Part shown: in pieces, positions 1 through 11,886 of the stretch | How positions within the stretch are numbered: position 1 is the stretch's first letter | Layout of the letters: every line of letters starts with the position of its first letter | From: a virus | Length of the DNA: 11,886 nucleotides | Virus genome (UHGV): UHGV-2004451 | Direction: 5' to 3' (one strand) | Program-made: the position numbers and the translations under genes | Notes under the pieces: generated by a model | Seen by the model: only the letters and a program-made list of their open reading frames with translations | Told to the model about the DNA's origin: nothing | The model's database searches: none

Positions 1-462
1 TGCTCTCCGCTCCGAAGCACGCGATCCGAGCGGCACGAGACGCTCACTATCGCCGACTCGACCCTTACGATGCTGTTCCGGCAGGAGTTCGAGCGGCAGA
101 TCGAAACGCTCCGCCGAACCGTCGTGGAGTTTTATCCGCCGGCGGAATATCCGGAACCGAGCGACGATCGATTCCCGAATCCGACCGACACGCTCCGTGC
201 CGTTCTTCCGCCTCCGAAGATTCCGGCGGCGAGTGTTTCCCGGCAGCCGGTCAAGCGCATCTCTTATACCGAGGTGTCGATGCAGAACGACCGCACGATC
301 CTTACCGACAGCATTTCGCATAGCCGCATCAACACGGCAGCCCGCAACGACGTGCAGGAGCAGACCGACGAGCAGCCATCCTCCAGTGTCGCATGGCTCA
401 AGTGGGCGACGGCGCTCGTCGCACTGACGCTTCTGCTGCTCTTATTCCTCAAACTCCGATAA
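1..462 (+). CDS. Hypothetical protein with C-terminal transmembrane anchor; possibly the 3' end of a gene starting upstream of the window (alternative start ATG 70)
   Basis: Frame 1 is open from base 1 with no stop before the in-frame ATG at 70, so the true start is either upstream of the window or at 70. Stop TAA at 460-462. The C-terminus WLKWATALVALTLLLLLFLKLR is a single hydrophobic helix. No recognisable catalytic motif. Confidence 0.5.
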   Translation, partial: CSPLRSTRSERHETLTIADSTLTMLFRQEFERQIETLRRTVVEFYPPAEYPEPSDDRFPNPTDTLRAVLPPPKIPAASVSRQPVKRISYTEVSMQNDRTILTDSISHSRINTAARNDVQEQTDEQPSSSVAWLKWATALVALTLLLLLFLKLR

Positions 463-472
463 CCGAACCCTT

Positions 473-1255
473 ATGGCCAGATTGAAAACACCGATTTCAT
501 ACTATGGCGGCAAGCAGATGCTTCTGAAGCATATCCTGCCGCTGATTCCCGAACATACGCTCTATACGGAAGCCTTCTGCGGCGGCTGCGCCGTGCTGTT
601 CGCCAAGCCGCCCGCGCAGTGCGAGGTCATCAACGACACGAACACCGAATTGGTGAACTTCTACCGCGTGGCGCAGACGCAGTATGCGGCACTCAAGGCG
701 ATGATCGACGCGACGCTCCACAGCCGCGAGATACACGCGCACGCACGGCATATCAACGAGCATCCGTCGTTCTTCACGCCCGTCGAGCGGGCTTGGGCGG
801 TGTGGGTCTGCACGAAGTTGGGCTTCGCCTCGATGATCGACGGGACGTTCGGCTACGACCGCAGCGGCACGACGACGCTGAAACTCCGCAATGCGAAAGA
901 AGCCTTCACGGAGGAGTTGTGCAGCCGCCTCGACCGCGTTACGGTCGAGTGCGAGGACGGCATCGATGTCATCCGCCGCTACGACTGTCCCGAAGCGTTC
1001 CACTTCGTCGATCCTCCTTATGTCGGCAGCGACTGCGGACACTACAACGGTACGTTCGACGAGGAGGATTTTTCGCGGCTGCTCGACACGCTCGCGACGG
1101 TCGAAGGGAAGTTCATGCTCACGATGTTTCCGCACGAGAAGATAGAACGCCTCGCCGCCCGGTACGGCTGGACGATCCATCGGCTCGACCGCACCATCAC
1201 CGCCTCGAAAGTCTCCCGCCGCCGGCAGGAGGAGTGGATCACGACGAACTACTGA
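473..1255 (+). CDS. Dam-family (D12-class, alpha-type) N6-adenine DNA methyltransferase
   Basis: ATG start 11 nt after the upstream stop. Motifs appear in the order typical of Dam-like enzymes: YYGGK near the N-terminus, EAFCGGCAV (FxGxG-type AdoMet motif I), NDTNTELVNFY, and the catalytic DPPY (FHFVDPPYVG) near the C-terminus. The overlapping ORFs 497..1348(-) and 619..1302(+) have Arg/Gly-rich shadow composition. Confidence 0.9.
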   Translation: MARLKTPISYYGGKQMLLKHILPLIPEHTLYTEAFCGGCAVLFAKPPAQCEVINDTNTELVNFYRVAQTQYAALKAMIDATLHSREIHAHARHINEHPSFFTPVERAWAVWVCTKLGFASMIDGTFGYDRSGTTTLKLRNAKEAFTEELCSRLDRVTVECEDGIDVIRRYDCPEAFHFVDPPYVGSDCGHYNGTFDEEDFSRLLDTLATVEGKFMLTMFPHEKIERLAARYGWTIHRLDRTITASKVSRRRQEEWITTNY

Positions 1256-1265
1256 TATCGCCCAT

Positions 1266-2225
1266 ATGGAACCGAATACTATCCATACCTGCGACGCTCT
1301 GACCGGTCTTCGGCTGCTTCCCGACGAGTCGGTGGACTGCATCGTCACTTCGCCTCCGTACTGGCAGATGCGCGACTACGGCATCGGCTCGATCGTATGG
1401 CCGGACGGTTGGTCGGGACAGTTGGGGTTGGAACCTACGCGCGAGGAGTTCATCGCGCATCTGTGCATGATCTTCGACGAGTGCCGCCGCGTACTGAAAC
1501 CCTCCGGCACGCTGTGGGTGAACTTGGGCGATTCGTATAGCAAACCATACAAATACAACCGCCGACAAGATCCCAAGTGGAGCGAGAATTCGAAGAACAG
1601 CGATTGCCTTATAGACATCAAGGTCGATACGGTGCGTCACCGTATTCCATCCAAGTCGCTCTGCAATATTCCGAACAAGTTCGCTGACGAAATGATCCTG
1701 CGCGGCTGGGTGCTGCGCAACGAGATCATTTGGTACAAGCCCGCCTGTATGCCCGCCTCCGTGCGGGATCGTTTTACGGTGGACTTCGAGAAGATGTTCT
1801 TCTTTACCAAGTCGCAGCGATACTATTTCGAGCAGCAGTTCGAACCGTATGCCGCTTCATCTTTCGACCGCTATAAAAATCCGGTAACGCTCAACGGCAA
1901 AAGCGAAAAGTATCGCTGCATCAGCGGAAAACCTCACGGACGCCTCGAGATAAATCCTCGCGGTCGCAATATGCGGTGCGTGTGGCGTATCCCTTATGAA
2001 CCGAGCCACGAGGCGCACTATGCCATGTATCCTTCGCGATTGGTCGAGACGCCGATCGAAGCCGGATGTCCCGAAGGGGGACTCGTTCTCGATCCCTTTA
2101 TGGGCAGCGGAACGACGGCAGTCGTCGCCCGACGATTAGGACGCCATTACATCGGCTTCGAACCCAATCCGGAGTATGTCGCAATTTGCGAGAAGAGACT
2201 CGAACAGCAAACCCTCTCCCTTTGA
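1266..2225 (+). CDS. Beta-class N4/N6 DNA methyltransferase (N6_N4_Mtase-type); the SPPY catalytic motif favours N4-cytosine or N6-adenine specificity
   Basis: ATG start 10 nt after the stop of the upstream methyltransferase. Catalytic motif IV SPPY (CIVTSPPYW) is N-terminal and AdoMet motif I (VLDPFMGSGTTAVVARRLGRHYIGFE) is C-terminal, which is the beta-class order. A lower-G+C central segment (about 1540-1700) sits where a target-recognition region is expected. Confidence 0.9.
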   Translation: MEPNTIHTCDALTGLRLLPDESVDCIVTSPPYWQMRDYGIGSIVWPDGWSGQLGLEPTREEFIAHLCMIFDECRRVLKPSGTLWVNLGDSYSKPYKYNRRQDPKWSENSKNSDCLIDIKVDTVRHRIPSKSLCNIPNKFADEMILRGWVLRNEIIWYKPACMPASVRDRFTVDFEKMFFFTKSQRYYFEQQFEPYAASSFDRYKNPVTLNGKSEKYRCISGKPHGRLEINPRGRNMRCVWRIPYEPSHEAHYAMYPSRLVETPIEAGCPEGGLVLDPFMGSGTTAVVARRLGRHYIGFEPNPEYVAICEKRLEQQTLSL

Positions 2226-2226
2226 T

Positions 2227-3003
2227 ATGTCTTCGCATACTTACGACAATCCCGCCTATATCGCTTCGTGCTCGTTCGGCAAGGATTCGATCGCTACGAT
2301 CCTCCTTGCCCTCGAGCACGGCGAGCCGCTCGATGCCGCCGTCTTCTCGGAGGTGATGTTCGACCACTGGCGCAATATCAGCGGCGAGATACCCGAACAC
2401 ATCGAGTGGATCTACTCGACGGCTATTCCGCGTCTTGCAGCCTTGGGCGTACGGGTCGATGTCGTCCGTTCGGAGAAAGACTATCTTACGTTATTCCATA
2501 CGGTCATAGGGAGCGGTACGCATAAGGGTATGCTGCGCGGCTGGCTCATCGGCGGCAAGTGCTGCGCCAACCGCGACCTCAAAATCCGGCCCATACATCA
2601 TTATTACGGTCGTTTCCGCAAGCAGGGCGTCGTGCAGTACGTCGGCATCGCGGCCGACGAACCGAGACGCCTCGCGCGGATGCAGGACAAAGGGTATATC
2701 CGTAAAACAAGTCTGCTCGCCAAGTACGGGTACACCGAGGCGGATGCCCGACGCAAGTGCGAAGAATACGGTCTGCTGTCGCCTCTCTACCGAACCTCGC
2801 ATCGGGGCGGTTGCTGGTTCTGCCCCAACTGCCGCATACCGGTCTTCGCCGAACTGCGCCGCCGACATCCCGAACTGTGGCGCGAACTGCAACGGCTTTC
2901 GAAGGTCGGAAATAAGTCATCCGAAGGCTTCAAATACGGGCAGACTTTCGAGGAGATCGAGCGGAGGATGGATCTCTTCGAACACGCGCCGACGCTATTC
3001 TAA
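2227..3003 (+). CDS. PAPS-reductase / DndC-like PP-loop ATP pyrophosphatase family protein (putative nucleotide or DNA modification enzyme)
   Basis: N-terminal PP-loop-like motif SCSFGKDS (SxGxDS type) and a C-terminal cysteine cluster CWFCPNC. The ATG at 2227 lies 1 nt after the TGA of the upstream methyltransferase (TGAtATG), implying translational coupling. An in-frame ATG at 2176 would overlap the upstream gene by 50 nt and is considered less likely. Confidence 0.7.
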   Translation: MSSHTYDNPAYIASCSFGKDSIATILLALEHGEPLDAAVFSEVMFDHWRNISGEIPEHIEWIYSTAIPRLAALGVRVDVVRSEKDYLTLFHTVIGSGTHKGMLRGWLIGGKCCANRDLKIRPIHHYYGRFRKQGVVQYVGIAADEPRRLARMQDKGYIRKTSLLAKYGYTEADARRKCEEYGLLSPLYRTSHRGGCWFCPNCRIPVFAELRRRHPELWRELQRLSKVGNKSSEGFKYGQTFEEIERRMDLFEHAPTLF

Positions 3004-3007
3004 ATAA

Positions 3008-3090
3008 CTGAAAATAAATATGATAATAGTTGCCGGATAACTTGCGTGTTCCGAATAACGATGTTATGTTTGCAGTACGATAAACAACTG
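3008..3090 (+). promoter_or_regulatory. Promoter repeat copy 1 (Bacteroidota-type -33 TTG / -7 TATGTTTG)
   Basis: An ~82-bp AT-rich element about 95% identical to copy 4. TTG at 3042-3044, a 20-nt spacer, and TATGTTTG at 3065-3072 match the TTTG-N19-21-TAnnTTTG consensus of Bacteroidota primary promoters. The leader contains GATAAACAACTG. It lies directly upstream of gene 3118..3540. Confidence 0.6.
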
Positions 3091-3117
3091 AATAATAAAC
3101 GATTAAAACACCCGAAC

Positions 3118-3540
3118 ATGACAAGTGCACAGGCAAAACAGATCGCATCGAACTATATGCGGCAGCAGAGCGATTACGTATTTTCGGCGGTAACGGTTAA
3201 AAGCCTCGCTCCGGCGAACGGACCAGTTAAGGTGTGGCTCACCACCGAAGACGACTACGGGGACGAACTGATCGTCGAGGTCGAGATGGACCCGCAGTCG
3301 AATGAGATCCGCTGGAAGAAGATCTGCAACACGGGACGCCTATCCGAATATCTGAAGCCGGCTACTCGGATCGATAAACTTTCGGCAGGACAACGCTTCC
3401 GGCTGCAAGGCGACTGCGTGGTTTACGAGTTCGTGGACAATGTAAAGGACCGCAGCAGTATTCCCTATATCATCCGACGGGCGGACCGGTCCGGTTGCGT
3501 ATCGAGAGTCGGATGGCAGGAAGTTTTTCCTATCGAGTAA
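3118..3540 (+). CDS. Hypothetical small protein (141 aa), first gene behind promoter repeat copy 1
   Basis: The ORF track gives 3046..3540, but its GTG start lies inside the promoter repeat (-7 box at 3065-3072). The first ATG downstream of the predicted transcription start is 3118. Balanced amino-acid composition; stop TAA at 3538-3540 is followed by a hairpin at 3550-3576. No recognisable motif. Confidence 0.6.
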   Translation: MTSAQAKQIASNYMRQQSDYVFSAVTVKSLAPANGPVKVWLTTEDDYGDELIVEVEMDPQSNEIRWKKICNTGRLSEYLKPATRIDKLSAGQRFRLQGDCVVYEFVDNVKDRSSIPYIIRRADRSGCVSRVGWQEVFPIE

Positions 3541-3549
3541 CCGATAACC

Positions 3550-3576
3550 GCGCACCTTGCCGAAAGGCAGGTGCGC
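3550..3576 (+). terminator. Stem-loop downstream of gene 3118..3540 (possible terminator or RNA processing site)
   Basis: GCGCACCTTGCC-GAAA-GGCAGGTGCGC: an 11-bp GC-rich stem with one bulged base and a GAAA tetraloop. No U-tract follows, so intrinsic-terminator function is uncertain. Confidence 0.4.
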
Positions 3577-3589
3577 ATAAAACGATACG

Positions 3590-3808
3590 ATGATGAAACT
3601 CCGCCGAACAAAAACCGGAACTTACACGATTGCGGGTATTACCGCAACTCAATATCGCGCCCTTGCGGCTGTGCTTACTACCGCCGATGGGCGTTGCTTC
3701 GACGAGCAGGACGGGGACGGCAACTATTACAGCAACGACGATTTCGTCTGCTCGCTCGATGGCGATGAACGCGAGGCATTGCGACAGGTGTGCGACGCGC
3801 TTCGATAA
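3590..3808 (+). CDS. Hypothetical small acidic protein (72 aa)
   Basis: ATG at 3590, 14 nt after the 3550-3576 hairpin. The C-terminal half is Asp/Glu-rich (DEQDGDGNYYSNDDFVCSLDGDERE). The competing frame 3571..3768 is Arg-rich and looks like a shadow ORF. Stop TAA at 3806-3808 lies just before promoter repeat copy 2. Confidence 0.45.
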   Translation: MMKLRRTKTGTYTIAGITATQYRALAAVLTTADGRCFDEQDGDGNYYSNDDFVCSLDGDEREALRQVCDALR

Positions 3809-3819
3809 CGTGTAAGATA

Positions 3820-3901
3820 TTGAAAATAAATGCGATAATAATTGCAGAAAGACTTGCGTGTCCCGAATTATGATGCCATCTTTGCAGCGTGATAAACAAC
3901 T
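3820..3901 (+). promoter_or_regulatory. Promoter repeat copy 2 (degenerate -7 box CATCTTTG)
   Basis: Same element with several substitutions. TTG at 3854-3856, 20-nt spacer, CATCTTTG at 3877-3884, then GATAAACAACT at 3891-3901. Directly upstream of gene 3917..4249. Confidence 0.5.
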
Positions 3902-3916
3902 AATATAGAGCGTATT

Positions 3917-4249
3917 ATGAGTACAAAAGCAAGAATCGGAGTAAGACTTCCCGACGGAAAAATCAAAAGCATCCATATATGGCGGGACGGACATCCCGAT
4001 ACGTTGGGCGAAATGTTGTCTGCGCACTACAATACATTGGAATCGGCAATGGCACTGGTCGAACGAGGCAACATAATCGATGTGGAGGCACGTCTCGAAG
4101 AGTGCCGGTTCGAGAAATCGAATGAACGGTGCGAAACCGAGCCTCGGATTTATAAAACGGTCGCCGCCTACGAACGAGAAATCGAGGAGGATATATGTTA
4201 CAAATATCTCTATCGGGACGGCAAGTGGGAATACCGGGCGGTCGATTAG
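3917..4249 (+). CDS. Hypothetical small protein (110 aa), behind promoter repeat copy 2
   Basis: ATG at 3917, about 25 nt downstream of the predicted transcription start of promoter copy 2. Protein-like composition with a Glu-rich C-terminus. Followed by a structured 3' region containing hairpins at 4285-4302 and 4337-4367. Confidence 0.65.
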   Translation: MSTKARIGVRLPDGKIKSIHIWRDGHPDTLGEMLSAHYNTLESAMALVERGNIIDVEARLEECRFEKSNERCETEPRIYKTVAAYEREIEEDICYKYLYRDGKWEYRAVD

Positions 4250-4284
4250 TAACCGACTTCCGATCGTAAGGAGCGAATGCTCCG

Positions 4285-4304
4285 AGCCTCCGACGGGAGG
4301 CTTT
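4285..4304 (+). terminator. Hairpin plus short T-run in the 3' region of gene 3917..4249
   Basis: AGCCTCC-GACG-GGAGGCT (perfect 7-bp stem) followed by TT. It is preceded by a second small hairpin GGAGC-GAAT-GCTCC at 4270-4283. Confidence 0.35.
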
Positions 4305-4316
4305 CCCTCGTTTCGT

Positions 4317-4397
4317 CCATTCAGTTGTTTATTGCGACCGGAGCCGTGCATCGTGTACGGCTCCGGTTTTCGTTCGAAGGCGGGACATTGTTTCTGC
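4317..4397 (+). repeat. Conserved structured 3' element, copy A
   Basis: CCATTCAGTTGTTTATTGCG, then the CCGGAGCCG/CGGCTCCGG hairpin with a loop containing CATCNTGT, then GGGACATTGTTTCTGC. Shares flank, stem core, loop motif and downstream motif with copy B. Confidence 0.6.
4337..4370 (+). terminator. Intrinsic-terminator-like hairpin (core of conserved 3' element copy A)
   Basis: ACCGGAGCCGT-GCATCGTGT-ACGGCTCCGGT: a perfect 11-bp stem followed by TTTT. Confidence 0.55.
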
Positions 4398-4469
4398 AAC
4401 GGATCTTCGGCAGCATGTATATTTACCATATGGGATATGCTTGATAAATAGTTGATATTCTTTGAATTA

Positions 4470-4533
4470 AGTTGTCGATAAACTTGCGCGTCCCGAATAA
4501 TGATGTTATGTTTGCAGTGCAACAAACAATTGA
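4470..4533 (+). promoter_or_regulatory. Promoter repeat copy 3 (core only; upstream part divergent)
   Basis: TTG at 4484-4486, 20-nt spacer, TATGTTTG at 4507-4514, with the conserved core CTTGCGCGTCCCGAATAATGATGTTATGTTTGCAGTGC. The leader motif is altered to CAACAAACAATTG. Upstream of gene 4560..4778. Confidence 0.55.
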
Positions 4534-4559
4534 ACTACAATCTATTAAACGACTCGATC

Positions 4560-4778
4560 ATGAATACTGCGAATCGAAAAAGAACGGAGATCGACGCCGA
4601 ACTCGACCGGTTGGAGGTCGAATTCGAAAAGAACCGTAAGGAGATGCAAGGCCTTGCCGACGAGAACAGACGTGCCGGCAACCGCTACGGCGAATTATCG
4701 AATGCGAATCACGACATCAACAACCGGATCCTCACATTGCTCGCTGAGCGTTGGGAATCGGAAGAGACGGCTGATTGA
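4560..4778 (+). CDS. Hypothetical small coiled-coil protein (72 aa), behind promoter repeat copy 3
   Basis: The ORF track gives 4500..4778, but that start lies inside promoter copy 3 (-7 box at 4507-4514). The first ATG in the leader is 4560. The sequence is charged with heptad-like spacing (EIDAELDRLEVEFEKNRKEMQGLADENRR). Stop TGA at 4776-4778 is followed by a GC-rich hairpin. Confidence 0.55.
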   Translation: MNTANRKRTEIDAELDRLEVEFEKNRKEMQGLADENRRAGNRYGELSNANHDINNRILTLLAERWESEETAD

Positions 4779-4791
4779 CGAAACGAGAGAC

Positions 4792-4824
4792 GACCCCGCC
4801 GAGAAACCGTCTTCGGGGCGGGGT
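4792..4824 (+). terminator. GC-rich hairpin downstream of gene 4560..4778
   Basis: ACCCCGCC...GGCGGGGT: an 8-bp G+C stem with a 16-nt loop that can partly pair (GAA/TTC), followed by TT. It begins 14 nt after the stop codon. Confidence 0.45.
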
Positions 4825-4855
4825 TAAGACCCGAAACAGGAGAACACATAAAGAG

Positions 4856-5053
4856 ATGAAAACGATGAATGCAAATGCAACGGTAGGCGACAAGATTCGC
4901 ATTATCCATCTTCGCGACGAGGACAGCCGTTACGACGGCAAGGAGGGTACGATCGAGTTCATCGACTCGCTCGGACAACTGCACGGCACGTGGGGTGGCT
5001 TGGCAGTCATTCCCGAAGTCGATCGGTTCGTAATTATCGAGAAACCGGAATAA
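4856..5053 (+). CDS. Hypothetical small protein (66 aa), beta-rich, reminiscent of small DUF-type domains common in phages and mobile elements
   Basis: The ORF track gives 4775..5053, starting at a TTG that overlaps the upstream hairpin. The first ATG after the hairpin is 4856. The motif GDKIRIIHLRDEDSRYDGKEGTIEFIDSLGQLHGTWGGLAVIPEVDRFVI looks like a small SH3/KOW-like beta domain. That assignment comes from memory only and is not verified. Confidence 0.5.
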   Translation: MKTMNANATVGDKIRIIHLRDEDSRYDGKEGTIEFIDSLGQLHGTWGGLAVIPEVDRFVIIEKPE

Positions 5054-5074
5054 TCGCCGGCAACGATAATGCTC

Positions 5075-5096
5075 GGTTCCGCCATCTTTTCGGAAC
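5075..5096 (+). terminator. Weak hairpin downstream of gene 4856..5053
   Basis: GGTTCCG-CCATCTTTT-CGGAAC: a 6-bp stem with a U-rich loop, lying between the stop codon and promoter repeat copy 4. Confidence 0.3.
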
Positions 5097-5106
5097 ACCT
5101 AATTTA

Positions 5107-5188
5107 CTGAAAATAAATACGATAATAGTCGCCGAACAACTTGCGTGTTCCGAATAACGATGTTATGTTTGCAGTACGATAAACAACT
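5107..5188 (+). promoter_or_regulatory. Promoter repeat copy 4 (near-identical to copy 1)
   Basis: TTG at 5141-5143, 20-nt spacer, TATGTTTG at 5164-5171, leader GATAAACAACT at 5178-5188. About 4 mismatches to copy 1 over 82 bp. Directly upstream of gene 5204..5491. Confidence 0.6.
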
Positions 5189-5203
5189 AAAAAAGAGCGA
5201 ATT

Positions 5204-5491
5204 ATGAGAACGAACATCGAACGGTTTTTAGAGAGATTCCCGAAGAATGCCACGAATTGGGCGCAGGCGACGGACGAGGTGCGCGACATGGCTCGCAAGG
5301 CTCGCGAATTGTTGGAAGAGTACGAAGGCGTCATCGTCGAACCGGTAAATTTCCGGGCTATCGAGACCCCGGCCGAGTGGAATACCGAAGGTCGCGAGTT
5401 CATCCTGACGAATTTCGATCGCATGGCGGATAGGACCAAAGAGCGCTTCTACGACTACTTCCGCGAGTGGTTCGAAGGCGAAGAGGAATAG
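5204..5491 (+). CDS. Hypothetical small protein (95 aa) with acidic C-terminus, behind promoter repeat copy 4
   Basis: ATG at 5204, about 25 nt downstream of the predicted transcription start of promoter copy 4. C-terminus is FREWFEGEEE. Stop TAG at 5489-5491 is followed by a perfect 14-bp hairpin at 5500-5536. Confidence 0.65.
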   Translation: MRTNIERFLERFPKNATNWAQATDEVRDMARKARELLEEYEGVIVEPVNFRAIETPAEWNTEGREFILTNFDRMADRTKERFYDYFREWFEGEEE

Positions 5492-5499
5492 ACCGACGC

Positions 5500-5536
5500 A
5501 CGGATGCTCCCCGCAGCTCGAACGGGGAGCATCCGT
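5500..5536 (+). terminator. Strong hairpin downstream of gene 5204..5491
   Basis: ACGGATGCTCCCCG-CAGCTCGAA-CGGGGAGCATCCGT: a perfect 14-bp stem beginning 9 nt after the stop codon. No U-tract follows. Confidence 0.5.
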
Positions 5537-5594
5537 CCTAACCCCGGAGTAGGGTTGCACACGTCGTCTCTTTCGATAGGAAATCTATCGTGCT

Positions 5595-5672
5595 CCATCA
5601 GTTGTTTATTGCAGCCGGAGCCGCATCATGTGCGGCTCCGGCAATCTCATTATAGAGGGACTTTGTTTCAGC
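5595..5672 (+). repeat. Conserved structured 3' element, copy B
   Basis: CCATCAGTTGTTTATTGCA, then the same hairpin core, then GGGACTTTGTTTCAGC. About 85% identical to copy A with a structure-preserving substitution in the stem. Confidence 0.6.
5614..5642 (+). terminator. Hairpin (core of conserved 3' element copy B)
   Basis: GCCGGAGCCGCA-TCATG-TGCGGCTCCGGC: a perfect 12-bp stem. Homologous to the 4337-4367 hairpin, with a compensatory T-A to C-G change at the loop-proximal pair. Confidence 0.5.
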
Positions 5673-5716
5673 GATGAGGCCTTTTGCCATTTTACCTTTA
5701 TTCCCGCGACAAAGGT

Positions 5717-8581
5717 ATGGCGATTTTCGGTCTAAAATATTACGCTGAACTTCGCTCGAAGTACAAGGGCGTTTTGTGGCGCGTGGAGATTTCGGAGCGG
5801 GGGTACGCAGGTCCGTCGGAGGAGATGGCCTTCGACGGCGGTACGCCGTTGCAGATTACGTGGGAGAAACGGGGCGACGAGTTCTACGTGCCGGTCAAGG
5901 CTTCGGAGGCGACCATCAATATCCTCTGCAAGGAGAATTTCCATTACCTGGCTCTGTTCACCTCCGATCCCCGTTATTTTCGCGTCTCGATTTTCCGCAA
6001 TCGGCAGCTCTATTGGCGGGGCTACGTCACCTCCGACCTCTACTCCGAGAACTTCACCGCTCCGCCCTATACCGTTACGATCAAGGCCGTGGACGGCTTC
6101 AACCTCTTGTCGAGCATTCCGTTCCGCGACCTCGTACATATCGGCATCGCGGGCAGGCGGTCGCTATGGGAACTGCTCTCCTCCTGCATCGACTTGTTGG
6201 AGTTGGATCTCGATACGGCGGACTGGATGGATCTGTATGTCGAGGGCATGGACGAGAACGCCTCTTCGCTCCGTCAAACCTATATCGACCTCGAACGGCT
6301 CTACTACGTCTACGAGGAGCCTACCTATCGCGACATCCTCGAACTGTGCCTGCGTCCGTTCGCCGGACAGATCTTCCAGTCGAACGGTGCCCTGCATATC
6401 CGCCGCGCCGTATCGCTCTACCGAACTGCCCGTCCCGTGAATTTCTATCGCGTCGGCACGGAGCATCCCGTCGGGCGGATCGTTACGGGCAGCGGACTGC
6501 GGCTCGTGATCCATACCGGTGCGCAGGTCGTCACATCGGCTGCACGCGAGCGCATCGACGGCATGTGGACGGGCGACCTGCACATCGAGGGAAGTTCGAC
6601 GCTCGACATCGTCCCTGCGCTGCGCAAGGTCTCGGTCGATGTAAAGAACAAGAGCCTCGACAACCTGATCGCCCGCATCGGGTTCTACGATCCCGACGCT
6701 TGGACGGATCCGCACGGCTTCGTCTCCGTGAAGAGCGGAGAGGAACTCTATTTCAGCGGCGAGGATGCCTATCGGGGTGCGGAAGTCGTAACTCGGGGCT
6801 TTCCCGTCGAGCAGTGCAACTTCCCGCTCGTATGGGAGTTCGGGTTGCAGACCTACCATCGGGAGTGGGGACTGGGCATTTACCGCCCGAACGAAAGCGT
6901 CGATGTCGCGGTGCATTACGGCGTCCGCATCGTCGGCGAAAAGGCGACATACAGCCTCGCCGAGAGCGGTTCGTGGGTGCAGTCCTCCGACGGGGAGATC
7001 GCGAGTACGGTCAAGACCGGCAACGAGCAGAACATGAAGATCGAGATCGACGGCATCCCCTGCGACGGCGAGTGGCGGTTCTTCGTCCGGCAGACGCTCA
7101 TCGGCAAGATCACGACCTATACCGACCGCTTCGGCAATCCGAGCGGCCGCACTTCGGGCTATATGGAGAGCGCCGCGTTCCGCAAGATGACGCTCTCGAT
7201 CGATGCGGGCGACAGCTACGACAAGGGTTTGCGCTACGAGTCGCTCGTCGATCCCGCGAACAATGTCGATATGTCCGTAACGCTTCCCGTGAGCGATATT
7301 CCCGCCATTCCGAACGACCGGCTGCTCTATGCGCTCTACTACCTCGATGCCGCCGGCAATCCCACGCGCATCTGGCATACGAAAGGTCGGAACGACTACG
7401 ACACGCTGGTCGGTCATATCGTGCAGGGAGCATTGCGGTACAAGCAGCTGCCGAGCCGGCGCATCACGGGCGAGATCTTCACGGGGCAGCATATCGATAT
7501 GAATACGGTGGTTCGGGACGACAAGTTCCTGAACGCCGCCTATTACCTGAACTCCATCGAACTGAATGCCCTCGACGACTCCTACAACAGCGAACTCACG
7601 GAGATGCCGCGCCTGCTCGCAACGGAGAGACCGCCGGAGGGCGACGACTGCATAGCGGTCGCGACGCTCTCCTTCACGGTCGGCAAGGCGATCCGCTGCC
7701 TGAACCGTCTGCTGCTCCAGTCCGTCGATAAAAAGACGGTCTATGCCTTCGACACCGCCACGCGGCAGGTACGGGAGATCTACCGCAGCACGGCATCCTT
7801 CGAGATGTACGAGGCGGACGAGGGTTTCGTCGCGGTGGACGGGAAAGGGGTCCGCTACCTCGACTATCGCGGTACGGTCGAACGGATATATACCCCGCCG
7901 GAGGAGTACCGCAACGTCGCGACCTACATGGACGGATATATCCATATCCTGAAATCCTACCGGCAATATATCGGTCCGCGGGGCGGCGATGCCGGCGGAC
8001 GCAGCGCCCGCACGGCAGAGGACGAGGATCCGAACTATCGCACCTATCGTTACCTCTCGCGCCCGGAGTGCAAGTACATTTCGCCCGATGCCTCGACCGG
8101 ATATCGCGGACGGGGATATGCCTACGAGGGTACGCCGATGTCGGGTGCGATCCTCGCCCTGCGGCGTACGGAAAATACGATCGTCGTGAATACCTCGCAT
8201 GGCGCCTATCTGCACGACAAGCGGTTCCACCAGCCCTGTAAGATGCTGCAATTCGCTGCGGGCGAGCAGATCGTCACCGTCTCCGACAACTATATCGGCA
8301 TCAACGCCGACGATATGCTGTGGTTCTATCGGCGGGATTCGATTACCGAGCGGACGCTGCTCCGGCGGTTGGGACGCTGGGCGGATCACGCCGACCATAC
8401 GATGAGCGAGGTCGTACACTCCTACGACGACGGCATCTTCATCCGGAACTTCCGCGACGACACGACGACCGACGTTCGGAACGCCGCCGGCTGGGGCGAG
8501 AACATCATGGGGCTGTTTTTCATCTGCGGCGACCTCTATATCGTGCGCGAACGGGCGATTTACAAATACATTCCTGAATAA
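5717..8581 (+). CDS. Large hypothetical protein (954 aa from the first ATG; 965 aa if the TTG at 5684 is used); possibly a virion or tail-associated structural protein
   Basis: This is the only one of three overlapping long ORFs with protein-like composition (aromatic-rich, balanced). The overlapping 5776..7731(+) frame is Arg/Gly-rich and 6164..8854(-) is Ser/Arg-rich, both typical shadow ORFs of GC-rich coding DNA. No Walker A or other catalytic motif was seen. The gene lies in the same + strand block as the tape measure gene. The function call is inference only. Confidence 0.75.
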   Translation: MAIFGLKYYAELRSKYKGVLWRVEISERGYAGPSEEMAFDGGTPLQITWEKRGDEFYVPVKASEATINILCKENFHYLALFTSDPRYFRVSIFRNRQLYWRGYVTSDLYSENFTAPPYTVTIKAVDGFNLLSSIPFRDLVHIGIAGRRSLWELLSSCIDLLELDLDTADWMDLYVEGMDENASSLRQTYIDLERLYYVYEEPTYRDILELCLRPFAGQIFQSNGALHIRRAVSLYRTARPVNFYRVGTEHPVGRIVTGSGLRLVIHTGAQVVTSAARERIDGMWTGDLHIEGSSTLDIVPALRKVSVDVKNKSLDNLIARIGFYDPDAWTDPHGFVSVKSGEELYFSGEDAYRGAEVVTRGFPVEQCNFPLVWEFGLQTYHREWGLGIYRPNESVDVAVHYGVRIVGEKATYSLAESGSWVQSSDGEIASTVKTGNEQNMKIEIDGIPCDGEWRFFVRQTLIGKITTYTDRFGNPSGRTSGYMESAAFRKMTLSIDAGDSYDKGLRYESLVDPANNVDMSVTLPVSDIPAIPNDRLLYALYYLDAAGNPTRIWHTKGRNDYDTLVGHIVQGALRYKQLPSRRITGEIFTGQHIDMNTVVRDDKFLNAAYYLNSIELNALDDSYNSELTEMPRLLATERPPEGDDCIAVATLSFTVGKAIRCLNRLLLQSVDKKTVYAFDTATRQVREIYRSTASFEMYEADEGFVAVDGKGVRYLDYRGTVERIYTPPEEYRNVATYMDGYIHILKSYRQYIGPRGGDAGGRSARTAEDEDPNYRTYRYLSRPECKYISPDASTGYRGRGYAYEGTPMSGAILALRRTENTIVVNTSHGAYLHDKRFHQPCKMLQFAAGEQIVTVSDNYIGINADDMLWFYRRDSITERTLLRRLGRWADHADHTMSEVVHSYDDGIFIRNFRDDTTTDVRNAAGWGENIMGLFFICGDLYIVRERAIYKYIPE

Positions 8582-8591
8582 GTGCGAAACT

Positions 8592-8966
8592 ATGGAAACA
8601 CTATCCATCATTCTGAACTTCATTCTTGCCAGCGGGTTGGCGGGAACGATCCTCTTTTTCAACGCGAAGAAGCGCAAGGAGAACGCGGCCGCCGACTCCG
8701 CCGAATTAGCGAACACGGAGAAGGTCGTGGCGATCCAATCCGAGCAGATCACGCGGCTGGACGGGCGCGTGGAGAAACTCGAAGAGAAGGTCGGCAAACT
8801 CGAAATCATCATCGAGCACAAGGACGTGGAGATCGACCGCAGCCGCATCGTCATCCGACAGGCCTACAAGTGCGAAACGCCGCCCGAACATTGCCCGGTC
8901 TTGCTCAAAAGAGCCGAGTTGGAGCGCAAGCGCAAAGAGACCGACGAAAATAACCGAAAATCATAA
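8592..8966 (+). CDS. Small membrane-anchored coiled-coil protein (124 aa); i-spanin-like or holin-like architecture
   Basis: ATG 11 nt after the upstream stop. N-terminal hydrophobic helix SIILNFILASGLAGTILFF followed by a charged heptad-like region (RLDGRVEKLEEKVGKLEIIIEHKDVEID). Two Cys near the C-terminus. The competing 8582..8953 frame is an Arg-rich shadow. Confidence 0.6.
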   Translation: METLSIILNFILASGLAGTILFFNAKKRKENAAADSAELANTEKVVAIQSEQITRLDGRVEKLEEKVGKLEIIIEHKDVEIDRSRIVIRQAYKCETPPEHCPVLLKRAELERKRKETDENNRKS

Positions 8967-9015
8967 AGCGATGAGCAGAGGACTGAATAATTGTAACCGA
9001 CGCCGCGGAGCGAGA

Positions 9016-9039
9016 GCAGAACCCGCTTGCGGGCTCTGC
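9016..9039 (+). terminator. Hairpin in the intergenic region after gene 8592..8966
   Basis: GCAGAACCCGC-TT-GCGGGCTCTGC: an approximately 9-bp stem with one A-C mismatch. Weak evidence. Confidence 0.3.
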
Positions 9040-9099
9040 CGAGCCTCAAGGAGGAAACGATTGCTACAATGACATTCCGGAACGAATAACACAGATATT

Positions 9100-9522
9100 A
9101 TGAACGAGAAAACTTTGCCGAGAGGGATGCGCAATCGTAATCCCGGCAATATCCGCCGGTCGGCGACGAAGTATCTGGGCGAAGTTGCGCCCTCGCGCGA
9201 TGCCGCATTCAAGCAGTTCGAGACGATGGCGTGGGGCTACCGCGCGATGTTCGTGCTGCTGGACTCCTACTCCCGCAAGGGCTACCGGACAATCCGGCAG
9301 ATGATCTCGCGCTACGCTCCGCCCATCGAGAACCATACCGAAAACTATATCCGTTGTGTGGCCGAATGGTCGGGTATCGGCGCCGACGAGCCGGTCGATA
9401 CGCAGGCGGGCGAGACGATGATTCCTATCGTGGCGGCTATGTCGCAGGTGGAAAACGGGCAACCGGCGGTACTATCGGACGTCGAGGCGGGCTGGACGCT
9501 CTATCTGCAACACAAACCCTAA
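9100..9522 (+). CDS. Hypothetical protein (140 aa) immediately upstream of the tape measure gene
   Basis: ATG at 9100; stop TAA at 9520-9522 lies only 6 nt before the tape measure start. Protein-like composition with the N-terminal motif RNRNPGNIR. Function not recognised. Confidence 0.65.
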   Translation: MNEKTLPRGMRNRNPGNIRRSATKYLGEVAPSRDAAFKQFETMAWGYRAMFVLLDSYSRKGYRTIRQMISRYAPPIENHTENYIRCVAEWSGIGADEPVDTQAGETMIPIVAAMSQVENGQPAVLSDVEAGWTLYLQHKP

Positions 9523-9528
9523 ACAGCC

Positions 9529-11886
9529 ATGTCCCGGAGAATCGCCGATTTACTTATAAAGATCGGAGCCGACTCGTATGAGTTCCAACAGAAGGCGCAA
9601 CAGGTCGAGAAAGGACTCGGCTCGCTCGAAAAGAAGCTGACCTCCGTCGGCAAGTCGCTCTCGCTGAAGCTCACCGCACCCCTTGCTGCATTGGGCGGCG
9701 TGTCGCTGCACCTGGCCGATGTGCAGGCCAAAGCCGAGGCGAAGGTGCAGCAGGCGCTCAAGGTTACGAATCAGGCCGTCGGTTACAACTTCCGGCAGTT
9801 GGCCGACTACGCTTCGGAGTTGCAGGGCAAGACACTCTTCGGCGACGAGACGATCCTCGACAAATCCACCGCCCGCCTGTTGGCTTTTACTAACATCACG
9901 GGCGAGAACTTCAAGCGTACGCAGGCGTTGGCATTGGACCTCGCCACGGCGTTGGAGATGGATTTGGGTTCGGCGTCGTTGCAGTTGGGCAAGGCGCTCT
10001 CCGATCCCGCGACGAAGCTCTCGTCGCTGTCGCGTGCCGGTATCGCCTTTTCCAAGGAGCAGACGGAGGTAATCAAGAAGCTCGCCGAGACGGGCGACAT
10101 AGCCAAAGCGCAGGCGATGATCCTCGACGAGTTGGAGCGCAAGTTCGGCGGGCAGGCCGAAGCCGCCGCACGGACGGGACTCGGCACCGTGCAGCAGCTC
10201 AAGAATGCGTGGGGCGACTTCCTCGAACGGATCGGTGCGGCCATCATGCCTTTCGCGACGAAGATAGCGGGTGCGCTCTCGACGGTCGTGCAGATGCTGC
10301 AATCGATGTCGCCGGCGATGATGCAGACGATCGTCGTCGTGGCGGGGCTGGTGGCTGCGATCGGTCCCCTTTCGCTCGGAATCGGCGCCGTGATCAAGGT
10401 GCTGCCGATGCTGGCGGCGGGATTTACGGCTCTGTTGTCGCCCGTCGGATTGATTATGGCGGCGGTCCTCGCGCTCGGTGCGGCATTCGCCTACGCCCGC
10501 CTCCAGAAGCAGAAGATGATCGACGAGATGGCCGAAACCGAATCGCTCGACGAGCTCGAACGCAAGTTGCAGGAGAATATCGCCGAGCAGAAAGAGATCA
10601 TCGCCACGACGACCAAGACGCGGATGGTTCCGAATTTCGGTGGATTGGTCGCCGGATTTATCTTGCAGAAAGTCCCCGACGAATCGAAACTCGCACCCCT
10701 GCGCAAGGAGTACGATCTGCTGACGGCAGCGATCGAAAAGAAACGCGAAACGGAGAAGAAGGCGGCCGAGGCGCAGGCCGAACTGGACAAGGTAACGGAC
10801 GAGGCTCGCAAGCAAACCGAGGAGTTGATGAAGTCCATCGCCGGAACCAACGCGCAGACGGAGCAGAGCACGGGCATCATCGGTAAATTGCAGGCGCGGA
10901 TCGAGGCCCTCGAAAAGAAGAAACTGCTGCCCGAATCGACCGTCGAGGATATCGCTGCGGCGAATGCCGAGATCGGGAAGCTACAAAAAGAGCTGGAGCG
11001 GATCCGAAATATCAAGCCCGAAGACCTGAAGCCCGTCGTCAAGATGGACGGTATTCTGCCCGCGGGCTTCGAGTTGGAACTGCCGGCTCCGAAACTCAAA
11101 ATGGGCGATCTGAAACCCGTAACATCGCAATATGCGCAGCAGATGCAGGCGATATTCGGTGCGGTGCGCGAAGGGCTTTACGGCTGGGCGGACGACAACA
11201 GCGCATACTTGCAAAATAACCTCGCCGATACGGTCTCGATGGTCGAGAACTACACGACAGCGCTGACGGCGAAGGGCTGGTCGTTCTCGGCGGCATTGGA
11301 GCATGTCCACGCCACGATTGCGGAGGTGATGACACGCTTCGATCAGCAGGTGTCGAAGTTTATGGCCGACAGCATCGTCGCTGCGGCGGAGGCTATCGGG
11401 CAGATCATCGCCGGCGATTTGGGATTCGGAGGGCTGATGAAAGCGATTCTGACGCAGTTCGCCAATTTTCTGAAAAATATCGGCTCGCAGCTCATCGAGT
11501 TCGGCGTGATGATCATCGCCTTCAAATCGGCGTTGAGATCCGTCCTCGCTAACCCGTGGGCGGCGATCGCCATCGGTGCAGCAATGGTCGCGGCAGCAGC
11601 CGTGATGACGGCGCTCATCAACAAGAATGCGCAGGAGAGCGTGCCGGCATTGGCCAACGGCGGTCTGGTATACGGTCCTACCTATGCGATGGTCGGCGAC
11701 AATCCCAATGCCGGTACGGATCCCGAAGTCATCGCTCCGCTGTCGAAGTTGCAGGCGATGCTCCCGACAGGCGGCAGCGCGCAGAACCTACGAATAACCC
11801 TCGGCGGTCAATTGACTGCCAAGGGTCGGGATTTGGTGTATGTTCTCGGAAAAGAGAACTTCAAGTCAGAGGTGCTGGGTGGGTGA
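9529..11886 (+). CDS. Phage tail tape measure protein (785 aa)
   Basis: The N-terminal region matches the conserved tape measure core signature as I recall it (LGKALSDPATKLSSLSRAGIAFSKEQTEVIKKLAETGDIAKAQAMILDELERKFGGQAEAA). It is followed by long Gly/Ala-rich hydrophobic segments (IMPFATKIAGALSTVV...GLVAAIGPLSLGIGAV and AIAIGAAMVAAAAVMTALI) and an extended Glu/Lys-rich coiled-coil region. Stop TGA at 11884-11886 coincides with the window end. Minus-strand and off-frame ORFs inside it are GC-shadow artefacts. Confidence 0.85.
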   Translation: MSRRIADLLIKIGADSYEFQQKAQQVEKGLGSLEKKLTSVGKSLSLKLTAPLAALGGVSLHLADVQAKAEAKVQQALKVTNQAVGYNFRQLADYASELQGKTLFGDETILDKSTARLLAFTNITGENFKRTQALALDLATALEMDLGSASLQLGKALSDPATKLSSLSRAGIAFSKEQTEVIKKLAETGDIAKAQAMILDELERKFGGQAEAAARTGLGTVQQLKNAWGDFLERIGAAIMPFATKIAGALSTVVQMLQSMSPAMMQTIVVVAGLVAAIGPLSLGIGAVIKVLPMLAAGFTALLSPVGLIMAAVLALGAAFAYARLQKQKMIDEMAETESLDELERKLQENIAEQKEIIATTTKTRMVPNFGGLVAGFILQKVPDESKLAPLRKEYDLLTAAIEKKRETEKKAAEAQAELDKVTDEARKQTEELMKSIAGTNAQTEQSTGIIGKLQARIEALEKKKLLPESTVEDIAAANAEIGKLQKELERIRNIKPEDLKPVVKMDGILPAGFELELPAPKLKMGDLKPVTSQYAQQMQAIFGAVREGLYGWADDNSAYLQNNLADTVSMVENYTTALTAKGWSFSAALEHVHATIAEVMTRFDQQVSKFMADSIVAAAEAIGQIIAGDLGFGGLMKAILTQFANFLKNIGSQLIEFGVMIIAFKSALRSVLANPWAAIAIGAAMVAAAAVMTALINKNAQESVPALANGGLVYGPTYAMVGDNPNAGTDPEVIAPLSKLQAMLPTGGSAQNLRITLGGQLTAKGRDLVYVLGKENFKSEVLGG

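Follow-up and report, generated by a model that had tools for sequence, protein, structure and literature searches.

A Dam-like gene with methyltransferase and SspD-like PP-loop cargo in a common Alistipes/Rikenellaceae prophage: candidate self-protective DNA modification

The window analyzed here, an 11,886-nucleotide stretch of the virus genome UHGV-2004451, carries near its left end three genes on the same strand, two of them encoding DNA methyltransferases and the third a PP-loop enzyme. The genes and the features that surround them are as follows.

1-462, + strand: 3' part of the upstream gene (ORF 70-462; the full gene encodes 169 aa in public contigs, L014 425-934)
473-1255, + strand: gene 1, 260 aa, D12/Dam-like methyltransferase with DPPY
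1258-2239, + strand: indel cassette of 982 nt with the beta-methylase, delimited by blastn of L119, L121 and L122 against L014
1266-2225, + strand: gene 2, 319 aa, beta-class methyltransferase with SPPY
2227-3003, + strand: gene 3, 258 aa, SspD-like PP-loop ATP pyrophosphatase with a PAPS-reductase fold
3001-3128, + strand: promoter-like intergenic cassette, copy 1 of 4, ~100-130 nt, containing TATGTTTG (= TAnnTTTG)

Open reading frame coordinates and the positions of starts and stops bear out the head-to-tail array with gaps of 10 and 1 nt that an earlier note on this DNA had described. The TGA of gene 1 (1253-1255) is followed after 10 nt by the ATG of gene 2 at 1266, and the TGA of gene 2 (2223-2225) after a single nucleotide by the ATG of gene 3 at 2227. 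An alternative start for gene 3 at ATG 2176, which would overlap gene 2 by 50 nt, was rejected because homologues start ~10 residues ahead of YIASCSFGKDS and public gene calls give a protein of 258 aa. The upstream gene ends at 462, again leaving a gap of 10 nt to gene 1, and the tight array is therefore larger than three genes. Its 169-aa product has a hydrophobic C-terminal tail and no Pfam or PHROG match; across the prophage family it is the last conserved tail-region gene ahead of Dam.

Gene 1 matches PF02086 over residues 10-218 (E 1.6e-21; 77.6 bits against a cut-off of 22) as well as phrog_56 (1.3e-63). Motif I (FCGGC, aa 35-39) lies N-terminal to motif IV (DPPY, aa 180-183), and T4 Dam likewise has no third glycine in motif I. 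From these features gene 1 is predicted to encode a D12-class (alpha) N6-adenine DNA methyltransferase, the best solved relative of which is DpnM (6.4e-8). A specificity for GATC is not established by the sequence, since gene 1 scores under the NCBI dam subfamily cut-off (74.6 bits against 114.85 for TIGR00571 'dam'); with PRK10904 it reaches 15 bits against a cut-off of 441.

The assignment of gene 2 to the beta class follows from the order of its motifs, with SPPY (motif IV) at aa 29-32 ahead of FMGSG (motif I) at aa 278-282, and from its matches to PF01555 (E 4.8e-49; 167.7 bits against a cut-off of 26.7), phrog_67 (5e-70) and the PADLOC MTase_II model (4.8e-81). SPPY is retained throughout the gene 2 clade, down to 32% identity, and the enzyme is probably N4-cytosine (m4C) specific as predicted from this motif, which is only a rule of thumb for such enzymes: among the solved relatives are N6A as well as N4C enzymes, and the closest of these, 9c3u, has DPPY. 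The claim of two methyltransferases of different classes is thus confirmed (alpha D12, PF02086; beta, PF01555), and in both proteins the AdoMet and catalytic motifs are intact.

The third gene had been described as a PAPS-reductase/DndC-like PP-loop enzyme, a description of which the PP-loop part holds. An SGGxDS-type PP-loop behind the first strand (SFGKDS, aa 16-21) and a Rossmann-like fold place gene 3 in the PP-loop ATP pyrophosphatase superfamily, and it matches the phrog_424 'PAPS reductase' profile at 5.8e-32. The likeness to DndC does not hold, as gene 3 has no match to the DndC and BrxP models at E <= 0.1, a single one of 48 relatives has, and SspD is closer. The PADLOC SspD model, which has no curated cut-off, aligns with residues 113-244 over profile positions 85-219 of 277 (E 1.6e-12), and its profile is matched by 48 of the 48 family members tested (best 4e-27). 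Gene 3 resembles SspD of the SspABCD system further in its size (~260-280 aa) and PP-loop, and differs from it in that the match is limited to residues 113-244, that genes for the SspB nickase, the SspC ATPase and the SspA desulfurase are all missing nearby, and that the family is phage-borne and often stands alone. With DndC and BrxP it shares the PP-loop/PAPS-reductase superfamily, a link to DNA modification and cysteines suggestive of an Fe-S cluster; it differs from them in being much shorter, in lacking any DUF4007 or ferredoxin-like extension, and in having no DndD/E or BrxC/Z/L partners. The cysteines in question, C112, C196 and C199, are conserved and joined in the window copy by C113, and on their account the protein probably binds an Fe-S cluster.

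Virome studies routinely count phage 'PAPS reductase/cysH' genes as sulfur-cycling auxiliary metabolic genes, and gene 3 could in principle be a true PAPS/APS reductase (CysH), one that increases sulfur assimilation in the host and has no functional relation to the methyltransferases. We consider this quite improbable. The match to Pfam PAPS_reduct (PF01507) reaches 12.1 bits, below the cut-off of 22.5, and covers only residues 12-40 at the PP-loop N-terminus; weak PF01507 matches recur in 45 of 48 relatives (best 9e-9), and SspD is the better match for all 48. CysH carries a C-terminal catalytic cysteine in an ECGLH-type motif. The gene 3 family alignment has no conserved cysteine beyond CWFC/C199 (C202 is variable and the tail ends in ...HAPTLF), which means that this catalytic cysteine is missing. 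Searches of PDB sequences with the protein and with its family profile returned nothing meaningful, and the comparison was made on the fold instead. With CysH this gave TM-scores of only ~0.47-0.5. The genomic setting likewise differs from that of a CysH, with DNA methylases as neighbors, and the ~27 kb of prophage examined contain neither cysC, cysD or cysN nor a sulfite-reductase gene.

The distribution of the family points in the same direction. The SspD-like branch to which gene 3 belongs has 4100 homologues, and the exact window protein occurs in >3000 assembly blocks. Within 2.5 kb of the PP-loop gene the density of D12 and beta methylases is 0.63 per 10 kb, compared to 0.20 farther off (17 of 68 clusters; binomial p = 0.003), and in L096 a C5-methylase and the PP-loop enzyme are fused within one ORF. 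An apparent Dam::PP-loop fusion of 450 aa (P0014) was dropped as a decayed deletion derivative, which reads DSPY in place of DPPY and lacks 42 aa of the PP-loop part. For the other three quarters (75%) of the PP-loop clusters, the nearest 2.5 kb hold neither a D12 nor a beta methylase; lone homologues sit between terminase and portal, or next to SSB or MazG within replication modules, and one occurs in a 5.5-kb microvirus (OM869548, the only one among the short PP-loop contigs checked that qualifies as such), a further point against a role in host sulfur assimilation. The PP-loop enzyme, being so often found without D12/beta methylases, does not depend on them. The locus thus contributes comparative evidence for grouping at least this large SspD-like branch with DNA-modification and anti-defense functions instead of sulfur cycling.

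The mark that such an enzyme might leave need not be on the DNA backbone. The PP-loop enzyme could alternatively take part in base hypermodification, through 7-deazaguanine-type QueC-like chemistry or amidation. This is highly improbable, since PAPS reductases and TtuA are matched better than such folds and families, the nearest family by sequence is SspD, and the 27 kb inspected contain no FolE, QueD, QueE, DpdA or transglycosylase genes. Known phosphorothioation, for its part, requires partners such as a DndD/SspC-type ATPase, SspB/DndE and a cysteine desulfurase (PMC12914056). In the ~27 kb of prophage examined, which lie outside the left arm, we found no DndD/SspC-type ATPase, SspB, DndE or cysteine desulfurase.

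The window belongs to an Alistipes/Rikenellaceae prophage that is very common. It encodes a tape measure and virion proteins, and proteins identical to its own occur on contigs of >200 kb that also bear portal, capsid, tail, tape-measure and integrase genes, the portal, capsid and integrase belonging to the full element. No GenBank phage matched the window when its full length was compared by megablast. A ~10.5-kb inverted block has no flanking inverted repeats of at least 16 nt. Comparison of related prophage loci shows that the three-gene module of the earlier note is not a fixed one: Dam is conserved, the beta-methylase lies on an insertion of 982 nt, and the PP-loop gene is optional. Dam follows the tail genes at the same position in nearly all related loci, and 20 of the 24 loci with Dam have neither the beta-methylase nor the PP-loop gene. 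A conserved core pair of Dam and the PP-loop gene, as suggested by loci anchored on the PP-loop gene, was rejected because loci anchored on the portal gene mostly have Dam without it. In blastn alignments of L119, L121 and L122 with L014, the break points fall at L014 1729/1730 and 2711/2712, corresponding to window 1257/1258 and 2239/2240. Close relatives pass from Dam directly to the PP-loop gene, with ~18 nt in place of the cassette, and L120 has an extra insert of ~1 kb between Dam and the beta-methylase. Relatives of gene 2 are found in Alistipes/Rikenellaceae genomes. They adjoin D12 or C5 methylases in methylase arrays, and no recognizable endonuclease stands beside them in the neighborhoods examined.

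The site directly 3' of the Dam-like gene is a hot spot for cargo. In some relatives nothing recognizable lies there; in others it is occupied by a C5 methylase, by an Mrr nuclease together with a Schlafen-like helicase, by DUF3825, or by just the PP-loop gene. Defense cargo at this site tends to lie on the opposite strand (L207, L242). Elsewhere the prophage carries a PstI-like restriction-modification pair and AbiEii. The element is a temperate prophage loaded with defense genes, and the trio may accordingly have roles in lysogeny, as the methylases could act in the lysogen too.

The earlier note had further reported that no nuclease gene accompanies the methyltransferases. Within the window this stands, as a search of the larger ORFs against Pfam and PHROGs found no nuclease family, but it is partly an effect of where the window ends, with two nucleases just outside. 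In public contigs with identical proteins, a PLD/RE_NgoFVII-like gene of the opposite strand starts 96 nt beyond the right end, and ~6 kb upstream lies an N6_Mtase/Eco57I plus BsuBI/PstI restriction-modification pair, in which the PstI-like endonuclease adjoins its own methylase. No nuclease is present within or next to 473-3003, the nearest ones being 6 kb upstream and 9.5 kb downstream, and the locus thereby lacks the adjacent cognate endonuclease of a type II restriction-modification system. The evidence speaks, short of proof, against either outside nuclease being cognate to the methylases of genes 1 and 2.

This bears on the idea that one of the methyltransferases is the cognate protector for the NgoFVII-like endonuclease 9.5 kb downstream, the two forming a split restriction-modification system for superinfection exclusion. 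The endonuclease has no adjacent methylase, both methylases are present on every contig seen with it (an asymmetric test with one nuclease-bearing lineage), and the prophage holds further defense cargo in the PstI-like pair and AbiEii. Against these points, homologues of the nuclease (24-55% identity) are solitary, with no methylase adjoining, in all four of the other neighborhoods, a pattern that fits a stand-alone or modification-dependent nuclease. An AbiJ-like gene occupies the nuclease site in relatives, among them L120, which keeps the beta-methylase at 96% identity; in L164 the gene at this site has a weak, sub-threshold Peptidase_U49/Lit-like match. Dam is present family-wide irrespective of the nuclease, and none of 20 genome loci has a beta-methylase relative beside a homologue of it. 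We therefore regard such a split system as rather improbable.

The arrangement of the locus offers some indication of when the trio might be expressed. Copies of the promoter-like cassette were recognized from repeat families D1 and D2 and their alignment, and TAnnTTTG matches fall at 3065, 4507 and 5164. The first copy, at 3001, is predicted to mark the 3' end of the transcription unit of the trio. In L017 no + strand TAnnTTTG occurs from the capsid promoter site to the cassette at 3001, and scans for sigma-70-type promoters and terminators inside the trio found sites no more common than in shuffled sequences. Late co-transcription of the three genes is what these patterns suggest. They also weigh on the possibility of lysogenic conversion, in which the methylases would reshape the epigenome of the host or shield its chromosome and the PP-loop enzyme would take part in a process of the host, for example tRNA thiolation or cofactor chemistry. 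This appears unlikely, since the trio is co-oriented and tightly packed in what would be a late structural operon and has no promoter motif of its own, whereas defense cargo of the hot spot tends to be on the opposite strand; in addition, members of the PP-loop family occur fused to DNA methylases, which suggests DNA as their substrate.

We favor, with somewhat better than even confidence, late-expressed self-protective modification of phage DNA. Beneath this explanation lie direct observations: what the genes are, that their motifs are intact, that the methylases are orphans, how the cassettes are built, how the family is distributed, and that it is linked to methylases. The trio would form the 3' end of a late head-tail operon in a temperate Alistipes/Rikenellaceae prophage. 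The phage family conserves the Dam-like m6A methyltransferase, and the hot spot directly downstream has gained two co-oriented cassettes in this lineage, one with the SPPY beta-class methyltransferase (probably m4C) and one with the SspD-like PP-loop/Fe-S enzyme. Made with the late genes, the orphan methyltransferases might modify replicated phage DNA ahead of packaging, and the DNA would reach the next host already protected from two specificities of type II restriction enzyme. The PP-loop enzyme could work on DNA alongside them, most likely through an ATP-dependent, adenylation-based sulfur modification of the phosphorothioate type or through interference with such a modification, and its activity might let the phage escape the phosphorothioate-based Dnd, Ssp and BREX-4 defenses. 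Late co-transcription, the sequences methylated and the whole of the PP-loop chemistry, step by step, are inferences. The earlier proposal of self-protective modification as opposed to restriction-modification accordingly gains from the orphan status, the intact motifs and the phage context, although roles in lysogeny remain beside it.

The trio is a known kind of phage anti-restriction cargo and not a new system; that a phage carries orphan methylases is ordinary in itself. Orphan phage methyltransferases such as T4 or P1 Dam, and those of multi-methylase phages, are likewise expressed late, have no endonuclease and protect phage DNA in advance, and in multi-methylase phages, as here, two enzyme classes imply two specificities; one difference is that gene 1 falls under the dam subfamily cut-off. 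By analogy, a PAPS::Dam fusion (p0018) from a Vibrio crassostreae podophage can be seen as a direct precedent for late self-protective modification. Genetic evidence shows that this fusion confers anti-Dnd activity (Piel et al. 2022, Nat Microbiol; bioRxiv 10.1101/2021.05.05.442762), and the alternative allele in Vibrio phages consists of Dam and an N4/N6 methylase (10.1101/2021.05.05.442762). The same three kinds of protein occur in both cases, namely a Dam-like enzyme, a beta-class methylase of the N4/N6 type and a PP-loop domain resembling PAPS reductase, and they behave as swappable cargo that no cognate endonuclease accompanies. The likeness is one of gene kinds and adjacency, and the anti-defense role is proposed for the trio. 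They differ in that the PAPS domain is N-terminally fused to Dam in Vibrio and three separate genes stand together here, that the Dam and N4/N6 pair is an alternative allele there, and that the hosts belong to different phyla. JSS1_004, a known anti-Dnd protein, is an unrelated kinase/shutoff protein.

A bolder proposal, which we hold to be unlikely, is that the SspD-like PP-loop/Fe-S enzyme is a minimal self-sufficient phage DNA modifier. It would use an adjacent or fused methyltransferase (Dam-like, beta or C5) as its sequence-recognition partner and place a non-methyl mark, phosphorothioate or another adenylation-dependent one, without DndD/SspC-type ATPases, on which all phosphorothioation systems characterized so far depend. 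If this were true, the thousands of auxiliary metabolic genes that go by the name 'cysH/PAPS reductase' in phages would belong to an anti-defense DNA-modification family that has been misread.

Base composition lends the methylation reading weak support: in the prophage GATC shows no depletion (observed/expected 0.88), and GGCC, AGCT, CATG and ACGT are ~2-fold depleted. The locus is tractable, as the prophage is very common in human gut Alistipes and occurs in natural variants with Dam only, with Dam and the PP-loop gene, and with Dam, the beta-methylase and the PP-loop gene.

The Dam, beta-methylase and PP-loop genes of this prophage are a known type of phage anti-restriction cargo, whose methylases are ordinary for phage and whose SspD-like enzyme is moderately interesting. 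The three-ORF, head-to-tail layout described in the earlier note is confirmed by the open reading frames and by start and stop positions read from the sequence: 10 nt separate the TGA of gene 1 (1253-1255) from the ATG of gene 2 (1266), and a single base separates the TGA of gene 2 (2223-2225) from the ATG of gene 3 (2227).

The three genes and the matches of their products (all on one strand)
473-1255, gene 1, D12-class methyltransferase (PF02086, 1.6e-21; FCGGC, DPPY)
1266-2225, gene 2, beta-class N6_N4 methyltransferase (PF01555, 4.8e-49; SPPY ahead of FMGSG)
2227-3003, gene 3, PP-loop protein (SFGKDS; phrog_424 'PAPS reductase', 5.8e-32; PADLOC SspD, 1.6e-12)

The Pfam matches and motifs likewise uphold two methyltransferases of different class (DPPY; SPPY). 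Gene 3 could also be read from an earlier start at 2176, which was rejected because homologues start about 10 residues ahead of the PP-loop and public gene calls give 258 aa. Since the gene upstream of gene 1 ends at 462, likewise 10 nt ahead of it, the tight array runs further left than the trio.

The description of gene 3 as encoding a PAPS-reductase/DndC-like PP-loop enzyme holds in part. It is favored by SFGKDS and the phrog_424 match; against it, the protein reaches 12.1 bits on PF01507, below the cut-off of 22.5, and has no Pfam match at E <= 0.01. Its family (4100 proteins at E <= 1e-5) is invariant for SxGKDS, GGxC, a K..P motif, QYxGIAxDExxR and RGGCWFC, and the SspD model matched all 48 members tested (best 4e-27), compared with 1/48 each for DndC and BrxP. 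The protein has conserved cysteines at C112, C196 and C199, with a fourth at C113 that sits at position 118 in most relatives, a pattern that on sequence grounds would suit an Fe-S cluster. The family alignment shows no conserved cysteine beyond C199, and the catalytic tail of CysH is therefore missing. The putative Fe-S site has its fourth cysteine at differing positions within the family: most members have C112 and C118, some have C112 alone, and the gene 3 protein reads CC at 112-113 and Leu at 118 (window 2560-2580).

PHROGs matches in the window cover a tape-measure protein, a virion protein and one resembling lysozyme. Exact copies of the three trio proteins are found in over 3000 public assembly blocks, among them contigs longer than 200 kb. 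Gene order in these contigs is portal, S78 protease, an N6_Mtase/Eco57I methylase with a BsuBI/PstI endonuclease (cargo), capsid, connectors, AbiEii with its antitoxin (cargo, reverse strand), tail tube, three small genes, Dam, beta-methylase, PP-loop, six small genes, a 954-aa protein, proteins of 124 and 131 aa, tape measure, a PLD/RE_NgoFVII-like nuclease (cargo, reverse strand), a 712-aa protein, DUF285 and a Bacteroidota-type integrase. Relatives of the beta-methylase were found in Alistipes and Rikenellaceae genomes. The element is a temperate prophage from gut Alistipes and has cargo hot spots at several places. In five related prophage loci (L119-L122, L164), a block of about 10.5 kb (window ~5641-11886 and beyond; 6113-16666 in the public contig L014) is inverted relative to the window. 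It runs from the 954-aa protein through tape measure, nuclease site and 712-aa protein to DUF285, with one breakpoint near window 5641-5647, and a search for inverted repeats of at least 16 nt at its flanks found none.

The earlier note saw no endonuclease, and two nucleases lie just outside the window, one upstream and one downstream. The PstI-like restriction-modification pair (1607-4034 in the public contig L017, about 6-8.4 kb upstream) is complete, lies as an insertion between the genes for prohead protease and capsid, and includes the enzyme's own adjoining gamma-class methylase. In a 27-kb prophage segment CTGCAG is strongly depleted (1 observed vs 14.3 expected) and CTAG is absent (0 vs 20.6). 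The PLD/NgoFVII-like nuclease (L014 12454-13506, minus strand) starts 96 nt past the window end and has no adjoining methylase, so the trio was checked as its possible protector. Its homologues (24-55% identity) stand alone, with no adjoining methylase, on two plasmids and two gut contigs; L120, with another gene at the nuclease site, retains the beta-methylase at 96% identity; and none of 20 genome loci carrying beta-methylase relatives has a homologue of the nuclease, several having D12 or C5 methylases next door. This speaks against the nuclease as the trio's cognate, and the methylases are taken to be orphans, on the basis of a single nuclease-positive lineage. The nuclease position, which follows the tape-measure gene, is a hot spot of gene swapping: in relatives it is taken by an AbiJ-like gene, by unknown genes or by a gene with a weak Peptidase_U49 (Lit-like) match.

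The proposal that the three genes form one module was not borne out. Among PP-loop-anchored relatives of at least 73% identity, every locus reaching upstream carries a Dam-like gene upstream of the PP-loop gene; the beta-methylase is present in only some, and where it is absent the Dam-like gene directly adjoins the PP-loop gene. The resulting impression of a conserved Dam and PP-loop pair with an optional beta-methylase was overturned by portal-anchored loci. Of the related prophage loci that have Dam and extend 2 kb or more past it, 24 in all (near-duplicates kept in), 20 lack both other genes; the remainder have the PP-loop gene only (2), the beta-methylase (1, the locus ending soon after) or both (1). 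By DNA alignment, the beta-methylase is a clean 982-nt indel (window 1258-2239). Loci lacking both carry after Dam a DUF3825 gene, an Mrr-type endonuclease with a Schlafen-like helicase, a C5 methylase, a DUF4268 gene or unknown genes. Dam is therefore conserved across the prophage family, and immediately 3' of it lies a cargo hot spot, which in the window's lineage holds two co-oriented cassettes. L120 has a further insert of about 1 kb between Dam and beta-methylase in the DNA alignment, with a 283-aa ORF (8064-8915) that contains LLPTPTVSD and has no Pfam match; this junction is thus itself an insertion site. In the MAG contig locus L010 (1306-2658), the protein P0014 has an in-frame Dam::PP-loop junction; its DPPY reads DSPY, its PP-loop part has lost 42 aa, and it is apparently a decaying copy of the cassette.

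Across 68 PP-loop family clusters (90% identity), the commonest neighbors within 2.5 kb are beta-class methylases and SSB (13 clusters each), and D12/beta methylases number 0.63 per 10 kb inside that distance vs 0.20 beyond it (p = 0.003). In one IMG/VR viral contig (L096 2737-5712), a single ORF fuses a complete C5-cytosine methyltransferase (FDGAGG, PCQ, ENV, QRRKR, GNSLAIP) in frame to an SspD-like PP-loop domain (SGGKDS ... CWFCPN). Homologues can also stand by themselves, in the terminase-portal interval, next to MazG in a replication module or in a microvirus of 5.5 kb. The last, Sigmofec virus UA08Rod_5397 (OM869548, circular ssDNA), carries its homologue (1845-2606; 38% identity, E 1e-44; annotated hypothetical) between the capsid and replication-initiator genes, and is the only microviral case among the fetched loci.

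The sulfur-inserting components of Dnd, Ssp and BREX-4 phosphorothioation are PAPS-reductase-domain proteins, and these systems are common in gut Bacteroidota and require a partner NTPase (PMC12914056). Podophages of Vibrio crassostreae escape host Dnd by means of a PAPS-domain::Dam fusion together with one small gene; the alternative allele is Dam plus an N4/N6 methylase, and host range switches when the alleles are exchanged (bioRxiv 10.1101/2021.05.05.442762). This case is cited in a 2026 NAR paper as a phage PAPS reductase evading Dnd (PMC13551039), and many virome papers still handle phage cysH as a sulfur auxiliary metabolic gene. It is well supported that the two orphan methylases would modify progeny DNA with two specificities, one m6A and the other probably m4C. 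From homology, linkage and one published genetic precedent, we infer that the PP-loop enzyme would perform ATP-dependent chemistry on DNA, countering phosphorothioate-based or related defenses.

Promoter-like and terminator-like sites inside the trio show no excess over shuffles, and no TAnnTTTG occurs on the plus strand between the capsid promoter site and a repeated cassette at 3001, from which we infer that the trio would be co-transcribed late with the head-tail genes. This promoter-like intergenic cassette of about 100-130 nt is present in four copies that are 60-80% identical.

Copies of the intergenic cassette
3001-3128, first copy
3813-3940, second copy
4470-4570, third copy
5100-5227, fourth copy

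Three of the four contain TATGTTTG, which agrees with TAnnTTTG, the Bacteroidota -7 promoter consensus, and each precedes a small gene of unknown function. Judged by sequence, the cassettes resemble a promoter duplicated in series and driving successive small cargo genes.

Follow-up and report, generated by a model that had tools for sequence, protein, structure and literature searches.

A NinC-family PAPS-reductase-fold protein encoded next to DNA methyltransferases in an Alistipes prophage

The three-gene cassette and its prophage setting

The window (the whole analysed stretch of 11,886 nt, with 57% GC across it) contains a cassette of three plus-strand genes. The first one (473..1255) encodes a Dam-like D12-class N6-adenine DNA methyltransferase of 260 aa with the DPPY motif (PF02086, E = 1.6e-21; TIGR00571, E = 1e-20), and the second one (1266..2225), an N6/N4 DNA methyltransferase of 319 aa with the SPPY motif (PF01555, E = 4.8e-49; PHROG 67); both are orphan-type methyltransferases. 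The last gene (2227..3003) encodes a 258-aa PP-loop protein with the PAPS-reductase fold, assigned by profile matches and motifs to the NinC family (PHROG 424) and referred to below as the NinC-like protein. Its ATG lies 1 nt past the TGA stop codon (2223-2225) of the N6/N4 methyltransferase, exactly where the initial annotation had placed it, and the same start is found in public gene calls. On the source contigs the cassette is preceded, on the same strand, by the genes of capsid, connector, head-closure and tail proteins and by four small genes.

The element is a prophage in Alistipes genomes; Alistipes sp. MAG contigs carry the same gene with 80-94% identity. The exact 258-aa protein was found in 3,389 data blocks of public assemblies, where the contigs were often longer than 200 kb, and a megablast search of the window against a phage collection yielded no match. 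The Alistipes prophage with the pair of the D12 methyltransferase and the NinC-like gene is very prevalent in the human gut.

Downstream of the cassette we observed four intergenic copies of a repeat of ~100-115 nt (window positions 3001-3128, 3813-3940, 4470-4570 and 5100-5227), each followed by a small ORF. The 35-nt cores of these copies start at positions 3041, 3853, 4483 and 5140; no copy of the core arose in 200 shuffles, and no Rfam family was matched by the repeat. The core, CTTGCG-N-TAnnTTTGCAG, agrees with the Bacteroidetes -33/-7 promoter consensus (TTG, 20 nt, TAnnTTTG), established for Bacteroides promoters. Judging by this match, the repeats look like a duplicated promoter/5'UTR cassette that would drive the series of small genes downstream of the NinC-like gene. 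The first promoter-like copy (TTG-N20-TAnnTTTG; 3041..3075, plus strand) is situated right after the stop codon of the NinC-like gene and probably marks both the end of the unit with the methyltransferases and the start of the separately promoted small genes. In the upstream direction, the sole TAnnTTTG consensus on the same strand of the source contigs is located just before the capsid gene, and none occurs between this site and the stop codon of the NinC-like gene, which suggests co-transcription with the late genes. Thus, with a promoter consensus before the capsid gene only and a promoter-like element immediately after the NinC-like gene, the three-gene cassette seems to close a late transcription unit. 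Scans for sigma-70 promoters and terminators were uninformative for this Bacteroidota element.

The order of genes in the tail module is unusual. The methyltransferase cassette and the small promoter-bearing genes separate the major tail gene from the later tail module, which consists of a gene for a virion-protein-like product of 965 aa (954 aa as called; 5684-8581), a gene for a 124-aa protein (8592-8966), a gene for a 140-aa lysozyme/transglycosylase-like protein (9100-9522; PHROG 873) and, after these three and at the end of the element, a gene for a probable tape measure of 785 aa (9529-11886).

Several defence-type genes of the prophage were noted on the source contig L001, just outside the window. 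An Eco57I-type N6 methyltransferase and a BsuBI/PstI-type endonuclease are encoded directly upstream of the capsid gene (1-2280), an AbiEii/DUF6922 toxin-antitoxin pair lies antisense amid the head-tail genes (5385-6549, minus strand), and an NgoFVII/PLD-type endonuclease is encoded past the probable tape measure (19756-20777, minus strand).

Family placement and conserved residues

The NinC-like protein matches PHROG 424, annotated as 'phosphoadenosine phosphosulfate reductase', over residues 5-235 (E = 8.9e-32), and NinC of phage lambda is itself assigned to PHROG 424 (E = 1.2e-89). When the profile of the family was compared with lambda NinC by hhalign, homology was supported with a probability of 97.6% (E = 3e-12), the PP-loop, GGxxC and CxxC motifs being aligned. 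The same three motifs are aligned with two further phage proteins, p0018 of the Vibrio crassostreae podophage 44E38.1 (MW824398.1), whose PAPS domain is NinC-like (97.2%, E = 4.6e-11), and gp57 of the Burkholderia phage phiE125 (97.9%, E = 3.5e-13). By these profile comparisons, the protein is a member of the widespread and widely annotated lambda NinC family and not a new kind of system.

Both the Alistipes protein and lambda NinC (orf-290) are non-structural accessory proteins of temperate phages, and lambda ninC is dispensable (PMC10695390). Nevertheless, they differ in three respects: the identity is ~21%; the PP-loop is SFGKDS or SGGKDS in the family studied here versus SGGRTS in NinC; and the Alistipes gene resides in a methyltransferase cassette after the tail genes, whereas ninC belongs to the nin region, which separates the replication genes from Q.

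In a Foldseek search against PDB, the best fold matches were APS and PAPS reductases, and a search against viral models agreed with the placement. The fold is the PAPS-reductase variant of the adenine-nucleotide alpha-hydrolase fold, and the kinship with PAPS-reductase-fold PP-loop proteins claimed by the initial annotation is hence borne out both by the fold and by PHROG 424. PDB was also searched by sequence, with two profiles as well as with the protein alone, and nothing significant was found. A wider-family profile gave a weak match (E = 0.08; profile positions 106-219) to the 270-aa chain C, 'PptA', of PDB entry 21fy, with a DE..R motif and the CxxC aligned; this chain may be a newly solved relative.

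Conservation was analysed at two levels: in an alignment of 35 close homologues and in 49 representatives of the family, 32-47% identical to the window protein save for one close relative at 73%. The SxGKDS PP-loop reported initially is present as SFGKDS (S16 to S21); it is invariant among the close homologues and nearly invariant, mostly as SGGKDS, among the representatives. Only three cysteines are conserved across the family, namely C112 in the GGxC motif and C196 and C199 in the CWFC motif, while C113 and C15 vary among homologues. As for the C-terminal CxxCxxC cluster described earlier, C196 and C199 stand, but the third cysteine, C202, does not, many members having V, A, I, Q or G in its place. 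What is conserved is, then, a C...CxxC pattern with three ligands, similar to that at the Fe-S sites of TtuA-type thiolases, DndC and APS reductase. From the conservation of these cysteines we infer that the C112/C196/C199 triad is of the kind that holds an Fe-S cluster.

C202 is at the same time the last cysteine of the protein: the final 56 of the 258 residues, ending in ...RRMDLFEHAPTLF, are cysteine-free. The C-terminus lacks the catalytic ECG[LI]H motif of CysH proteins, and none of the aligned homologues has a conserved cysteine in the C-terminal tail. No Pfam family, PF01507 included, is matched by the window protein at E <= 0.01, and PF01507 is weakly matched by 11 of the 49 family members, with the best E-value of 2.7e-6. 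A firm placement in CysH with an intact ECGLH motif, the outcome that the initial annotation had set against its own proposal, was hence not obtained, as there is neither a PF01507 match nor a cysteine after residue 202. Compared with CysH proteins of known structure (PDB 2goy, 6vpu and 7lhr), the NinC-like protein is 11-17% identical, lacks the sulfur-assimilation context and has an ATP-type PP-loop. Since the catalytic cysteine of ECGLH and the Pfam PAPS_reduct match are both missing, the protein, as judged from its sequence, is not a sulfate-assimilation enzyme of the CysH type.

The nearest characterised cousins, by profile, are SspD and BrxP, the phosphorothioation (PT) sulfurtransferases of the SspABCD and BREX type 4 systems, respectively. 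Of the PADLOC defence models, for which no curated cut-off exists, these two were the only ones matched: the NinC-like protein matches SspD with E = 1.6e-12 over residues 113-244 only (positions 85-219 of the 277 in the model), and of the 49 relatives, SspD is matched by 48 and BrxP by 3. Like both sulfurtransferases, the protein has the PAPS-reductase fold and the ATP pyrophosphatase motif of the PP-loop; on the other hand, its match is confined to the C-terminal two-thirds, and no DUF4007/SspB module, SspC/BrxC ATPase or SspA is encoded nearby.

Two other placements were considered and rejected. Like DndC, a PAPS-reductase-fold PP-loop protein that has an Fe-S cluster and acts on DNA (PMC12914056, PMC12707154), the NinC-like protein has this fold and a PP-loop, but no DndC model was matched in NCBIfam or PADLOC, and dndBDE neighbours are lacking; with NCBIfam, the protein itself yields only sub-threshold fragments. 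A QueC profile match accompanied by neighbours of the 7-deazaguanine pathway (FolE, QueD, QueE, DpdA/TGT) was not found either, so neither the DndC-like nor the deazapurine affinity raised in the initial annotation was recovered by profile. The structural similarity to the Fe-S tRNA thiolases TtuA, NcsA and TtcA is real, but it is below that to the PAPS-reductase branch, and the tRNA PP-loop family PF01171 is weakly matched by just one of the 49 members.

Linkage to DNA methyltransferases

The genomic context was described for 169 loci at which relatives are encoded, taken from viral contigs, metagenomes and GTDB genomes. In their six-frame ORFs, with same-strand calling, SAM synthetase and the D12, N6/N4 and C5 methyltransferases were sought by means of seed HMMs.

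In the Alistipes lineage (NinC-like protein at least 73% identical; about 35 loci), the D12 methyltransferase is found upstream of the NinC-like gene at nearly every locus, either at a distance of 4-23 nt or farther away, with another methyltransferase or other DNA in between. The two loci without it are those with the shortest upstream flank, where just the intervening N6/N4 methyltransferase is visible. We observed the following variants of the cassette: D12 directly followed by the NinC-like gene; D12, N6/N4 and the NinC-like gene, as in the window; D12, C5, N6/N4 and the NinC-like gene; and D12, an intervening element x, the NinC-like gene and N6/N4. The N6/N4 and C5 methyltransferases thus come and go around the D12 methyltransferase and the NinC-like gene, and the N6/N4 one is missing from many sister prophages. 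The constant core is the pair of the D12 methyltransferase and the NinC-like gene, and the N6/N4 methyltransferase that adjoins the NinC-like gene in the window is a swappable insert. The constancy of this pair in a prevalent gut prophage makes it a convenient natural system for the chemistry of the NinC family, a question that dates back to the sequencing of the lambda nin region.

The family-wide count was based on 38 loci with 6 kb of flank or more, made non-redundant by clustering at 80%. A DNA methyltransferase occurs within 5 kb of the NinC-like gene at 16 of them (42%), always on the same strand, and is directly adjacent at seven. The methyltransferases tend to be close: 10 of 21 occurrences fall within 1 kb, compared to 20% expected under an even distribution (binomial p = 0.004). 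At the remaining 58% of the loci no methyltransferase was detected within 5 kb, and some family members are situated between the terminase and portal genes; hence the link is not obligatory. Co-occurrence with methyltransferases, which the initial annotation proposed to check, is thus positive, being strong in the Alistipes lineage, where it takes the form of adjacency to D12, and enriched though not obligatory in the family as a whole.

A different arrangement was observed in a lineage of Oscillospiraceae mobile elements. There, the gene just ahead of the NinC-like one encodes a full-length SAM synthetase (MetK; PF02773/02772/00438); the gap between the two is 3 nt in the locus L036. The synthetase gene is carried by L036, L042, L044, L047, L049, L033 and L060 and by about 55 related loci (e.g. 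L049:3628-4998). The gene string comprising DUF3846, MetK, the NinC-like gene, an unassigned gene and DUF7768 is conserved, and N6/N4 and C5 methyltransferases are located nearby. A Vescimonas element carries topoisomerase III, the NinC-like homologue, DUF3849 and, farther on, ArdA; other neighbours in the family include SSB, ParB, DUF4942 and weak radical-SAM matches. These other contexts are DNA-handling or anti-restriction regions.

Some apparent fusions were discarded. The 450-aa protein P0014, from one NCBI contig of 4 kb, resembles a D12-PAPS fusion, but it is a chimera produced by a deletion: the N6/N4 methyltransferase is gone, as are ~45 residues of the PAPS domain. It is probably a degenerate or misassembled copy rather than a functional fusion. 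The other long candidates (with integrase, TraG/TraD, PTS and decarboxylase sequences) join partial domains and probably reflect rearrangements or artefacts of gene calling.

The pairing of a PAPS-like protein with an adenine methyltransferase is documented in two other phages. In phiE125, the genes of a methyltransferase (gp56), a PAPS reductase (gp57) and a ParB-like protein (gp58) are situated in a row. In 44E38.1, p0018 combines an N-terminal PAPS domain with a C-terminal Dam methyltransferase (bioRxiv 10.1101/2021.05.05.442762), and a sister phage that received p0018 along with its neighbour p0019 became able to infect a Dnd-carrying host (Piel et al. 2022, bioRxiv 10.1101/2021.05.05.442762); the p0018 segment has since been cited as anti-Dnd (PMC13551039). 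As the two genes were moved together, the contribution of the PAPS domain as such was not isolated. The statement of the initial annotation that this gene combination had not been characterised is therefore too strong, given the genetically anti-Dnd PAPS-Dam segment of 44E38.1 and the annotated adjacency in phiE125.

The two systems are alike in that a NinC-like domain is paired with an N6-adenine methyltransferase and that alternative alleles or cassettes carry Dam and N4/N6 enzymes; indeed, the allele native to the sister Vibrio phage encodes Dam and an N4/N6 methyltransferase (bioRxiv 10.1101/2021.05.05.442762). They differ in architecture, as the Alistipes cassette consists of separate genes with the methyltransferases first and the PAPS-like gene last, whereas p0018 is one polypeptide with the PAPS domain first and Dam second. 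The Dam domain of p0018 is also annotated as a different methyltransferase family, and the anti-Dnd phenotype was observed with the Vibrio genes.

Possible function of the NinC-like protein

The explanation that we favour, giving it somewhat less than an even chance, is that the NinC-like protein would be a NinC-family Fe-S/PP-loop enzyme serving as an accessory of DNA self-protection (anti-restriction) of phages and mobile elements alongside the Dam-like methyltransferase. Conservation of both the ATP-type PP-loop and the cysteine triad argues that the protein is catalytically active and not a decoy. Judging by other PP-loop enzymes, it would adenylate a nucleic acid at the expense of ATP, and the adenylated substrate would then be substituted, probably with sulfur supplied by a cysteine desulfurase of the host. 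Sulfur is the most likely incoming group because of the Fe-S-type site and the kinship with SspD and BrxP, and DNA is the most likely substrate because of the linkage and fusion to DNA methyltransferases. The protein may act on the phage DNA directly or via phosphorothioation components of the host, and the phage would as a result be spared by restriction systems, PT-sensing or other. It could borrow host components, act alone or hit some other substrate.

One alternative is that the protein is a self-sufficient or host-assisted DNA phosphorothioation enzyme, so that methyl and PT marks would coexist in the phage DNA. By profile, PT sulfurtransferases are indeed its nearest relatives among characterised proteins, the PP-loop and the cysteine triad kept across the NinC family would fit such an enzyme, and a segment with a homologous domain defeats the PT-based Dnd system in the Vibrio phage. 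However, in the established systems described in the papers examined, that is, Dnd, Ssp and BREX type 4, the protein with the PAPS domain works with two partners, an ATPase of the P-loop/ORC type and a subunit that binds or nicks DNA (PMC12914056, PMC12707154), and a sulfur donor is needed as well. In the BREX-4 study both the PAPS-domain protein and the NTPase were required, PT being absent from gut isolates that had a PAPS-reductase gene but not the pair (PMC12914056). In the window and within 10 kb on either side we found no SspC/BrxC/DndD-type ATPase, nickase, SspB/DndE/DUF4007 protein or cysteine desulfurase, hence the context does not support canonical phosphorothioation, and the suggestion of it in the initial annotation finds no backing in the neighbouring genes. 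The missing DndC match also speaks against a PT enzyme, and in the literature examined we found no report of PT in phages with NinC-like genes. Overall, we regard this alternative as unlikely.

Another possibility is that the substrate is not DNA, the protein being an Fe-S tRNA thiolase similar to TtuA, NcsA or TtcA, or else a modifier of the nucleotide pool or of a signalling molecule that blunts host defence. Against it, the fold is nearer to the PAPS-reductase branch, a single representative touches PF01171, and the linkage to methyltransferases together with the fusion to Dam favours a DNA substrate. We hold a role of this kind to be quite unlikely.

Speculatively, and in our estimate with only a small chance of being correct, NinC-family proteins at large might be stand-alone ATP- and Fe-S-dependent DNA modifiers of mobile elements that mark phage DNA with sulfur (as PT or as a thiolated base) or with another group whose attachment depends on adenylation, without a Dnd/Ssp/Brx ATPase, possibly with a Dam-like partner for DNA targeting. 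If so, this Alistipes prophage, a very common one, would be disguised by an epigenetic combination of methyl and sulfur marks.

The cassette could also be the modification half of a prophage defence system guarding the lysogen, with the methyltransferases and the NinC-like protein marking 'self' for a restriction component encoded elsewhere in the element. The prophage is rich in defence genes (the Eco57I-type methyltransferase with the BsuBI/PstI endonuclease, AbiEii with DUF6922, the NgoFVII/PLD-type endonuclease), and PADLOC models match all three proteins. At the same time, no nuclease adjoins the cassette, both methyltransferases are of the orphan type, and homologues of the NinC-like gene are also present in phages of the lytic type and, beside ArdA, in regions of conjugative elements. 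Besides, the methyltransferase content varies between sister prophages while the NinC-like gene is constant, a pattern more typical of anti-restriction cassettes. We consider a defence module very unlikely.

The usual annotation of such genes, that is, an auxiliary metabolic gene (AMG) encoding a genuine PAPS/APS reductase by which sulfate assimilation of the host is enhanced, has in its favour the best fold matches (APS and PAPS reductases) and the 'phosphoadenosine phosphosulfate reductase' label in databases and many papers, but it is highly improbable here, as the ECG[LI]H cysteine is missing along with any other cysteine in the last 56 residues, PF01507 is unmatched by the window protein at E <= 0.01, the canonical ATP-PPase loop of the SGGKDS type is retained, no cys or sulfite-reduction genes are nearby, and the neighbours are phage structural genes and DNA methyltransferases in the window and DNA methyltransferases, SSB, ParB, topoisomerase and ArdA in the family.

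The distinction is relevant for virome studies, where NinC-like genes are routinely tallied as sulfur-metabolism AMGs. For the NinC-like branch considered here, the missing catalytic cysteine, the retained ATP-type PP-loop and the linkage to methyltransferases argue against the AMG label, which would be wrong for this branch, and point instead to a role in anti-restriction with nucleic acid as the target. Among the accessory genes of phages, prophages and conjugative elements, NinC-like 'PAPS reductases' rank with those annotated most often, and our search with the family profile retrieved 2,145 clusters (50% identity) at E <= 0.001.

Follow-up and report, generated by a model that had tools for sequence, protein, structure and literature searches.

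The moron concept reportedly arose first from comparisons of HK97 and HK022. By the definition given in the abstract of "The moron comes of age" (PMC3594210), the locus described here resembles morons, since it consists of independent predicted transcription units, each recognised at the sequence level by a promoter and a terminator and lying between conserved late genes; some phages have these units and otherwise similar ones lack them, and their base composition is unlike that of their flanks. Classic morons are single insertions, each with an unrelated promoter and terminator, whereas here four to seven units use one promoter family and one terminator family. The sharing of these families argues that the array recombines with itself.

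A second described system is that of the PeSL (promoter-early stem-loop) cassettes of the hyperplastic regions of T4-type phages (PMC2839356, Arbiol et al. 2010), some features of which we take from Comeau et al. 2014 (PMC4122927). According to the portions of these articles on which we rely, the PeSL is a repeated, A/T-rich intergenic motif, extending from the upstream stop codon to the start codon of an ORFan and containing a host primary-sigma consensus promoter; its copies are clustered in a plastic region, upstream of ORFans, and close relatives differ by indels and replacements with junctions in the motif. The same is observed here, with the consensus promoter in three of four copies and one mismatch in the remaining one, P2. 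Exchange between nearby PeSL motifs is also described to yield mini-circles (PMC2839356). Several differences can be listed: the promoter is of the Bacteroidota -33/-7 type and not a sigma-70 promoter, the phage is a temperate siphovirus prophage and not a lytic T4-like myovirus, and the repeat is longer and more uniform (~97 nt, four to seven copies, a single locus). In addition, the stem-loop is part of the PeSL motif, whereas the repeats here have none of their own and the terminators are separate, and the 3' element contains the reverse complement of the leader, which is not among the PeSL features described in those portions. The locus thus matches the PeSL cassettes of T4-type phages and the morons, but in a temperate Bacteroidota phage. 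We consider it likely that this temperate Alistipes siphovirus carries an array of self-contained expression cassettes ("morons"), with a PeSL-like organisation, which recombines via its promoter copies.

Genomic context of the island

The window, that is the whole stretch of 11,886 nt analysed (virus genome UHGV-2004451), is part of an integrated, temperate Alistipes siphovirus prophage, as judged from gene content and matching contigs; matching sequences occur both in Alistipes MAG contigs and in contigs from the gut that reach 844 kb. The prophage genes are ordered as follows: capsid, tail tube, chaperones, methyltransferases, PAPS-reductase-like gene, island, 954-aa protein, tape measure, fibre and integrase. 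The 2.7-kb island, preceded by the methyltransferase and PAPS-reductase module, is located between the tail-chaperone genes and the tape-measure gene, and its GC content is 0.47-0.55 versus 0.58-0.62 in the flanks. The tail-gene region is the classic position for morons, unlike an early region, and the designation of these genes as early in the initial annotation does not agree with an island located there in a temperate, integrated phage. The four promoter copies, the two related 3' elements and the six open reading frames which that annotation described were all found, the reading frames exactly where it had placed them (Table 1). The identity of 85-95% that it gave between units was too high, since the promoter copies are 61-88% identical in pairs, 88% being reached by P1 and P4 only, and the 3' elements 70% (58/83).

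Table 1. Features of the island, in window coordinates; hairpins are predicted
Feature	Coordinates	Strand	Description
P1	3001..3097	+	begins at TAA stop of upstream PAPS-reductase-like gene; -33 TTG 3042-3044; -7 TATGTTTG 3065-3072; leader box ACGATAAACAACTGA 3077-3091; long leader (ATG 45 nt past -7 box)
g1	3118..3540	+	140 aa; narrow orphan family; dN/dS 0.12-0.16
g1-g2 intercistronic hairpin	3550..3576	+	GAAA loop; -22 kcal/mol, z -5.3
g2	3590..3808	+	72 aa; pI 4.7; dN/dS 0.14-0.23; no family match
P2	3813..3911	+	-33 TTG 3854-3856; -7 CATCTTTG 3877-3884, one consensus mismatch; leader box 3889-3903; short leader (ATG 32 nt past -7 box)
g3	3917..4249	+	110 aa; phrog_1987; cassette missing from several relatives
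3' element A	4321..4394	+	box TCAGTTGTTTATTGC 4321-4335; motif GGGACATTGTTTC 4382-4394
Element A terminator hairpin	4336-4368	+	-28 kcal/mol, z -5.7; then T-rich tail
P3	4445..4540	+	-33 TTG 4484-4486; -7 TATGTTTG 4507-4514; leader box GCAACAAACAATTGA 4519-4533; long leader (45 nt)
g4	4560..4778	+	72 aa; probably coiled coil; dN/dS 0.11-0.21; no family match
g4-g5 hairpin	4792..4825	+	-21 kcal/mol, z -2.6
g5	4856..5053	+	65 aa; DUF4314 (E 1.3e-9); dN/dS 0.05-0.22
P4	5100..5198	+	-33 TTG 5141-5143; -7 TATGTTTG 5164-5171; leader box ACGATAAACAACTAA 5176-5190; short leader (32 nt)
g6	5204..5491	+	95 aa; homologues across Rikenellaceae prophages
3' element B	5598..5669	+	box TCAGTTGTTTATTGC 5598-5612; motif GGGACTTTGTTTC 5657-5669
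Element B terminator hairpin	5614-5642	+	-29 kcal/mol, z -5.9

The repeats resemble host promoters

The four ~97-nt repeats are co-oriented, and their 36-nt core, ACTTGCGYGTYCCGAATWAYGATGYYATSTTTGCAG, occurs four times with none expected (200 shuffles). The pattern TTG-N17-23-TAnnTTTG is present at three sites in the 11.9 kb, all inside the repeats, for a shuffle mean of 0.33; there the spacer between the -33 TTG and the -7 TAnnTTTG is 20 nt, and the mismatch in P2 is CA for TA. This pattern fits the sigma-ABfr consensus, and the leader has A at -3 and at -11 to -13, as in Bacteroidota mRNAs (PMC7366714). An A/T-rich tract lies upstream of the promoter, the leader is conserved, and the A-rich start region is devoid of a Shine-Dalgarno sequence. 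A comparison of 102 unique repeat copies put the conservation maxima at the leader box and at the -33 and -7 boxes. All 146 copies present in the first 48 loci point the same way as their downstream genes. The promoter before g6 is ~88% identical between the window and the related locus L027, although the dS of g6 is ~1.5, and conservation of the repeat exceeds the neutral expectation. No consistent stem-loop was found inside the repeats, the folding z being -0.1 to +0.3 for P2-P4. The repeat would act as a Bacteroidota sigma-A promoter; we infer its activity and that of the terminators from the sequence.

The leaders fall into two classes, long (P1 and P3) and short (P2 and P4), while in their upstream halves it is P1 that resembles P4, so that the promoter copies are mosaics. 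The two parallel super-units proposed in the initial annotation are consistent with these leader classes and with the homology of elements A and B, but not with the upstream halves, nor with relatives that gain or lose single cassettes.

In the explanation that we favour, each repeat would be a portable 5' module made of the upstream stop codon, a UP-like tract, the sigma-A promoter, the leader box and an A-rich start. Host RNA polymerase would initiate ~6-8 nt past the -7 box, and each transcript would carry one to three small accessory genes and end at hairpin A or B, which are strong predicted terminators, with weaker predicted stops after g1, g4 and g5. The similarity of these 5' modules would allow homologous recombination from copy to copy, by which cassettes are deleted, inserted or re-driven, and the shared 3' element would provide a further mosaic junction.

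Cassette turnover among related loci

We compared 59 related loci, collected via the exact promoter pattern, which makes the sampling biased. Their arrays contain 3-7 promoter copies, and cassettes are present or absent as whole units. The sample is dominated by the commonest arrangement, P[g1 g2] P[g3] P[g4 g5] P[g6]. L001, L004, L008, L013 and L019 carry an additional cassette, P[g0 + own terminator]. In L004 and L031, g3 and element A are missing and the promoter is a hybrid, identical with P2 through TTTGCAG and thereafter with the P3 leader; L016 and L039 also have a hybrid promoter, with the upstream half of P0 and the leader of P1. These hybrids mark the crossovers. Slots are refilled by other genes (x8, x25 and x20) in relatives, one lineage has 7 promoter copies and several different genes, and the g0 and g3 cassettes vary between relatives whose flanks are ~95% identical. 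Most relatives lose similarity to the window just past the element B hairpin (~5643). In a Mucinivorans element, g3-like and g6-like genes are adjacent, without promoter repeats.

This gain, loss and replacement of cassettes bears out the idea of a hotspot for accessory genes whose regulatory flanks are conserved. Comparison of the locus with its relatives showed cargo exchanged between conserved promoters, with junctions in the repeats. The cargo is variable, as had been supposed, but not random: the core g1, g3, g5 and g6 keeps the same order across lineages, and turnover is therefore moderate.

All placeable crossovers lie near the -7 box, as either a site-specific process or exchange at the longest shared stretch would give. 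In two contigs of 1.5-1.6 kb (L026 and L032, one with 1.3x coverage) we observed the junction g5-[P4 upstream half / P1 or P0 leader]-g1, as expected of a circle or a tandem duplication; misassembly would explain it equally well, since P1 and P4 share ~50 identical nt. Together with the 15-nt inverted boxes found at both ends of each transcription unit (see below), these observations would also be accounted for by an integron- or transposon-like element, one whose repeats are the substrate of a site-specific recombinase or whose boxes serve as terminal inverted repeats. Integrons, too, are tandem arrays in which small unrelated genes can be exchanged and the structured 3' elements are conserved. 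We find an integron- or transposon-like element very improbable. No IntI-type integrase or transposase adjoins the island and no attI was found; the sole integrase is that of the prophage, ~11 kb away, beyond the tail-fibre genes. The indels are bounded in the promoter rather than at the boxes, the junctions are those expected of homologous exchange within promoter copies, and the junction contigs are short. An integron cassette array was also rejected because each cassette here has its own promoter, unlike the promoterless integron cassettes that each end in attC, and only some have the 3' element.

The six genes

All six genes are real and under purifying selection, with dN/dS of 0.05-0.30 (0.16-0.18 for g6, with dS up to 2). 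Their products are mutually dissimilar, as first noted, with BLASTP E>1 in all pairs. Profile and structure searches gave DUF4314 for g5 and phrog_1987 for g3, the latter with homologues in T4-like cyanophages and in Streptococcus, Erwinia and Vibrio phages, and otherwise no informative match: apart from DUF4314, nothing was found in Pfam, NCBIfam, PDB sequences or PADLOC, whose models are for defence and not anti-defence. The AF2 model of g1 has two domains, the N-terminal one weakly PepSY-like, with no significant fold match; that of g6 is confident and all-helical (pLDDT 88, pTM 0.78), with no fold match in PDB or BFVD. The position of the genes suggests that they are accessory, with expression not tied to the late operon and probably taking place in the lysogen or immediately upon infection.

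It was initially proposed that the island is an early anti-defence or host-takeover array, some acidic products being DNA mimics. Small, diverse ORFans with their own strong predicted host-type promoters would suit such a role, as would a neighbourhood in which defence and counter-defence functions abound (two DNA methyltransferases, the PAPS-reductase / SspD-like gene, an AbiE toxin-antitoxin pair and an NgoFVII-type restriction enzyme) and the presence of the g3 family across unrelated phages. The phage, however, is temperate and integrated, with the island in its tail-gene region, and characterised proteins give no sequence or fold match; for known DNA mimics in particular, there was none among Pfam, NCBIfam and PDB sequences, nor a significant fold match for the g1 and g6 models. 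"Markedly acidic" was an overstatement, since the pI is 4.7-6.3 and the net charge 0 to -8. The value of -8, that of g6, goes in the direction of a mimic, but Ocr and ArdA have a very high negative charge density and a much larger negative charge, and the pI values are far from those of known mimics. We regard an early anti-defence array as unlikely.

Complementary boxes at the two ends of the predicted transcripts

Elements A and B, which follow g3 and g6, are homologous, and their well-conserved core of ~45 nt comprises a 15-nt box and the hairpin. The stem is conserved across relatives with wobble and double changes, while in L027 it is exchanged for an unrelated one. Hairpins of the island occur apart from the repeats, 50-130 nt upstream of P3 and P4, and none was found in the g2-P2 interval.

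The leader box has its reverse complement in the box just 5' of each terminator hairpin. Each of the four predicted transcripts has an MFE structure in which the 5' and 3' ends are paired over 12-16 bp. With the four leaders the 3' box pairs at a predicted -17 to -24 kcal/mol, and in the window it is their best or near-best partner. On the + strand ATAAACAAC lies inside promoter repeats in 104/104 cases, and GTTGTTTAT is immediately 5' of a hairpin in 55/66. It is possible, though at rather less than even chances, that the 3' box pairs with the leader box, which would stand at the very 5' end of each cassette mRNA, and that each mRNA thereby closes on itself, altering its stability or translation. 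Whether as a panhandle stacked on the terminator or as a processed 3' fragment acting in trans on all leaders, an RNA device common to the cassettes is a doubtful extension of this idea. If true, one shared sequence pair would set the translation or decay of many unrelated accessory genes, and the boxes would travel with the promoter and terminator modules during cassette shuffling. The complementarity had escaped the initial annotation.

In hok-family mRNAs the full-length transcript is kept inert by base pairing of the 3' fbi element to the 5' end. The cassettes are similar in having, at the 3' terminus, a short segment complementary to the 5' leader, with pairing predicted in the full-length transcript; they differ in that neither a toxin nor an antisense RNA partner is evident, the pairing is a prediction and one box pair is common to several different mRNAs.

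Alternatively, both boxes could be one protein-binding site, for instance of a phage regulator, serving as an operator at about +5 to +20 and recurring at the terminators, in which case RNA pairing would play no part. Their near invariance would be expected of such a site, and box variation includes little compensatory change and several variants that give mismatches. The site is not palindromic and no candidate regulator was found, while the fixed orientation in both places, the retention of the box where the hairpin is swapped, one compensated change (L035) and a sense-strand bias (28 versus 13 pairs) fit RNA pairing somewhat better. We give a protein-binding site a low probability.

The 3' box could also be the seed of a 3'-UTR-derived small RNA acting in trans on all cassette leaders, with array-wide feedback. 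A seed followed by a terminator is the usual layout of such RNAs, and in isolated folds of the 3' UTR the box is single-stranded, immediately 5' of the strong terminator hairpin, and complementary to all four leaders. Bacteroides is reported to have candidate 3'-UTR-derived small RNAs (PMC7366714). The box has no internal promoter ahead of it, so that the RNA would need processing, no Rfam family matched, and cis pairing is as compatible with the observations as action in trans; we hold a small RNA to be quite unlikely. Downstream of element B, the ATG of the 954-aa virion protein is at 5717, 47 nt after motif GGGACTTTGTTTC.

A predicted Bacteroidota promoter is repeated in the island

The island contains four copies (P1 to P4) of a repeat of about 97 nt, six small genes (g1 to g6) and two 3' elements, A and B. 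The promoter repeats and 3' elements proposed in the initial annotation are real, but the identity of 85-95% claimed for them is too high: we found 61-88% in pairwise comparisons of P1-P4 over the repeat, the closest pair being P1 and P4, and 70% between A and B over 83 nt.

Positions of the island features in the window
Feature	Position	Description
P1	3001-3097	repeat copy, co-oriented with P2-P4
g1	3118-3540	small gene
g2	3590-3808	small gene
P2	3813-3911	repeat copy, co-oriented with P1, P3 and P4
g3	3917-4249	small gene
A	4321-4394	3' element after g3
P3	4445-4540	repeat copy, co-oriented with P1, P2 and P4
g4	4560-4778	small gene
g5	4856-5053	small gene
P4	5100-5198	repeat copy, co-oriented with P1-P3
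g6	5204-5491	small gene
B	5598-5669	3' element after g6

A 36-nt core, ACTTGCGYGTYCCGAATWAYGATGYYATSTTTGCAG, matches the window four times, whereas none of 200 dinucleotide-preserving shuffles contained any match. This core consists of TTG, 20 nt and TATGTTTG. For the primary sigma factor of Bacteroidota, TTTG near -33 and TAnnTTTG at -7 have been described, and the mRNAs of these bacteria, which are without Shine-Dalgarno sequence, are enriched in A at -3, -6 and -11 to -15 (PMC7366714). We observed that TTG-N17-23-TAnnTTTG occurs at three sites in the 11.9-kb window, every one inside the repeats (shuffle mean 0.33); the -7 box of P2 has CA instead of TA. As read from the sequence, A occupies -3 and -11 to -13 in each of the four leaders. 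Scans of the window for sigma-70 promoters and classic terminators picked up neither the repeats nor hairpins A and B, and the sigma-70 scan was set aside because Bacteroidota promoters are outside its scope.

Among 102 unique repeat copies taken from related loci, peaks of information content coincide with the upstream stop codon, an A/T tract, the -33 and -7 boxes and a leader box, GATAAACAAC. In the window and the related locus L027, the promoters in front of g6 share about 88% identity, while the synonymous sites of g6 are saturated (dS about 1.5); by this comparison, conservation of the repeat exceeds neutral expectation. We propose that the repeat is a Bacteroidota promoter, a prediction from which we infer its activity. 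P1-P4 are mosaic: P1 and P4 group together by their upstream halves, and the leaders are of two types, a long one (P1 and P3) with the ATG 45 nt downstream of the -7 box and a short one (P2, P4 and P0, a further copy in relatives) with the ATG 32 nt downstream.

Promoter leaders are complementary to a box preceding the predicted terminators

Elements A and B have in common a 15-nt box, TCAGTTGTTTATTGC, a hairpin of 13-15 bp and a downstream motif, GGGACWTTGTTTC, the box lying 0-2 nt 5' of each terminator hairpin. The folding energies of hairpins A and B are -28 and -29 kcal/mol, respectively (z about -5.8). Other hairpins of the island follow g1 (z -5.3), g4 (z -2.6) and, weakly, g5, and fold analysis of the island found none after g2. 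An Rfam search of the island, 3' elements and leaders included, returned no family.

The commonest leader box, GCAATAAACAACTGA, starts about 5 nt past the -7 box, and TCAGTTGTTTATTGC is its exact reverse complement; this complementarity was absent from the initial annotation. It could be thought that the 3' element is an inverted truncated promoter copy, but we rejected this origin, as the similarity is confined to the 15-nt box and does not extend to the -7/-33 region beyond. In 484 kb of related loci, ATAAACAAC occurs 104 times on the sense strand, always within promoter repeats, and 55 of the 66 occurrences of GTTGTTTAT are immediately 5' of a hairpin. In the L027 lineage, the box is retained though an unrelated stem replaces the hairpin.

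Duplexes between leader and box were calculated at -17 to -24 kcal/mol, against a window median of -6, and when the whole window was compared the 3' boxes were the best or near-best pairing partner of each leader. We then folded the predicted full-length transcripts, those starting at P1 and P2 and ending at A (1295 and 483 nt, respectively) and those starting at P3 and P4 and ending at B (1133 and 476 nt). Each of the four has a leader/box helix of 12-16 bp in its minimum-energy structure; the ensemble expectation is 12-16 pairs, falling to 3-6 when the box is reversed. Variation among relatives argues weakly for the pairing: covariation is sparse, with one compensated change (leader AAACGACTGA with box TCAGTCGTTTAT in L035) and several uncompensated ones, and among 42 unique but non-independent leader/box pairs the transcribed-strand duplex is stabler than the opposite-strand one in 28 and less stable in 13. 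The complementarity could alternatively belong to a trans-acting 3' fragment, constitute a protein-binding site or be a functionless relic. An mRNA closed in cis by pairing of its leader with its 3' box is the single most likely reading of the predicted helix, and we put it forward tentatively.

Past the hairpins, a motif, GRGACWTTGTTTC, is found at window 4382-4394 (after A) and 5657-5669 (after B), and at 13949-13961 of the related locus L048. The copy after B lies 47 nt before the ATG of the 954-aa gene, and that of L048 lies 51 nt before the fibre gene, directly past an inserted restriction-enzyme gene. Three matches in 20 kb compare with 0.09 expected. This motif does not resemble the TAnnTTTG consensus and may serve, downstream of accessory insertions, as a restart or late promoter.

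Cassettes are gained, lost and replaced among Alistipes prophages

The core pattern matched 8 DNA stretches on 7 IMG/VR contigs, 9 on 8 GTDB genome contigs and 30 on 27 metagenome contigs. Six of the eight GTDB contigs belong to Alistipes MAGs, one to Cryptobacteroides, and one, of 1.3 kb, was binned as Clostridiales. The element is integrated, since carrier contigs reach 844 kb. L002 is the contig from which the window derives (99.99% identity), and in the assembly collection 230 blocks index one window protein, w140 (9100-9522); near and distant DNA searches of GenBank phages gave no match to the window or the island.

The first 48 loci, searched with an nhmmer profile of the repeat, contain 146 copies, every one co-oriented within its array, with 3-7 copies per array. 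The commonest cassette map is that of the window, U275 P[g1 g2] P[g3 T] P[g4 g5] P[g6 T], where P is a promoter repeat and T a 3' element. Five loci have an additional first cassette, P[g0], comprising a 101-aa gene and its own terminator (L001, L004, L008, L013, L019), and P[g3 T] is missing from five (L004, L031, L003, L025, L035), the last three of which carry a third 3' element copy after g2. Slots are occupied by other genes in several loci: L015, L018, L041 and L046 have that of a 207-250-aa protein, and L045, L037 and L017 have yet others. Seven promoter copies and several different genes characterise a divergent lineage (L022, L027+L028, L033+L034, L043). One of its cassettes (L027 913-1275, L043 1068-1430) encodes a 120-aa protein starting MGTWGSGNF, which we take to resemble the DUF4259 family.

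The accessory-gene hotspot that had been suspected is supported by this cassette gain, loss and slot replacement. Cargo does change between the conserved elements, but the turnover is moderate, g1, g3, g5 and g6 recurring in constant order. Tandem duplication with divergence was rejected as the origin of the array because the six proteins are without mutual similarity.

Cassette junctions are located within the repeats. The g4 promoter of L004 and L031 follows P2 up to CATCTTTGCAG and then the P3 leader (63/65 and 28/32 matches); L016 and L039 join the P0 upstream half to the P1 leader (61/65 and 28/32), and L001 and L036 have the reciprocal type of hybrid. Misassembly is unlikely for the P2/P3 hybrids because P2 and P3 have no long exact word in common, and hybrid variants were found too in long contigs from independent samples. 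In two short contigs, L026 (1628 bp) and L032 (1462 bp), g5 is joined to g1 through a P4 upstream half and a P1 or P0 leader. Such a junction is expected if the array has been duplicated in tandem or excised as a circle, but could also come from misassembly across the roughly 50 nt in which P1 and P4 are identical; coverage is 1.3x in one of the two contigs.

In Mucinivorans hirudinis, g3-like and g6-like genes are adjacent in one operon without promoter repeats; its locus L054 (HG934468.1) gave at most one weak repeat match (E 0.19), and the leader and 3' boxes were not found in it. Because this operon is without the repeats, the spread of the promoter family appears to have taken place within the Alistipes phage lineage. 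The related Mucinivorans element (6438-7482) adjoins an integrase, a gene of 932 aa and a D12 methyltransferase.

The six island proteins

The six reading frames are present as initially annotated, and their products are mutually dissimilar. Compared with orthologues from related loci, each of the six genes is under purifying selection (dN/dS 0.05-0.30). For g1, a word-index search returned close relatives only, and when 1.84 billion representatives were searched in full with a HMMER profile, a narrow family of 21 clusters emerged, none informative; its AF2 model has two domains (pLDDT 80, pTM 0.49), the N-terminal half with weak PepSY-like similarity (E 0.05-0.2). No informative match was obtained for g2 and g4, and PDB sequence searches with g2-g5 gave nothing useful. 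The g3 protein belongs to phrog_1987, to which no function is assigned, with homologues in T4-like cyanophages and in phages of Streptococcus, Erwinia, Yersinia and Vibrio, all annotated as hypothetical. The g5 protein is a DUF4314 member, a family of which our literature search found no mention. The model of g6 is confident and helical (pLDDT 88), and a fold search with it against PDB and BFVD returned no match. PADLOC and NCBIfam matched none of the six. The proteins have pI values of 4.7-6.3 and net charges of 0 to -8; the suggestion that the island encodes early anti-defence or DNA-mimic proteins is not supported, as we found nothing in its favour here.

Comparison with PeSLs, morons and integrons

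The closest described system is the PeSL cassette of T4-type phages. As outlined in two papers (PMC2839356; PMC4122927), PeSLs are repeated motifs that begin at the upstream stop codon in A/T-rich sequence, carry a host consensus promoter and extend to the start codon of an ORFan; they are clustered in hyperplastic regions, with indels arising through recombination. All the features so outlined are present in the array too. However, fold analysis revealed no built-in stem-loop, a defining feature of PeSLs, in its repeat, and relative to that outline the array also differs in host promoter type, phage lifestyle and the leader-complementary 3' box. The description of morons as independent transcriptional units spread by horizontal transfer (PMC3594210) fits each unit of the array, but array units have one promoter family and one terminator family in common. 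The array is not an integron, as it is without IntI or attI and its cassettes carry predicted promoters. Judged by these likenesses, the locus is a PeSL-like array of moron-type cassettes that uses a predicted Bacteroidota promoter module and is carried by a widespread Alistipes prophage.

Arrays of small genes of unknown function are home to much of the host-interaction repertoire of phages, and their build and expression are known mainly from T4-like and lambdoid phages of Proteobacteria. The Alistipes locus would apply the same logic in a very common temperate gut phage, with a portable promoter module that doubles as recombination homology, in bacteria whose promoters and translation signals are unlike classical ones. 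It offers a compact, probably strong natural promoter-leader module, as predicted, for Rikenellaceae and Bacteroidales, and about 20 small gene families as candidates for lysogenic conversion, defence and counter-defence. The conserved 5'/3' mRNA complementarity common to unrelated genes is testable and merits experiment.

Genomic context of the island

In the window lineage, the gene order is as follows: major capsid, connector and tail completion; an AbiEii/AbiEi pair on the opposite strand; tail tube and two chaperone-sized genes; a 130-aa membrane protein; a D12 and then an N4/N6 methyltransferase; a PAPS-reductase/SspD-like protein; the island; a 954-aa virion protein, a 124-aa protein and a 140-aa protein with a PHROG endolysin-family match (phrog_873); tape measure; an NgoFVII-type restriction enzyme on the opposite strand; fibre and a DUF285 protein; and an integrase on the opposite strand, with host genes beyond. 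The island, whose GC is below that of its flanks, is therefore an insertion within the tail-gene region of a temperate siphovirus. In most siphoviruses, the chaperone genes adjoin the tape-measure gene; here about 9.5 kb (window 1-9528) lie between them, containing the two methyltransferases, the PAPS-reductase-like gene, the island and the 954-, 124- and 140-aa proteins.

Directly past hairpin B (about 5643), the similarity of several relatives (L004, L006, L009, L013) to the window stops. Three downstream contexts were observed: the 954-aa virion gene on the plus strand, as in the window, a 380-aa zinc-ribbon gene, or the gene of a 346-aa protein that, on reading its sequence, looks like a zinc-dependent alcohol dehydrogenase. 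In the latter two, the DUF285, fibre and tape-measure genes come next on the opposite strand, so the distal tail block is inverted relative to the head/tail-tube block in part of the lineage. Inversion via two copies of the palindromic hairpin was considered and rejected, no second copy being present at the far end of the inverted block (L048).

The N4/N6 methyltransferase gene (window 1266-2225) is missing in many close relatives (L001, L006, L008, L009, L013, L014) and present in L004 and L048-L053; promoter repeats do not bound this indel. In window-type prophages, the NgoFVII-type restriction-enzyme gene separates the tape-measure gene from the fibre gene (minus strand; L048 12883-13935). 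Upstream of the window, the AbiEii toxin and AbiEi-like antitoxin genes (L002 3485-4670, opposite strand) lie between the tail-completion and tail-tube genes, and L008 carries a divergent AbiE pair (48-57% identity) elsewhere, upstream of its capsid gene.

Follow-up and report, generated by a model that had tools for sequence, protein, structure and literature searches.

The window, the 11,886-nt UHGV virus genome UHGV-2004451, represents a temperate HK97-like siphophage (prophage) of Alistipes (Bacteroidota). Within it we identified a ~100-bp promoter-plus-leader unit present four times in near-identical form and always on the same strand, in an array with the DNA-modification genes on one side and the tail genes on the other (Table 1). 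A repeat search of the window resolved a four-copy family at 3028/3840/4470/5127 and a three-copy family reaching further upstream at 3001/3813/5100, copy 3 having the core and leader in common with the other copies and not the upstream AT-rich half, while MAFFT alignment of the four copies gave a mean column identity of 76 % with an invariant core. A preliminary description of this DNA had placed four copies near 3008-5188, just upstream of the ATGs of small genes, with copies 1 and 4 differing at about four positions. All of this holds: copies 1 and 4 differ at 4 positions within 3008-3089, and the last G of the -7 box lies 45, 32, 45 and 32 nt from the ATG in copies 1-4. The motif TTGCGYGTYCCGAAT occurs exactly four times in the window, on the + strand only, and TANNTTTGCAG is found at 3065, 3877 (1 mismatch), 4507 and 5164. 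G+C content dips to 0.38-0.42 at every copy compared with 0.55-0.62 in the surroundings. The alignment and the search for additional copies which that description suggested confirmed the four-copy core and gave no fifth copy, a profile search of the whole window returning none beyond the four even at E ≤ 10. The AT-rich block of copy 1 begins with the stop codon (TAA, 3001-3003) of a PAPS-reductase-like gene.

Table 1 Cassette copies, cargo genes, hairpins and end-of-unit modules of the array (positions in the window)
Feature	Position	Strand	Details
Cassette copy 1	3001..3117	+	AT-rich upstream block 3001-3030; TTG 3042-3044; conserved spacer 3045-3064; -7 box TATGTTTG 3065-3072; predicted +1 A3077; 41-nt leader, ATG at 3118
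Copy 1 cargo gene	3118..3540	+	140 aa; no match in family search
Hairpin between unit 1 genes, before 72-aa gene	3550..3576	+	Strong: -22 kcal/mol, z = -5.7; no U-tract after
Unit 1 second gene	3590..3808	+	72 aa; no match in family search; no cassette of its own
Cassette copy 2	3813..3916	+	AT-rich block 3813-3842; TTG 3854-3856; -7 box CATCTTTG 3877-3884; predicted +1 G3889; 28-nt leader, ATG at 3917
Copy 2 cargo gene	3917..4249	+	110 aa; phrog_1987 (family without assigned function)
End-of-unit module T1	4317..4371	+	Inverted leader copy CCATTCAGTTGTTTATTGC 4317-4335, then hairpin 4336-4368 (15-bp stem running into U-tract)
Cassette copy 3	4445..4559	+	Upstream block unlike other copies; TTG 4484-4486; -7 box TATGTTTG 4507-4514; predicted +1 G4519; 41-nt leader, ATG at 4560
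Copy 3 cargo gene	4560..4778	+	72 aa; coiled coil suggested by sequence; no match in family search
Hairpin between unit 3 genes, before DUF4314 gene	4792..4825	+	
Unit 3 second gene	4856..5053	+	65 aa; DUF4314
Cassette copy 4	5100..5203	+	AT-rich block 5100-5129; TTG 5141-5143; -7 box TATGTTTG 5164-5171; predicted +1 A5176; 28-nt leader, ATG at 5204
Copy 4 cargo gene	5204..5491	+	95 aa; no match in family search
Hairpin directly 3′ of 95-aa gene	5500..5536	+	Strong: -28.6 kcal/mol, z = -5.4
End-of-unit module T2	5595..5642	+	Inverted leader copy CCATCAGTTGTTTATTGCA 5595-5613, then hairpin 5614-5642

The four cassettes would drive four short transcription units, two of a single gene and two of two genes. 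At the 3′ end of two units a 17-nt inverted copy of the leader adjoins the terminator. No Rfam family was matched at E ≤ 1 in the region 2800-5800.

A Bacteroidota primary-sigma promoter had been proposed ahead of each small gene, and these candidate promoters passed every computational test applied. The TTG and the box TATGTTTG (CATCTTTG in copy 2) are 20 nt apart in 4/4 window copies, as previously described. The -7 element TAnnTTTG at -12 to -5 is exact in copies 1, 3 and 4 and matches at 7/8 positions in copy 2, and the -33 element is an invariant TTG preceded by C (CTTG not TTTG, a 3/4 consensus match). TTG-N20-[TC]AnnTTT[GA] is kept in all but one of ~90 copies recovered from related genomes. 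Among 42 non-redundant copies T-35, T-34, G-33, A-11, T-8, T-7, T-6 and T-1 are each present in 42/42 and a TGn “extended” motif, with TG at -15/-14, is invariant; the TGn-extended -7 box reads YATSTTTG, G-5 is found in 39/42 and C at +2 in 38/42. The +1 position is a purine in 42/42 (A in 23, G in 19), placing a predicted pyrimidine-purine start exactly 4 nt past the -7 box. This geometry agrees with that of Flavobacterium johnsoniae promoters, which have T-12 A-11 T-8 T-7 T-6 G-5 and a start 4-5 nt after the box (PMC6847099), and with the sigma-ABfr consensus TTTG/TAnnTTTG (PMC7366714). Shared features include the TTG at -35 to -33, the 8-nt box at -12 to -5 ending in TTTG, a 20-nt spacing inside the 19-21 range, the predicted purine start 4 nt past the box, and a leadered mRNA with A at -3 and around -12 in place of a Shine-Dalgarno sequence (PMC7366714; PMC6847099). 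The A-rich leader carries its A-run at -10 to -15 from the ATG, and this run and the A at -3 are positive translation determinants in Bacteroidetes (PMC6847099). Leader length is fixed in the window at 28 or 41 nt, and across the family the distance from box to ATG is quantised at 32 or 43-45 nt ahead of at least 10 unrelated gene families.

The cassettes also depart from host promoters. Their spacer is G+C-rich and nearly invariant, unlike the AT-rich and variable host spacers, and the entire unit including the leader is repeated almost verbatim. In addition to the extra TG at -15/-14, the -7 alleles deviate from consensus at -12, -9 or -6. A scan using the upstream box only recovered three such alleles, TATGTTTG (36), CATCTTTG (22) and TAYCTTAG (15). 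The commonest has G at -9, a base hardly ever seen there in F. johnsoniae promoters; the second replaces the nearly invariant T-12 by C, and the third, present in relatives, alters T-6. All three are joined to the upstream box at an identical 20-nt spacing, and this pairing suggests that the upstream box is a separate, more constrained module. The preliminary description had claimed conservation extending beyond both boxes. We could confirm such conservation, although its peak is the spacer that separates the boxes (CGTGTTCC.AAT...GATG), not the upstream AT-rich half. Part of the apparent conservation is ascertainment because loci were first found by spacer-derived patterns; with protein-anchored loci the pattern was unchanged. 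Not all of the conservation of the cassette is explained by recognition through host sigma-A alone.

We identified ~90 more copies across related viral contigs and Alistipes genomes, with 1-7 per phage. In related phages the copies always form a single array and are always oriented like the small gene downstream, and in 306/306 occurrences the cargo gene shares its strand with the nearest cassette. Nearly all genuine bacterial copies are in Alistipes assemblies, on contigs of up to 282 kb, the profile-verified copies comprising 15 loci from Alistipes assemblies plus Cryptobacteroides and one Bacteroidaceae MAG. The remaining bacterial pattern matches were isolated chance matches. A near-complete 36.6-kb relative encodes TerS/TerL, portal, S78 protease, tail tube and a tyrosine integrase which adjoins host DNA. 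Its copies are confined to one accessory-gene array, so that co-regulation as a temporal class, if understood as genome-wide, is not borne out.

Where related phages have lost, gained or reordered cassettes, the breakpoints lie in the repeats. Relative L090 contains an additional 477-bp promoter-gene unit with a cassette copy at each edge, and lacks window positions 3900-4481. This 582-bp deletion, which removes the 110-aa gene, arose by a crossover inside a 48-bp stretch common to copies 2 and 3, and the resulting hybrid copy is visible. L094 and L101 carry the same cargo genes in a changed order. The crossover points vary by event, falling at the 5′ edge in one and between -5 and +12 in another, as expected of homologous rather than site-specific exchange. 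The role of the repeats as breakpoints between related phages was not noticed in the preliminary description. A Bacteroidales invertible (phase-variable) segment is disfavoured, as 0/306 cargo genes are inverted relative to the cassette in assemblies, which display the majority orientation only.

On the sequence evidence the repeat is probably a portable host sigma-A promoter and 5′UTR cassette which doubles as a recombination substrate. It would be read by Alistipes RNA polymerase with the primary sigma factor, and would consist of the AT-rich block, the -33 TTG, the 20-nt spacer, the TGn-extended -7 box, a start 4 nt past that box and a leader running to the ATG of an accessory gene. Initiation of transcription, the polymerase and sigma factor used, promoter strength and expression timing are all predictions of this model, whereas the sequence architecture and its conservation, the host phylum, the confinement of copies to one array and the recombination breakpoints are observed directly. 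As direct repeats of 75-95 % identity the cassettes are probably also substrates for homologous recombination, which would delete, insert and reorder promoter-gene units among related phages, and such shuffling would make the array a hyperplastic accessory-gene locus.

The additional conservation could reflect pure hitch-hiking, in which these are ordinary host promoters and everything outside the TTG and -7 box is conserved as young duplicates continually homogenised by recombination or gene conversion, both within and between phages. Inter-copy recombination is directly visible, the three linked -7 alleles resemble haplotypes rather than independent substitutions, and window copies 1 and 4 are still so similar. 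However, we consider this possible rather than probable, since invariant and freely varying columns alternate inside 31 bp, the same columns are invariant across phages whose cargo and flanks are at 65-75 % DNA identity or unrelated, and there is almost no information in the flanks just outside the cassette. A more doubtful proposal is a factor-dependent promoter class in which a nearly invariant box at about -38 to -14 (AACTTGCGTGTTCC.AAT...GATG) is a putative site for a dedicated phage or host protein. The protein might be a repressor or, comparable to the MotA box of T4 middle promoters, an activator that overlaps the -33 region; it would provide array-specific on/off control with the -7 box only as polymerase anchor, and the proposal would add to the host sigma-A cassette rather than exclude it. 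Spacer positions are conserved like both boxes with variable columns (-24, -20 to -18, -13, -12, -9) interspersed, the box keeps the same spacing with three different -7 alleles, the core is retained in loci of G+C 0.40 to 0.60, and B. thetaiotaomicron host promoters have AT-rich spacers of variable length. Yet the spacer box has no dyad or direct-repeat symmetry, box-only sites elsewhere in the 36.6-kb relative are not above chance, the same relative, whose early region is probably missing, shows no recognisable HTH, sigma or other regulator, and profile and pattern detection are biased toward box-retaining copies. By analogy with E. coli, the TG at -15/-14 may also be the extended -10-like contact of sigma itself. 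An unlikely elaboration combines a phage-specific Bacteroidota promoter class, in which an activator, repressor or sigma-modifying protein at -38 to -14 would switch the whole accessory array, with a 5′-3′ mRNA panhandle. Here the first 12-17 nt of the mRNA would pair with the complement copy just before the terminator, and would protect or regulate mRNAs that have no Shine-Dalgarno sequence.

T7-type promoters are 23 bp in length, and promoters of a phage-encoded RNA polymerase or sigma factor would explain a long invariant sequence, the conserved core (~35 bp) being long like the promoters of single-subunit phage polymerases. This is very improbable: no polymerase or sigma domain was detected in the 36.6-kb relative, the host-type TTG-N20-TAnnTTTG is present with correct start geometry, and copies lie in one array and not across middle and late genes. 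We find it similarly hard to credit that the repeats, instead of being promoters, derive from a small mobile element (MITE or IS end) or serve as attC-like sites in site-specific cassette exchange. They are repeated and intergenic, bound units gained or lost between relatives, and have the 17-nt inverted leader copy 3′ of two units. Against this, terminal inverted repeats and target-site duplications are absent around the repeats, every copy shares the coding strand and keeps a fixed distance to the ATG, crossover points differ between events, none of the 306 cargo-gene occurrences is inverted, and the sole recombinase seen is the prophage integrase ~10 kb away. Assignment to the MITE/IS class, which includes copies in either orientation, was accordingly rejected.

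The host sigma-A cassettes share several properties with the promoter-early stem-loop (PeSL) cassettes of T4-type phages (Arbiol et al. 2010, PMC2839356; Comeau et al. 2014, PMC4122927). Both are repeated near-consensus host promoters, predicted to be strong, with an AT-rich upstream region containing the stop codon of the preceding gene, and end at the start codon of an ORFan. Both cluster in a hyperplastic region, and in both the ends of indels and replacements that separate close relatives lie within the repeats, as with the L090 unit and deletion and the reordered L094 and L101. In contrast to PeSLs, the stem-loop lies outside the Alistipes phage repeat: neither copy 1 nor copy 2 has one inside or directly ahead of it, the hairpin ahead of copy 4 is weak (z = -0.45) and lacks conservation, and strong hairpins instead follow genes. 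The promoter is of Bacteroidota type without a Shine-Dalgarno sequence, and 1-7 copies lie in one array of a small temperate siphophage compared with ~50 copies in a 170-kb lytic myovirus. Morons of lambdoid and HK97-like prophages, reportedly described by Juhala and colleagues and by Hendrix and colleagues in 2000, are usually single and mutually unrelated. They resemble the Alistipes phage units in being autonomous promoter-gene-terminator units with accessory genes among the conserved late genes of a temperate phage. The units of copy 2 (3813-4371) and copy 4 (5100-5642) are such promoter-gene-hairpin units, placed between tail-tube/modification genes and tail genes, but one conserved regulatory family is reused for at least 10 cargo families.

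Bacteroides phage B124-14 also contains several repeated promoter-leader units (TTG-N19-TATATTTG-CAGTG), in which both an AT-rich upstream part and an A-rich leader reaching to an ATG are conserved; the TTTGCAGTG junction is common to these units and the cassettes. Its spacer and upstream sequences show no similarity to ours, however, the spacer being AT-rich and 19 nt long, and the units, instead of forming one array, are scattered across a lytic genome. The strong P_BfP1E6 promoter of Whitaker and colleagues (2017) was reportedly sourced from the B124-14 phage group. T4 middle promoters, in which a MotA box at -30 is combined with a host -10, are similar by analogy only, in that a host-type downstream element is paired with a conserved box that takes the place of the upstream element or extends it. 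MotA/AsiA-like proteins were not found, and the Alistipes phage box retains the host TTG.

To our knowledge almost nothing is known of the transcription signals of Alistipes or its phages. The cassette family may offer a ready-made, naturally portable promoter-plus-leader part, and its ~90 natural variants, including three -7 alleles, show which positions are tolerated, useful for Bacteroidales expression tools as with the precedent of the B. fragilis phage promoter. If the spacer box does bind a factor, Bacteroidota would gain their first described class of dedicated phage promoters. The cassettes would also extend the PeSL principle, of repeated regulatory cassettes doubling as recombination seams that shuffle ORFan genes, to small temperate phages of another phylum with another promoter grammar, so that the array is a promising locus for finding genes of anti-defence or lysogenic conversion in gut Alistipes phages. 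The minus-strand ORFs 2930..3148 and 5104..5439, reported earlier to encode a near-identical peptide, do both contain VVYRTANITSLFGTRKL, an artefact which arises because both read across the repeat.

A repeat search of the window returned an in-register family of four copies at 3028, 3840, 4470 and 5127, at the places given in the preliminary description, together with a three-copy family extending further upstream at 3001, 3813 and 5100. Alignment with MAFFT defined a core invariant across the four copies (ACTTGCG.GT.CCGAAT.A.GATG..AT.TTTGCAG) and the 15-mer TTGCGYGTYCCGAAT occurs exactly four times in the window, always on the plus strand. All four copies carry the previously noted TTG, 20 nt and a box reading TATGTTTG, or CATCTTTG in copy 2. 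The closeness of the box to the downstream ATG was also borne out, the distance from its last G being 45, 32, 45 and 32 nt in copies 1 to 4, and copies 1 and 4 do differ at four positions. Two minus-strand ORFs sharing the peptide VVYRTANITSLFGTRKL are present and, as had been proposed, are reading-frame artefacts of the repeat. The search for more copies that had been suggested, carried out with a profile on the window, returned these four alone even at E ≤ 10. G+C content falls to about 0.38-0.42 at each copy. The original reading of these repeats as Bacteroidota promoters is the best one, and they are probably promoter-leader cassettes for the host polymerase that double as recombination seams.

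A scan for E. coli-type sigma-70 promoters, a consensus irrelevant for this host, showed no enrichment (8 sites vs 5.9 expected), and Rfam gave no match within 2800-5800. Readings of the repeat as a sigma-54 (GG-N10-GC) or ECF (GGAAC...CGTC) promoter on either strand were rejected by eye, the required bases being missing. An inverted GTGTTCCGAA 5′ of copy 4 (5089-5098) was set aside, since orthologous copies do not keep it. Stops in all three frames within the AT-rich 5′ part were not enriched, occurring in 23 of 42 copies compared to 46 % of shuffles.

To describe the cassette we anchored 42 non-redundant copies on the TTG and placed the last G of the -7 box at -5, following the F. johnsoniae numbering. 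Invariant or nearly invariant positions comprise A-37, C-36, T-35, T-34 and G-33, the spacer bases C-32, G-31, T-30, G-29, T-28, T-27, C-26, C-25, A-23, A-22, G-17, A-16, T-15 and G-14, the -7 region bases A-11, T-10, T-8, T-7, T-6 and G-5, and at the start region T-1, a purine at +1, C+2 and ATAAA at +4 to +8. Columns -24, -20 to -18, -13, -12 and -9 are variable and there is almost no information beyond about -75 to +20. A number of these features agree with expectation for a Bacteroidota promoter. The TG at -15/-14, one base 5′ of the box, has by analogy the geometry of the extended -10 motif of E. coli. The sigma-ABfr consensus comprises TTTG near -33 and TAnnTTTG near -7 (PMC7366714), with T-12, A-11, T-8, T-7, T-6 and G-5 near-invariant in F. 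johnsoniae and a gap of 4-5 nt between box and start (PMC6847099). Exactly 4 nt separate the box from the conserved T(-1)/R(+1), a placement that supports initiation independently of how the copies were found and predicts starts at A3077, G3889, G4519 and A5176. Leaders come in two fixed lengths, 28 or about 41 nt, and have A at -3 with a run of A residues over -10 to -15, which are translation signals in this phylum without Shine-Dalgarno pairing (PMC6847099). The repeat therefore comprises the predicted promoter and the 5′UTR up to the start codon, and would constitute a complete, portable expression cassette.

Positions of genes and hairpins in the window and of repeated promoter units in Bacteroides phage B124-14
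Feature	Position	Remark
D12-class Dam methylase	473-1255	First in gene order
N6/N4 methylase	1266-2225	Second in gene order
PAPS-reductase-like protein	2176-3003	Third in gene order
Strong hairpins	3550-3576, 4284-4303, 4336-4368, 4792-4825, 5500-5536, 5614-5642	All after genes
B124-14 repeated units	37990, 24544, 4215	Minus strand
B124-14 further units	2858, 6726, 46815	

In the window, which is phage DNA, the PAPS-reductase-like gene is followed by six small genes and then by genes for a 954-aa virion protein, a small membrane protein and a tape-measure-like protein running past the window end. Only two of the six small genes gave family matches, DUF4314 (4856-5053) and phrog_1987 (3917-4249), and searches on the function of the proteins encoded behind the cassettes (the cargo) gave nothing beyond these and sub-threshold DUF matches. 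Read from its first ATG, the PAPS-reductase-like ORF shares 50 nt (2176-2225) with the 3′ end of the N6/N4 methylase gene; its true start may be further downstream, because relatives align only from about residue 20. INPHARED contained nothing similar to the whole window, while IMG/VR contains close relatives, including IMGVR_UViG_3300039336_000213, with 98% identity over window 2001-6200 and an identical PAPS-reductase-like protein. In a scan of one genome per species, profile-verified copies were found almost only in Alistipes assemblies, on contigs of up to 282 kb, the exceptions being Cryptobacteroides, one Bacteroidaceae MAG and one 1.3-kb contig binned as Clostridiales; the remaining 50-odd pattern hits were isolated chance matches. 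A 36.6-kb relative, reassembled from two loci, encodes both terminase subunits, portal, S78 prohead protease and tail-tube protein and has a tyrosine integrase adjoining host DNA, and is therefore assigned to the temperate HK97-like siphophages of Alistipes. The relative contig IMGVR_UViG_3300029052_000259 carries at 9827-12172, between the prohead protease and head-tail genes, two MjaI-family restriction-endonuclease-like ORFs of 192 and 206 aa adjoining a 381-aa ORF on the opposite strand, a unit absent from the window; an N6_N4 methylase match among the scanned proteins may be this 381-aa ORF.

Using nhmmer profiles built from the window copies we recovered approximately 90 copies in the first 36 loci, and 83 distinct copy sequences in loci fetched via proteins rather than via the repeat, with 1-7 copies per phage. 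Within seven 20-kb loci centred on the PAPS-reductase gene, and likewise within the complete 36.6-kb contig, every copy belongs to a single array directly 3′ of the DNA-modification genes, all on the coding strand and none elsewhere. The proposal that the cassettes form one temporal class is accordingly narrowed to one local array, to which the copies are confined in these sequences. No analogous repeat array was found downstream of more distant PAPS-reductase homologues in other phage clades. Cassettes precede at least 10 unrelated small-protein families, with function known for none, and in all of 306 occurrences of the window's six cargo genes, gene and nearest cassette share a strand. The largest array seen, with seven cassettes in 4.2 kb (IMGVR_UViG_3300023486_000225, 5047-9276), follows a 438-aa ORF and a Dam-like methylase homologue (266 aa) whose N-terminus is nearly identical to that of the window's D12 methylase. 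The cargo of this array includes a DUF4314 homologue and a DUF4259-like protein just under the Pfam threshold, and a 361-aa gene comes after the array.

Comparison of window 2001-6200 with relatives by blastn placed rearrangement junctions within the cassettes. In one relative (L090) window 3001-3092 aligns twice, at 10826-10917 and 11303-11394, and the extra 477-bp unit consists of a cassette and an 81-101-aa gene with a copy at either edge. The same locus joins window 3899 to 4482 via 48 bp that copies 2 and 3 have in common, removing the 110-aa gene and its terminators and leaving a hybrid copy in which the copy 2 flank and CATCTTTG are followed by the leader and gene of copy 3. The 110-aa gene is also missing from two further loci (L092, L147), and in two others (L094, L101) the cargo order is 110-aa, 95-aa, 72-aa as opposed to 110, 72, 95. 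Crossover points vary between events, which is to be expected of homologous rather than site-specific exchange. A mobile-cassette aspect should be added to the preliminary interpretation.

The spacer, CGTGTTCC.AAT...GATG, is conserved as strongly as both boxes. Its apparent conservation is inflated because loci were first found with patterns from that spacer; protein-anchored loci give the same picture. A scan with the upstream box only returned three -7 alleles, always 20 nt away, namely TATGTTTG (36), CATCTTTG (22) and TAYCTTAG (15), each with a deviation from the host consensus that is disallowed, or affects a near-invariant position, in F. johnsoniae. With one box joined to three -7 alleles, the upstream box acts like the more constrained of the two modules, which is compatible with its being the binding site of a factor. 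We consider that explanation doubtful, as the 36.6-kb relative, whose early region seems to be off the contig, has no recognisable sigma factor, RNA polymerase, HTH or other regulator and no box-only operator sites above chance elsewhere, and the box itself lacks dyad or direct-repeat symmetry, apart from a 5-bp palindrome (ATAAC-GAT-GTTAT) in one allele. Sigma/alpha contacts specific to Alistipes, or homogenisation by the documented recombination, would also be in keeping with this constraint. The third allele (T-6 to A) was observed in six loci (L094, L101, L156, L158, L159, L262) with the same upstream box and 20-nt spacing, and the ATG of an orthologous cargo gene follows it after 42-46 nt; the change is unusual, T-6 being near-invariant in Bacteroidota promoters.

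The leader recurs in inverted form over 17-19 nt (reverse complement GCAATAAACAACTGAAT) at 4317-4335 and 5595-5613, immediately 5′ of the two strongest hairpins (4336-4368 and 5614-5642); for the 10-mer AGTTGTTTAT the window has five occurrences where 0.26 would be expected. Only the close clade keeps this arrangement, and the more distant phages L010 and L015 lack it. Inversion of the segment between leader and inverted copy has no support, no cargo gene being inverted in any relative over the 306 occurrences. When the predicted copy 2 and copy 4 transcripts were folded whole, the first nucleotides of each mRNA paired with the inverted stretch in a helix of 12-13 bp, in the minimum-energy as well as the centroid structure. 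This pairing remains a lead because no compensatory changes were found, the few variants (L006, L008, L049) being mismatches or wobbles. Either the spacer box or such an mRNA panhandle, if functional, would make the result surprising to the specialist. The hairpins at 3550-3576 and 4792-4825 lack a U-tract and lie between genes 1 and 2 of bicistronic units, where they could act in attenuation or in RNA processing or stability. At 4380-4402 and 5654-5675, 3′ of both terminator modules, a similar motif GGGAC(A/T)TTGTTTC(T/A)GC bears a vague likeness to the cassette -7 region; it is missed by the profile search and could be a decayed cassette copy or another signal.

PeSLs of T4-type phages are early promoters of sigma-70-like type that occur as repeats. 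Their AT-rich upstream part contains the preceding gene's stop codon, and they end at the start codon of an ORFan and mediate modular shuffling in hyperplastic regions (PMC2839356; PMC4122927). The likeness is functional, the cassettes here likewise being recombination seams, but they depart from PeSLs in one defining feature, the stem-loop, which lies outside the repeat: it is absent from copies 1 and 2, and that before copy 4 is weak and not conserved. Units 2 and 4 fit the description of a moron, with promoter, gene and terminator within the late region. PeSLs and morons are evolutionary and architectural precedents. What is new is the host group (Alistipes), this particular family, whose G+C-rich spacer is invariant and which has three -7 alleles, the demonstration that in small temperate siphophages the cassettes form the seams of an accessory-gene array, and the leader/terminator complementarity, a result useful to Bacteroidales genetics and to phage genome evolution. 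Repeated, extended promoters in phages of this phylum are not new. The widely used P_BfP1E6 is derived from the promoter of a B. fragilis phage, and Bacteroides phage B124-14 has its own family of several repeated units, in which TTG-N19-TATATTTG-CAGTG lies between a conserved upstream part, TGTTAAAA..TTAAA, and a conserved CAGTGTCAAAAGGAAACAAA leader.

Follow-up and report, generated by a model that had tools for sequence, protein, structure and literature searches.

Short leaders at the predicted 5' ends of cassette transcripts in an Alistipes prophage are complementary to a conserved block that lies directly upstream of a terminator-type hairpin. We read this arrangement, tentatively and at slightly less than even confidence, as a sign that leader and pre-terminator flank pair with each other at the RNA level, the best of the explanations considered; complementarity, conservation, and folding were computed. 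The window (i.e., the whole analyzed stretch of 11,886 nucleotides from UHGV virus genome UHGV-2004451) is the accessory and early region of the prophage, which belongs to a temperate phage and encodes a tyrosine integrase. It was compared with about 22 related Alistipes prophage contigs, which were sought by scanning viral contigs with 14-mers and genome and metagenome contigs with 18-mers. Most matches in these scans were due to chance, and the true relatives amounted to only about 22 contigs. A megablast search against deposited phages found nothing, and an Rfam 15 search of the window returned no curated family, with two sub-threshold chance hits elsewhere in the window.

The cassettes are headed by four promoter copies (P1 to P4; Table 1), 60 to 80% identical over 101 to 115 nt and each with a -33 and a -7 box. 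From their sequences, we infer that they are strong, early, host-type promoters of the Bacteroidota sigma-ABfr class. The consensus of that class is TTTG at about -33 and TAnnTTTG at -7 (PMC7366714), and the P1 core, a promoter by sequence, fits it. Each copy is followed by a conserved short leader and then by one or two small genes. The leader motif begins 6 to 7 nt past the TAnnTTTG box, at the predicted 5' end; with the transcription start taken from the -7 box, the P1 mRNA is predicted to have leader copy 1 at its extreme 5' end. The original prediction had placed one leader motif in copies 1, 2, and 4, and GATAAACAACT indeed occurs exactly on the plus strand of all three. The positions given for copies 2 and 4 were correct, and those for copy 1 were one base off (3080-3090 instead of 3079-3089). 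Units P1 and P3 of this window stop at the next promoter, without an A or B element of their own.

Table 1. Features of the cassette region, in window coordinates; promoters, leaders, and 3' ends are predicted.
Feature	Positions	Strand	Sequence and remarks
Promoter P1 core	3041-3072	+	CTTGCGTGTTCCGAA (-33 region) to TATGTTTG (-7 box, 3065-3072)
Leader motif copy 1	3079-3093	+	GATAAACAACT at 3079-3089; extended ATAAACAACTGAAT at 3080-3093; start codon 3118
Promoter P2 core	3853-3884	+	-7 box CATCTTTG at 3877-3884
Leader motif copy 2	3891-3901	+	GATAAACAACT; start codon 3917
P2-driven cassette gene, 110 aa	3917-4249	+	phrog_1987 (function unknown)
Gene-proximal hairpin	4286-4301	+	GCCTCC-GACG-GGAGGC, then TTTCCCTCGTTTCG; partial U-tract; fold of 4262-4316, -23.3 kcal/mol
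3' motif, element A	4316-4335	+	TCCATTCAGTTGTTTATTGC; originally predicted core 4322-4333; left end of module, complements leaders of P1 to P4
Hairpin A	4337-4367	+	GC-rich stem of 14 to 15 bp, core CCGGAGCCG/CGGCTCCGG, loop TCG, about -28 kcal/mol
U-tract	4368-4375	+	TTTTCGTT; directly 3' of hairpin A; intrinsic-terminator-like 3' end
Module A, right half	4382-4431	+	GGGACATTGTTTCTGC (4382-4397), TTTACCATAT (4422-4431)
Promoter P3 core and variant leader	4483-4531	+	leader AACAAACAATT at 4521-4531; start codon 4560
Promoter P4 core	5140-5171	+	-7 box TATGTTTG at 5164-5171
Leader motif copy 4	5178-5188	+	GATAAACAACT; start codon 5204
P4-driven cassette gene, 95 aa	5204-5491	+	
Gene-proximal hairpin	5500-5536	+	14 bp; no U-tract 3' of it
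3' motif, element B	5594-5612	+	TCCATCAGTTGTTTATTGC; originally predicted core 5599-5610
Hairpin B	5614-5642	+	GCCGGAGCCGCA/TGCGGCTCCGGC, about -28.5 kcal/mol; then CAATCTCATT, no U-tract
Module B, right half	5657-5701	+	GGGACTTTGTTTCAGC (5657-5672), TTTACCTTTAT (5691-5701); 954-aa virion gene starts at 5717

Elements A and B, with which units of this array end, are paralogous modules of about 115 nt, each consisting of a motif, a hairpin, and two boxes. The motif is a block of 19 to 20 nt, TCCAT(T)CAGTTGTTTATTGC, which opens the module and is followed 2 to 3 nt on by the GC-rich, terminator-type hairpin. Element A, with its -28 kcal/mol stem and the tract TTTTCGTT, has both parts of an intrinsic terminator (a GC-rich hairpin and a U-tract). 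The stem of hairpin B is followed by CAATCTCA in the window and by TATTTTATTTT in L138-type relatives. A simple terminator scan flagged neither hairpin. A bidirectional terminator was rejected, the minus-strand sequence past the hairpin being A-rich and not U-rich. Hairpins A and B have different loops, and the loop orientation is inverted between close relatives, in contrast to a lambda nut-type site, whose loop is conserved for protein binding. The right-half boxes of module A are paralogous to the boxes 5' of the 954-aa virion gene, whose putative late-promoter region is the right half of module B; in most of the relatives examined, the two boxes lie ahead of the first virion gene. Further hairpins (4286-4301 and 5500-5536) sit between the stop codon and the 3' motif of each unit, and the former could end transcription ahead of motif A. 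Because of these intervening hairpins and the missing U-tract at B, the transcript ends used in our model remain predictions. At hairpin B, homology to relatives stops at the stem or 6 nt past it. Hairpin B was rejected as an attP site or prophage end: the circularized L138-type order does not match the order of the window, and each of the two orders is found within large Alistipes contigs.

The core of the complementarity reads AATAAACAACT on the minus strand (4323-4333 and 5600-5610), i.e., CAGTTGTTTATT on the plus strand (4322-4333 and 5599-5610). As originally predicted, it is the reverse complement of the leader apart from a single G-U wobble, formed by the last T of CAGTTGTTTATT opposite a leader G. 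The predicted match of about 11 bp is real, but the inverted repeat is longer. P1 leader positions 3080-3093 are 100% complementary to element A positions 4319-4332 (14 nt), and 3080-3091 are an exact complement of element B positions 5598-5609 (12 nt); the P2 and P4 leaders are complementary over 13 nt with one mismatch.

Such a match is unlikely to have arisen by chance. In a focused test, the 61 nt preceding each hairpin were compared with the four promoter copies, and the longest exact inverted match was evaluated against dinucleotide shuffles. The match was 14 nt for A (reached by 0 of 3,000 shuffles) and 12 nt for B (reached by 4 of 3,000), and since A and B are paralogues (the A' element of L121-type relatives is likewise orthologous or paralogous), the complementarity arose once and these values represent one coincidence, not two. 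A whole-window test allowing up to 2 mismatches was weak, with 5 matches against 1.64 expected and 7 of 200 shuffles reaching 5. The concern attached to the original prediction, that the motif might be common by chance in AT-rich phage DNA, is countered by the focused shuffles, and its premise was wrong: the G+C content is 57% over the whole window and 50% in the cassette region.

Pairing at the RNA level was evaluated with the ViennaRNA partition function on full model transcripts running from P2 to A, P4 to B, and P1 to A (488, 476, and 1,300 nt, respectively). Co-folding had been proposed as a check of the original prediction, and in these folds, the 5'-terminal 12 to 16 nt pair with the 3' motif at a probability of 0.9 to 1.0 (leader nucleotides 2 or 3 to 14 for P2 to A and P4 to B, and 3 to 17 for P1 to A). 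The predicted helix adjoins the terminator hairpin in all three transcripts. When a leader was queried against its own downstream unit, the motif was the top target (Z from -3.5 to -7.1; 0 of 100 shuffles as good) in the window, L140, L121, and L365. The originally predicted partnership of copy 2 with A and copy 4 with B is thus recovered by folding, but it is not specific to the unit: leaders form duplexes with non-cognate flanks that are as stable as those with their cognate flanks, and any leader pairs about equally well with either element. Apparent unit-specific extensions of the helix (AAACGA/UCGUUU for P1-A and GAGCG/UGCUC for P4-B) were rejected, as they arise in non-cognate pairs too.

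Across 22 related contigs, none of the 37 promoter/element pairs has lost the core pairing. Within the module, the 3' motif is the most conserved block (GT.GTTTATTG is invariant in alignment A1), and conservation begins abruptly at its left edge. The B core is invariant across about 20 copies, including those of a clade at 80% identity. Between A and A', 18 of the 19 block positions are the same, while the hairpin arms are mostly replaced and the sequence beyond the block is roughly half identical (by eye, not computed); the flanking DNA is 88 to 91% identical. The complement ends 2 to 3 nt ahead of the hairpin in A, A', and B alike. In the A' lineage, an internal A.C mismatch is present in L121, L133, and L371, and a leader change makes it G-C in L365, in which the leader/A' duplex reaches 21 bp and -27.4 kcal/mol. 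This single path (A-U > A.C > G-C) is the extent of the covariation, and the remaining variants are all wobble-compatible transitions, which are expected anyway: 9 of the 11 possible transitions in the A/C-rich leader keep wobble pairing, so that A>G and C>T leader variants tell little.

Losses and replacements around the modules link the motif to the unit upstream of it. In L215, the upstream sense cassettes have been replaced by foreign low-GC DNA with genes on the other strand (by eye); in this genome, motif A has decayed in its left half, as has the hairpin, and the downstream boxes are retained. In L138- and L130-type genomes, the sequence 3' of B is wholly different, and the motif and hairpin are still kept. 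This decay and this retention indicate that motif and hairpin are functionally part of the upstream unit. The promoter and leader family is far more widespread than the motif, extending to relatives with 51 to 55% virion-protein identity; about 40 units of those distant relatives contained neither a significant 5'-3' complement nor a CCGGAGCCG hairpin. Likewise, in L142, L143, L160, L135, L152-157, and others, promoter and leader are present, and the 3' complement was not found. The 3' motif is therefore confined to a narrow clade, and since the leader is conserved where its 3' partner is absent, leader conservation must have another reason that pairing does not explain.

The alternative offered with the original prediction was a DNA operator present in both orientations. 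A DNA-binding protein of the phage or host could bind roughly GCAATAAACAACTGAAT at +1 to +17 of every cassette promoter and the inverted copy at the left end of A and B; such an operator would bracket or loop the unit and repress it, or would couple cassette shut-off to the late-promoter-like boxes. We consider this unlikely, though the arrangement has features that suit it. The motif overlaps the predicted start of 4 to 5 promoters per genome, a typical repressor position; rATAAA at the predicted start is conserved throughout the promoter family, beyond what 3' pairing explains; the 3' block is conserved in sequence rather than structure; the boxes of A and B precede the first virion gene as described above; and a TTGTTT core is present on both sides of the hairpin. 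However, the site lacks palindromic symmetry, there is no evident need for a DNA site to abut a hairpin, and no candidate regulator was identified in this analysis. The 3' copy persists without late-promoter boxes beside B in the L138- and L130-type genomes, and in L215, it decays together with the hairpin after sense-cassette loss as the boxes persist. No additional copies were found in the 22.9 kb of L140 examined, and the distant relatives have the leader and no second site.

The inverted block might instead be a relic of recombination, i.e., a cassette-leader fragment caught in inverted orientation during shuffling and then copied with the module without a selected function. The array is highly recombinogenic, with junctions inside promoter repeats, and close relatives differ in the orientation of hairpin loops. 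The reverse complement of A fits the leader consensus over the 17 nt of GCAATAAACAACTGAAT and resembles it more weakly beyond, as after an inverted duplication, and the single origin within a narrow clade also agrees with a relic. (The reverse complement of element A and the promoter upstream of the start site share an ACGATG-N16 spacing, but homology of the two was dismissed as chance because this spacing falls in the hairpin loop, whose orientation is reversed in relatives.) The preservation of the block between A and A' in a module that is otherwise only about half identical, with largely replaced arms, is not what a relic predicts, nor is a core that stays invariant in about 20 B copies down to the 80%-identity clade. 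The left half of the motif diverged in the one genome without an upstream unit (L215), and there is no evident mechanism by which a leader fragment would come to lie, inverted, precisely at the base of a hairpin. On balance, a relic seems quite improbable. Extremely improbable is an invertible or mobile segment, in which a cassette would be flanked by recombination sites, the 12- to 21-bp repeats, in the manner of Bacteroidales invertons or of a small mobile element with terminal repeats. Inverted repeats do flank segments of 450 to 800 bp directly 3' of a promoter, the prophage has its tyrosine integrase gene, and a large inversion of the neighboring structural block has one end beside hairpin B. 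The cassettes are nonetheless collinear with the window in 22 of 22 contigs, with no flipped copy seen; cassette gain and loss junctions lie in direct promoter repeats rather than inverted ones; and an adjacent invertase gene is absent. For the structural block, a clean site-specific inversion was also rejected, as homology at its other junction stops at a gene start without a matching repeat. Minus-strand small open reading frames right after the inverted motif (e.g., 5455-5598) are not credible, as they overlap the 3' ends of forward genes and the hairpins.

Under the preferred reading of leader/flank pairing, a transcript that starts at any of these promoters and reaches A or B would pair its extreme 5' end with the pre-hairpin block. 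The helix of 12 to 16 bp (21 bp in L365) would stack beside the terminator stem; it would bury the 5' end, like a 5'-terminal stem-loop, and extend the 3' structure. Such end pairing would change mRNA decay and possibly the translation of the leader-proximal gene, and a processed 3' fragment carrying seed and terminator could act in trans on leaders through the same complementarity. Transcript boundaries, pairing in vivo, and any effect are the parts of this model that we infer. Stem-loops at the 5' terminus stabilize mRNAs such as E. coli ompA, and what shields them from 5'-end-dependent decay is that few nucleotides are left unpaired at the 5' end. The predicted helix similarly leaves at most 2 to 3 unpaired 5' nucleotides, but its partner is 450 to 1,300 nt away and not part of a local hairpin. 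Bacteroidota mRNAs have no Shine-Dalgarno sequences, and mRNA decay in this phylum follows rules that are poorly known.

Long-range pairing between untranslated regions (UTRs) has precedents in other bacteria. In Bacillus subtilis hbs, a 14-bp 5'/3'-UTR interaction modulates RNase cleavage (PMC5737220), and in Staphylococcus aureus icaR, 5'/3'-UTR pairing blocks translation and creates an RNase III substrate (PMC3868564). The prophage resembles both in that 12 to 16 nt of the 5' UTR complement the 3' UTR of the same predicted transcript. Here, however, the pairing is predicted from sequence and folding in a prophage of a Bacteroidota host, its 3' partner is directly at the foot of the terminator hairpin, and it is not gene specific, the leader being common to 4 to 5 promoters and the 3' block to two terminators. 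It also involves the extreme 5' end, whereas icaR uses the ribosome-binding region; with leader nucleotides from about 2 to 16 paired and the start codon at about +31 to +43, occlusion of a ribosome-binding site of the icaR subtype is not predicted. If functional, this would be a rare case of bacterial mRNA pairing between 5' and 3' ends and, to our knowledge, the first from a gut Bacteroidota phage. Its design would be modular, with one leader and one pre-terminator block serving any inserted gene, and would account for uniform expression among shuffled cassettes; the pair could then be reused as a synthetic-biology part for Bacteroidales.

Enterobacterial small RNAs derived from 3' UTRs consist of a seed followed by the mRNA's own terminator. 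Elements A and B share with them a conserved single-stranded block directly 5' of a terminator-type hairpin, and differ in their predicted targets, the 5' ends of their own cassette mRNAs, the parent mRNA included. It is conceivable, though rather doubtful, that A and B are processed into RNAs of this kind, whose 19- to 20-nt seed would control a regulon of 4 to 5 promoters in trans, or that they act in cis as an end clamp circularizing any cassette mRNA that extends to A or B. We know of no phage control by seed-RNA regulon feedback or by a generic mRNA end clamp described for Bacteroidota. Small RNAs derived from 3' UTRs have been reported in Bacteroides thetaiotaomicron (PMC7366714).

Even if the pairing is nonfunctional, the locus is a clear Bacteroidota analogue of T4-type PeSL cassette arrays. 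Like those arrays (PMC2839356, PMC4122927), it combines repeated strong host-type promoters and stem-loops that are interspersed, in a plastic region, with small genes whose function is unknown. Cassettes have been inserted, deleted, or replaced between close relatives in both systems, and the junctions lie within the repeated regulatory sequence. Mini-circle formation through recombination between repeats is also described for PeSL cassettes (PMC2839356). The prophage differs in its sigma-ABfr-type promoters and temperate lifestyle, in that promoter and hairpin do not form one compact motif (A is about 115 nt upstream of P3), and in that most of its promoters are accompanied by hairpins unrelated to that of A and B; a leader complement beside the stem-loop is not described in the accessible parts of the PeSL report. 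A check for a composite repeat located the conserved hairpin at A and B alone, apart from the promoter repeat. The host-type promoter, in turn, is repeated four times between small open reading frames, its early timing being probable. Cassette indel junctions fall inside these direct promoter repeats rather than at the inverted ones: L130, which lacks g110 plus A, carries a promoter that is a P2/P3 hybrid, L121 lacks P2-g110, and L140, L130, and L124 carry an extra P0 cassette.

The original prediction that the leader motif of the repeated promoters recurs as its reverse complement ahead of both 3' hairpins was confirmed, with one adjustment of position. We located the complement, CAGTTGTTTATT, at 4322-4333 and 5599-5610, and the leader motif, GATAAACAACT, at 3891-3901 and 5178-5188 as proposed; its first copy lies at 3079-3089, not at 3080-3090, and the leader of promoter copy P3 carries the variant AACAAACAATT (4521-4531). 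The exact inverted repeat shared by the P1 leader and the first 3' element (A) is 14 nt long (3080-3093 with 4319-4332), and that shared by P1 and the second element (B) is 12 nt long. The 61-nt flank preceding each hairpin was compared with the four promoter copies, both as it stands and after dinucleotide shuffling (3,000 trials). A 14-nt match was obtained for A in none of the shuffles and a 12-nt match for B in 4, so chance does not account for the match. Because A and B are paralogues, their matches represent one event, not two. The inverted match is genuine, holds up statistically, and has been kept in evolution across one narrow clade of Alistipes prophages.

The small genes of the window are preceded by four copies (P1 to P4) of a 100- to 115-nt repeat. 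Each comprises ACTTGCGTGTTCCGAA, a spacer of ~10 nt, and (T/C)A(T/C)(G/C)TTTG; judged by sequence, these boxes fit the Bacteroidota sigma-ABfr consensus, with TTTG near -33 and TAnnTTTG at -7 (PMC7366714). The leader motif, [G/A]ATAAACAACT, begins 6 to 7 bases past the -7 box and ends 15 to 28 nt before the start codon. From the position of the -7 box, we infer that it would form the extreme 5' end of the cassette mRNAs. An AT-rich element, (C/T)TGAAAATAAAT.(C/T)GATAATA, is common to P1, P2, and P4, ~10 to 35 nt before the -33 region. The sequence upstream of P3 (4440-4480) is an unrelated GATAAATAGTTGATATTCTTTGAATTAAGTTG, found again in the related contigs L142 and L160. These two also carry, before a homologue of the 95-aa gene, a truncated promoter copy (7958 and 7963, respectively) in which the -33 region is joined directly to aaaagacaaaattATG, both the -7 box and the leader motif being absent.

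A single ~115-nt module is present twice, as elements A and B. It consists of the 3' motif, TCCAT(T)CAGTTGTTTATTGC; a spacer of 2 to 3 nt; a hairpin whose core arms are CCGGAGCCG/CGGCTCCGG (about -28 kcal/mol); about 15 nt; GGGAC(A/T)TTGTTTC(T/A)GC; 18 to 24 nt; and TTTACC(A/T)T(A/T)T. Hairpin A is followed by TTTTCGTT and hairpin B by CAATCTCA in the window, versus TATTTTATTTT in L138-type relatives. A simple terminator scan of the window called neither element, and in both units further hairpins separate the stop codon from the 3' motif. The loops of both hairpins are reverse-complemented among close relatives (L051, L138, L125, and L130): loop A (4351-4353) is TCG in the window and L009 and CGA in L051, L138, and L125, and loop B (5626-5630) is TCATG in the window versus CATGG or CATGA elsewhere. 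Such flipping of the palindrome center suggests that recombination or template switching took place inside the stems. In both elements, a minus-strand ATG follows the inverted motif within 0 to 1 nt (TCCAT being ATGGA on that strand), opening antisense ORFs through the 3' untranslated regions (5455-5598, 47 codons; 4250-4321, ~24 codons) that are probably spurious.

Cofolding of model transcripts running from P2 to A, P4 to B, and P1 to A predicted the pairing that had been proposed between leader and 3' motif. In all three, the first 12 to 16 leader nt paired with the motif with a partition function probability of 0.9 to 1.0; the predicted pairing would turn the entire mRNA into a closed panhandle, its helix lying directly against the terminator stem. 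When each leader's first 20 nt was searched against its own downstream unit, no target in the close clade scored better than the 3' motif (z, -3.5 to -7.1; 0 of 100 shuffles as good). Cognate and noncognate leader/flank duplexes were equally stable.

The elements are carried by about 22 contigs with 80 to 99% identity, and the core pairing is kept in 37 of 37 promoter/element pairs. One lineage (L121, at 3988-4145, L133, L365, and L371) lacks the cassette of P2 and its 110-aa gene (g110) and has an orthologue of A, termed A', directly behind the 72-aa gene. The A' motif is TCCATTCAGTCGTTTATTGTG, and its downstream boxes are still recognizable; its hairpin is mostly rewritten (CCCGGGG...CTCCGGG plus ATTCTTTTAT). 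The sole long invariant block in alignment A1 is GT.GTTTATTG, outside which A and A' are about half identical by eye; the adjoining DNA is 88 to 91% identical. A T-to-C change in A' leaves three contigs with an A.C mismatch against the P1 leader, and the L365 leader has a G opposite this change, giving a 21-nt duplex of -27.4 kcal/mol. This restoration is weak evidence of covariation, because promoter copies often differ by A or G at that leader position and because 9 of 11 possible leader transitions are wobble-tolerated anyway. In contig L215, ~3 kb of low-GC DNA stands in place of everything between the Dam gene and A. The motif has diverged there in its left half, as has the hairpin in both arms, and the GGGAC and TTTACC boxes remain unaltered. 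In L138-, L130-, and L121-type genomes, homology to the window ends at the stem of hairpin B or 6 nt beyond, and the B motif and hairpin persist despite unrelated downstream DNA. The decay in L215 and the persistence of B associate motif and hairpin with the unit that precedes them, not with the downstream boxes.

This promoter and its leader are also present in many relatives further removed, namely, L142, L143, and L160 (~75% virion-protein identity), L152 to L159 (55%), L157 (51%), and L135, in which none of ~40 units had a significant 5'-3' complement or a CCGGAGCCG hairpin. Because these relatives keep the leader without the complement, the conservation of the leader motif must have a separate cause, such as a role in the promoter/initiation region, in translation, or as an operator. 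The RNA interpretation, plausible from the modeled folds, leaves this conservation unexplained.

An RNA-level interaction of the shared 5' leader with the preterminator block is nevertheless the best-supported reading, one to which we give slightly less than an even chance. In cis, pairing of leader and block would clamp the mRNA ends; in trans, a 3'-end fragment could pair with leaders. Precedents are icaR (PMC3868564) and hbs, in which cleavage by RNase Y is modulated by a 14-bp interaction between 5' and 3' untranslated regions (PMC5737220). An operator that recurs in the DNA in either orientation seems unlikely. Somewhat less likely still is a functionless inverted leader fragment captured while cassettes shuffled, and a site of inversion or mobility is highly improbable; the rest of the probability goes to none of these readings.

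No deposited phage matched the window, which is 92 to 99.6% identical to metagenome contigs and Alistipes MAG contigs. Because the matches sit in such contigs, including one of 282 kb from Alistipes and one of 697 kb from a metagenome, the window is, by sequence comparison, an integrated Alistipes prophage. Its 11,886 nt have a G+C content of 57% overall and 50% across 3001-5716. The 785-aa ORF is taken as the tape-measure protein by its size and position. In L130 (804-1715), an AbiJ-like abortive-infection gene comes next, encoded on the other strand; the variable set of genes after it includes those for a CoiA-N/Top1 zinc-ribbon protein and an alcohol dehydrogenase.

Features of the window and their positions
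Feature	Position	Remark
D12-class Dam methylase	473-1255	
N4/N6 methylase	1266-2225	
PAPS-reductase-like protein	2227-3003	
AT-rich upstream elements	3008-3030, 3821-3843, 5107-5129	P1, P2, P4
Six small ORFs		Between PAPS-reductase-like and 954-aa genes
Box pair	4382-4431	Right half of A
Box pair	5657-5701	Before 954-aa gene
Region compared for the inverted block	~5643-5716	Compared with L130, L138, L139, L149, L145, L147, L140, L144
954-aa virion protein	5717-8581	
Two small ORFs		Between 954-aa gene and 785-aa ORF
785-aa ORF	11884-11886 (stop codon)	Ends exactly at window end

The whole array resembles the PeSL cassettes of T4-type phages (PMC2839356): in both, host-type promoters are repeated among small ORFs, and the junctions of cassette indels fall within repeats. 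L130 (minus strand, ~9674) has a hybrid promoter with a P2 core and a P3 leader and lacks g110 and element A. An extra promoter-gene cassette, P0, lies between the PAPS-reductase-like gene and P1 in L140 (6857), L130, and L124. The replacement in L215 (reverse strand, ~1450-4480) removed the second methylase, the PAPS-reductase-like gene, and the P1-P2 cassettes; its right junction lies inside motif A, and its genes are apparently on the opposite strand (by eye). A block of ~9.4 kb, bounded by the 954-aa gene and a 233-aa DUF285/BspA-like gene, has changed orientation with respect to integrase and the methylase/cassette block: the order is cassettes -> block -> <- integrase in the window type and integrase -> block -> variable genes <- cassettes in the L138/L130/L145 type. 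Three independent contigs share their first nucleotide, which precedes the 954-aa gene by 69 nt, and the integrase in L147 was confirmed by Pfam.

The right half of the module resembles the region 5' of the 954-aa gene in most relatives examined. The boxes there, GGGACAAAGTATCCC, ~20 nt, and TACCTTTA(C/T), end ~20 nt from the start codon and are kept whatever DNA lies further upstream; the 55%-identity group (L152 to L159) has them in degenerate form only. On sequence grounds, the pair is probably a late promoter or a regulatory region or regulator site. As GGGACAAAGTATCCC, ~20 nt, and TACCTTTAy, it precedes the first virion gene in most of the relatives among L139 to L160, and its duplicate within the cassette array forms the right half of element A.

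Follow-up and report, generated by a model that had tools for sequence, protein, structure and literature searches.

Phage 'moron' cassettes are units of promoter, gene, and terminator that are placed in the late regions of temperate phages. Some phage late promoters depend on an activator and have a dyad in place of the −35 element, such as the C/Mor-dependent promoters of Mu and the Ogr-dependent promoters of P2, with the geometry of class-II CRP/FNR sites. At the RNA level, pairing between the 5′ and 3′ untranslated regions (UTRs) of bacterial mRNAs has been described for Staphylococcus aureus icaR and Bacillus subtilis hbs, and small RNAs (sRNAs) derived from 3′ UTRs can carry their seed beside the terminator. 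At the DNA level, minute inversions of hairpin loops occur in noncoding chloroplast DNA, and template switching is a feature of quasi-palindromes. To our knowledge, Bacteroidota possess neither Hfq nor classical Shine-Dalgarno initiation.

Here, we analyzed a stretch of 11,886 nucleotides (nt) of the virus genome UHGV-2004451, termed the window herein, and two repeat elements within it. We think it probable that each copy is a two-part unit that punctuates transcription in an Alistipes temperate siphophage, consisting of a terminator (M1) and a separate promoter/operator (M2).

Phage context and anatomy of the two copies

The window comes from an Alistipes temperate siphophage; its gene content includes methyltransferases, a virion protein, a lysozyme-like gene, and a tape-measure-like gene, and related prophages in Alistipes genomes adjoin tRNA-Lys or tRNA-Asp together with an integrase. 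A megablast search against GenBank phages gave no match, and tblastn with the 954-amino-acid (aa) virion structural protein returned only distant structural proteins from Cellulophaga and Flavobacterium phages. The 954-aa protein opens an operon that also contains the tape-measure-like gene, and an accessory island is located between the major tail protein gene and these virion-protein and tape-measure-like genes. The Bacteroidota sigma-A (ABfr) consensus consists of TAnnTTTG at −7 and TTTG or TTG at −33, ∼19 to 21 nt apart (PMC7366714), and the four cassette promoters (P1 to P4) fit it with a TTG, 20 nt, and the box TATGTTTG. The features on which the analysis draws are the following:

3077–3090, + strand: P1 leader ACGATAAACAACTG, which begins 5 nt past the −7 box TATGTTTG (3065–3072); complementary to the flank
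3889–3902, + strand: P2 leader GTGATAAACAACTA; complementary to the flank
3917–4249, + strand: accessory gene, 110 aa, phrog_1987; its predicted transcript would end at M1-A
4270–4302, + strand: two small 3′-UTR hairpins, GGAGCgaatGCTCC and GAGCCTCCgacgGGAGGCT, upstream of copy A
4317–4335, + strand: copy A flank CCATTCAGTTGTTTATTGC, single-stranded in all folds; reverse complement of the cassette-promoter leaders
4336–4368, + strand: copy A hairpin (M1-A), 15 bp, loop UCG, ∼−28 kcal/mol, then UUUUCGUUCG
4382–4397, + strand: copy A dyad box (M2-A) GGGACATTGTTTCTGC, GGGAC-ATT-GTTTC(TGC)
4418–4426, + strand: copy A TA-box TATATTTAC, exactly 23 nt past the 13-nt box
4519–4532, + strand: P3 leader GCAACAAACAATTG; complementary to the flank
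5176–5189, + strand: P4 leader ACGATAAACAACTA; complementary to the flank
5204–5491, + strand: accessory gene, 95 aa; its predicted transcript would end at M1-B, which accompanies the gene in both genome arrangements
5500–5536, + strand: first 3′-UTR hairpin past gene 5204–5491, counterpart of a canonical terminator in the L004 and L007 homologues
5595–5612, + strand: copy B flank CCATCAGTTGTTTATTGC
5614–5642, + strand: copy B hairpin (M1-B), 13 bp, loop CAU, −28.5 kcal/mol
5657–5672, + strand: copy B dyad box (M2-B) GGGACTTTGTTTCAGC, GGGAC-TTT-GTTTC(AGC)
5693–5701, + strand: copy B TA-box TACCTTTAT, 23 nt past the box and 15 nt before the ATG at 5717
5717–8581, + strand: gene for the 954-aa virion structural protein, first in an operon that is always preceded by M2

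Judged by their consensus-matching promoters, their variable presence, and a predicted terminator at the 3′ end, the cassettes are accessory, moron-like units. As in moron cassettes, a host-type promoter of their own, a location between tail genes, and presence/absence polymorphism among related prophages come together; gain and loss are seen among the relatives in L171, where a hybrid promoter marks a cassette loss, and in L160, where the neighbor is different. The open reading frame (ORF) at 4856–5053 corresponds to DUF4314. The genes upstream of copy A and copy B, when compared with each other, showed no homology.

The initial annotation had described repeat elements at 4317–4397 (copy A) and 5595–5672 (copy B), and both are present there, with a flank, a GC hairpin, and a GGGACWTTGTTTC box in common. 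By hand count, the copies agree at 18/18 positions of the flank, with one indel, at 9/9 positions of the stem core, and at 14/16 positions of the box, and the two spacers are identical at 4/15 and 5/20 positions (25 to 27%), which is the random level. This island-wise conservation suggests selection on the motifs and their spacing and argues against recent duplication. The 14-mer CAGTTGTTTATTGC of the flank and the 16-mer box are each far more frequent than shuffles predict. A coding explanation was rejected, since the ORFs that span the copies (4277–4444 and 5504–5677) cross the motif in different frames, in agreement with the annotation of both stretches as noncoding. The minus-strand ATGs beside the flank were likewise rejected as coding starts; they open ORFs of 25 and 46 codons that, read by eye, are non-homologous.

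The flank and hairpin (M1) as a candidate terminator

The M1 hairpins are strong (z = −6.8 for copy A and −7.4 for copy B relative to shuffles), lie on the coding strand, and are located downstream of the stop codons of genes 3917–4249 and 5204–5491. The pairing-preserving difference that had been noticed between the two stems is genuine, with U-A in copy A and C-G in copy B above the shared 9-bp core, and the base of the stem also differs pairwise (A-U versus G-C). Across the aligned M1 variants, 94% of the cells pair, and two pairs are changed on both sides in addition to the top pair (U-A versus C-G). In L150, a C-G pair of the stem is replaced by U-A with pairing kept, L013 has a G-U change in the stem and a different 7-nt loop, and the stem of L160 is largely rebuilt; these three variants fold at −24 to −27 kcal/mol. 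The hairpin keeps its pairing through compensatory changes in relatives. The earlier proposal of selection on RNA structure is supported in that the hairpin behaves as a conserved 3′ element under structural selection, for which a terminator is the most likely role. The loop motif CATCNTGT, which had been counted among the conserved parts, is present in the window but is inverted or replaced in relatives (L006, L171, L013, L150, and L160), close ones included.

The tail of copy A is U-rich (UUUUCGUU), as are those of L011 and L145 (UAUUUUAUUUUG), L160 (AUUCUUUUAU), L150 (UAUCCUUUAUUG), and L013; the tail of copy B is poor in U within the window (CAAUCUCAUUAUAG / CAAUCUCAUUAU). A simple terminator scan of the window called neither of the M1 hairpins. 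M1 occupies a terminator slot of the relatives, which, 8 to 15 nt before the box, have unrelated hairpins with a run of 7 to 9 T residues, or TTTTCGTTT, after them. M1-B keeps company with gene 5204–5491 also where a Zn-ADH gene or other DNA has taken the downstream position. The hairpin at 5500–5536, which precedes copy B, has undergone compensatory changes in L013, and its loop is flipped in L002.

M1 is most likely an intrinsic-type terminator or a 3′-end stem-loop. It resembles the intrinsic terminators of morons in being a GC stem-loop after a stop codon, with a compensatory stem, a free loop, and a mostly U-rich tail. Unlike ordinary terminators, copy B is without a good U-tract, several more conserved hairpins precede M1 in the 3′ UTR, and there is a conserved 19-nt single-stranded 5′ flank, which such terminators do not need.

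The gap between flank and hairpin measures 0 to 3 nt in every variant. Where relatives are comparable, the flank is conserved beyond its surroundings: in L160, it agrees at 18/20 positions and the box at 11/16, and in L150, it agrees at 13/14 positions versus a DNA identity of 69% for the aligned region at large. The terminator model leaves the strength of this conservation unaccounted for.

M1 was found in this prophage clade only. A covariance model of M1 run over 40 loci added one diverged copy (L160) and gave weak antisense matches on promoter leaders. Searches of IMG/VR with the 14-mer flank yielded almost only chance matches, and a tighter flank-plus-stem pattern, searched in IMG/VR and metagenomes, was confined to the same clade.

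The dyad box and TA-box (M2) as a putative regulated promoter

The downstream motif, which the initial annotation had included in the RNA 3′ element, does not belong to it and is half of a separate module composed of the dyad box, 23 nt, and TAYYTTTAY. In a search across relatives that permitted spacers of 15 to 32 nt, the box consensus GGGAC-N3-GTYYC, followed by exactly 23 nt and then by TAYYTTTAY, was found in 24/24 distinct sequences upstream of the virion gene. The TA-box reads TACCTTTAY or TATCTTTAC, and the start codon follows 15 to 21 nt on (40 nt in one of the 24). The box of L154 is a perfect palindrome (GGGACTTTGTCCC). The two modules are separable: M2 is found without any M1 where an integrase or ORF6N gene stands upstream, and it precedes the virion-protein operon also where the hairpin is absent or located elsewhere in the genome. 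We treat M2 as a putative DNA-level regulated promoter/operator and not as a piece of the RNA 3′ element.

Compared with the sigma-A consensus, the TA-box is without the terminal G and no TTG stands at the distance expected of a −33 element, which sets M2 apart from standard host promoters. With the TA-box taken as the −7 element, the dyad would be centered near −41, where class-II activators have their site, and no −33 element would be present. Like the Mu C/Mor and P2 Ogr promoters, M2 has a dyad (13 bp) at a rigid distance (23 bp) from a −10/−7-like box, has no −33/−35 element, and lies directly before virion genes. Unlike them, its TAYYTTTAY departs from TAnnTTTG, and it stands before one operon (plus copy A) only and not before the head genes. 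A general late-promoter class was accordingly rejected as a reading of M2, since in 16 relatives the 10 kb preceding the major head gene contained no M2-like motif. In many relatives, the TA-box is complementary to an RTAAAGGTA beside the start codon, which makes sense only if the box is transcribed. A 5′-UTR RNA element was not adopted as a reading of M2, because RNAalifold gave no consensus structure between M2 and the start codon. Sigma-54 or ECF spacing for M2, and likewise an IHF-like site in the flank, were rejected by eye and by inference only, as the positions and spacings that they need are not conserved.

Put together, the two modules suggest the following arrangement. Four Bacteroidota sigma-A promoters would drive the small accessory cassettes, M1 would close these cassettes at their 3′ end and prevent their transcription from entering the virion genes, and M2 would be the point at which transcription starts again under control, with the operon that starts with the 954-aa virion protein as the unit served by copy B. 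We infer actual termination at M1, actual initiation at M2, and the binding of a regulator to the dyad. If this is correct, the elements would be routine punctuation of phage gene expression, of modest practical value; they could be used as portable terminators and regulated promoters in Alistipes and further Bacteroidota, for which few such parts have been characterized, and they would mark the boundaries where accessory cassettes and the module of virion genes are shuffled among gut prophages. The rigid layout of dyad, 23 bp, and TAYYTTTAY hints at a putative regulator of virion-gene expression in a widespread Alistipes prophage group.

Alternative roles for the flank and the hairpins

The one unusual feature of this otherwise mostly ordinary transcription punctuation is that the flank is reverse-complementary to the ∼14 nt with which the sequence downstream of each of the four cassette promoters begins. 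Each of the four promoter repeats has a match to the flank complement, identically placed and with 2 to 3 mismatches, and there are no other matches in the window; the shuffle expectation is 0.03 matches at ≤2 mismatches and 0.40 at ≤3. The leader starts 5 nt past the −7 box, which places it at about +1 (the start site being assumed), and the leader consensus of the relatives (GCAATAAACAACTR) agrees with the flank complement at 13 to 14 of 14 positions.

Possibly, although we regard it as unlikely, this complementarity acts in RNA, in a manner compatible with termination: the single-stranded flank CAGUUGUUUAUUGC beside the terminator hairpin would pair with the 5′-terminal leader (GCAAUAAACAACUG-like) of the cassette mRNAs. 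In cis, the mRNA would be closed into a panhandle with its 5′ end buried, affecting stability or translation; in trans, a processed fragment of ∼50 nt (flank plus hairpin) would act on all four leaders. Our tentative formulation of the flank as an RNA element is thus one of closed-end accessory mRNAs or of a ∼50-nt 3′-UTR-derived sRNA targeting the four cassette leaders. In minimum free energy (MFE) folds of the four predicted mRNAs (477 to 1298 nt), the 5′ end pairs with the flank over 12 to 16 bp, a prediction that would, however, come from any inverted repeat. The leader-flank duplexes reach −13.7 to −20.2 kcal/mol versus −5 to −7 kcal/mol for shuffled flanks, and the conservation of the flank beyond its surroundings in L160 and L150 points in the same direction. 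sRNAs derived from 3′ UTRs are present in Bacteroides (PMC7366714). Against pairing in RNA, no covariation was seen: a T-to-C change in the flank of L013 breaks a pair with its own P4 leader, and the changes in L160 are neutral overall. Moreover, L004, L005, and L022 retain the leader without a complementary flank, so that the conservation of the leader is independent of the flank, and since the four leaders are paralogues, the flank-leader match counts as one event.

The arrangement is similar to the pairing in icaR and hbs in that a complementarity of 12 to 16 nt joins the sequence before the terminator to the 5′ leader of the same mRNAs. It differs from these cases in that the predicted target is the extreme 5′ end and not the ribosome-binding site, and in that it is predicted here from sequence and folding, with no covariation seen. 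If the pairing acts in RNA, it would be a rare example of mRNA end pairing (5′ to 3′) in Bacteroidota and would amount to a prophage-encoded posttranscriptional circuit in a phylum with no known Hfq.

The same repeats could be read at the DNA level, which we consider improbable. One phage regulator would bind double-stranded CAGTYGTTTATYGY in either orientation, so that binding at +1 to +14 represses the four cassette promoters and the sites before the hairpins serve as auxiliary or looping sites near M2; the box of this clade, which contains TTGTTT, might also be bound. Consistent with such an operator, six members of the 14-mer family lie within 2.7 kb, with none in the rest of the window or in 22.8 kb of L002, its placement at +1 is typical for a repressor site, and the presence of the leader without the flank in relatives fits a primary operator at the promoters. 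Read by eye, the reverse complement of this clade's box (GCAGAAACAATG) resembles the leader GCAACAAACAATTG, but the boxes of relatives (GGGACAAAGTATCCC) are unlike the leader. The 14-mer is also not dyad-symmetric, no gene in the window was identified as a regulator, and the close juxtaposition of flank and hairpin (0 to 3 nt) in every variant is left unexplained by an operator.

A role of the palindromic hairpins as substrates for module exchange or inversion is very improbable. It would explain why the homology between two prophage arrangements stops at the 3′ edge of M1-B, at ∼5641 (0 to 7 nt past the hairpin), and why loops have flipped; in addition, three different right-hand contexts were found after M1-B, and, measured against the integrase gene, the virion-protein operon runs in opposite directions in the tRNA-Lys and tRNA-Asp types of prophage. 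However, the two arrangements differ in integrase, attachment tRNA, and cargo genes, which indicates different phages and not two states of one. Mosaic junctions at terminators or gene boundaries are usual in phages and make a dedicated site unnecessary, no invertase gene was seen, and template switching accounts for the loop flips of small palindromes. An attachment site at the hairpin was rejected, the prophage ends being tRNA-Lys or tRNA-Asp beside the integrase.

Least probable of all, to the point of being nearly negligible, is that M1 is a free-standing structured noncoding RNA (ncRNA), as the initial annotation had also allowed, or a nut/put-type antitermination RNA that lets polymerase into the late genes: a linear motif plus hairpin in two copies, in early-type units upstream of structural genes, is superficially like lambda nutL/nutR, and the weak U-tract of copy B makes read-through conceivable, but the loop sequence varies and flips, unlike boxB or put, the long GC stem is typical of a terminator hairpin, M1 has no promoter of its own and is confined to one prophage clade, unrelated canonical terminators substitute for it in relatives, and an Rfam 15 covariance-model scan of the whole window at an E value of 1 or better gave no match in 4250–5720 and two chance-level matches elsewhere.

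The loop flips themselves, seen as inversions in three hairpins between genomes that are >93% identical, are like the minute inversions of chloroplast DNA in that the loop, together with the top of the stem, is reverse-complemented between near-identical genomes and the stem is kept. Unlike in chloroplasts, the flips affect terminator-like hairpins of a prophage, three of them within 1.3 kb.

Anatomy of the repeated element and its genomic setting

The window belongs to a temperate siphophage whose host is Alistipes; its close relatives are Alistipes prophages that adjoin tRNA-Asp or tRNA-Lys and carry a tyrosine integrase. Every gene lies on the plus strand, and the products include two DNA methyltransferases, a PAPS-reductase-like protein, a 954-aa virion structural protein, a lysozyme-like protein, a tape-measure-like protein, and small proteins of unknown function. 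In L002, a 95%-identical prophage (L-numbers denote the related prophage and viral loci used for comparison), the accessory island is flanked by the major tail protein gene on one side and the virion/tape-measure-like genes on the other, the classic site of "moron" cassettes. The island runs in the order promoter P1, genes, P2, gene 3917-4249, copy A, P3, genes, P4, gene 5204-5491, copy B, and virion operon, with the following features (plus-strand coordinates):

3001-3128, 3813-3940, 4470-4570, and 5100-5227: promoter repeats, ~100 nt each (TTG, 20 nt, TATGTTTG)
4317-4335: flank, copy A, CCATTCAGTTGTTTATTGC
4336-4368: hairpin, copy A, 15 bp
4382-4397: box, copy A, GGGACATTGTTTCTGC
4418-4426: TA-box, copy A, TATATTTAC, exactly 23 nt past the 13-nt box
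5595-5612: flank, copy B, CCATCAGTTGTTTATTGC
5614-5642: hairpin, copy B, 13 bp
5657-5672: box, copy B, GGGACTTTGTTTCAGC
5693-5701: TA-box, copy B, TACCTTTAT, exactly 23 nt past the 13-nt box

Both copies were found where the initial annotation had placed them (4317-4397 and 5595-5672), and the TA-box is an additional shared element beyond those coordinates. The compensatory stem change proposed between the copies is genuine, and the region is indeed non-coding, since the ORFs that overlap it run through the motif in different frames; a coding-sequence reading was rejected on this ground. Both hairpins have folding energies of about −28 kcal/mol (z = −6.8 for A and −7.4 for B against dinucleotide shuffles), and the flank and box motifs both far exceed shuffle expectation. 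By our own count, the copies are identical at 18/18 positions in the flank, 9/9 in the stem core, 14/16 in the box, and 6/9 in the TA-box, with only 4/15 and 5/20 in the 15-nt and 20-nt spacers. That the spacers are equal in length yet random in sequence points to selection on the motifs and on their spacing rather than to a recent duplication.

The promoter repeats, of the form TTG, 20 nt, then TATGTTTG or CATCTTTG, fit the sigma-A consensus of Bacteroidota (PMC7366714). They form two alternating subtypes, P1/P3 and P2/P4, so that the island looks like two tandem regulatory scaffolds with unrelated genes. L171 (minus strand, ~4640-4700, compared with window 3854-4532) has a hybrid promoter, joining the P2 upstream half to the P3 leader, and has neither gene 3917-4249 nor copy A; this cassette appears to have been lost through recombination between promoter repeats. 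The 3' UTRs contain further hairpins, two before copy A (4250-4316) and three before copy B (5492-5594). One of them, 5500-5536, shows compensatory changes in L013 and is the counterpart of a canonical U-tailed terminator in the L004/L007 homologues, its U-tract having been lost in the window. GC hairpins without T-tracts also occur inside the cassettes, at 3553-3577 (after gene 3118-3540) and 4795-4826 (after gene 4560-4778), and may be internal attenuators or stabilizers.

Two modules, a candidate terminator and a candidate promoter/operator

Comparison of 22 IMG/VR and 17 genome loci encoding relatives of the 954-aa protein (50-100% identity) divides the element into two separable modules, M1 (flank plus GC hairpin) and M2 (dyad box plus TA-box). 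M2 is found beside any upstream neighbor, whether the flank-hairpin, an integrase gene, an ORF6N gene, or unrelated DNA. M1 keeps its place at the 3' end of gene 5204-5491 even where prophages have that gene ~12 kb away and oppositely oriented; there it is followed by UAUUUUAUUUUG and the sigma-A promoter of a Zn-dependent alcohol dehydrogenase gene, and homology to the window ends at the 3' edge of the hairpin. L167 and L171 provide a third right-hand context. The "downstream motif" described as part of a structured RNA 3' element is therefore not part of it and lies in the regulatory region of the next operon; what stands of that description is the hairpin, which appears to be structure selected and of terminator type.

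The M1 stem is maintained across variants (C-G to U-A in L150; a G-U pair with an unrelated 7-nt loop in L013), and these and the L160 variant, a diverged copy A with a largely rebuilt stem that scores 40 bits with the M1 covariance model, fold at −24 to −27 kcal/mol. An alignment of all variants covers 11 base pairs, of which two change on both sides, and pairing is retained in 94% of cells; this covariation support is modest because the clade is shallow. U-rich tails follow copy A and M1 in most other contexts; the tail of copy B in the window is poor. In relatives, the slot 8-15 nt before the box is occupied by unrelated hairpins that lead into T runs of 7 to 9, TTTTCGTTT or TTTTGCTTT. These are canonical terminators, and M1 therefore occupies a terminator position. 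No promoter of its own was found for M1, and flank-plus-stem pattern and covariance-model searches limit it to this prophage clade. M1 had no match in Rfam; sub-threshold matches to IRES_Bip (19.8 bits) and MIR2629 (19.6 bits), at 9389-9447 and 11787-11829 inside coding sequence, were dismissed as chance. A nut- or put-like antitermination RNA was rejected because of the non-conserved loops.

The dyad box, G[GAC]GAC-WWW-GTNYC, is present in every comparison locus having upstream sequence and is a perfect GGGACTTTGTCCC in L154. It is followed after exactly 23 nt by TACCTTTAY or TATCTTTAC, which lies 15-21 nt from the start codon; this arrangement held in 24/24 distinct sequences, in a search that permitted a spacer of 15-32 nt. 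The virion operon, which begins with the 954-aa protein gene (5717-8581), would require its own start signal because strong terminators precede M2 and M2 also follows integrase and ORF6N genes, and conservation leaves no candidates other than the box and the TA-box. The TA-box is −7-like but without the final G, and a −33 element is missing; were the TA-box to serve as the −7 element, the dyad center would fall near −41, a geometry of activator-dependent promoters. In 16 relatives, the 10 kb preceding the major head gene contained no M2-like motif, which counts against a general promoter class. On this comparative evidence, we lean toward M1 as a terminator and M2 as the promoter/operator of the virion operon, independent of M1. 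The composite would then join two elements of known kinds. The features that merit experiment are the complementarity of flank and leader, the rigid dyad-23-TA-box architecture, and the repeated flipping of loops.

In many relatives, the TA-box TACCTTTAY is complementary to an RTAAAGGTA abutting the 954-aa gene start codon (6 bp in the window, 5693-5719; 9-11 bp in L156, L019, and L150; variable arm distance). RNAalifold returned no consensus structure for the M2-to-start-codon region, and the minus strand of 5693-5719 reads TACCTTTG, a consensus −7 box. In L160 (4063-4125, minus strand), the diverged copy A directly follows a homologue of gene 3590-3808, an upstream neighbor unlike that in the window, and consists of flank CCATTCAGTCGTTTATTGTG, the rebuilt hairpin, a U-rich tail, box GAGACGATGTTTC, 23 nt, and TACTTTATA.

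Prophages of the tRNA-Lys and tRNA-Asp types (L002 versus L145, L011, and L146) carry the virion-protein operon, from M2 to the DUF285/BspA-like gene, in opposite orientations with respect to the integrase gene. In the tRNA-Asp type, the alcohol dehydrogenase gene directly follows M1, and L011 additionally has an AbiJ abortive-infection gene. A programmed inversion site was rejected: integrase, tRNA target, and cargo genes differ between the arrangements as well, which makes them different mosaic phages. The element is not an attachment site either, the prophage ends being located at tRNA genes.

Flank-leader complementarity and loop flips

The conserved 19-nt flank is not required by a terminator model. 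Where relatives are comparable, it is more conserved than its surroundings (18/20 versus 11/16 for the box in L160; 13/14 in L150, versus 69% DNA identity in the wider aligned region and 58% in the neighboring protein). Its reverse complement matches the leader, the ~14 nt that begin after a 4-nt gap from the −7 box, in all four cassette promoters, and the leader consensus of the relatives, GCAATAAACAACTR, agrees almost perfectly with the flank complement. This link is therefore real. It could act as RNA pairing, in cis or via a 3'-UTR fragment: minimum free energy folds close all four predicted mRNAs from 5' end to flank through 12-16 bp, with duplex energies of −13.7 to −20.2 kcal/mol versus about −6 for shuffled flanks. 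However, flank and leader do not covary: changes in the L013 and L160 flanks fail to track the leaders of those loci, and the L004/L005/L022 clade retains the leader without the flank. Alternatively, a single DNA-binding protein could recognize flank and leader alike, or the complementarity could be a relic.

The loop motif reported as conserved proved unconstrained. Between genomes >93% identical, the loop and stem top are swapped for their reverse complement in three different hairpins: copy A (4347-4357; L006, L167, L176, and L280 versus the window and L002), copy B (5625-5631; L171), and the upstream hairpin 5500-5536 (5514-5522; L002). The pattern is suggestive of template switching or of cruciform-type events at the palindromes concerned. 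The dyad box core flips likewise (AC-AAA-GT versus AC-TTT-GT).

Follow-up and report, generated by a model that had tools for sequence, protein, structure and literature searches.

A probable tail-tip hub protein opens a putative separate late unit in a common Alistipes prophage

The stretch of viral DNA analyzed here (the window; 11,886 nt of UHGV virus genome UHGV-2004451) contains, on its + strand, an open reading frame at 5684..8581 that encodes 965 aa counted from a TTG at 5684 or 954 aa counted from an ATG at 5717. A first-pass annotation correctly described it as the largest gene in the window, in the same + strand block as the tape measure gene; the runner-up is that 785-aa tape-measure-like gene, which lies downstream. 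The genes are as follows.

5717..8581, + strand: 954-aa probable tail-tip hub protein (stop codon 8579-8581); start at ATG 5717 according to homologues and the NCBI record
8592..8966, + strand: g124, 124 aa; N-terminal transmembrane helix followed by a coiled coil
9127..9522, + strand: lysozyme-/transglycosylase-like protein, 131 aa from ATG 9127 as in public records; the reading frame opens at ATG 9100
9529..11886, + strand: tape measure protein, 785 aa; matches phrog_27166 (E 2.3e-54) and seven other tape-measure PHROGs

The 954-aa product has the same sequence as WP_229104288.1, "MULTISPECIES: hypothetical protein [Alistipes]". An identical protein is encoded on at least 1000 contigs (more than 2000 indexed assembly blocks of the collection), and there are hundreds of full-length homologues with 45-98% identity. 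We conclude from this recurrence that the reading frame is a real gene.

The start codon, which had been left ambiguous between TTG 5684 and ATG 5717, could be settled by comparison. All homologues share the N-terminus M-A-x-F-G-L-K-Y in alignment. Where the upstream frame was inspected, a stop codon lies immediately 5′ of the homologous ATG in 8 of 22 loci, two of the 22 have GTG in place of ATG at the same position, and none of the other loci has an equivalently placed counterpart of TTG 5684. Additionally, a conserved box, TACCTTTAY (5693-5701), falls between the two candidate codons; if it is the -7 element of a promoter, TTG 5684 would not even be transcribed. We therefore ruled out TTG 5684, which is unconserved and lies 5′ of the conserved promoter box. 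On this comparative evidence translation starts at ATG 5717 and yields 954 aa; the NCBI annotation concurs.

Contigs carrying the exact protein measure 240-340 kb and, wherever a sample's source is stated, come from human gut metagenomes; relatives occur in species-level genomes of Alistipes, Rikenellaceae and other Bacteroidales, including the cultured A. timonensis. An integrated prophage occupies the surrounding 28 kb; we found no description of it in the literature. It starts with genes for the portal, an S78 protease, a type II restriction-modification pair, the capsid, and connector, head-closure, neck and tail-terminator proteins. These are followed by an AbiEii toxin-antitoxin pair (- strand), a TP901-type major tail protein (matching PF06199 and phrog_1407), two small genes in the chaperone position and a 169-aa gene. 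Between the 169-aa gene and the 954-aa gene lies an accessory island, which makes up the first 5.5 kb of the window and contains six small genes besides those for Dam and N6/N4 methylases (window 1-5491). Beyond the 954-aa gene come the 124-aa, lysozyme-like and tape measure genes, a restriction enzyme (- strand), a 712-aa gene, a 77-aa gene, a DUF285/BspA-LRR gene and, on the - strand, the integrase. The 785-aa protein has hydrophobic and coiled-coil segments and is the prophage's sole tape measure candidate, while the lysozyme-like protein matches phrog_873 (E 5.5e-43) and also resembles lytic domains found within tape measure proteins. No sheath gene lies between the portal and integrase genes, which indicates a siphovirus-type (non-contractile) tail; baseplate-wedge genes are absent too.

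A motif scan of the 954-aa protein found no Walker A, HExxH or HxH motif, and no Pfam family matched it over its full length, in agreement with the earlier remark that it has no recognizable motif; a check for an enzymatic role found neither an enzyme motif nor an enzyme family. Its composition had been called rich in Tyr and Trp and, on that basis, likened to tail fibre, baseplate or receptor-binding proteins. Tyr is indeed among the highest of the window's proteins (6.6%), but Trp (1.6%) is ordinary beside the 1.5-3.2% of the others, and the argument carries little weight.

Structure prediction was far more informative. Our first model, a full-length AlphaFold (AF2) prediction from an alignment of close homologues only, was confident for residues 320-495 and 640-954 only; its N-terminus was unusable (pLDDT <60), and Foldseek searches with it were swamped by generic WD40-type propellers. 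The second model covered residues 1-330 and used a deeper alignment that included 33 cropped, diverse N-domains of distant homologues. It reached a pLDDT of ~88 across residues 1-240 with a pTM of 0.71, and all 24 of its Foldseek matches at E <= 1e-3 were of one kind, hub proteins. Because the fold searches with this model return hubs, we assign the predicted hub fold to the N-terminal domain: residues 1-245 are modeled with the gp27 / Mu gp44 / Tal baseplate-hub fold, including the tube-like beta-barrel and alpha/beta domain that characterize the superfamily. As for a second tube-like barrel, no domain could be assigned in residues 246-319 and 497-639, which are conserved yet have a pLDDT below 55.

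These searches also bear on whether the protein is instead an enlarged Dit, the hexameric adaptor normally encoded after the tape measure gene, with added decorations and with the true hub encoded elsewhere. Tube and Dit proteins do match the model, but only over the first barrel, a part that hubs also contain. Across the full 170-190 residues, every top match from two independent search programs was a hub and none was a Dit, and the Dit fold (a tube-like N-domain with a belt, plus a galectin-like domain) was not the best structural match. Within the tail block we found no other hub-like protein, nor did we identify a Dit. The 712-aa downstream protein was considered at the sequence level as an alternative hub or Dit and rejected, as it has a fibre-type N-terminus with HTH..GL..EL repeats and no hub signal. 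We consider a decorated Dit improbable.

The tie of the hub domain to known hubs is at the level of fold only. Neither the protein nor 34 diverse N-domains matched any Pfam family even at E <= 1, curated hub families such as Phage_GPD and Prophage_tail included, and neither phmmer nor a profile search matched any PDB sequence. PHROG sequence matches reach only the first 180-250 residues and comprise three families (E 1e-19 to 3e-6), one labeled "virion structural protein" and the other two without functional annotation. Searching 1.8 billion cluster representatives returned 2718 matches, most of which have only residues 1-245 in common with the Alistipes protein and carry unrelated C-termini; in these proteins of 600-2100 aa, the shared domain lies either at the N-terminus or behind a leader of 190-400 residues. 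Relatives with 35-41% identity align to about residue 745 and diverge beyond it, and one N-domain relative ends in BACON and viral-BACON carbohydrate-binding domains.

Mean identities computed by region across 26 family members, together with the models, divide the protein as follows.

5717..6451, + strand: residues 1-245, predicted hub domain with a gp27 / Mu gp44 / Tal-like fold, beta-barrel then alpha/beta domain; mean identity 82%
6452..6673, + strand: residues 246-319, linker; pLDDT <55 in both models; mean identity 64%
6674..7204, + strand: residues 320-496, predicted all-beta sandwich; pLDDT 77-91; mean identity 55%
7205..7633, + strand: residues 497-639, middle region; pLDDT 24-37; mean identity 78%, with many invariant columns
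7634..8578, + strand: residues 640-954, predicted beta-propeller of ~7 blades, putative receptor-binding domain; pLDDT mostly 80-95; mean identity 52%

The linker may belong to the hub. The middle region, strongly conserved yet unfolded in the monomer model, might either intertwine in a trimer or supply the second hub barrel that is missing. The propeller is modeled with ~26 short strands as a closed structure at the distal end, and its top Foldseek matches are all WD40-type or designed propellers with seven or eight blades (E ~1e-8). It is the most variable region among these related phages, falling to 40% mean identity in the distant half of the family. Neither Pfam nor Foldseek matched it to a sialidase, levanase or lectin family, the hits being generic WD40-type scaffolds, and we somewhat favor it as the receptor-binding part. 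With hub and middle regions 78-82% identical, sandwich and propeller only 52-55%, and C-termini swapped among relatives, the protein combines a conserved anchor with distal modules that can be exchanged, as is usual for host-recognition proteins attached to the tail tip. The first-pass suggestion of a fibre, baseplate or receptor-binding protein was thus right as to the kind, and structure prediction, with its hub fold, beta-sandwich and distal propeller, refines it to a hub with an extension and not a fibre.

The same layout could also belong to a receptor-binding protein at the periphery, or to a side fibre, anchored by a hub-like domain while another protein forms the central tip. A long variable C-terminus with a propeller would suit such a role, as would homology confined to the N-domain among many proteins with swapped C-termini, and two more putative adhesins in the prophage (the fibre-like 712-aa protein and the DUF285/BspA-LRR protein) point to a complex tip. 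However, we know of the gp27/gp44-like fold only from central hubs and spikes. The structures matched by the N-domain are all of this central kind, and no alternative gene for a hub was found, which makes a peripheral role quite improbable.

By position, a Tal gene is expected directly after those for the tape measure and Dit. In this lineage the tape measure gene instead lies downstream of the 954-aa gene, with two genes between them. The first-pass annotation had noted this conflict and offered as one explanation that the protein has another role. In nearly all complete loci from Alistipes and Rikenellaceae, down to 45% identity, the order is hub, 124-aa, lysozyme-like, tape measure, 712-aa, 77-aa and DUF285 gene, with a moron between the tape measure and 712-aa genes in some; the 124-aa gene follows the hub gene throughout the 16 loci examined for synteny. 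Distant relatives have the opposite arrangement. In Cellulophaga phage phi17:1 the tape measure gene (gp58) is directly followed by the hub homologue (gp59), in two metagenomic lineages (L126 and L130) the start of the homologue overlaps the tape measure stop downstream of a major tail protein of the same family, and in none of these three is there a Dit gene between the two; Flavobacterium phage 11b is arranged in roughly this way. A further lineage (L039) was uninformative as a test of the classical order, since it appears to be a rearranged remnant that lacks a tape measure gene. The order with the hub first is therefore unusual, as had been noticed, but apparently derived and stable in the Alistipes lineage, so no other role needs to be invoked. 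The tail-tip block also occurs in two architectures: in one, seen here, it runs in the direction of the head genes, and in the other it is convergent with them and lies beside the integrase. Because both orientations occur, we regard the block as an autonomous unit that starts at the hub gene.

The region upstream of the hub gene contains the following elements.

5500..5536, + strand: perfect 14-bp stem-loop (arms 5500-5513 and 5523-5536, 100% complementary), putative terminator-like insulator
5614..5642, + strand: second stem-loop, perfect 12-bp, within the 225-nt intergenic region
5657..5669, + strand: dyad GGGACTTTGTTTC, putative phage late-activator site; its center and the promoter box downstream are exactly 30 nt apart
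5693..5701, + strand: box TACCTTTAT, 16 nt before the ATG, putative promoter

The first stem-loop follows the preceding small gene, g95b (ending at 5491); it has no T-run behind its stem and may act as a terminator. The fold predicted for 5492-5660 has a free energy of -78.4 kcal/mol (z = -5.55), which none of 200 shuffled sequences equaled in stability. The TACCTTTAT box has its only exact match in the window here and resembles the Bacteroidota -7 element, TAnnTTTG, the consensus in Bacteroides promoters. Of 48 distinct upstream regions of homologues, 46 have a TAnnTTTRY box, which begins 22-32 nt before the ATG. The GGGACTTTGTTTC dyad occurs twice in the window (0.19 matches expected), and other lineages have their own palindromes at the -30 position: GAACAgTGTTC, TGTAAACnnnGTTTACA, GACAaTGTC, AGTAAaTTACT, GGGACtttGTCCC and one with 15-nt arms. 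Each genome's dyad recurs with equal spacing at other putative late promoters, located by locus before the capsid gene, a fibre gene or another head-region gene. We read these elements as a set of putative phage-specific late promoters, each with a candidate activator site at a class-II-like position. No characterized late-gene regulator of this kind from Bacteroidales phages is known to us, and a search of the 10 kb preceding the portal gene in L133 gave no clear candidate for the activator gene. Generic scans contributed little: a sigma-70 promoter scan found nothing, a T-run terminator scan found one site, inside g124 (8634-8652), which is no more than chance, and both are uninformative for Bacteroidota. 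Putative late-type promoters reappear in this prophage after moron insertions.

We infer that the hub gene is the first of a separate late unit (hub, transmembrane/coiled-coil, lysozyme-like and tape measure genes) with its own putative promoter. The earlier statement that the gene opens the late block accordingly applies to the tail-tip transcription unit; the genes for the head, neck and tail tube are found upstream of the window. The promoter also helps to judge whether the protein functions outside the virion, as a surface protein or enzyme encoded by a moron and expressed during lysogeny, or as the VgrG-like part of a T6SS or eCIS injection system. The hub gene shares a putative late-type promoter with the capsid gene, unlike the accessory genes, which have a canonical promoter, and its synteny with tape measure and fibre genes is fixed in all lineages. 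An injection system would be at odds with the missing sheath and baseplate-wedge genes and an enzyme with the lack of any enzyme motif or family, while one homologue is annotated as a virion protein. We regard a non-virion role as very remote.

Taken together, the predicted N-domain fold, the domain layout, the conservation pattern and the synteny make it quite likely that the 954-aa protein is the tail-tip hub (baseplate hub / Tal-type) of a temperate, siphovirus-type Alistipes prophage, and we would expect to find it in the virion. In such a tip, the 245-residue N-domains of three copies would assemble into a ring closing off the distal opening of the tail tube, with the C-terminal end of the tape measure protein lodged inside, an arrangement shared with gp27, Mu gp44 and siphovirus Tal proteins. 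Below the tip, the chain would continue with the variable sandwich, then the conserved segment, which probably keeps the three subunits joined, and finally the variable propeller. Sandwich and propeller would project distally, and the propeller would most likely contact a structure on the host surface. Such contact could open the hub and release the tape measure protein for DNA entry, perhaps along with the neighboring lysozyme-like protein, which may help to cross the cell wall.

A broader proposal joins three ideas: that in these Bacteroidota siphoviruses the tip lacks a separate Dit and this previously unannotated hub family (~2700 clusters) attaches straight to the tube; that the Alistipes hub, lysis-like and tape measure genes form an autonomous late cassette usable in either orientation relative to the head genes; and that a phage-encoded dimeric activator binds a palindromic operator centered 30 nt upstream of the TAnnTTTRY box, diverged among lineages but matched within each phage. 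As a whole we put it forward tentatively and think it rather doubtful that all three hold.

Public databases call this protein only "hypothetical", and naming it as a hub with a swappable distal propeller marks a likely host-range determinant of a very common Alistipes prophage. The assignment would also give a function to three unannotated PHROG families and ~2700 clusters of Bacteroidota phage proteins. The conserved placement of the hub gene before the tape measure gene is a caution for pipelines that assign tail genes by position, and the matched pairs of putative operator and promoter give an entry point for studying late gene regulation in Bacteroidales phages.

Among known systems, hubs of the T4 gp27 / Mu gp44 type (Mu gp44, 1wru; the 43-kDa tail protein of Shewanella prophage MuSo2, 3cdd; E217 gp41) are alike in predicted fold at ~10% identity. 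They belong to contractile tails with sheath and wedge proteins, whereas the Alistipes prophage has no sheath gene and its protein, which has no Pfam match, adds a 700-residue C-terminal extension. The VgrG and eCIS spikes (PVC Pvc8, 9qgm; AlgoCIS, 7aef_q; E. coli c3393, 2p5z) serve in secretion or injection machines, which have gp5-like needles, while the Alistipes gene sits inside a complete prophage with capsid and portal genes. We propose that the protein works like the siphovirus Tal/hub proteins with C-terminal extensions, such as 80alpha gp59, lactococcal p2 ORF16, gp25 and gp18 of mycobacteriophages Bxb1 and Douge, and T5 pb3, in the context of a non-contractile TP901/lambda-type tube. 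Their genes follow the order tape measure, Dit, Tal, in contrast to the hub-first order and the absence of a visible Dit here; the Alistipes C-terminal module is a predicted beta-propeller and not a lysin or fibre, and the peptidoglycan hydrolase is encoded by a separate small gene.

The true sequence homologues of the N-domain are large (740-905 aa) Bacteroidota siphovirus proteins, none with an assigned function: gp59 of Cellulophaga phages phi17:1 and phi18:1 (phrog_23570, "virion structural protein"; 30% identity over 185 residues, E 2e-15), phrog_30639, phrog_33803 and Flavobacterium phage 11b gp43. Phage phi18:1 is a siphovirus whose structural proteome has been determined (PMC11946311). 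In these homologues, homology to the Alistipes protein ends at about residue 180-250, the C-termini are unrelated and the genes follow the tape measure gene. The structural kind, a tail hub, is thus known; what is new is a very large unannotated sequence family and a gene order that is unusual but conserved.

Defence-type morons, accessory genes inserted among the phage genes, break up the prophage's structural gene region. Examples were found both in the window and in other loci that we examined (L numbers; coordinates are positions within each locus):

L049 1607-4034: restriction pair (N6_Mtase/Eco57I and BsuBI/PstI) between the protease and capsid genes
L049 7139-8303: AbiEii/DUF6922 pair after the tail terminator gene and before the major tail protein gene
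Window 473-2225: Dam and N6/N4 methylases after the chaperone-position genes
L003 16266-17318, opposite strand: NgoFVII-type restriction enzyme between the tape measure and fibre genes

Such a defence-type insertion precedes each of three genes, those for the capsid, the hub and the 712-aa fibre-like protein, and each of them has a putative late-type promoter immediately upstream. These putative promoters share one layout, a TAnnTTTRY box preceded by a dyad whose centre lies exactly 30 nt ahead of the box, and we identified them at the following sites:

Window 5657-5669 (dyad) and 5693-5701 (box): at the hub gene
Window 4383-4394 and 4418-4426: second dyad and box in the window
L049 about 4174-4218: ahead of the capsid gene
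L003 17332-17344 and 17368-17376: ahead of the 712-aa gene
L023 1145 and 19253; L117 and L125 2933; L109 879: further putative sites

The sequence of the dyad varies across phage lineages and is constant at every late promoter inside one phage. This pattern suggests a phage-encoded dimeric activator with diverged specificity. A search of the 10 kb upstream of the portal gene in L133 gave no clear candidate for the late regulator gene.

Four small accessory genes of the window are associated with a different element, a cassette of about 100 nt whose four copies are 60-80% identical to one another:

Window 3001-3128: first copy
Window 3813-3940: second copy
Window 4470-4570: third copy
Window 5100-5227: fourth copy

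Each holds a canonical Bacteroidota promoter box, which reads TATGTTTGC but CATCTTTGC in the second copy, and immediately downstream of each cassette lies one small gene (140, 110, 92 and 95 aa). Since a similar promoter cassette precedes every one of them, these genes appear to be morons that are transcribed separately and in like manner. The annotated start of the 92-aa gene (window 4500-4778), ATG 4500, falls within the repeated cassette. Its real start is probably the in-frame ATG 4560, which matches the register of the other copies and would give a product of about 72 aa. Besides the cassette box, a late-type dyad and box also lie upstream of this gene, which thus has tandem putative promoters.

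Two small genes separate the hub and tape measure genes:

Window 8592-8966: holin-like or spanin-like product with one transmembrane helix, at the N-terminus, and a coiled coil
Window 9100-9522: 131-140 aa product containing the motif NPGNIR; start ambiguous (ATG 9100 or 9127)

The second product has matches among the lytic domains of endolysins and tape measure proteins (phrog_873, E 5.5e-43). As the 28 kb surveyed showed no further lysis genes, the pair may constitute a lysis cassette, or else encode virion-associated proteins.

Across this phage family, the tail-tip block, from the hub to the DUF285 gene, occurs in two architectures relative to the head genes. It is either co-directional with them or convergent with them, and in the latter case lies at the end of the prophage beside an integrase on the + strand. 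This comparison took in L008, L009, L011, L012, L028 and L037, as well as IMG/VR contigs 3300029749_000500, 3300029619_000304, 3300030320_000330 and others.

A number of assemblies, NCBI genomes with contigs over 1 Mb among them, apparently carry a split hub gene, with products of 359 aa (P0271, P0276) and 578 aa (P0046-P0052) at 97% identity. This split suggests a frameshift or nonsense mutation, and hence prophage copies in decay. In a Bacteroides-labelled MAG (L039 10001-20371), the hub, 124-aa and lysozyme-like genes are followed directly by the 169-aa gene, the Dam gene and an integrase. The tape measure, fibre and head genes are all absent nearby, and the locus is apparently a rearranged prophage remnant.

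Proteins distantly related to the hub N-domain (residues 1-245), at about 35% identity, reach a giant length of 1434-1992 aa, as at these loci:

L126 5338-14973: tape measure gene and giant N-domain relative
L130 6899-13305: tape measure gene and giant N-domain relative

In both loci the tape measure stop and the giant relative's start overlap, and there is no separate Dit gene between the two. The entire hub family may do without a classical Dit.

Follow-up and report, generated by a model that had tools for sequence, protein, structure and literature searches.

The question raised by this locus is what the open reading frame (ORF) at positions 8592-8966 of an 11,886-nucleotide stretch of viral DNA (hereafter the window) encodes, and whether its product has a function in host cell lysis. 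The ORF starts with ATG, lies on the plus strand, as do all features of the window described here, and encodes a predicted bitopic membrane protein of 124 amino acids. The homologue search returned 270 close homologues, and the family comprises 168 representative clusters at E ≤ 1e-3, so that a chance ORF can be dismissed; it is a genuine conserved gene of an Alistipes siphovirus-type prophage. The exact protein is present in 3590 blocks of the assembly collection, and family members occur in many Alistipes, Bacteroides and Rikenellaceae genomes. All public records inspected, including those of Hankyphage p00 and cultured Bacteroides phages, label the family protein as 'hypothetical'.

Database comparisons gave few names. 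The protein matched PHROGs 32423, 18116 and 23256, all of 'unknown function' (two of the E values being 1.5e-5 and 6e-4), and no Pfam or NCBIfam family above cut-off; a holin family was absent among its Pfam, NCBIfam and PHROG matches. Since holin families are numerous and mutually unrelated, homology to a described one is not required for assignment to this functional class. When compared with Rz/i-spanin families, the protein matched only two PHROGs labelled 'Rz-like spanin', phrog_739 (E 0.034) and phrog_10152 (E 0.062), and none of the Pfam Rz/phage-lysis families. Among PDB chains the sequence found nothing beyond coiled-coil noise (E>0.1), and a Foldseek search of the AlphaFold2 model against the PDB was empty, this structure search being uninformative because a long helix carries no fold information. 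A megablast of positions 5684-11886 against the phage collection gave 0 matches, a profile-based second homologue search recovered the close Alistipes subfamily and no further names, and a tblastn search of phage records with the crAss-like family member P0139 gave no match. Related-locus searches with a single distant family protein returned nothing, or near-identical copies only; related loci were gathered with the sub-family alignments A4, A5 and A6. A scan for promoters and terminators around the gene yielded no signal above shuffle expectation.

The protein begins with a transmembrane helix at residues 4-22/23 (8601-8660 for residues 4-23; LSIILNFILASGLAGTILFF), with a Kyte-Doolittle mean of 2.08 over 19 residues. 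Small residues (A13/S14/G15 ... A17/G18/T19) line one face of this helix, positions N9, S14, G15, G18 and T19 are unchanged across 25 close homologues, and the corresponding helices of distant family members are Gly-rich. A basic juxtamembrane cluster, KKRK (residues 26-29), and a conserved 'AxAD/AEA..E..N' stretch (residues 30-41) follow at 8667-8714 on the predicted cytoplasmic side, the alignment consensus past the family helix being 'RKxxAEAxxxExxN'. Residues ~46-88 (8727-8855) form a heptad-repeat segment with I53, L56, V60, L63, V67, L70, I74, I81 and I88 at the a/d positions. In the AlphaFold2 model (mean pLDDT 94.9), this segment lies inside one unbroken helix (residues 2-91), followed by a loop (92-101) and a last helix (102-123). 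All 23 K+R and 22 D+E residues come after the transmembrane domain (TMD), and the tail reads KRAELERKRKETDENNRKS. A preliminary description, made from the letters of the window, had proposed a single N-terminal transmembrane helix, a long coiled coil and two C-terminal cysteines; the helix and the cysteines, C94 and C101, are borne out, and the coiled coil is there, at a length that is moderate (~5 heptads) rather than long.

The hallmark of the family is the motif C94-x6-C101-P-V-L (8871-8903), in which two cysteines close a loop just where the last helix begins, as indicated by both conservation and the model. C94 and C101, each encoded by TGC (8871-8873 and 8892-8894), are the sole columns without variation in two alignments (43 and 48 sequences) that take in distant homologues of ~25% identity, and P102 is at least 90% conserved in the family alignments. 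The pattern C-x(5-10)-C[PAV][VIA][LIVMA] is found in 143 of 148 family sequences. Bounded by the two cysteines and varying in length (5-10 residues), the loop resembles a disulfide staple, which would suit the periplasm and is a point against a holin; our literature search produced no usable source on Bacteroides lacking periplasmic disulfide-forming enzymes, and this argument was given up. In 17 family members, an extra CxxC occurs in the Lys/Glu-rich tail, which may be more typical of cytoplasmic metal sites.

On which side of the membrane these elements reside can be predicted from the charges that flank the helix. Across 148 unique family sequences, the N-flank averages 0.08 K+R and 1.15 D+E, and the 15-residue C-flank averages 4.81 K+R; the K/R excess is on the C side in 148/148, and in 137 the N side is without any K/R. 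ZipA and TatA-type N-out proteins share this acidic-N/basic-C pattern, and lambda Rz, T7 gp18.5 and P2 LysB all bear N-terminal K/R. The call, a prediction made by the positive-inside rule only, is therefore N-out/C-in; this would put the coiled coil in the cytoplasm and speaks against an i-spanin. The spanin alternative states that the protein is i-spanin-like and N-in/C-out, with a periplasmic coiled coil and cysteines that work with a nearby or overlapping lipoprotein, as in a Bacteroidales variant of the two-component spanin whose lipoprotein also keeps a C-terminal anchor. The architecture fits this proposal, as the N-terminal TMD, helical coiled coil, two cysteines and length of 120-170 amino acids match the Rz-type i-spanins described in PMC6139136, and a cysteine pair over a variable-length loop would suit a disulfide. 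The orientation, however, is predicted to be the reverse of N-in/C-out in every sequence, and the two 'Rz-like spanin' matches, although they point to spanins, are far below significance and do not make the protein a member of the Rz family.

We then turn to the neighbouring genes. The next gene, 134 nt downstream, encodes an endolysin (9100-9522) that consists of a free-standing PHA02564 / Enc34-type lysozyme-fold catalytic domain without signal peptide. Start 9100 yields 140 amino acids, and the alternative start 9127 yields the 131-aa product called in public assemblies. The 9100-9522 product matches phrog_873 'endolysin' (E 5.5e-43) and the PDB entries 7Q47 (Enc34 endolysin, 3.5e-11) and 9VVP (Gp29 N-terminus, 2.5e-16); its E118-N-G aligns with the catalytic Glu of Enc34 and its Y84 with Tyr95, and muralytic activity of the Enc34 domain has been demonstrated (PMC8943055). 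The earlier statement that there is no obvious lysis cassette was hence wrong, because the lysin type had gone unrecognised. The gene had also been placed between a structural gene and the tape measure gene, which holds on the upstream side, where 5684-8581 encodes a putative virion (tail) protein of 954/965 amino acids (phrog_30639, 1e-19; phrog_23570 'virion structural protein', 1.8e-10), a ~950-aa protein whose gene is kept directly upstream in relatives. On the downstream side, the endolysin gene (9100/9127-9522) separates the ORF from the complete tape measure gene (9529-11886; phrog_27166, 2.3e-54), whose 785-aa product is also found in public contigs.

Its place inside a tail morphogenesis block, between the genes for the ~950-aa virion protein and the tape measure protein, and its translational coupling to both neighbours in relatives would be compatible with a gene that is not for lysis at all, but for a tail-assembly factor, a tape-measure chaperone or a superinfection-exclusion/defence moron; the name 'shock protein B', given to one homologue in a single source, points the same way. 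We regard this as highly unlikely, as elsewhere the family gene travels with lysin and lipoprotein genes and not with tail genes, a likely chaperone pair (119 and 95 amino acids) already follows the major tail protein gene of this prophage, and the PADLOC and PspB matches are meaningless or below cut-off. Three candidates of this kind were rejected individually: a G/GT-like tail assembly chaperone, since the protein has a TMD, matched no chaperone family and has no tape-measure linkage in other phages; PspB (TIGR02976 / PF06667), with 13.6 bits for TIGR02976 against a cut-off of 51.7 (E 0.061); and a defence or exclusion protein, for which PADLOC gave only a 27-residue Cmr5 match over the transmembrane helix (E ~1e-3). 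The assembly-factor and superinfection-exclusion options of the preliminary description thus found no support in the Pfam, NCBIfam, PHROG and PADLOC searches.

At its other end, the window opens within a putative lipoprotein gene, of which 1-462 covers the 3' 153 codons of a 169-aa product. Position 1 is the codon of the lipobox Cys17 (the window translation starts 'CSPLR...'), the signal peptide MYPKITLIILTIAASG is encoded immediately upstream of the window, and the full gene was found at L001:1362-1871. The combination of a lipoprotein signal with a C-terminal TMD (MYPKITLIILTIAASG-C17 ... WLKWATALVALTLLLLLFLKLR; Kyte-Doolittle 2.08 for the C-terminal helix) gives this product, and not that of 8592-8966, the predicted architecture of a unimolecular spanin (u-spanin). 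The preliminary description had seen no lipoprotein partner because the window begins downstream of the signal peptide codons; the prophage has one, whose gene ends at 462 and starts before position 1. Its view of the nearby region stands, as no lipobox ORF embedded in or adjoining 8592-9100 was found within the window, where the lipoprotein gene is ~8 kb upstream of the ORF. Related prophages carry it at an equivalent position. Between the lipoprotein gene and the ORF/lysin pair lies a variable accessory ('moron') island (473-5491) with a Dam-type methylase, an N6_N4 methylase, a 275-aa ORF weakly matching PRK13795 models and small ORFs, the content of which changes among related prophages while the flanking genes stay.

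A similar association was found far beyond this prophage. Relatives in 17 sequence clusters, among them Hankyphage, Bacteroides phage C3_41T2LP and crAss-like contigs, have the family gene adjoining endolysins of five unrelated enzyme families, namely PHA02564 lysins (34/34 Rikenellaceae genome loci, and also MT836414 and loci L016/17), Amidase_2 (63 of the 63 judged Hankyphage-group loci), Peptidase_M15 (all 44 C3_41T2LP-group loci, plus locus L073), DUF5675 (crAss-like contigs) and Amidase_3 (locus L066). A signal or SAR sequence is absent from every family-linked lysin that was read, so that each of those needs a hole-former. A lipoprotein with C-terminal TMD was detected in at least 11 of the 17 clusters by automated scan, and in more by eye; crAss-like contigs carry a type-II bitopic protein of 198 amino acids beside the family gene. 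The genomic surroundings differ, the family gene being flanked by portal and a tail gene in C3_41T2LP, by capsid and tail genes in Hankyphage and by terminase and portal in the group collected with alignment A5, and lying beside capsid genes in crAss-like contigs. The family gene is thus embedded in lysis modules across Bacteroidales phages, and this synteny, kept with five unrelated endolysin families as well as with u-spanin-type lipoproteins, strongly supports a role in lysis.

Several lineages appear to tie the family gene more closely to the lipoprotein gene than to the lysin gene. Within the A5 group, the lipoprotein gene directly adjoins the family gene and no recognisable lysin lies within 2 kb. 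In the Hankyphage group, the two genes overlap out of frame by 136-181 nt in 50/50 proteins, a count obtained with a loosened lipobox test. Such tight linkage or overlap with a lipoprotein gene is typical of two-component spanin genes and is a point against a holin. The spanin alternative gains from both arrangements, and also from the separate multi-TMD holin-like genes that are present in some cassettes. Yet the Hankyphage overlap covers only the variable, low-complexity tail past the conserved core, a pattern expected from a drifted stop codon, and periplasmic cysteines are not conserved among the family-linked lipoproteins. Moreover, both anchors of a unimolecular spanin are already present in the partner, and in phage T1 such a spanin suffices alone (PMC6139136), the crAss-like contigs have their separate type-II bitopic protein, and most modules would be left without a holin. 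Overall, we consider it unlikely that the family protein is a spanin component.

Other candidates for the holin role are few. In the visible 31 kb of the prophage, from portal to integrase, strong hydrophobic helices are present in only three called genes, those for the ORF product, the lipoprotein and the tape measure protein, and the integrase has one weak internal hydrophobic segment. The late lysis module of the C3_41T2LP group (44 loci) revealed no further strongly hydrophobic gene; outside it, the C3_41T2LP genome has three other small multi-TMD genes. An extra multi-TMD holin-like gene does stand by the family gene in Hankyphage p00 (128 aa, signal and 3 TMD) and in L113-type loci, and likewise in L013 (127 aa, 3 TMD), L064 (78 aa, 2 TMD) and L073 (163 aa, 5 TMD). 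Their presence in several cassettes means that hole formation may fall to another protein, or to the family together with another.

A lysis regulator, that is, an antiholin, a co-holin or a membrane-anchored timing factor such as an XhlA-like partner of a multi-TMD holin, would account for these cassettes. Its cytoplasmic coiled coil and reactive cysteine pair would sense the state of the cell and time the true holin. There is precedent in PBSX and SPP1, in which a bitopic coiled-coil protein (XhlA/gp24.1) acts with a multi-TMD holin, the family gene persists alongside a multi-TMD holin-like gene in Hankyphage and some other cassettes, and an invariant cysteine pair at the N-terminus of a helix, predicted to be cytoplasmic, might suit a thiol or metal switch. 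However, most lineages are without another membrane protein in the module to be regulated, and the multi-TMD genes are sporadic, mutually non-homologous and, in the scans performed, without Pfam or PHROG matches, whereas the family gene is constant; we therefore hold a purely regulatory role to be distinctly unlikely. Likewise distinctly improbable in our estimation, the family could be a new kind of lysis-control element, confined to Bacteroidales phages, that is neither a classical holin nor a spanin, a cytoplasm-facing anchored coiled coil whose invariant Cys-loop would bind a metal or sense thiol redox state and which would gate or activate the co-encoded lipoprotein-TMD protein via its TMD. 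Inner-membrane permeabilisation and outer-membrane disruption would then be carried out by one two-protein machine, which would explain both the lipoprotein linkage being tighter than that to the lysin and the out-of-frame overlap.

Our preferred reading, to which we assign a probability of roughly 0.5, is that the ORF encodes a putative single-pass holin of a new family within a dispersed three-part lysis module of the Alistipes prophage. By the functional criteria used here, reportedly those of Wang, Smith & Young, holins are small phage proteins (<~150 amino acids) with at least one TMD; the protein has 124 amino acids and one TMD, a hydrophilic, highly charged C-terminus and a gene immediately upstream of the PHA02564 endolysin gene, and it is without homology to a described holin family in the databases named above. 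Further points for a holin are that another gene of the modules already covers the envelope-spanning function, and the predicted topology. From the two layouts named in the preliminary description, i-spanin-like or holin-like, we thus retain the latter, and disfavour the former because a cytoplasmic coiled coil is predicted from the flank charges, a self-sufficient u-spanin-type or type-II bitopic protein is present and no significant Rz match was obtained.

As a single-pass holin, the protein would insert in the cytoplasmic membrane via its single N-terminal helix, so that an acidic N-tail of 3 residues is exposed outside while everything else stays inside. Oligomerisation would be driven by the Gly/Ser/Ala-faced helix together with the cytoplasmic coiled coil, and the invariant C94...C101-PVL loop, at the hairpin between the long and the last helix, may stabilise or control the oligomer, an inter-subunit metal site and a thiol switch being candidate mechanisms. 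At a critical concentration, the oligomers would give rise to membrane lesions that let the signal-less PHA02564 endolysin (9100-9522) reach the peptidoglycan. The lipoprotein with C-terminal TMD (gene ending at 462) would then, as a unimolecular spanin, disrupt the outer membrane.

To our knowledge, and in the literature searched, no holin or spanin of Bacteroidota phages has been characterised experimentally. The conserved trio, made up of the family protein, an endolysin of interchangeable type and a lipoprotein with TMD, may serve as a practical marker for the lysis modules of gut Bacteroidales phages, and it names concrete genes to delete or express in work on how gut prophages are induced and lyse their hosts. 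An unusual holin architecture would be added if the predicted N-out/C-in topology and the Cys-loop hold true.

The protein resembles known single-TMD holins (class III T4 gpT; T7 gp17.5 and T1 gp13-type) in its small size, its one TMD and its large or charged soluble portion, and also in that its gene neighbours that of an endolysin, with a spanin completing the module; MT836414, C3_41T2LP and L066 mirror the gene order of T1 (holin, endolysin, u-spanin). It differs from them in showing no sequence similarity, in its predicted N-out/C-in orientation, which places the coiled coil in the cytoplasm (T4 gpT is N-in and has its domain in the periplasm), in its invariant Cys-x(5-10)-Cys-Pro loop and in having no dual-start motif. 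With lambda Rz-type i-spanins it shares the N-terminal TMD, the coiled coil, the two cysteines and the length, and in many relatives an adjacent or overlapping lipoprotein gene; in contrast to lambda Rz, the predicted topology is reversed, no significant family match exists, and the lipoprotein partner has its own C-terminal TMD and is encoded 8 kb away in the window.

XhlA/gp24.1 (PBSX, SPP1) and the C-terminus of the mycobacteriophage D29 holin offer a different parallel. In these systems of monoderm hosts, a cytoplasmic coiled coil assists holin assembly, and the likeness is that of a small membrane lysis protein with such a coiled coil; the co-occurrence of the family gene with a multi-TMD holin-like gene in Hankyphage resembles the XhlA/gp24.1 pairing. 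The TMD of XhlA is C-terminal, whereas that of the present protein is N-terminal, there is no detectable homology, and those systems are without the Cys-loop. PspB has an N-terminal TMD, N-out/C-in orientation and a short cytoplasmic leucine-zipper-like helix. The protein is alike in its N-terminal TMD and predicted orientation, but differs in its occurrence in phage lysis modules, its greater length and its Cys-loop. Finally, the lysin of the window has the same catalytic domain as Enc34/M4Lys-type endolysins, with catalytic Glu and Tyr kept. In Enc34/M4Lys, however, the PHA02564 domain is fused to a C-terminal two-helix TMD, whereas in the window it stands alone, without a TMD, and we propose that the membrane function would here be supplied in trans, by the product of the gene directly upstream.

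The ORF at 8592-8966 (+) begins with ATG and encodes a protein of 124 aa (METLSIILNFILASGLAGTILFFNAKKRKENAAADSAELANTEKVVAIQSEQITRLDGRVEKLEEKVGKLEIIIEHKDVEIDRSRIVIRQAYKCETPPEHCPVLLKRAELERKRKETDENNRKS). Residues 4 to 22/23 are strongly hydrophobic (Kyte-Doolittle mean 2.08 over 19 residues) and are directly followed by a KKRK cluster (26-29), hydrophobic residues with a/d spacing extend from about 46 to 88, and no cysteines besides C94 and C101 are present. The AlphaFold2 model, obtained with a 48-sequence alignment as input (mean pLDDT 94.9), consists of a continuous helix (2-91), a loop bounded by C94 and C101 (92-101) and a second helix (102-123). The transmembrane helix, coiled coil and two cysteines of the preliminary description are accordingly real, but the coiled coil, which had been called long, is a moderate one of about five heptads.

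A search of a 90%-clustered collection returned 270 homologues (E<=0.01), all without a name or labelled 'hypothetical' apart from two clusters named 'shock protein B'; among 1.84 billion representatives, a profile matched 168 clusters at E<=1e-3. Pfam and NCBIfam gave no model that reached its cut-off, PHROG matched best to function-unknown families (phrog_32423, 1.5e-5; phrog_18116, 6e-4), and 'Rz-like spanin' PHROGs gave E values of 0.03-0.06. The GenBank records inspected label the family gene hypothetical, and the protein falls into no described holin, spanin, PspB, chaperone or defence family.

Members with about 25% identity share a common plan, namely a very short acidic N-tail, a Gly/Ser-rich transmembrane helix, a basic cluster, an 'AEA..E..N' segment, the coiled coil and a C-x(5-10)-C-P-V-L motif; C94 and C101 are the only invariant alignment columns. 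The target helix presents a small-residue face (A13/S14/G15 and A17/G18/T19; GGG in distant members), which would suit helix-helix packing within an oligomer.

Downstream of the target, the product of 9100-9522, encoded ahead of the tape measure gene, matched phrog_873 'endolysin' (5.5e-43) and the catalytic domain of the Hafnia phage Enc34 endolysin (PDB 7Q47, E 3.5e-11), a member of the PHA02564 domain family with demonstrated muralytic activity (PMC8943055). The Enc34 catalytic or substrate-positioning residues Glu131, Tyr95 and aromatic 79 (PMC8943055) correspond, in the HMMER alignment, to E118 (in E-N-G), Y84 and Y72 of the window protein. The window lysin has no signal peptide and, in contrast to Enc34-type enzymes, no C-terminal membrane domain. 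The non-coding gap between target and lysin (8967-9099, 134 nt) is unusually long, relatives having overlaps or less than 25 nt; it holds an imperfect GC-rich hairpin at about 9017-9040 (GCAGAACCCGC-TT-GCGGGCTCTGC) lacking a T-run, and a consensus scan detected neither promoter nor terminator.

A lipoprotein partner, of which the preliminary description saw none nearby, also exists. The 169-aa product of the gene entering the window at 1-462 (complete on contig L001, 1362-1871; start MYPKITLIILTIAASGC, end WLKWATALVALTLLLLLFLKLR) combines a lipobox signal with a transmembrane helix at its C-terminus, the architecture by which unimolecular spanins are defined (PMC6139136), and is thus a putative spanin. 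The lipobox had escaped notice because the window starts exactly at its Cys17 codon. The gene lies 8 kb from the lysin, upstream of the methylases and right after the putative tail chaperones.

We read the flanking genes of 164 loci, whose 88 unique family proteins group into 19 clusters at 60% identity. Seventeen of these clusters have enough flank, and in every one of them lysis-type genes accompany the family gene: an automated scan found a lysin or lipoprotein within 2 kb in 15 of them, and in the remaining two (L067 and L149) a lipoprotein gene is visible by eye. The family gene precedes a PHA02564 lysin and a lipoprotein with TMD in MT836414, a Peptidase_M15 endolysin (phrog_894, 1.2e-25) and a lipoprotein with TMD (MKKVLLLIILLPLLFSC...) in Bacteroides phage C3_41T2LP and 44 IMG/VR relatives, an Amidase_3 endolysin (phrog_435, 5e-30) and a lipoprotein with TMD at locus L066, and an M15 endolysin at locus L073. 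At loci L016/17 it lies between a PHA02564 gene and an overlapping lipoprotein with TMD. In the large Hankyphage group (Bacteroides phage p00 and relatives) the order is capsid, Amidase_2 lysin (phrog_822, 3.9e-53), family gene, lipoprotein with TMD and tail genes, and in crAss-like contigs a 198-aa type-II bitopic protein, the family gene and DUF5675, a C82-like peptidase domain proposed as lysin (bioRxiv 10.64898/2026.04.11.717860). In the A5 sub-family set a lipoprotein-with-TMD gene and, after it, the family gene lie between terminase and portal, and no lysin is recognised within 2 kb. All 34 Rikenellaceae genome loci whose downstream sequence suffices have a PHA02564 ORF after the family gene. 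Five unrelated peptidoglycan hydrolase families replace one another at the same position, the hallmark of an endolysin slot. Taken together, these arrangements make it very probable that the family gene belongs to a lysis module, overturning the initial impression that no obvious lysis cassette surrounds the target, and a role outside lysis is correspondingly improbable.

Three components are needed to lyse a diderm host: holin, endolysin and a disruptor of the outer membrane. The lipoprotein with TMD (in crAss-like contigs, the type-II bitopic protein) would be the obvious envelope-spanning component, and elimination leaves the family protein as holin candidate. The lysins read beside family genes lack signal or SAR sequences, and the target itself is small, has one TMD and a charged C-terminus and adjoins a lysin, as described for holins. 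Among the called genes in the visible 31 kb of the prophage, strongly hydrophobic helices are otherwise limited to those for the lipoprotein, the tape measure protein and, as a weak internal segment, the integrase. We therefore favour a holin function, at a probability of about 0.5.

The strongest competing possibility, that the family protein acts as a spanin partner, as the i-spanin-like layout had suggested, appears unlikely. Over 148 unique family sequences the N-flank of the helix averages 0.08 K+R and 1.15 D+E, compared with 4.81 K+R in the first 15 residues past it, with the same direction of bias in 148/148. By the positive-inside rule this predicts an N-out/C-in topology with a cytoplasmic coiled coil and cysteines, opposite to what an i-spanin requires; known i-spanins carry K/R ahead of the helix. 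In the Hankyphage group, the lipoprotein gene starts out of frame inside the family gene (50/50 unique proteins with enough downstream sequence; lipobox Cys codon 136-181 nt ahead of the family stop), which recalls overlapped Rz/Rz1 pairs, but the overlap is confined to the variable, acidic, Gly/Pro-rich tail past the conserved CPVL core, as expected of a drifted stop codon. Likewise, a Cys pair closing a 5-10-residue loop resembles a disulfide staple and speaks against a simple holin, but the extra CxxC in the Lys/Glu-rich tail of 17 members looks more like a cytoplasmic metal site.

A function as holin regulator or co-holin, with another protein forming the hole, seems still less likely than a spanin role. 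Against a simple holin reading, Hankyphage p00 has a 128-aa ORF between amidase and family gene whose signal-like N-terminus and about three transmembrane helices look like a conventional holin. A minority of other cassettes (L113-type, L013, L064, L073) carry comparable multi-TMD ORFs that are not related to one another, and the early regions of C3_41T2LP hold three other small multi-TMD genes. A protein of ~160 aa with about five transmembrane helices and an 'S.S(E/D)TYY' motif is common to L073 (2941-3432, directly upstream of the family gene; no PHROG match) and C3_41T2LP (OR296439, 41987-42475 (-), early region, 22 kb from the family gene). In p00 (BK010646, locus L167; features at 3518-3904 and 3932-4411 and an overlapping ORF to 4700), where the family protein is encoded between the amidase 'lysin' and the overlapping lipoprotein-TMD gene, the reference record leaves the family gene, the lipoprotein-TMD gene and the 128-aa ORF without annotation; the lipoprotein signal is probably cut short by the start deposited for the overlapping ORF (20888).

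The assembly collection lists the exact target protein in 3590 blocks, and the contigs that were read are assemblies of human-gut metagenomes. Its close subfamily is found in Alistipes, Rikenellaceae and other Bacteroidales genomes, including Candidatus Alistipes excrementavium (99% identity). Near-identical locus copies on short contigs binned in Roseburia and Oscillospiraceae MAGs (L174, L187) are most likely mis-binned Alistipes prophage contigs and not a host jump. On public contigs, the prophage is of the HK97-type siphovirus kind, ordered as portal, S78 protease, capsid and connectors, with a restriction-modification pair inserted directly ahead of the capsid and an AbiEii-type pair after the connectors; then follow the major tail protein, two genes of 119 and 95 aa (likely tail chaperones), the 169-aa gene, two DNA methylases, variable small genes, a virion protein of ~954 aa, the target, a 131/140-aa gene, the tape measure protein (785 aa), a restriction enzyme on the reverse strand, three further tail genes, integrase and host genes. 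In this lineage the lysis module has an odd location, within the block of tail genes, and an accessory island divides it. Prophages with a 73-77% identical family protein keep the gene order with different island genes, and have overlaps of a few bases between a ~930-aa gene, the family gene and the lysin gene.

Within the island, 473-3003 encodes Dam-type MethyltransfD12 and N6_N4_Mtase/CcrM-like methyltransferases and a 275-aa ORF weakly matching PRK13795 models, inserted between tail chaperone and tape measure genes; BsuBI/PstI-type and NgoFVII-type restriction genes and the AbiEii pair are inserted elsewhere in the prophage. Four copies of a direct repeat of ~100-115 nt (60-80% identity; 3001-3128, 3813-3940, 4470-4570, 5100-5227) lie in gaps ahead of small ORFs (3046-3540, 3917-4249, 4500-4778, 5204-5491, all +), and could be a repeated promoter/regulatory element or boundaries of shuffled mini-cassettes.

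In the papers searched, neither a holin nor a spanin is described for Bacteroides, crAss-like or Hankyphage genomes. The family is a new candidate holin family, widespread and of unusual predicted architecture, whose members may oligomerise and form a hole, possibly with a part for the cysteines. The closest working parallel is the T1-style cassette of holin, endolysin and u-spanin, in which a single-TMD holin operates, the target being a candidate for that role.
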